Notes: generated by a model from the sequence alone, not told the origin. A DNA stretch of 20,000 nucleotides from an uncultured virus (IMG/VR IMGVR_UViG_3300041955_000566) (IMGVR_UViG_3300041955_000566); one strand, 5' to 3'; counted from the stretch's first letter, positions 1 through 20,000 are shown. Numbers and translations are program-made.

Positions 1-191
1 TCATCGACGGCCAACCGGTTCCCGGCCATCGCTTTCTTGATGGCGAGGATATTGGTGTTCTTGTTCTCTGGGTCACCGATCTGCGCGGCGATCTGCTCTG
101 CGATGCGCTCGCGTTCCGCACGCTCTTTGGTAACCGTGGCGTAGGAGCCTTTCGGTCGGCCAGCGTTTGGGCGGTATCCACCTCTTGGCAT
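1..191 (-). CDS. Probable terminase small subunit, N-terminal part (runs off window)
   Basis: Manual translation MPRGGYRPNAGRPKGSYATVTKERAERERIAEQ...; the GGxRxxAGRPKG start is typical of TerS-like proteins; located at the end of the accessory gene run. Confidence 0.6.
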   Translation of the reverse strand, partial: MPRGGYRPNAGRPKGSYATVTKERAERERIAEQIAAQIGDPENKNTNILAIKKAMAGNRLAVD

Positions 192-281
192 CGGGCTAAT
201 ATGGGCCAGAAAATCAAAATAATCAAACGTGTTTTGATTTCTCTATAGTCGCTAAGCGATATGCAGCTCTACGTTTTCGCA

Positions 282-389
282 TCAGTTCTCTCTGGTATAC
301 CCGACGATCGAAGATTCCGGTATAAACGGATCATCAGCGGCCCACCCTTGCAGGCTTATCCAATGCGGCTCTCGTTCACTTAGTCGCAT
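282..389 (-). CDS. Small hypothetical protein (35 aa), possibly truncated
   Basis: MRLSEREPHWISLQGW...; strong AAGGAGG RBS upstream. Confidence 0.45.
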   Translation of the reverse strand: MRLSEREPHWISLQGWAADDPFIPESSIVGYTREN

Positions 390-394
390 CAAAT

Positions 395-410
395 CCTCCT
401 TTGATGTTTA
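395..410 (-). repeat. 16-bp exact direct repeat TAAACATCAAAGGAGG, copy 1
   Basis: Identical to 1359-1374; spans a stop codon and an RBS. Confidence 0.85.
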
Positions 411-530
411 CTGGCTCATGCTCTTGCCAAAGGCAGCCAAAAAATAAACAAGAATTGCGACAACGAGAGTGATACCTCCAGCGGCAAGTCCCCACCAAAC
501 TAGATCGCCTATCGTTATAGCGTGCTGCAT
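408..530 (-). CDS. Small membrane protein (40 aa)
   Basis: MQHAITIGDLVWWGLAAGGITLVVAILVYFLAAFGKSMSQ; GGAG RBS; one hydrophobic helix. Confidence 0.65.
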   Translation of the reverse strand: MQHAITIGDLVWWGLAAGGITLVVAILVYFLAAFGKSMSQ

Positions 531-721
531 GGGTCGCTCCTATTCGTGCATCTCGTCTCAACTGTTACCTGCTCAAACAAATCTAACTCTTGCAGGGGCC
601 GTGCAACTACAAAACAATTTTTGTCCACTAACCTAGCCCAACCATTTTGGATGGCGTCGATGCGCCATTCCCACCCTGTTTTCGGATTGCGCACCATGTC
701 CCCCTTACGCCATTCGGTCAT
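515..721 (-). CDS. Hypothetical protein, SH3/KOW-like beta fold possible
   Basis: WRKGDMVRNPKTG pattern; GGGAG RBS. Confidence 0.6.
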   Translation of the reverse strand: MTEWRKGDMVRNPKTGWEWRIDAIQNGWARLVDKNCFVVARPLQELDLFEQVTVETRCTNRSDPCSTL

Positions 722-735
722 GTTGCGCTCGCTCC

Positions 736-918
736 CTACTGTTTGAGGTCTGCTTTGAGATTCTTTATTTTTTGGCGCAACTCAGTTCCGCGCTTAACTT
801 TTTCTGCCGGCGATCGATAACCATGCGCGTAAGCCAGTCCAAATAATCCAGCCTCCGACGCCGTGAGCAATTCTATATATTCGTCGTAAGTGGCGATCAG
901 TTCTTTAATGTCTGCCAC
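736..918 (-). CDS. Hypothetical phage protein (60 aa)
   Basis: GTG at 918 preceded by GAGGAG, preferred over the overlapping start at 1035. Confidence 0.65.
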   Translation of the reverse strand: MADIKELIATYDEYIELLTASEAGLFGLAYAHGYRSPAEKVKRGTELRQKIKNLKADLKQ

Positions 919-928
919 GCGGTGCTCC

Positions 929-1156
929 TCAATTGTGTGCCGCATCGAGAATATCAGCGCATAGACGCAAACGGAGCGCGACCAAAGCATGATCCTGTTC
1001 CGGCGCGCCAAGTATCCACTGACCGTCTTTCCCATCGTGCATTGACATGATCGTGATTGCGGTCAGCTTCTCGGTTTTCGGGTTGTTGCCAAACATTGAC
1101 CGCAGATCGTCATGAAGCTTTTTCGCCTGTGCATACACGTCCTGATCTGCCGCCAT
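929..1156 (-). CDS. Hypothetical phage protein
   Basis: ORF with AGGA RBS that tiles with its neighbours. Confidence 0.65.
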   Translation of the reverse strand: MAADQDVYAQAKKLHDDLRSMFGNNPKTEKLTAITIMSMHDGKDGQWILGAPEQDHALVALRLRLCADILDAAHN

Positions 1157-1165
1157 GTGCCGATC

Positions 1166-1357
1166 CTATTTCGTGTTTAAGTCGCTATGGTTTTTGCGAA
1201 CACGGTTTTTTAGCAGCGCCCCGTACTCGCACGTACACTCGCCGGCATAAATGCAGGCTTCTATGTCCTGCATACCGGCGACGTTGAACGGACACGGGGC
1301 GCGACCAAGCGCTTCCTCTAGCGCCTTGATGCGATTATTTCGTGTTGTCATCGCCAC
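1166..1357 (-). CDS. Hypothetical Cys-rich protein
   Basis: AAGGAGG RBS; tiles the operon. Confidence 0.6.
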   Translation of the reverse strand: MAMTTRNNRIKALEEALGRAPCPFNVAGMQDIEACIYAGECTCEYGALLKNRVRKNHSDLNTK

Positions 1358-1358
1358 G

Positions 1359-1374
1359 CCTCCTTTGATGTTTA
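1359..1374 (-). repeat. 16-bp exact direct repeat TAAACATCAAAGGAGG, copy 2
   Basis: Identical to 395-410. Confidence 0.85.
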
Positions 1375-1532
1375 TAGTGGCCCGCCACGGCGGCTTACGG
1401 AATGTCTAGCTACAATTCGCCGTATCGGTTGCCCCAGTGTGCGCGGTCTATAGGACTGCGTAGTAACCAGGGACCTTCCTTCGGCTACCCGCCGCGAGCG
1501 TGGACGGCGCAGGACATTCACCACTAGTTCTC

Positions 1533-1622
1533 CTATGTGTTCTTTAGTACCATAATAGCAACAATAAAAGCCGCGATCAAAAATGATCCCGCAAGCAAGA
1601 TTACAGATGGTGTTATTTTCAT
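1533..1622 (-). CDS. Small membrane peptide (29 aa)
   Basis: MKITPSVILLAGSFLIAAFIVAIMVLKNT; GGGAGG RBS; ATGA overlap with upstream gene. Confidence 0.55.
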   Translation of the reverse strand: MKITPSVILLAGSFLIAAFIVAIMVLKNT

Positions 1623-1777
1623 ATTCGCCTCCCTTCGCGGCCAAAATTATAAGCTCGCTTCAATGCAGCCATCATTTCCTGAACCCACGCCTCTCGGCGA
1701 TAGCGAATAGTTGCTTCGTCCGGACCACCAGGCCAGTTGTCCGGCAGCAATGCTTCGGCCTCTTGTTTGAAGTTCAT
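1619..1777 (-). CDS. Hypothetical protein (52 aa)
   Basis: MNFKQEAEALLPDNWPGG...; GAGGAAGG RBS; fills the operon gap. Confidence 0.6.
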   Translation of the reverse strand: MNFKQEAEALLPDNWPGGPDEATIRYRREAWVQEMMAALKRAYNFGREGRRI

Positions 1778-1789
1778 GCGCTGCCTTCC

Positions 1790-1972
1790 TCAAGTATTTG
1801 ACCTAAATTCCGCCAACGACGCCCACAACTCGCGTTTGTTCTTCCATTCTCGGTATGGAGTATTAGCAAGCAGTCGGATCATTTCAAGAGCGCGTCCGCG
1901 CAGTTCCGGTGACCAGGTTTCCGGAGAATTGGTAAGCATTTCAATTTTTGCTTCTCTGGCGTCCGGTGTCAT
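1790..1972 (-). CDS. Hypothetical protein
   Basis: MTPDAREAKIEML...; AAGGAAG upstream. Confidence 0.55.
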   Translation of the reverse strand: MTPDAREAKIEMLTNSPETWSPELRGRALEMIRLLANTPYREWKNKRELWASLAEFRSNT

Positions 1973-1986
1973 CAAACTCTTCCTTT

Positions 1987-2139
1987 TTAATTGACCTGAC
2001 ACCACCAGAACGCACGAACTGAATTATCGGTTACGCCAACAGGAATCTCTCTATCGTTTTTCAGGAAGCCGTATTCATAGCGACCATCAGACAATCGCTT
2101 GTAGTAGGTCGAGTGCGCCCATTTGCTAATGGCTGGCAT
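1987..2139 (-). CDS. Hypothetical protein (50 aa)
   Basis: MPAISKWAHSTYYKRLSDGRYEYGF...; AAGGAG RBS. Confidence 0.6.
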   Translation of the reverse strand: MPAISKWAHSTYYKRLSDGRYEYGFLKNDREIPVGVTDNSVRAFWWCQVN

Positions 2140-2148
2140 GATCGCTCC

Positions 2149-2385
2149 TTAATCGTTGATTGGCTCTGGACAAGAACTGCAATATAGCAGACGACCGGCA
2201 TGGGTCAGTTGCCATCCCTTAACTGTGACAGGAAACCGTCCGCCGAAAGTGCGCTCCATTGGAGCGACGAGACCATCATCGCTCAGGTCCAAATAAATAA
2301 GCGCCCTTGATTGGAATGGAAGCCGGTCATTTATCTCAGCAGCAAAGACCCGCTCCAATGCTGCGATGACTTTTTTTGTTGCCAC
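2149..2385 (-). CDS. Hypothetical protein, winged-helix-like
   Basis: L..DGLV...WQLTHAGR pattern; GGGAG RBS. Confidence 0.6.
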   Translation of the reverse strand: MATKKVIAALERVFAAEINDRLPFQSRALIYLDLSDDGLVAPMERTFGGRFPVTVKGWQLTHAGRLLYCSSCPEPIND

Positions 2386-2404
2386 TTATACCACTCCCAT
2401 CCGT

Positions 2405-2593
2405 TTATCGGTTCGGTGCGTTATCGCGCAATTCATTGCCGTACATTGCTTTGAGTGCTGCGCCAATCTTGTCGCGCATCTGCTGGTCCCATTCGGTCCA
2501 CCATCCTTCGCGCAATGCATCTTGACGCACTGTATCAATAAACTGCGCGGCATCAGTGAGCGCGTCTCTAGCGAGTTCCATTGAAGATGCCAC
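2405..2593 (-). CDS. Hypothetical phage protein
   Basis: AGGAGAG RBS; tiles the operon. Confidence 0.6.
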   Translation of the reverse strand: MASSMELARDALTDAAQFIDTVRQDALREGWWTEWDQQMRDKIGAALKAMYGNELRDNAPNR

Positions 2594-2609
2594 GAAGCTC
2601 TCCTTTCGT

Positions 2610-2792
2610 TTACTGCCCCAAAAGTTCTAGCGTGGTTTTTTTCGATGCTTCACACATTGATTTAATCGTCGGTGCAATTTTATCGAGAACTTCGTCCAAA
2701 GTTTTTTCAGCAATCAACATCCCTTTGAGGTCCGGGCTAACTGCGTACCACAGGCCAGAACTACCTTCCTCGATTGTGATTATCATTTTCAT
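2610..2792 (-). CDS. HicB-like small protein
   Basis: IEEGSSGLWYAVSPDLKG..AEKTLDEVL resembles the HicB N-terminal fold; AGGAGG RBS before ATG 2792; no HicA partner seen. Confidence 0.5.
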   Translation of the reverse strand: MKMIITIEEGSSGLWYAVSPDLKGMLIAEKTLDEVLDKIAPTIKSMCEASKKTTLELLGQ

Positions 2793-2799
2793 GTGCCTC

Positions 2800-2979
2800 C
2801 TATTTCGTTGACGCAGGATAAGCATGACGAATTGCCGCAACAATCAAATCTCTAGCTGCCATATCGATTCTAATAGAACGTGCCCAATCATGGGCGGCGG
2901 TGAAAATTAGAGAGTCAAGAGTATTAGCTATATCGCGGGCTGACATTGAAGAAATATCGGTGTTTGGTTTAGTAGACAT
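2800..2979 (-). CDS. Hypothetical protein
   Basis: MSTKPNTDISS...; GGGAG upstream. Confidence 0.55.
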   Translation of the reverse strand: MSTKPNTDISSMSARDIANTLDSLIFTAAHDWARSIRIDMAARDLIVAAIRHAYPASTK

Positions 2980-3002
2980 TCCCCGCTCCCTTTCCGTATG
3001 GC

Positions 3003-3449
3003 CTACCAAGGCCAATCCCATCCAGTAAGCTTTTTGAATGCCATTCCAGAACGCGCGTGCCAGCTTGAGTGATCTAGTAGCTCAAGCTGCCGCGCGTAAT
3101 TTCGTTCGCGTTGGGTTGCAATTTTTACTGACATTGACCAGCTTCGTTTGGCAGCAAGATCAGGATCGAGACAACTGACGTACTGGCTGTTACGGCGAAG
3201 CTGCTCCTTGACAAATTCAGGAACGCCAACAAGGCGAGCGTAATCCGCGGCGGCAACCCTAGCCTTATTGTACTCGTCCATGCCAACCGGCACCCCATAT
3301 CCAGGCGCATATTGCGTGGAAGGAGCACCTTCAAGAGCGACGCCCGCAAGTTTTGCTATCTCTGAATCAGTTGCAGCTTTTGCCGCCAAAGGGGCGGCCA
3401 TCGGCGCAAGACCGAGAAATTTAGCAAAGCTGCGACGGCTCAAGTTCAC
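3003..3449 (-). CDS. Hypothetical protein with twin-arginine-like N-terminus
   Basis: MNLSRRSFAKFLGLAPMAAPLAAKA matches SRRxF plus AxA; AGGAGG RBS. Confidence 0.7.
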   Translation of the reverse strand: MNLSRRSFAKFLGLAPMAAPLAAKAATDSEIAKLAGVALEGAPSTQYAPGYGVPVGMDEYNKARVAAADYARLVGVPEFVKEQLRRNSQYVSCLDPDLAAKRSWSMSVKIATQRERNYARQLELLDHSSWHARSGMAFKKLTGWDWPW

Positions 3450-3461
3450 GCCACAATCCTC

Positions 3462-4760
3462 CTATTTTGTTTGCGTCTCAGCGAACATTCCAGCGTCGGC
3501 GTGAATGCGCCGCTCTGCCATGTCCGCATATTCTGGATTGAGTTCGATCAGGATTGCGTTGCGCTTTAGACGATCCGCCACCATGCCGGTCGTTCCTGCA
3601 CCGCCGAACGGGTCGAGTACCGTTCCGCCTTCAGGACAACCGGCCAAGATGCACGGTTCGATCAGCGCGGGTGGGAAGGTGGCGAAGTGGGCCTCAGAGA
3701 ATGGCTGCGTCGTGACGGTCCAAACGCTTCGCTTGTTGCGCTTTTCAAATATGCCGAAATTATTTGCTGGCCCGCGCGGTGCAGATTGGGGATGCGGGTA
3801 GGCATGGGCGGTATAAGTGTCTGTCGCTCGCCCAACGGCTTTCATCGGGCCATTCGTCTTGCCGGGAACGCGCTCGCTACCGCGCTGTTTGGGGACGTTT
3901 TGGCCCAGCCGCTCAATGCTGGCCTGCGAGAGCGGTTCGACGATGGCTTCCTGATCGAAATAATATCGTTCCGACTTTGCCAGCAGAAACAGATACTCAT
4001 GCGCCTTCGTGCAGCGATCGGTGACGCTTTCCGGCATTGGATTTGGCTTCGACCAAATAATGTCCTGCCGTAAATACCAGCCATCGGCGCGAAGGGCGAA
4101 CGCCGTCATCCAAGGAATGCCGATTAAGTCCTTAGCCTTGAGGCCGCTTGCACCATTCCGAACGGGCGCGCGGTTGCCACGTCCAACTTTACCGTCAGAA
4201 CTACCCCGCGCCTCGCTTTGGAGGTCCACACAGGCGCTCGCTCGGCCTCCGCCGTGGTCATAGATATATCCCTGTTTCCCGCAATCTCCGGGCTTGTGCT
4301 GGCCCTTCCGGGCGTCTCTGGCGTAGCTGTCGCCAAGGTTCAGCCAAAGCGTTCCCTCTCGGCGTAATACGCGATGGACCTCTCGGAAAATATCAATGGC
4401 ATGAGCGACATACAGTTCTGGCGTTGGCTCAAGCCCAAACACACCGCGCCAAGCCTTGCAACGCAGGCAGAAAGCGCCAGTTTCAGGATTAAGCGTGATA
4501 TTGTCGGCAAGCTTATCAGTGGCACGGCCAGAATGAAGGCCACCTTCCGCGCCATTCCTCTGACGCTGGCCACTTTTGCCGATTTCGCCCCATGTGTGTT
4601 CCCTTCCGATGCAGGCATCATTGCCGTCCCATATTGACGGCGCGACTCCGTAATCGCGCAAGCCCCAATAAGGAGGAGAAGTCACAACGCAATCGACTGA
4701 GCCGGCCGGCAGCCGTGCCAAAAGTTCTAAGCAATTTCCCTTGAGAATACGGACGGTCAT
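3462..4760 (-). CDS. DNA methyltransferase, N4-C/N6-A beta class
   Basis: VTSPPY catalytic motif, WSKPNPMPES, HFATFP, and VLDPFGGAGTT SAM-binding motif. Confidence 0.95.
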   Translation of the reverse strand: MTVRILKGNCLELLARLPAGSVDCVVTSPPYWGLRDYGVAPSIWDGNDACIGREHTWGEIGKSGQRQRNGAEGGLHSGRATDKLADNITLNPETGAFCLRCKAWRGVFGLEPTPELYVAHAIDIFREVHRVLRREGTLWLNLGDSYARDARKGQHKPGDCGKQGYIYDHGGGRASACVDLQSEARGSSDGKVGRGNRAPVRNGASGLKAKDLIGIPWMTAFALRADGWYLRQDIIWSKPNPMPESVTDRCTKAHEYLFLLAKSERYYFDQEAIVEPLSQASIERLGQNVPKQRGSERVPGKTNGPMKAVGRATDTYTAHAYPHPQSAPRGPANNFGIFEKRNKRSVWTVTTQPFSEAHFATFPPALIEPCILAGCPEGGTVLDPFGGAGTTGMVADRLKRNAILIELNPEYADMAERRIHADAGMFAETQTK

Positions 4761-5383
4761 CGCTTGCCTTTTTCCTTTAGCGCATCATTGATGATCTTGT
4801 GCTTTCCGCCCTTAAAGTTGCCGTTAAAGCTCGATGTAGAGATACCGAACTTAGTGGCGATGTCCTCAATCGAGGCGCGCGGGTTGCGAACCACAAACTT
4901 AGTGATCCGCTGCCGCATCTTTTCATCAACCTTCCGCTCGCGTCCCAACGATGCACCTCTTGCTTTCAACGCGGCCATTCCGGCCTTAGTCCGCTCAATG
5001 GTTAGTTGGCGCTCAAACTCAGCGAATGCACCAGCGATGGCGACGTACAAACGGCCCATTGCCGTTGTAATGTCGAAATTCTCTTGCAGACTTTTGAACG
5101 ACGCGCCAGCTTCCACGATCTGATCAAGCCGCGCATGAAGATCGCGCAATGAACGCGCCAGCCGGTCGAGCCGCCATACCACCAGCGTATCGCCAGGTCG
5201 CAAGTCCTTGATAGCAAGATCGAGTTGTGGGCGATTTTTAGCAGCACCAGAAATCTTTTCCTTGTAGATATTGAGACACCCGATTTTTTCGAGGGCGTCG
5301 GTCTGTAGGCTAAAGACCTGATCTTCGGTCGAGACACGGGCATAGCCGATATACTCGCCTTTGGCTGTTTCGGTCTGCGTCAT
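4757..5383 (-). CDS. Small serine recombinase (resolvase/invertase family) with C-terminal HTH
   Basis: IGYARVST catalytic Ser motif, VVWRLDRLARS, AEFERQLTIERTKAG, C-terminal SIEDIATKFGIS; start 5383 preferred over 5452. Confidence 0.95.
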   Translation of the reverse strand: MTQTETAKGEYIGYARVSTEDQVFSLQTDALEKIGCLNIYKEKISGAAKNRPQLDLAIKDLRPGDTLVVWRLDRLARSLRDLHARLDQIVEAGASFKSLQENFDITTAMGRLYVAIAGAFAEFERQLTIERTKAGMAALKARGASLGRERKVDEKMRQRITKFVVRNPRASIEDIATKFGISTSSFNGNFKGGKHKIINDALKEKGKR

Positions 5384-5493
5384 CGCCAACAACCTAGTTG
5401 GCTGACACGATAAAGTCAACAGCCTAGCGTCCGCCTTTTTGTTGACAGACACAAATTAAAGGTATATGCAGATTTCAAAGGTAGGAGATCGTG
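5384..5493. promoter_or_regulatory. Divergent promoter region / candidate res-like recombination site
   Basis: Five GYCARC-like half-sites in both orientations (5385, 5397, 5401, 5415, 5441); TTGACA at 5442; AGGAG RBS at 5483. Confidence 0.55.
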
Positions 5494-5655
5494 ATGGCAA
5501 TTTCTGACGTTCTATCTGAAGCTATTGAGGAAATTCGTTCCTATCTCAAGGATGATCCCTGCTACGCTGAACCGAACTTCCAAACGCGCTGCAAAAAGCT
5601 CGTAGCCGATATGGAAGCCATGCGGATCGATCTGGATACACCACCGAAACAATAG
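5494..5655 (+). CDS. Array cassette 1, hypothetical (53 aa)
   Basis: MAISDVLSEAIEEIRSYL...PPKQ; AGGAG RBS; TAG lies inside repeat R1. Confidence 0.75.
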   Translation: MAISDVLSEAIEEIRSYLKDDPCYAEPNFQTRCKKLVADMEAMRIDLDTPPKQ

Positions 5656-5666
5656 AGGCCGGAAAC

Positions 5667-6077
5667 ATGGGACAGATGGGAATTGGCGCGATGATCCACA
5701 TGCTCGGCGGCGGTTCCGAGCATTCGGCTTCGGAGTATTATGGCCGCACGATCTGCGGTGCCGAGATCGTGGACAATCGCCTGCGGCTCACCCTGGATGG
5801 CGGCCAAAAGATCGAGATTTGGGACAACGGACAGTCATGCTGCGAGAGCCGCTACATGACGTGCGACGACGATCTTAACTCTCTGTGCGGGCATAAGATC
5901 GTTCGCATCGAGGCGAAGGATGGGCCGAACCAGTCGGCCGACGATGACGAGCACGAAACCTGCTTCGTCGAGGTCGGCACCGACAAGGGTTTTGTCACCC
6001 TCACGAACCACAACGAGCACAACGGTTATTACGGAGGCTTTAGCCTCACGATTACCGAAGTCGCCAATCCACAATAG
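5667..6077 (+). CDS. Cassette 2, conserved phage hypothetical with QSCCE and HNGYYG motifs
   Basis: 136-aa ORF bounded by R1 and R2. Confidence 0.85.
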   Translation: MGQMGIGAMIHMLGGGSEHSASEYYGRTICGAEIVDNRLRLTLDGGQKIEIWDNGQSCCESRYMTCDDDLNSLCGHKIVRIEAKDGPNQSADDDEHETCFVEVGTDKGFVTLTNHNEHNGYYGGFSLTITEVANPQ

Positions 6078-6084
6078 AGGCCAC

Positions 6085-6324
6085 ATGGCTGAGATCGTGA
6101 GCATAAATCGAGAGACAGTGCCGGAATTTATCCGGCGCAATGGTCCTACGCTCACGCATGAGGTAGCTGCAAGATTTTGCATCGACCAAAAAACCGCGCT
6201 CGCTACTTTGAAGGGCCTTCAAGAAATGGGTCACTTAGCTTCGCGGCGCGTCCGGTATTGCGGCGGAGATCAAGCTGGATCGGGAGCCGGATACGAGTGG
6301 ATCGCAATTCCGACAGGCTTTTAA
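6085..6324 (+). CDS. Cassette 3, winged-helix-like protein (79 aa)
   Basis: ATG directly after R2; THEVAARFCIDQKTALATLKGLQEMG. Confidence 0.75.
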   Translation: MAEIVSINRETVPEFIRRNGPTLTHEVAARFCIDQKTALATLKGLQEMGHLASRRVRYCGGDQAGSGAGYEWIAIPTGF

Positions 6325-6338
6325 CAGAAAGGCCGCTG

Positions 6339-6545
6339 ATGACCAATGCCACAGCAGAGCGATTAAATGCGGCGGTCTATAAACATCGCCTGATGTGGAC
6401 TGATCTATCGGCCCGCGTTATGTCAAACGAAGGATGCCCGAAAGAGTTGGCCGATGAAATGGTAGCGCGGCTTATCGAAAAGAAATCATGTCCATTTCCG
6501 GTCGCCATCGCGCTGATTGATCTGATCGTCGAACTCAAACAATAG
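6339..6545 (+). CDS. Cassette 4, hypothetical (68 aa)
   Basis: ATG after R3, stop in R4. Confidence 0.75.
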   Translation: MTNATAERLNAAVYKHRLMWTDLSARVMSNEGCPKELADEMVARLIEKKSCPFPVAIALIDLIVELKQ

Positions 6546-6554
6546 AGGCCGCCG

Positions 6555-6788
6555 ATGCTGAAATACCCCGTAGCCGAAGGTGACAGGCTTATTTCCATTT
6601 CCTATCCCGGCGAGGATTTGGGCAAGACCACATACAAAGTGGGCACCCACGTTTACGGTATTAGCGTTGTCCGGCTTCCTGGCCCAATGGGAGAATACCT
6701 TGCGGCCAACGTAGTGTTTGAAGATGACCGTCCAGACATTATTGCGCCGCTCCACATGCTCCGCAATTTTGAAGTCCTTAACCCATAA
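6555..6788 (+). CDS. Cassette 5, hypothetical (77 aa)
   Basis: Bounded by R4 and R5. Confidence 0.8.
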   Translation: MLKYPVAEGDRLISISYPGEDLGKTTYKVGTHVYGISVVRLPGPMGEYLAANVVFEDDRPDIIAPLHMLRNFEVLNP

Positions 6789-6804
6789 ACGAAAAGGGCC
6801 AACC

Positions 6805-6981
6805 ATGAGCGACGGATTGCAGATGAAGTATTTTGTCCTCAAACCGAAGGGCAATGATCCCTATCATGCAGCCTCGCGAGCGGCGATGGTTGCCTATGCC
6901 GAAGCAATCCGCTCCACCAATCTTGAGCTTTGCGATGACCTACTAAAGTGGGTTATCCGCGAAACGCCTAGTCAACAATAA
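6805..6981 (+). CDS. Cassette 6, phage hypothetical (58 aa)
   Basis: MKYFVLKPKGNDPYHAASRAAMVAYA; bounded by R5 and R6. Confidence 0.8.
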   Translation: MSDGLQMKYFVLKPKGNDPYHAASRAAMVAYAEAIRSTNLELCDDLLKWVIRETPSQQ

Positions 6982-6989
6982 GGCCACTG

Positions 6990-7178
6990 ATGACCGACCT
7001 TACGGATAGCGACATTGTTAACGTCATCAAGGCCGAAAGAGCGGCTGAGAGAGCCGCCGAGCGCGAGCGGTGCGCTAAGATTGCGGACGCCGCCGCGAAG
7101 GGCGCGCTTACCGTGAAGGGCGTCAATCTTCATCACGGAACGGCAGCGGCGATAGCCGAGCGCATCCGTCAACAATAG
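6990..7178 (+). CDS. Cassette 7, hypothetical (62 aa)
   Basis: AERERCAKIAD motif common in small phage proteins; bounded by R6 and R7. Confidence 0.8.
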   Translation: MTDLTDSDIVNVIKAERAAERAAERERCAKIADAAAKGALTVKGVNLHHGTAAAIAERIRQQ

Positions 7179-7187
7179 AGGCCGCCA

Positions 7188-7391
7188 GTGGCACTAACAA
7201 GCAGATTGCAGACAATGCCGCGCTGGCAACGCGCCACGATAGATTTTCTTGGCTTATTTGCTGTCAGCGTGATTGCTATTTATTTTGGCGATGTGTTCCC
7301 TGGTCATAAGCTAATTGTCGGCGGTGTCTGCGGTTATATATGGGGTGCTACAATGTGGTGGCGGTGGGCTTGGATCAACGCAAACAACTGA
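7188..7391 (+). CDS. Cassette 8, two-TM membrane protein (67 aa)
   Basis: Two hydrophobic segments; bounded by R7 and R8. Confidence 0.8.
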   Translation: MALTSRLQTMPRWQRATIDFLGLFAVSVIAIYFGDVFPGHKLIVGGVCGYIWGATMWWRWAWINANN

Positions 7392-7428
7392 AGCCGCCGT
7401 TTGCAACAGGGTTTATATAGGTACAAAT

Positions 7429-7503
7429 CCTCGCAAGAGGTGAGCGCTGGTGCGCCAGGCAAAGCGGATATAGCAGGCTGGAATACCTGCCGCTCTCTCC
7501 CCA
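7429..7503 (+). ncRNA. Cassette 9, candidate structured (tRNA-like) RNA
   Basis: No ORF fits between R8 and R9; stems CCTC-GCAA-GAGG and GAGCG/CGCTC, the latter enclosing CTGG-TGCG-CCAG and GCAGG-CTGGAATA-CCTGC. Confidence 0.4.
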
Positions 7504-7521
7504 ACGATAGAGGCCGCCACG

Positions 7522-7881
7522 ATGGCAAGCCTGATAAAAACATTCAGCGGTACCGGCGACTTTGACGCCATGAGAGACGCAGAGGACTTTTTGAAGCTCG
7601 CTGGCTTTTCTGTCGCCAGCAATCAGCGCGGTGCGCCTCGCGGCATCATGTTCGGAGACTACGCGATCTCAAAATGGCGCAACTTACGCGAGATCGAACG
7701 CCAGAGCCTTCATGGTCAGATGACTGGCGACATGCGATCTGGACCTGTGCGCGTCGAGATTTTCGAGAACGCGCCGCAGGAAGGGAAGTTGGAATTTCAC
7801 AAGACCGCGATAGCACTTCAACTCGCACAAACAATAAGGGCCGCCATTATGACAATCAACAAATATGACCGCCATGACTGA
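7522..7881 (+). CDS. Cassette 10, phage hypothetical (reads through R10)
   Basis: ATG after R9; 119-aa ORF. Confidence 0.8.
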   Translation: MASLIKTFSGTGDFDAMRDAEDFLKLAGFSVASNQRGAPRGIMFGDYAISKWRNLREIERQSLHGQMTGDMRSGPVRVEIFENAPQEGKLEFHKTAIALQLAQTIRAAIMTINKYDRHD

Positions 7882-8227
7882 TCTTTTTGAATATGGCGAG
7901 GCTATCCGTCGGCGTAATGAGGGCATGACGCTGGCAGCTTCTCACTCTCCGTCTTTCGGAGAAGCGGCTTATATTGCACTCATTGCTCTGGCGCAGCGGA
8001 AAGAGTTTATTCATATCGATGATTTTTTGCGCGCTTTTCCAGAACGTCCCAATAGTCCTAATGCGATGGGTTCAGTCTGGCAGCGTGCAATAAAAAACAA
8101 AATCATCAAACATTCAGGGCGAGTAGCGCCTTGCAGGACAGAAGCAAAGAAACATGCCCATCAATATCCGATCTATTGTTCTCTAATTTTTAAACCGATT
8201 ACGGAGACTTCAACATGGTACAAATAG
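7865..8227 (+). CDS. Phage hypothetical protein (start 7865 or 7874)
   Basis: 120-aa ORF continuing the plus-strand operon. Confidence 0.75.
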   Translation: MTAMTDLFEYGEAIRRRNEGMTLAASHSPSFGEAAYIALIALAQRKEFIHIDDFLRAFPERPNSPNAMGSVWQRAIKNKIIKHSGRVAPCRTEAKKHAHQYPIYCSLIFKPITETSTWYK

Positions 8228-8526
8228 TCTATCCTTCCGAAAACATTAGTTCACTACATTCAATAACTCGCTATGAAATAACTCGGCATGAATGCAAGAC
8301 CTGTCGTGGCTGGTTCATCAGCCAACGCACGGACTTTGGCGATGTTCCTTATTGAGTCCGATGTAGAGCTGGCTGTGAAGGCATCATGGTGCCAACTTCT
8401 GTTTCGCAGTCTGCCATTCCGATGTTTGAATGGTATTGTCCAGACAGATCCGAACGTGATGCGCTTCCGAAATTCACGCGCTGGGCTGTCGATGATGGCT
8501 TGCTTCTTCTGCGTCCGCTAACTTAG
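8215..8526 (+). pseudogene. Cys-containing phage protein with one in-frame TGA at 8353-8355
   Basis: GGAG RBS; reads MVQIVYP...HECKTCRGWF...DVPY*VRCRAGCEG...EWYCP...GLLLLRPLT and exactly fills the gap to the convergent gene. Confidence 0.6.
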
Positions 8527-8723
8527 CTTCCGCGCTTTCCTGGAAATGGTGATGGCAGACCACGACGTTTGCCACGTTTGGCTGCCGGAGGCAGCCTGAC
8601 GCCGTCAAATCGTCTCTGGCGCTCGGCATGCAGGACCGGCAGGAAAATTACCTTGGCGGTCTCCGGATTGAGAACTAGAGGCATCCTGCAGCGATGTGGA
8701 AGCCTGACTATATTGTCGGTCAT
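8523..8723 (-). CDS. Hypothetical basic protein
   Basis: MTDNIVRLP...; ATGA overlap with upstream gene. Confidence 0.55.
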   Translation of the reverse strand: MTDNIVRLPHRCRMPLVLNPETAKVIFLPVLHAERQRRFDGVRLPPAAKRGKRRGLPSPFPGKRGS

Positions 8724-9463
8724 ATCAGTCTCGCCGGTTCCGGTGATATCCACTTCTTGGCGTCGGCCTGGATCTGTTCGTAAACTACGGGATGCTGCGC
8801 CTTGAAGTTTGGAAATCGTGGTCCGCGAGTATATCGCCCATCGGTTACGACAAGCCAGCCCTGTCCTGGAGCGATCCAGCGGCGGTGATCGATACCGTGA
8901 TGCTTGAAGTCCTGGCGGGTGACATGACCTCGGCGTTCAAGAGTCACCGCAATTTTTATCGCTTTGATTTTCCAGTCGGTGAGCTGCAGTGGAGCTGATG
9001 CTCCGGCGGCGACATCGGGAACATATTCTGGCAGATCATGGCGTTTGTCATGGGCCAACTCAAACCACTCCTGACGCCATCCCGCTTTCATCGTCGGAAG
9101 ATTGGGATCGAAGACGTTATGCCTGTAGATATATTTTTCGTCGGATCCAGGTGCTGTCACTCGGATGATGGTCAATCCGGCATAAGCGCAGATTTTATCA
9201 AAGCCTCTGGCATCGCCCCAAGGAACCAAAACAGCCCGGCAGTCCGGTCCTGTGGTGTGAACCCACTCGCTCTCGATGGCCTGGTTGATGACGTCCGTAC
9301 TCAGTTTTAGCTTGGCCTGAATTCCGATTTGAAATCCGTCATCCTTGCGAACCAGAAGGATATCCCAGCCAGCCGTCTCGTTATACGCGGTCCAATCATT
9401 GCCGATCGCCGCAATGAAACGGGCGCAGAGTTCGATCTCAGTTTTGAATGCTTTTGATTTCAT
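8720..9463 (-). CDS. Phage protein with PD-(D/E)xK-like nuclease pattern
   Basis: E...GWDILLV...IGIQAK pattern; 247 aa. Confidence 0.6.
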   Translation of the reverse strand: MKSKAFKTEIELCARFIAAIGNDWTAYNETAGWDILLVRKDDGFQIGIQAKLKLSTDVINQAIESEWVHTTGPDCRAVLVPWGDARGFDKICAYAGLTIIRVTAPGSDEKYIYRHNVFDPNLPTMKAGWRQEWFELAHDKRHDLPEYVPDVAAGASAPLQLTDWKIKAIKIAVTLERRGHVTRQDFKHHGIDHRRWIAPGQGWLVVTDGRYTRGPRFPNFKAQHPVVYEQIQADAKKWISPEPARLI

Positions 9464-9750
9464 GAATCACGCAGAAATTTGGCCGTCATCGGATCATACA
9501 ACGGAAATACCGCTGTAACCAGTTCATGCGCAGAAATGCCGACAGCCTTGGACCATGCCGCGTAGAGATCGGGAGGCAGCCGGCAGGCACCGCCTTCAAC
9601 CTGCGAGACGAAGGTATAATGCTTGAACTTGAGCTTGGCCGCGAGATCGCGCTGGGAGAGCCCAGCATTGTGACGATACTTCGCCAGAATATGGCCGGCT
9701 TGGCGCCGCAGTTTAACATTGCCTTTTGTTTTGCGCGTCGAGAAATACAT
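9460..9750 (-). CDS. XRE-family HTH transcriptional regulator
   Basis: RHNAGLSQRDLAAKL...VSQVEGG. Confidence 0.85.
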   Translation of the reverse strand: MYFSTRKTKGNVKLRRQAGHILAKYRHNAGLSQRDLAAKLKFKHYTFVSQVEGGACRLPPDLYAAWSKAVGISAHELVTAVFPLYDPMTAKFLRDS

Positions 9751-10388
9751 TATCCTATCCTTATAAAAAACCGAGCGATGTCAGATGAAACATTAAGATC
9801 GTCTCGCTTGAACTTATACTTTCCGATGATTTCCAATGCCAACTTGCGCATTTCTTCGGCCATCTTCGCATTCGAGATCGCGACTTCGATGTTATCGATC
9901 TGACGTTCTAGTGAACGTTCGATAGGACGCTCCTTATCCTGACTACTGAATCGTTCGGTCATGTCTCGCAGAAAAGCGATAGTTTTATTATGATGCTTGA
10001 TTTCAGCCGCTAACTTATGAAGCTCCTCATCTATCATCGCGCGGAATTCAGCAAACAGATCGCGCCGTCTCGGATCCTTTTCATAAGCAAATCCTGAGTT
10101 GATGTAATCCATCAGGATTGGGCCAATGAATCTTTCGATGACCTGTAAGGCAGCTACGCGACGGTTGTCTGGCTTATCATCCTCGATTGTTCCGGTTCGA
10201 TCGAACTTCTCCCGGCGCACCGGATCCAGCAAACACATCTCGGCCCGACGACTTCGCTGGAATGCATCGACATTGCCGCCAGCATCTGGATGTGTCCGCT
10301 TCGCTGCACGACGGCCAGCCTTCTTGATCTCGGCTGCGGTGGCATCCCTGGATATACCTAATTCTTCATAGGGATCGATGCGTTTCAT
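9750..10388 (-). CDS. J-domain (DnaJ-like) protein
   Basis: DPYEELGISRDATAAEIKKA...THPD...LLDPVRREKFDRTG. Confidence 0.9.
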   Translation of the reverse strand: MKRIDPYEELGISRDATAAEIKKAGRRAAKRTHPDAGGNVDAFQRSRRAEMCLLDPVRREKFDRTGTIEDDKPDNRRVAALQVIERFIGPILMDYINSGFAYEKDPRRRDLFAEFRAMIDEELHKLAAEIKHHNKTIAFLRDMTERFSSQDKERPIERSLERQIDNIEVAISNAKMAEEMRKLALEIIGKYKFKRDDLNVSSDIARFFIRIG

Positions 10389-10392
10389 GGTT

Positions 10393-10608
10393 TCAATAGA
10401 TCTTCACGATTTTGAGCTGCTGAATGATATTCTTGCCGAGGCCACCGACACCAAATATGAAGTTGAGTTCAAAACCGGCATCCTTCGCTTCATCAAGAAC
10501 TTGTAGAATTGGTCCTGCCGCAGCAATGGCCTTCTTTCTAAGCTCCTCGGCGATCTCAGCATCGGGCTTTGTCGGAACCAGTCGTGTAACTTGCTCATTC
10601 ATCATCAA
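10393..10608 (-). CDS. Hypothetical protein
   Basis: ORF tiling the operon with ATGA overlap. Confidence 0.65.
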   Translation of the reverse strand: MMMNEQVTRLVPTKPDAEIAEELRKKAIAAAGPILQVLDEAKDAGFELNFIFGVGGLGKNIIQQLKIVKIY

Positions 10609-10970
10609 TTCCTTTTTTCTGTTAGCGGCGGCTGTTCGAGCTGCGGTGCAACACGCCGATGTTCGGGACCACCCAATTTGATACGGACCAACTTAGCTCT
10701 GGCGAAGTCAGGCTCCCTATAAGGTAGCCCAAGACGCTTGGCCTGCCCTTTGGCGGATGCCTGCGCGAAGGCGACGAAATTCGGCATCGCAATTTGGATC
10801 GCAGCATTCATTCGCATAGCACAACGTCGGCAAAGCTTGAGTCCGAGCACAATGCCGATGTCGTATCGTGGATTGAAAGGTTGATCCACGGCGATCGGCA
10901 TTATGATCTTGGGTACGACCTCAGCCTTTCGGCTGCAATTTCTGCTGTCGCAAATAGTCAATGAATTCAT
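10605..10970 (-). CDS. Hypothetical protein with Cys pairs
   Basis: Start MNSLTICD at 10970 with GGAG RBS and ATGA overlap. Confidence 0.6.
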   Translation of the reverse strand: MNSLTICDSRNCSRKAEVVPKIIMPIAVDQPFNPRYDIGIVLGLKLCRRCAMRMNAAIQIAMPNFVAFAQASAKGQAKRLGLPYREPDFARAKLVRIKLGGPEHRRVAPQLEQPPLTEKRN

Positions 10971-11314
10971 TCCTTGCTCCTGATGATGTTCTCTTGGAGC
11001 CCGAGCAATGTAGCCCATACCTGTTGGTAAACTCGCGCCCGTTCCCATCCTTGATGGTGGTGAACTTCCTCCTTAAAATTCGGGTAGTCGATGTCCATCG
11101 CTATTTTGGCAACGGCGTGGGAGAAGTCCTTGCGACTGGCAAAGGCTCTGAACCGATAATCCGATACGTTCAATTCGAGAATGCGGCTCAATGTCGGAAG
11201 ATAGTTCTGGCGTAATGCAATGAGATCGTTGCGAACTCTGGCGCGGATTGTTAACCGCTTCTCCCTTGGTTTTTGGACAATACTGTAGAATCCCGTTTTT
11301 GCCATCAGCCACAT
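10967..11314 (-). CDS. Conserved hypothetical protein
   Basis: MWLMAKTGFYSIV...IRARV...DYRFRA...DIDYPNFK; GGAGAGAACC RBS. Confidence 0.8.
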   Translation of the reverse strand: MWLMAKTGFYSIVQKPREKRLTIRARVRNDLIALRQNYLPTLSRILELNVSDYRFRAFASRKDFSHAVAKIAMDIDYPNFKEEVHHHQGWERARVYQQVWATLLGLQENIIRSKE

Positions 11315-11403
11315 TCGGTTCTCTCCCCTGTTCTGAGTATAGTGGACTTGAGGCAAGTTTGCGAGTAGATTCTTTTTCCCTGTGTAAATGTAAGGAGAGA
11401 ACC

Positions 11404-11862
11404 ATGTTGGATTCGCCCCGCGAAACTGTCCAACGGATGTCGAAGCAGCAGAGAGATTCCCTTATCGATCATGCTAATGGCCCGCAGCCAATTGTGATAG
11501 GACCAGATTCCGCAACGAGATCATCACTCATCGCCCGTGGTCTACTCAGATATGAAACACATAATCGCTGGAAGTCACCGACGCACCGCACCGTTCTTAC
11601 TGAGTTCGGCCGCGAAGTTCTTTGCATGGTGCTCGGCGATTATGCCGATGCTTTGGTCCGGACCAATTGTCTTGCTGAGATGCCGGAAATAGCATTGATG
11701 CGTCCGCGACCAGAACGCACGGCGATATGCGGAACGGAAACTGAGCAGGCACTCCTCGAAGCTTGGCGTGGCGAGAGAGCCATTAGCAAAATATTAACTC
11801 GCACCGCTTATGGTCCATTTCATGCTGGACCAAATACTCAAAAAGCCGCTCCAAAAATCTGA
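11404..11862 (+). CDS. Hypothetical protein, winged-helix-like
   Basis: AAGGAGAGAACC-ATG start; SLIARGLL...LTEFGREVL. Confidence 0.7.
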   Translation: MLDSPRETVQRMSKQQRDSLIDHANGPQPIVIGPDSATRSSLIARGLLRYETHNRWKSPTHRTVLTEFGREVLCMVLGDYADALVRTNCLAEMPEIALMRPRPERTAICGTETEQALLEAWRGERAISKILTRTAYGPFHAGPNTQKAAPKI

Positions 11863-11984
11863 CCGTATACTTCCCTGCGGCTGTCGGCTCTGCGGTTGCG
11901 TCTGCCCCGATCACGCCGTTTTGCGCGGCACCGATTTGTGCGAATTCCACCGGGTAGAATTGGCCCAATCCACAGAATTTCATA

Positions 11985-12085
11985 TTTTTAGCTCATATCC
12001 TATTGATATAACTCATTATTTTATGAGCATAATTCGCTGGACATTTCCATAATAATGAGCAAATGATGCATTATGTTTACTATAC
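11985..12085. promoter_or_regulatory. AT-rich promoter/operator region
   Basis: Four CTCAT/ATGAG half-sites; CTCATTAT/ATAATGAG inverted pair. Confidence 0.45.
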
Positions 12086-12102
12086 AAAACCGGAGAGAAC
12101 CA

Positions 12103-12450
12103 ATGGCCATTATTCCTAGATTTGAATCCGCCGCCGAGAACTGTGTCGCTTTCGCTGAAGAGCCGCAGGATTGTTCTATCTCATCCGGCAATAAAATCTT
12201 TACCGCAGCGATCCTGGCCGAACCGGCGGATGCCTGTCGGCTTCTGCAGCAGTCGCTCGGTATCGAGCACTGCGATGCCATGCAGATCGATGTCCCCAGT
12301 CGACGCGAATGGATGCGGGCTGGTGTCGGGCGTCGCCTGCAGATGCTGGCGGATTGGCTGCATACCGCTGCGTTCGTTCTTGTCGACCGCACCGAGACTC
12401 CGGTCGAAGGGCATTACCCGATGGACTTCTCGCTTCGGACCAACGATTGA
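12103..12450 (+). CDS. Hypothetical protein
   Basis: GGAGAGAACCA-ATG start. Confidence 0.7.
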   Translation: MAIIPRFESAAENCVAFAEEPQDCSISSGNKIFTAAILAEPADACRLLQQSLGIEHCDAMQIDVPSRREWMRAGVGRRLQMLADWLHTAAFVLVDRTETPVEGHYPMDFSLRTND

Positions 12451-12550
12451 CCATACCGGCCTGCCGGCCACAGCAATGTGGTGCAGCAGCCCGGTGCGGT
12501 TCTCGCACTAACAGGCCGGCTAGTACCCGGTCCAAATAGGAGTAACTTTC

Positions 12551-13666
12551 ATGACTACATTAATGCAGGCCAGCCATCAATGGGCTACCCGTCCGGATGA
12601 CGAACGCTTCACTTCGCTTGACGACATGGTGGCGCATTTCAATCGCATCAAAAACGAATCCTGCGAGGTCATCGTGCCATCGCGGCGCATCCATGTTCTG
12701 CCACAACCTGACCACAAGGGCCTCGAAATCGTCGGTCCCAATGGTCATCCCTATGTCCCCACTCACTGGTCGTTTGGTCAGATCGCTTCGCTGGCGGAAG
12801 CGCCAGCTGGTTATCTGCGTACCATGCCGGCCGAAATCGCGGCCGACTGCATTAATTACGGTCTGCAGTTCAAGCGGAGCATTGAGGACGTCGGTGTTCT
12901 TCTTCATAAAACCGCCGATAATGTTCCGGCTGAATTGCCGGGCAGCGTCAATACTATGCGTGCGGCGACTGGACCGAATTATGGCCGGGTGTGGAATCAA
13001 GAGATTGTTTCGACACTGCAGCATCGCTTCGGTGATGGTGTCACCGGCGATTAGCGAGTTCCTGGTGAGTTCGGCAAAGCAGTGAAGGTCACCAAAGCCA
13101 ACACAACCTTGTTCGCATCGGACCGGGATATGTTTGTCTTCCTGGCCGATGAAGTGAATCGTATCGAGTTGCCCGGTCGTCGCGCCGGCATGATGGGCAC
13201 CTTTGCCCGTGGTTTCTTCACTTGGAACAGCGAGGTCGGCAGCAAGACGCTCGGTATCGCCAGCTTTCTGTTTGATTATACCTGCTGCAACCGTATCGTG
13301 TGGGATGTCCAAGGGTTCAAGGAAATCACTATCCGCCACACCGCATCGGCTCCCGACAAATGGCTCGATGAGGTCACACCAGTTCTGAAAGCTTACTCAC
13401 AGGGCAACAGTGCTCCCGTGATCGATGCCATCAAAGCGGCGCAAGCCAAGCGCATCGATGATGTCGAGAAGTTTCTCGGCGAGCGCTTCAGCAAACGGAT
13501 GGCACAACCCATGATGGCGCTGCATCAAGTCGAAGAGCAACGCCAGATAGAGACATTGTGGGATGCTGCCACGGCGGCGACCGCTTACGCCCGGTCGATT
13601 GAGCATCAAGATGCCCGCGTCGATCTCGAACGCAAGGCTGGGGCAGTTCTCGCGCTCGCTGCCTAA
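12551..13666 (+). pseudogene. DUF932-like protein split by a single in-frame TAG at 13052-13054
   Basis: ORFs 12551-13054 and 13082-13666 share a frame: GDGVTGD*RVPGEFG; motifs ASDRDMFVFL, RGFFTWNSEVG, C.NRIVW, IRHT. Confidence 0.75.
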
Positions 13667-13676
13667 TCATTACATC

Positions 13677-13710
13677 GCGCGGTACCCCGGATAGGGTACC
13701 GCGCCTTTAT
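13677..13710 (+). terminator. Probable intrinsic terminator
   Basis: 11-bp perfect stem GCGCGGTACCC/GGGTACCGCGC followed by CTTTAT. Confidence 0.7.
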
Positions 13711-13736
13711 CTAGGTTCAAATAGGAGAGAACCAAA

Positions 13737-14924
13737 ATGGCTAAGAACGAAATCAAAACCGAACCAAAAGGCATCCATTTAACCAATGGAGCCCTAGACG
13801 AAATCGCTACATCGCGTGGTCAACAGATCGTGCTGCGCGGTGTCATCGATCCGGCTTCGCTATCACTACTGAAGGTCGATGAGTACCAGCGTGAACCGCT
13901 GCCGCTGTCGGCTCTGGCAAAGCTTTGGCAGGCACTGCGTGATGGTGAAAGCCTTCCCGATATCGAACTTGCCATGCGGTCGACCAACTTCGAATCCGTG
14001 AAAGGGACCGATGAATTCTGGCTGCCAGCGGATAAGGTCTACATTATCGACGGTCAGCAACGCCGCAATGCCGCAATGCATATTCTGTCCATCATGCCAA
14101 ACCTCCCGGTTCGGCTCGGTGCAATGATTCATTTCGGTACTACACGGGAATGGGAACGGGATCGATTCAAAATTCTAAATCTTGAACGGTCTCGGGTTTC
14201 ACCAAACGTGTTGCTACGGAATATGCGGCATCAAAGTGCTGCAGTCCTGACACTTTATGGTATCTGCCATAATGAACCGAAGTTCGCGCTGTTCGAGCGG
14301 GTCTGCTGGAAGCAGAGCCGGTCGCAAGATGAACTCATCACTGCCCGCACATTGGCAACTATTGCTGGTGTCCTGCATCTACACCGTTCGCCGGGGTATC
14401 GACATTCCCTCAATGATCTCGTCCCGGCACTTGATCGCCAAGCAAAGTTCGTGAAGCTGCAGCAATGGCGCCAGAATATCATCTACTTTTTTGATCTCAT
14501 CGATGAGTGCTGGGGCATCCGGCAGATCAGCATGCGCGAACTCAGTCTACAAATCCGGACTGCATTCCTGATCCAAGTCGCCTTGGTTCTTTCGGATCAC
14601 TGTAATTTCTGGCGCGGTGATCATGAAACCGAACTTTATGTCGAGCAGGAATGGCGGAAGCGTTTTCGGACGTTTCCGCTTCATGATCCCGCTGTTGTGC
14701 AAATCATTAGCTCTGCCGGTGCCGGTTACGGTTCCATCGGTGGCAGCGGCATGCAGTCGATGTTGTATTCTCTACTGCGTGACCATCTCAATAAGGGCCT
14801 GTCGACCAATCGTCTCCATAACCGCAAAGATGAACAGGCCGCAAAGGCCAATCCATCGTTCGCTGATCCGGTTCCCGGCATGAACGACGTCGACGACGAG
14901 GAGTTTGAAACCCCGGAGCACTGA
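13737..14924 (+). CDS. DGQHR/ParB-Srx-like domain protein
   Basis: VDEYQR and YIIDGQQR motifs; strong RBS. Confidence 0.75.
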   Translation: MAKNEIKTEPKGIHLTNGALDEIATSRGQQIVLRGVIDPASLSLLKVDEYQREPLPLSALAKLWQALRDGESLPDIELAMRSTNFESVKGTDEFWLPADKVYIIDGQQRRNAAMHILSIMPNLPVRLGAMIHFGTTREWERDRFKILNLERSRVSPNVLLRNMRHQSAAVLTLYGICHNEPKFALFERVCWKQSRSQDELITARTLATIAGVLHLHRSPGYRHSLNDLVPALDRQAKFVKLQQWRQNIIYFFDLIDECWGIRQISMRELSLQIRTAFLIQVALVLSDHCNFWRGDHETELYVEQEWRKRFRTFPLHDPAVVQIISSAGAGYGSIGGSGMQSMLYSLLRDHLNKGLSTNRLHNRKDEQAAKANPSFADPVPGMNDVDDEEFETPEH

Positions 14925-14925
14925 G

Positions 14926-15525
14926 GTGAAACAATCTATAGGCCCGAAAGAACTGGCACAACGCGAACTGCAAAAAAATAAACTGTCCCGCGCGCACCAG
15001 ATGATGATCGAGGACGGTTGCCCCGAGAAATTCCTTCGGACCGGTTCTGGCCCGAAGATAAAACGGCCAAATGCGAGCAGTGGTGTCGCCCTGGCACCAC
15101 CACTTGCGGTGCAGAAAGCGATTGCTGCCGATCTTGAGGATGATGAGGTCTCGACACCACCACTTCAGGAATTCCAAGCGGTCGCGAAGTTAAGAGAAAA
15201 AGTAAAACAAACAACTGCGCCGGTACTTCCGGTGACAGAACCAGCAAAGGAGAGAGCCATGAAGAAGGCCAAAACCAAAAAAACCAAATCGAAGAAGGTA
15301 GCAGCGAAGGCGAAGATCGAAGGTGCCGTCCGCGCCGGCAGTAAATTGGAAATCGTTTCCGGACTCCTGCAGCGACCGGAAGGCTGCACCGCTGCGGAGA
15401 TTCTCGCAGCATGTGGCTGGCCTTCCGTGTCAGTTCCGGCAATGGCGAAGGCTGCAGGGCTCGTGCTGTCGAAGGAAAAGGACGGCAAGGTCTCCCGTTA
15501 TCACGGTGTGCCGGCTGCGGCCTAA
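14926..15525 (+). CDS. DUF3489-like protein (alternative internal start 15259)
   Basis: RAGSKLEIVSGLLQRPEGCTAAEILAACGW; Lys/Ala-rich linker. Confidence 0.7.
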   Translation: MKQSIGPKELAQRELQKNKLSRAHQMMIEDGCPEKFLRTGSGPKIKRPNASSGVALAPPLAVQKAIAADLEDDEVSTPPLQEFQAVAKLREKVKQTTAPVLPVTEPAKERAMKKAKTKKTKSKKVAAKAKIEGAVRAGSKLEIVSGLLQRPEGCTAAEILAACGWPSVSVPAMAKAAGLVLSKEKDGKVSRYHGVPAAA

Positions 15526-15570
15526 TACGTCAGTTTCTCAATTAGGCGGTTACTGGTGCGTTTATCGGAG

Positions 15571-15595
15571 GGGGCGGCTCTTGGGCCGCCCCTTT
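15571..15595. terminator. GC hairpin between convergent genes
   Basis: GGGGCGGC/GCCGCCCC stem followed by TTT. Confidence 0.65.
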
Positions 15596-15601
15596 CCCTG
15601 T

Positions 15602-15931
15602 TCAGGCTGTCTTTAAGCGCCGGTATTCGACTGGTCGCCCTTCGCGGCCAGCTCGATCGATGCCTTTTCGCATCCCTTCGCTGATCCCGTGGTCCTCATA
15701 AACGATCGTTGCTTCGGCGACGCGACCCCAAGCCAGCCCGGCTTCGATGCCGGCTCGGCGTTCCTCCGGCTTGGCATCATCGAGTATTCCCGGCCACAAG
15801 AGATGGCTCGCTATCGGGCTCTCCGATCTCCGCAGGCTGTCCAGCATGCACTGCTTTGCGTACCTTACGTTTGCGTCCGTTTCCTCTGGTGTCCGCCCGC
15901 GGAAAGGTGATTCCAAAATCACAAGTCGCAT
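15602..15931 (-). CDS. Phage protein, nucleoside deoxyribosyltransferase-like fold (DUF7768/DUF4406-like)
   Basis: VILESPFRG, PIASHLL, LDD..PEER..GI, GISEGM motifs. Confidence 0.7.
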   Translation of the reverse strand: MRLVILESPFRGRTPEETDANVRYAKQCMLDSLRRSESPIASHLLWPGILDDAKPEERRAGIEAGLAWGRVAEATIVYEDHGISEGMRKGIDRAGREGRPVEYRRLKTA

Positions 15932-15967
15932 CTAAATGCCCCACCTTTTGGTTTCTGTCGGTCCCAT

Positions 15968-16201
15968 TTAATGTGGCACCGACGACGGGACTCTGAAAAA
16001 TTGATTTCTACAACTTTGGCACGTTTCACGATTTCTATTTTCAGAATGAAAACGATAAGAATTTGCGAAAGATATTTTTGTAGAACATGACTTACACCGA
16101 AGTGATTTATTATCTGATCTAATCAATTCATCCCGGCCACAATCAGTGCAAATGCGCAGCCTCGGTATGCTTCCTTTTGTTTTTAATTTATGGGTCAGCA
16201 T
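15968..16201 (-). pseudogene. AT-rich zinc-ribbon ORF, probable HNH endonuclease remnant
   Basis: Three CxxC pairs, the last followed by FFRVPS with no partner pair; no HNH core. Confidence 0.4.
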
Positions 16202-16299
16202 TGGCTTGCTGTGGAGGGGATTGGCACCGGGGTTAAGCCGGGTGGCTGGGGGGGTAGGGAGAATCCGGATTTGCCCCGGTGCCCGTCGGAGAGAACCAC

Positions 16300-16482
16300 C
16301 TACACCGACGCATCTTGATTACCCTGATCGGTTTCAGATTTCAACTCGGCACGGCGGGCCGCGCACAGTTCAGTTTGTAACGCGGCGACTTCCTTTTGCA
16401 TATCGGAGCTGCGCTCGCGGGCAAATTTCATGAGACCATCGGCTAATGACCGAGCTATATTAGCCATGTCGATATCACTCAC
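16300..16482 (-). CDS. Hypothetical protein
   Basis: GTGA overlap; GGGAG RBS. Confidence 0.6.
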   Translation of the reverse strand: MSDIDMANIARSLADGLMKFARERSSDMQKEVAALQTELCAARRAELKSETDQGNQDASV

Positions 16483-16703
16483 GCGGTTCTCCCTTCTGCA
16501 ATAATCACTCGCTGATAAACAGGCTCATTGTTCTGGCCGCCACGGATGACACGGCCTTCCTCTCGGAGCTGCGCCAGCGCGCTGCGGACTGTTCTGATAT
16601 TCCCGATTTCGGCGCGGTCGACTATGGCTTGGACCGGAGTCCAAGTATCGATGTCGAGAACATCCTCGACGGCGTTCATTGCGGTATCGCTGACCAATCC
16701 CAT
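16479..16703 (-). CDS. Winged-helix-like protein
   Basis: IRTVRSALAQLREEGRV. Confidence 0.65.
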   Translation of the reverse strand: MGLVSDTAMNAVEDVLDIDTWTPVQAIVDRAEIGNIRTVRSALAQLREEGRVIRGGQNNEPVYQRVIIAEGRTA

Positions 16704-16969
16704 TACGGCACCAGCCCGAGAACGCAGTACCCATCATGCAGCCCGATCGATTCCCCATCGTCTCCGCGTGAAATGTAAACGATGCGGCGCTCGACTTTGC
16801 GGCCGGTGTATGCGCCGACGCCCGATCTAAATTCCTCGAGAACCACGATGTCACCGACCGCAAAGCCGCGGTCGTCCTTCCTGATCTCATAGGTTTTTGT
16901 GCCGTCCTGGACGGCATCAAACCATTTCGGCCATATCTTCAGTTCGTGTGTTTTGCTCATTGACTTCAT
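16703..16969 (-). CDS. ASCH/PUA (DUF3850-like) protein
   Basis: HELKIWPKWFDAVQDGTKTYEIRKDDRGFAVGD. Confidence 0.85.
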   Translation of the reverse strand: MKSMSKTHELKIWPKWFDAVQDGTKTYEIRKDDRGFAVGDIVVLEEFRSGVGAYTGRKVERRIVYISRGDDGESIGLHDGYCVLGLVP

Positions 16970-16979
16970 CCCTCAATGT

Positions 16980-17147
16980 TTACAAGTGCTCGATTGATTG
17001 TTTCATGTCGCGGATAGCTTGGATGATGCAACTGCGAGATGTTTCATCATTAGCTGTTTCCATCCGTTTTACTGCTAGTTCTAGCGCCGCATTAAACCCT
17101 TCGAAATAGGCTTTCGTGGCTTCTGGCGTTCGACGCTGTAACTTCAT
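16980..17147 (-). CDS. Hypothetical protein (55 aa)
   Basis: MKLQRRTPEATKAYFEGFNAAL...; fills the gap. Confidence 0.55.
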   Translation of the reverse strand: MKLQRRTPEATKAYFEGFNAALELAVKRMETANDETSRSCIIQAIRDMKQSIEHL

Positions 17148-17170
17148 GGCCGCGCCGCTCCGTTTTGTTT

Positions 17171-17662
17171 TTACTTCCGAATTGTCTTCAATAATGAAGG
17201 TGAGATTCCTCGCGCCGGGTCAATGCCGGCTGCGGCACACTCCCGTTCGAATGTAATTCGATTTGCTTGTTCGATTTTTGCTTTGGTTTGTTCCCTTTGC
17301 TCGATCTCTTCCGCGGTTTCAGCAGCAGATGACAATCCCCAATTGGGACCAGAGCGAGTCTTCAGCTCCTCATAAGTCGGACGCGTCGATCTATCCTCAA
17401 TGGGTGGGGGCAGCATCCGCGCCCGCATCTCAGCAAGTCTGTCGCGCTCCTGCTGGCGTCGGACCGGCGCAAATTCAGATTCACAAAATTCTTTCACTTC
17501 GGCTACGGTCGGTAACCATTTCGATTGTGATGCGATGCCGTGACGGGGGTCAGTTGCGCGCCGGATAATCTCAGGAGGATATTCAGATAGGACCGCAGCA
17601 ATAGCCGCGGCGTAAGTATCCGGATCAGCAGCATCACCCTTTCGATAGCAACCGAGAAGCAT
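17171..17662 (-). CDS. Replication-associated protein downstream of the initiator (loader-like position)
   Basis: MLLGCYRKGDAADPDTY...KWLPTVAEV; start uncertain (17662 or 17776). Confidence 0.6.
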   Translation of the reverse strand: MLLGCYRKGDAADPDTYAAAIAAVLSEYPPEIIRRATDPRHGIASQSKWLPTVAEVKEFCESEFAPVRRQQERDRLAEMRARMLPPPIEDRSTRPTYEELKTRSGPNWGLSSAAETAEEIEQREQTKAKIEQANRITFERECAAAGIDPARGISPSLLKTIRK

Positions 17663-18488
17663 CTTCGCCCGCTCTGCCGCGTACTCCGCCTGGGGCTGGT
17701 TCGTCGAATCCTCGGATCCGAGCGAGTAGGTCGGTGGCAGCGTCTTGAACTGTTCGTTCTGATTTTTTGGTTCCATTTTTGTATTCTCCTTTGATTATTT
17801 CATCATCCCAACAGCCCTTATTGAGCCATACCAGTGGTGATTTCGTGTATTGCGGATCTGGTTTGATTGCGACATAACGAGCAACTCCATCCATTAATGT
17901 TCTGAATGTTACCTCTCGATAACGCCGTATTTTTGCGAGTTTTGCAGCAACTGCTTTTTTTTCAGTCTTTCGTCCAGGCGGGTAGAGATCCCAGAATTTA
18001 TCAAAATAATCCTTCGGCCAATCATCGCTCGTTCTGACTGACTTATTGCCAGTTAGGGCGATAGAATCTTCCTTATCTTTACTTGGGGTGGGGTAGGGTA
18101 GGGTAGGGGCATTGCGAACGGCATGCACCGTGGCACTTCGTTCGCATTGTTCTTTTTCCTTATTCCACCGTTGGTTAGCAGCAGCGGTGTTCTTTTTTGA
18201 CTTCTCTCTTTTCCATTTCCACTCGTGCGATAAACGCTTCTGAGTCACCCATCCGTTATGCACGAGACAGAACTCAGAAATGATGGGGCGAACCTGCAAA
18301 CGCACTGCATCTGCATCGCGTCTAAATCTGCGCGCGATCCATTCGTCATCGTTGGGAATGCGGCACTCCGGGGACTGCCAAATCAACATTAAAAGCTGAA
18401 GATAAATTCCATGTTCGGCGTCGGAGAGATGGTCTGTATCTGACCTGTAATCAGTTACAAAAAGCGGCAAATATGGATATTCAGCCAT
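17634..18488 (-). CDS. Phage replication initiator, YdaU/DUF1376-like
   Basis: YLPLFVTDYRSDTDHLSDAEHGIYLQLL N-domain; FDKFWDLYP...WLNKGCWDD C-domain. Confidence 0.85.
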   Translation of the reverse strand: MAEYPYLPLFVTDYRSDTDHLSDAEHGIYLQLLMLIWQSPECRIPNDDEWIARRFRRDADAVRLQVRPIISEFCLVHNGWVTQKRLSHEWKWKREKSKKNTAAANQRWNKEKEQCERSATVHAVRNAPTLPYPTPSKDKEDSIALTGNKSVRTSDDWPKDYFDKFWDLYPPGRKTEKKAVAAKLAKIRRYREVTFRTLMDGVARYVAIKPDPQYTKSPLVWLNKGCWDDEIIKGEYKNGTKKSERTVQDAATDLLARIRGFDEPAPGGVRGRAGEDASRLLSKG

Positions 18489-18619
18489 GTGCCCTCCTTC
18501 ACGGGCAAAAAAGTTGCCGGGTGCCTGTGAAGGCAGGCAGGCGGATCATGACTCCGCTCGCCCGGCTACGACCGACTATGGGTGATTCATTTTTATTTTC
18601 TAGCCATACTGGCGGTGAA

Positions 18620-18904
18620 CTAATACTCATTTGACACCATATATTGATCGTGTTCCTGATGATGGCAGGCTGAGCAAAGCCAAACGACAACTAATGGTTT
18701 TGTATGATCAGGATGATGCATTTCTAATTTGCTTTGCTTTACACCATTGCACCGAATTATTGGTTTTGGTGTACAGCCACATCGTTCGCATGCGGTGGCT
18801 GGAATTATTTTACCTAGTTGCTTCATTCTGTGTGCAAATCTTCTAGCTTTTTGCCTAGCCGCTGCACGCTTTTTGTTTTCTATTATGCGAAGATCACAAG
18901 ACAT
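18620..18904 (-). CDS. HNH-like endonuclease
   Basis: CERCG...EMHHPDHTKPLVVVWLCSACHHQEH. Confidence 0.75.
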   Translation of the reverse strand: MSCDLRIIENKKRAAARQKARRFAHRMKQLGKIIPATACERCGCTPKPIIRCNGVKQSKLEMHHPDHTKPLVVVWLCSACHHQEHDQYMVSNEY

Positions 18905-20000
18905 TCTTACCTCCGAAGAGCGGACCGTGGTCTTCCGGCTTGCCGGCCATCTTCGCTTTGATAGATTCTCTGGCGCGCTCCTCTGGTCCGGCTAAACACA
19001 ACGCCATGCGGCGGCGGATGTCGGCTTGATATTCATCTTCGCGCTCGATCAGAACGGCGCTCATCCCTTCTCGCCATGCGGCTTCGCCAGTGGTGCCGGT
19101 GCCGGCAAATGGATCGAGCACCAACCCGCGCGGTGGCGTTACCAGCCGCACAAGATATTGCATCAAATCGAGTGGCTTAACGGTTGGGTGTTTGGAACCA
19201 AGGCGATCATCGGAGTCGGCTTTGGCGGTGTAAAACGTTCTTTTTCCGCAACCCGATTCCCCAACTTCCACGCTCATCTCTATGATGTCGAATGTGGCAG
19301 CTTCGACAAAACGATCTGACTTCAAAAGGCTTATCGTAATCGTCGTGATGCCAGTCGGCTTTGGGATTGCCACACACATCACACGGTCTAGCTTTGCCGT
19401 GATGCTTTCTGGCGGCAACCCGCGCAAGAACCTTTTTTCTATATTCTGGATCGTCGCGATAAGCAGTGTTTCTATCTCGTCTAATTGCTGCACCGAGACG
19501 CTCATATCTTGTCCCCGGTAACTTTGTTTTTGCAGAGCCAATCTTAGCGTTGACACTTCCACTACATGATTTAGAGCAGAAACGACGCGCTCGCTTTTCA
19601 GCCCTAAACTCCCTTCCACATTGTTCGCATCGTTTATCGAATGGCATAATTCATCCTGTTTTACTTGATAGAAAAATCTGGCGGCACTTCCTTCATCACC
19701 ACCGCCGAATCCATTTAAGCAATCGCCGTGGCCATACATTCCGCCACCGCCCTTGCTATCACCTATATTGCCGCGAGCGTGGTCACTCTCAGGAAACGCC
19801 GCCACCACTTCATCGCTGCCGTCATGGATGACGTTGGCTGGCCATCTACCTGTTTCAGAGCCGACTACAATAGTATTATTGCCAACATCGCCGGTCTGCC
19901 ATGGTCGTTTACCTAAGCCAAAACCACCTGATCTTTCATCGGTTGCCTCAATTCTACAACCATCTATATTCAGCGCCCCCGTTCCCCATTTCAGAACATT
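18894..20000 (-). CDS. DNA methyltransferase (N6/N4 beta class), 5' end outside window
   Basis: Frame is open from 20000: WGTGALNIDGCRI, GRWPANVIHDGS, SAARFFY, HPTVKPLDLM, VLDPFAGTGTT. Confidence 0.92.
   Translation of the reverse strand, partial: NVLKWGTGALNIDGCRIEATDERSGGFGLGKRPWQTGDVGNNTIVVGSETGRWPANVIHDGSDEVVAAFPESDHARGNIGDSKGGGGMYGHGDCLNGFGGGDEGSAARFFYQVKQDELCHSINDANNVEGSLGLKSERVVSALNHVVEVSTLRLALQKQSYRGQDMSVSVQQLDEIETLLIATIQNIEKRFLRGLPPESITAKLDRVMCVAIPKPTGITTITISLLKSDRFVEAATFDIIEMSVEVGESGCGKRTFYTAKADSDDRLGSKHPTVKPLDLMQYLVRLVTPPRGLVLDPFAGTGTTGEAAWREGMSAVLIEREDEYQADIRRRMALCLAGPEERARESIKAKMAGKPEDHGPLFGGKNVL
19207..19647 (-). CDS. Zn-finger HNH-like endonuclease nested in another frame of the methyltransferase
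   Basis: CEQCGREF...FCSKSC and CDVCG...WHHDDYDKPFEVRSFCRSCHIRHH; AGGA RBS. Confidence 0.8.
   Translation of the reverse strand: MPFDKRCEQCGREFRAEKRARRFCSKSCSGSVNAKIGSAKTKLPGTRYERLGAAIRRDRNTAYRDDPEYRKKVLARVAARKHHGKARPCDVCGNPKADWHHDDYDKPFEVRSFCRSCHIRHHRDERGSWGIGLRKKNVLHRQSRLR

Follow-up and report, generated by a model that had tools for sequence, protein, structure and literature searches.

An uncultured wetland phage carries, within a 20-kb window (the whole stretch of DNA analysed here), an array of ten tiny unrelated genes and one non-coding unit that spans 5491-8227 and diverges from the gene for a Gin-like small serine recombinase. The array is read here as probably being an accessory early operon, whose standard junctions would restart translation and also serve as seams for exchange, with the adjoining recombinase a separate element. 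This reading builds on the anatomy of the array, the restriction of its junction motif, the turnover of cargo among relatives, and exchange at junctions in one pair of related contigs.

Layout of the array and its junctions

The repeated signal is 15-16 nt long and asymmetric, with the consensus AACAATAGAGGCCGCC, and occurs in ten copies, all on the + strand and in the same direction. All ten sites listed in the earlier note on this DNA are present where that note had placed them, and its observation of a repeated-junction array is confirmed. A search with the pattern AACAATAGAGGCCGC, allowing at most three mismatches, gave eight matches, as compared with a mean of 0.55 and a maximum of 4 in 200 shuffles, and seven of the eight fell within 5648-7844; the junctions at 6323, 6788 and 6974 have a one-base gap and were picked up with a looser pattern. 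The features, in window coordinates, are as follows.

3462..4760, - strand: DNA methyltransferase gene (PF01555, E 2.9e-42; phrog_67), in the same direction as the recombinase gene, whose end it overlaps
4757..5383, - strand: 208-aa small serine recombinase resembling the Gin/Hin invertases (PF00239, E 7.8e-42; phrog_125)
5415..5446, no strand: inverted repeat GTCAACA-N18-TGTTGAC, candidate recombinase or operator site, unique in the window
5491..5655, + strand: cassette 1, 54 aa; AGGAG upstream, no junction motif; weak phrog_29161
5648..5662, + strand: junction 1, AACAATAGAGGCCGG (motif search)
5667..6077, + strand: cassette 2, 136 aa, DUF7448 (PF24240, E 1.3e-17)
6070..6084, + strand: junction 2, CACAATAGAGGCCAC (motif search)
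6085..6324, + strand: cassette 3, 79 aa; no family
6323..6337, + strand: junction 3, AACAGAAAGGCCGCT (looser pattern)
6339..6545, + strand: cassette 4, 68 aa; no family
6538..6553, + strand: junction 4, AACAATAGAGGCCGCC, the exact consensus (motif search)
6555..6788, + strand: cassette 5, 77 aa; no family
6788..6802, + strand: junction 5, AACGAAAAGGGCCAA (looser pattern)
6805..6981, + strand: cassette 6, 58 aa; weak phrog_9572
6974..6988, + strand: junction 6, AACAATAAGGCCACT (looser pattern)
6990..7178, + strand: cassette 7, 62 aa (ORF call)
7171..7186, + strand: junction 7, AACAATAGAGGCCGCC, the exact consensus (motif search)
7188..7391, + strand: cassette 8, 67 aa, GTG start; hydrophobic on reading of the translation
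7383..7397, + strand: junction 8, AACAACTGAAGCCGC, degenerate and weak (three mismatches)
7392..7521, + strand: non-coding unit, lacking any ORF with a start codon, between junctions 8 and 9
7503..7517, + strand: junction 9, AACGATAGAGGCCGC (motif search)
7522..7881, + strand: cassette 9, 119 aa; one viral homologue, in contig L487
7830..7844, + strand: junction 10, AACAATAAGGGCCGC, out of the usual frame (motif search)
7865..8227, + strand: cassette 10, 120 aa, which closes the array (ORF call)

The earlier note had counted nine open reading frames and one non-coding unit; the non-coding unit stands, and the array proves to be one gene longer, reaching 8227. From each stop to the next start there are 7-16 nt, and the junction is placed between the two. 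GGCC lies 2-6 nt ahead of the start codon at eight junctions; the remaining two comprise one with no start after it and one out of frame. The junctions hold a GAGG or AAGG ribosome site, 4-8 nt ahead of the next start, and usually include the upstream stop (TAG or TAA). As the earlier note had remarked and the ORF translations bear out, five proteins (5491-5655, 5667-6077, 6339-6545, 6805-6981 and 6990-7178) acquire a C-terminal Q through CAA-TAG or CAA-TAA. The information content of the junctions falls on GAGG/AAGG and on invariant GCC and AACA, the conserved letters outside the ribosome site being AACA before it and GCC(GCC) after it. Beyond GGCC, the aligned junctions have no dyad symmetry. 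A promoter and terminator scan found neither at any junction on the + strand of the array, and searches of the junction for structure or an RNA family found none.

Within the window, the motif is restricted to the array save for a lone copy at 1560 (+), a small correction to the earlier claim that no run of it occurs elsewhere. Cassette 1, with which the array opens, has no gene before it and a plain AGGAG, and the other 27 listed window genes have ordinary, heterogeneous upstream ribosome sites and lack the junction motif; arrangements of the 'AAATAGGAG' type do stand ahead of three other window genes.

Cargo genes and the non-coding unit

The units are as unrelated as first supposed, with blastp among the window proteins finding no related pair at E <= 1e-4. 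Just one of the ten cassettes (cassette 2, DUF7448) scored above a curated Pfam cut-off; three of the ten have PHROG matches, all to families without tested function. Cassette 9 runs through junction 10, which lies inside its 3' end, and on into the start of cassette 10; its sole viral homologue found, in L487 (55 % over residues 4-80), belongs to an operon whose junctions are of another style. Since that homologue has another style, and since none of 16 DUF7448 homologue loci (the best 16 of 63) carries the junction, the junction is part of the array and not of the cargo. For cassette 10, the Atlas clusters that come nearest consist of viral hypothetical proteins, a lead only, and downstream of this gene is a 490-nt gap with two terminator-like hairpins.

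In the non-coding unit, the frame that closes with the TAG of the 7503 site stays open over 29 codons but offers no ATG, GTG or TTG. An Rfam scan of 5300-8700 gave nothing in this unit and a single chance-level match elsewhere, and the fold z-score of the unit is 0.08. It is possibly a decayed cassette.

The recombinase and its inverted repeat

The divergent resolvase/invertase gene described earlier is clearly present, its product scoring 143 bits against PF00239 (cut-off 23.3) and matching the phrog_125 DNA invertase at E 4.5e-60. The best solved relative is the Gin invertase 4m6f (E 1.5e-36), whose catalytic-serine motif YVRVSTNDQ aligns with YARVSTEDQ; gamma-delta resolvase aligns to the catalytic domain (E 1.2e-23), and the Gin/Hin/Cin/Pin invertases and gamma-delta/Tn3 resolvases are among the closest known systems. 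C-terminal matches to HTH_32 and HTH_24 are under the Pfam cut-offs, and the closest relatives in cultured phages have at most 46 % identity. The start was taken as ATG 5383; an alternative GTG at 5452 would extend the gene through the inverted repeat. Pfam scans of the 38 window ORFs gave no Phage_integrase match.

Separating the recombinase gene from the array is the 32-bp inverted repeat of 5415-5446, which occurs once in the window (0 expected) and has equivalents in three related loci (L089, L102 and L103). In Tn3, res is a dyad site between divergent genes, and the window has the same arrangement. Unlike the invertase and resolvase systems, the 20-kb window has a single such site; lacking a second copy, it defines no segment that could be inverted or resolved. 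The right arm of the repeat shares bases with a TTGACA hexamer, which the promoter scan did not flag as part of a sigma-70 site because the spacer is 15 nt. The half-site GTCAACA also occurs in two of the ten junctions, and its matches across the window are no more than chance would give (12 vs 12.8 expected). The inverted repeat is a better candidate for the recombinase site than are the junctions. The recombinase gene moves as its own module, being found at 80-86 % nucleotide identity over 400-650 bp in loci with unrelated flanks.

Related arrays and exchange of units

Relatives of the recombinase are found beside arrays of the same layout, in which the junction is related, with a GGCC core, and the cargo is wholly different, in keeping with the cassette-array reading of the earlier note. 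Among loci fetched through the recombinase with at least 2 kb of flank, and with an array defined as three or more junctions, arrays lie on the divergent side in 8/36 of those with at least 50 % recombinase identity, the other 28/36 having fewer than three junctions; they occur in 0/36 on the other strand upstream, in 0/33 downstream, and in 1/120 of loci below 50 % identity. Four whole viral records each have one junction cluster, confirming that the motif is not a general start signal: G001 (64 kb) has 9 of its 12 strict junctions within 3.7 kb, G002 has four of five inside the array, and G003 and G004 have a single cluster each, standing out from scattered strict hits that number 20 and 23, respectively. 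G001 and G003, both complete, encode this recombinase but lack a tyrosine integrase. In a provirus of 72 kb (90 % complete), seven junctions form an array although there is no PF00239 gene; it encodes a tyrosine integrase and a RecT-like/nuclease pair instead.

No homologue of a window cassette was found in 17 related loci (blastp, E <= 1e-5), no relative in any collection searched shares more than a single window cassette, and no record in the phage collection has DNA similarity to the window. When array was compared with array, only ORFs antisense to the recombinase matched, and the recombinase is the only protein common to arrays. Junctions are more similar within arrays (0.485) than between them (0.387; 0/2000 permutations), such that each array has a dialect, and dialects diverge widely except for (A/G)(A/G)GGCC. 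The internal repeats within arrays are the junctions only (14-32 bp), with array-specific forms of up to 32 nt that are 94-100 % identical between unrelated genes.

Exchange is documented in two otherwise unrelated contigs, L070 and L493, which have two units in common (225 bp at 99.1 % and 219 bp at 95.4 %) that lie 1.9 kb apart in one and 0.5 kb apart in the other, with unrelated sequence between. All four identity boundaries are at the GGCC core or no more than 2 nt away, the breakpoints being resolved to 6-14 nt, with GGCC in each. Because identity starts and stops inside the junction, cassette-wise exchange is demonstrated in these relatives rather than in the window, and the breakpoints are at the repeat, as the reading of the earlier note would require; this is one pair, with a junction dialect differing from that of the window lineage. 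The breakpoints would fit site-specific crossover and short-homology recombination equally. In addition, L119 has a 418-bp duplication (89 %) running from junction to junction, and both the window and the L070/L493 pair contain a non-coding unit flanked by the same junctions.

Comparison with known systems

The closest known analogues are the start-associated sequences (SAS) of mycobacteriophages and the PeSL shuffling of T4-type phages. In the portions of the sources drawn on here, the SAS is a 13-bp asymmetric motif lying 3-7 bp before starts, in one orientation and at non-structural genes only, that contains AGGAG plus conserved letters unable to pair with 16S rRNA and sometimes the upstream stop (TAG) (Pope et al. 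2011, PMC3203893). It has about 10-19 copies, mostly before ATG, is kept ahead of different gene families (PMC3203893, PMC12699233), and was still untested for function in 2025 (PMC12699233). The window junctions share with the SAS of Cluster K its short, asymmetric, start-proximal and singly oriented form and its confinement to part of the genome, as opposed to being a general ribosome site. The Cluster K consensus, however, is GGGATAGGAGCCC as against AACAATAGAGGCCGCC, the phages and hosts also differ, extended inverted repeats (ESAS) were not seen in the window, and the window copies form one contiguous array beside a serine recombinase. Whole-unit exchange at the motif, documented in relatives of the window, does not appear in those portions of PMC3203893 and PMC12699233. 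In T4-type phages, according to the part of PMC2839356 (Arbiol et al. 2010) used here, the small non-essential genes of hyperplastic regions are bordered by short regulatory repeats, the promoter-early stem-loops (PeSLs). Recombination between these rearranges, adds and removes genes and yields mini-circles, with no dedicated site-specific recombinase involved. There, a PeSL is a sigma-70 promoter plus terminator stem-loop that makes each gene its own transcription unit (PMC2839356), whereas in the window the junction combines a stop with a ribosome site within a single operon.

A likeness to integrons lies in the recombinase gene divergent from promoterless, co-oriented, unrelated cassettes and in boundaries within a short conserved core, cassettes that vary between such boundaries being found in relatives only (L070/L493). 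Yet the window enzyme is of the serine type (PF00239) and not an IntI tyrosine recombinase; attC sites, each an imperfect palindrome some 60-140 bp long at the cassette 3' end, are absent, the window gaps being 7-16 nt; and the junction stays with the array instead of travelling with the gene.

Alternative readings

The cassette-array architecture proposed in the earlier note stands as to the array and its variable cargo, and is not supported as to its agent, a neighbouring serine recombinase that would excise, capture or shuffle cassettes at the short junctions, integron-like. That role is improbable. The recurrence of recombinase and divergent array with wholly different cargo would suit it, as would the enrichment of arrays beside close recombinases, the presence of this enzyme and no tyrosine integrase in G001 and G003, the half-sites in two junctions, and the ending of exchanged units in or at GGCC, which has GC at its centre, a palindromic dinucleotide such as serine recombinases cut. 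Nevertheless, in the solved cases of Gin, Hin and the resolvases, dimers bind dyad sites, and the junction is not a dyad beyond GGCC, whereas the recombinase has a separate, unique dyad site that is kept in relatives. The junctions, moreover, all repeat in direct orientation, and invertase-type enzymes do not as a rule recombine sites so placed; the half-site matches are those of chance, most close recombinase loci have no array, the provirus has an array and no such enzyme, and the gene is mobile by itself.

Less doubtful, albeit still unlikely, is that the junction is a translational signal only, the fallback offered by the earlier note and one consistent with the anatomy: selection for termination-reinitiation would make boundaries converge, and only whole genes would survive transfer. 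The stop, ribosome site and start are spaced as in coupled genes, 'AAATAGGAG'-like arrangements also precede the three other window genes, and, with gaps of 7-16 nt, any viable gene-sized transfer necessarily breaks in a junction. Against this, the conserved letters outside the ribosome site and the long, near-identical dialects make convergence unlikely, and the same junctions bound a non-coding unit. It is also rather improbable that the junction is bound or cut by a phage-encoded regulator of the early message (a translational repressor or site-specific RNase) that would switch the operon off together, in the manner of T4 RegA/RegB. The motif is limited to one operon, lies on the ribosome site and has letters that 16S pairing would leave unexplained, and the SAS authors likewise suggest a host- or phage-encoded binding partner, in the part of PMC3203893 used here. 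Countering this are the wide variation of dialects outside (A/G)(A/G)GGCC, the lack of a co-occurring candidate factor among the arrays, and the empty structure and RNA family searches.

A model for the array

In the favoured reading, that of an accessory early operon with exchangeable units in a phage or phage-like element, a single message would start in the gap beside the recombinase gene and cover all ten genes and the non-coding unit. Each junction would end the upstream protein and set a GAGG/AAGG Shine-Dalgarno element before the next start; given a stop and a Shine-Dalgarno element in each junction, ribosomes would terminate and restart gene by gene. Pairing with 16S rRNA would not account for the AACA and GCC(GCC) letters, and near-identical junctions of 20-32 nt between unrelated genes exceed the needs of a ribosome site. 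The Gin-like recombinase would be a separate mosaic module, most likely acting on its own 32-bp inverted repeat and perhaps repressing from it, although a pure bystander role would not predict that arrays are clearly enriched on the divergent side of this recombinase subfamily. Phages would exchange genes at the junctions, the unit running from the spacer after one GGCC through the next GGCC, and the route is probably homologous or microhomology recombination across junctions, carried out by general or phage-encoded functions and not by the neighbouring enzyme, like that at the PeSLs of T4-type phages.

The array and its junction

The best-supported reading of the array repeat is that of a standard connector, combining a stop codon with a ribosome-binding site, which is also the seam at which whole units are swapped. 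The two neighbouring features concerned are as follows.

4757-5383, minus strand: small serine recombinase (PF00239, E 7.8e-42; phrog_125, 'DNA invertase')
5491-8227, plus strand: array, divergent from the recombinase gene, of ten small ORFs (54-136 aa) and one non-coding unit of 130 nt

No kinship was found among the array ORFs when they were compared with one another. Only one cassette belongs to a Pfam family (DUF7448), none of the ten is named by NCBIfam, and the non-coding unit matched nothing in Rfam and gave a fold no better than that of shuffled sequence. All ten repeat sites listed in the earlier note are present, on the plus strand. With up to three mismatches allowed, the consensus has 8 matches against 0.55 expected, a count reached in none of 200 shuffles, and three junction copies with a one-base gap were recovered by a looser pattern. 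Within the motif, A-6, A-3 and G-G-C-C are invariant or nearly so, and C-5, A-1 and the purines preceding GGCC are also strong. At seven junctions a stop codon lies within or directly before the motif, with the next start 7-16 nt past the stop, and at eight the GGCC stands 2-6 nt before the start codon, which places GAGG or AAGG at Shine-Dalgarno distance. Reading the ORFs also confirmed that five proteins end in Q via CAA-TAG or CAA-TAA. Gene 1, which no gene precedes, has a plain AGGAG site, and the upstream regions of the other 27 listed window genes are heterogeneous, several with GGAG-type sites. A connector of this kind would organise the coupled translation of an accessory operon, for which a promoter can be inferred in the gap between recombinase and array, where a TTGACA/TATATG pair went unflagged by the promoter scan because its spacer is 15 nt.

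The junction copy at 7830 departs from this pattern, in that ORF 7522-7881 continues across it, not in the usual frame, and extends over the start of the following gene. The one-base offset of the stop frame at this junction (junction 10) suggests an indel, and the region (7830-7881) has only about 4x coverage in the runs that hold it; the only homologue of the ORF, a 93-aa protein in L487 (a contig of an unrelated phage), aligns with residues 4-80 only. Outside the array, a lone junction copy at 1560-1574 (plus strand; AACAATAAAAGCCGC, two mismatches) lies 8 nt ahead of a putative 72-aa ORF (1583-1801, plus strand) that overlaps 1372-1644 (minus strand), in a region where the ORFs taken as genes are otherwise on the minus strand. 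In addition, CAAATAGGAG-type sequence, in which TAG overlaps the ribosome site, precedes three non-array genes (3449, minus; 12551 and 13737, plus) and resembles both the array junction and ATAGGAG, the core of the start-associated sequences (SAS) of Cluster K mycobacteriophages.

The anatomy of SAS matches that of the array junction almost point for point. SAS were described in 2011, and their function is reported to be untested to date (PMC3203893, PMC12699233).

Gene content of the window

Its genes suggest that the window is drawn from the early, replication and accessory part of a phage or phage-like element. PHROG matches are numerous among its ORFs, and Pfam and PHROG identify two DNA methyltransferases, a DUF1376 replication-initiation-like protein, a ParB-like protein, an ASCH/DUF3850 protein, a DnaJ-domain protein and HTH regulators. 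DNA comparison with the phage collection gave no match to the window or its array. The two methyltransferase genes in these 20 kb are of the N6/N4 type and, together with a DUF7768 (nucleoside 2-deoxyribosyltransferase-like) gene and the ASCH/DUF3850 gene, may form a DNA-modification and anti-restriction toolkit, encoded as follows.

3462-4760, minus strand: gene of the modification set
15602-15931, minus strand: gene of the modification set
16703-16969, minus strand: gene of the modification set
18894-20000, minus strand: gene of the modification set

Elsewhere, the adjacent plus-strand ORFs 12551-13054 and 13082-13666 match the first and second halves of phrog_1362 (positions 41-168 and 173-386 of 391), and would represent either a split gene or a frameshift from low-coverage assembly. 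All or part of the window stretch is present in four wetland metagenome runs, in each case in Logan contigs of roughly 4x depth, and two of these runs span only about 3600-5470, outside the array, at 2-3x depth. The run contigs showed no joints, insertions or deletions, rare forms being beyond the power of 4x contigs, and no RNA run is listed with the stretch.

Distribution of arrays among relatives

With the recombinase as query, 80 loci each were retrieved from genome, viral and metagenome contigs. A strict junction was defined as a stop within 12 nt, two purines plus GGCC, and, within 11 nt, a start codon followed by an open frame of 40 codons or more. The window has at least five strict junctions within 3 kb, as do L070, L097, L100, L103 (the same as L256), L119, L282 and L005, the last retrieved with the 16-mer. 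In every cluster-bearing locus fetched via the recombinase, the array adjoins the recombinase gene and is divergent from it. In a count of loci flanked by 2 kb or more, including contigs represented twice (L098/L253, L103/L256) and the near-identical L091-L094/L252, three or more junctions lie on the divergent side in 8 of 36 loci with a recombinase at least 50% identical to that of the window, and in 1 of 120 loci below that identity. The other sides gave 0/36 (upstream, same strand) and 0/33 (downstream) above 50% identity, and 3/132 downstream below it. Close to what the earlier note had proposed looking for, some of the fetched recombinase homologues flank arrays with related junctions and different cargo.

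Clusters were absent from two controls, namely 120 loci with one 15-nt match and 63 loci around DUF7448 homologues. The genome-contig search reached at best 59% recombinase identity, with L070 as its sole array, and the metagenome-contig search gave nothing closer to the window than 70%. The exact 16-mer occurs in eight viral loci, only L005 having a real array; the 15-nt pattern has at least 120 loci, with no cluster of five or more junctions among the 120 listed; and a two-junction pattern gave 38 loci, with small clusters of three only (L453, L482) and no recombinase within 5 kb. When the L097 array region was compared with the phage collection, only 58 bp of a recombinase gene matched, and viral relatives of cassette 10 were not found.

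In whole viral records, five of which were fetched (G001-G005), the motif marks one array and not the whole genome. Nine of the 12 strict junctions of G001 (64 kb, rated complete) fall inside 3.7 kb; G002, G003 and G004 have one cluster each, G005 has a short run of three, and the background of strict junctions rises in records with more G+C. Across the recombinase gene from the array in L100 (record G003), a second operon (7376-10873, plus strand) has a different repeated junction, …TAAGGAGCCA…ATG, in five copies. Two operons with separate junction dialects can thus coexist in a single phage.

Junction dialects

The extended form of the junction differs from array to array.

Table. Extended junctions of four related arrays
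L070: AACGCAYGAAAGGCCCGAA.GATG
L119: AGTGAAGAAAGGGCCGCCCA, alternating with GAAACAGTAGRGGCCGCC
L282: CAAACTGAGCGACAGGAAAGCCCCGCACCATG (32 nt)
L103: CACGAAAGGCCTCTAAGATG

Junction likeness is 0.485 within arrays versus 0.387 between them, a difference equalled in none of 2000 label shuffles. When arrays were compared with themselves, internal repeats were limited to the junctions, with the exception of a single duplicated cassette in L119. Junctions between unrelated genes are near-identical over 20-32 nt, which exceeds what a ribosome site needs and suggests copying.

Judged by sequence, the junction goes with the slot and not with the gene. Of the 63 loci with DUF7448 homologues, the best 16 had stop-purine-GGCC-start at neither end and GGAG-type sites instead, and in L487, which holds the sole viral homologue of cassette 9, operon boundaries read ...AAATAGCCATG or ...GGAGTAGCCATG. 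This contig has its own compact boundary style at 4980-8310 (GGGAAATAGCAATG, AGCAAATAGCCATG, AAGGAGTAGCCATG, GAGGAGTAGTCATG), in which the final codons of the upstream gene contain the ribosome site and 2 nt separate the stop from the start. No homologues of window cassettes were found across 17 related loci, and none of 231 loci holds two window cassettes together. Array-versus-array protein matches were confined to ORFs antisense to the recombinase, and, apart from the recombinase, the four recombinase-bearing whole records share just one or two proteins with the window.

Exchange at the junction

Traces of exchange lie in the relatives. In L119, a 128-aa cassette is present in two copies, 89% identical over 418 bp, with an identity that spans junction to junction and ends there. 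A stronger case emerged on searching with the L070 dialect, which led to L493, a different viral contig that has two units in common with L070: one of 225 bp (99.1% identity) with a 66-aa ORF, and a non-coding one of 219 bp (95.4%). The only other matches are two confined to a junction and a 71-bp stretch at 80%. The non-coding unit (L070, reverse complement, 6516-6734; L493, 2253-2461; 210-220 nt) has a terminal stem of 17-18 bp (ATCACCTAGCGCAGACG / CGTCTGCGCTAGGTGAT), a fold z-score of -2.2 and no Rfam family in either contig, and is bounded by the same junctions that bound genes. The two units keep their order, separated by unrelated sequence that amounts to 1.9 kb and six or seven cassettes in L070 and to 0.5 kb and about two cassettes in L493.

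At all four boundaries the limits of identity fall inside the junction, with a left onset at GGCC or AGGCC, a right end at GGCC or GGCCCG, and a crossover resolution of 6-14 nt. From these positions, a unit comprises spacer, start, ORF, stop, purine run and GGCC. Exchange by whole cassettes, with its breakpoints at the repeat as the earlier note envisaged, is thus seen in this pair of relatives and not in the window itself, relatives sharing more than one window cassette being absent from every collection searched. A restriction-site account of GGCC was ruled out, because the tetranucleotide is neither notably avoided nor enriched in these genomes.

The recombinase as a candidate agent

The nearest solved relative of the window recombinase is the Gin invertase (E 1.5e-36), and the alignment includes the catalytic-serine motif. 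That this enzyme drives exchange at the junctions would fit the recurrence of the recombinase-plus-divergent-array layout, the enrichment of arrays beside close recombinases, the palindromic GC at the centre of GGCC, and two complete records that have this recombinase and no tyrosine integrase. However, the junction is asymmetric, and the gap between recombinase and array contains an inverted repeat of 32 bp found nowhere else in the window, GTCAACA-N18-TGTTGAC at 5415-5446, with equivalents in L089, L102 and L103 and related CTTGAC...GTCAAG repeats in other relatives. Resolvase binds res, which lies between divergent genes, and this inverted repeat would be the expected candidate site for a dimeric enzyme of the recombinase family. 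Moreover, 28 of the 36 close recombinase loci have fewer than three junctions, and the provirus G004 (72 kb, 90% complete) carries a seven-junction array, including the exact AAACAATAGAGGCCGCCATG, without any PF00239 gene; it encodes a tyrosine integrase, a CI-like repressor and, upstream of the array within its operon, a RecT-like/PDDEXK pair. In addition, the recombinase gene behaves as an exchangeable, mosaic module, with 80-86% nucleotide identity between loci whose flanks are unrelated; such genes are found in L095, L096, L098, L091-L094, L252 and L254, as 400-650 bp matches with both flanks unrelated. L493 is 48% complete and starts 633 nt before its first junction, too short a lead to tell whether a recombinase was present.

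Catalysis of cassette exchange by the recombinase therefore lacks support and is rather unlikely, given the asymmetry of the junction, the separate inverted repeat, the array-free loci and G004. The interpretation in the earlier note survives in part, as a cassette array with exchange at the repeat. The broader alternative, that a dedicated enzyme uses the GGCC junctions as genuine recombination sites, with these sites of about 15 nt doubling as ribosome-binding sites in an integron-like capture and shuffling of coding and non-coding micro-cassettes, has the Gin-like recombinase as its obvious candidate and is judged improbable. An integron in the strict sense was rejected on its defining tests, there being no tyrosine IntI and no attC. 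Literature listings turned up neither a serine-recombinase cassette system nor junction arrays of this kind in phages. For the connector that is also a seam, a parallel exists in the promoter-early stem-loop (PeSL) cassettes of T4-type phages, where recurring regulatory motifs are reported to drive the shuffling of genes as modules and the formation of mini-circles, with no dedicated recombinase involved (PMC2839356).

Implications for phage gene turnover

Little is understood of how phages acquire and shed their many tiny accessory genes, and the array ties that question to the function of SAS. An SAS-type junction of stop plus ribosome site persists across phages with fully replaced cargo, and in one pair of relatives whole units, one of them structured and non-coding, have been exchanged exactly at the junction. 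The recurrent neighbourhood with a Gin-like recombinase poses a testable question, namely whether the enzyme is catalyst or bystander. If the pattern is general, junctions would be standard connectors by which any small gene could be plugged into a ready-made expression slot, which would account for the rapid turnover among early genes and provide a rule for recognizing unit boundaries in the genomes of uncultured phages.
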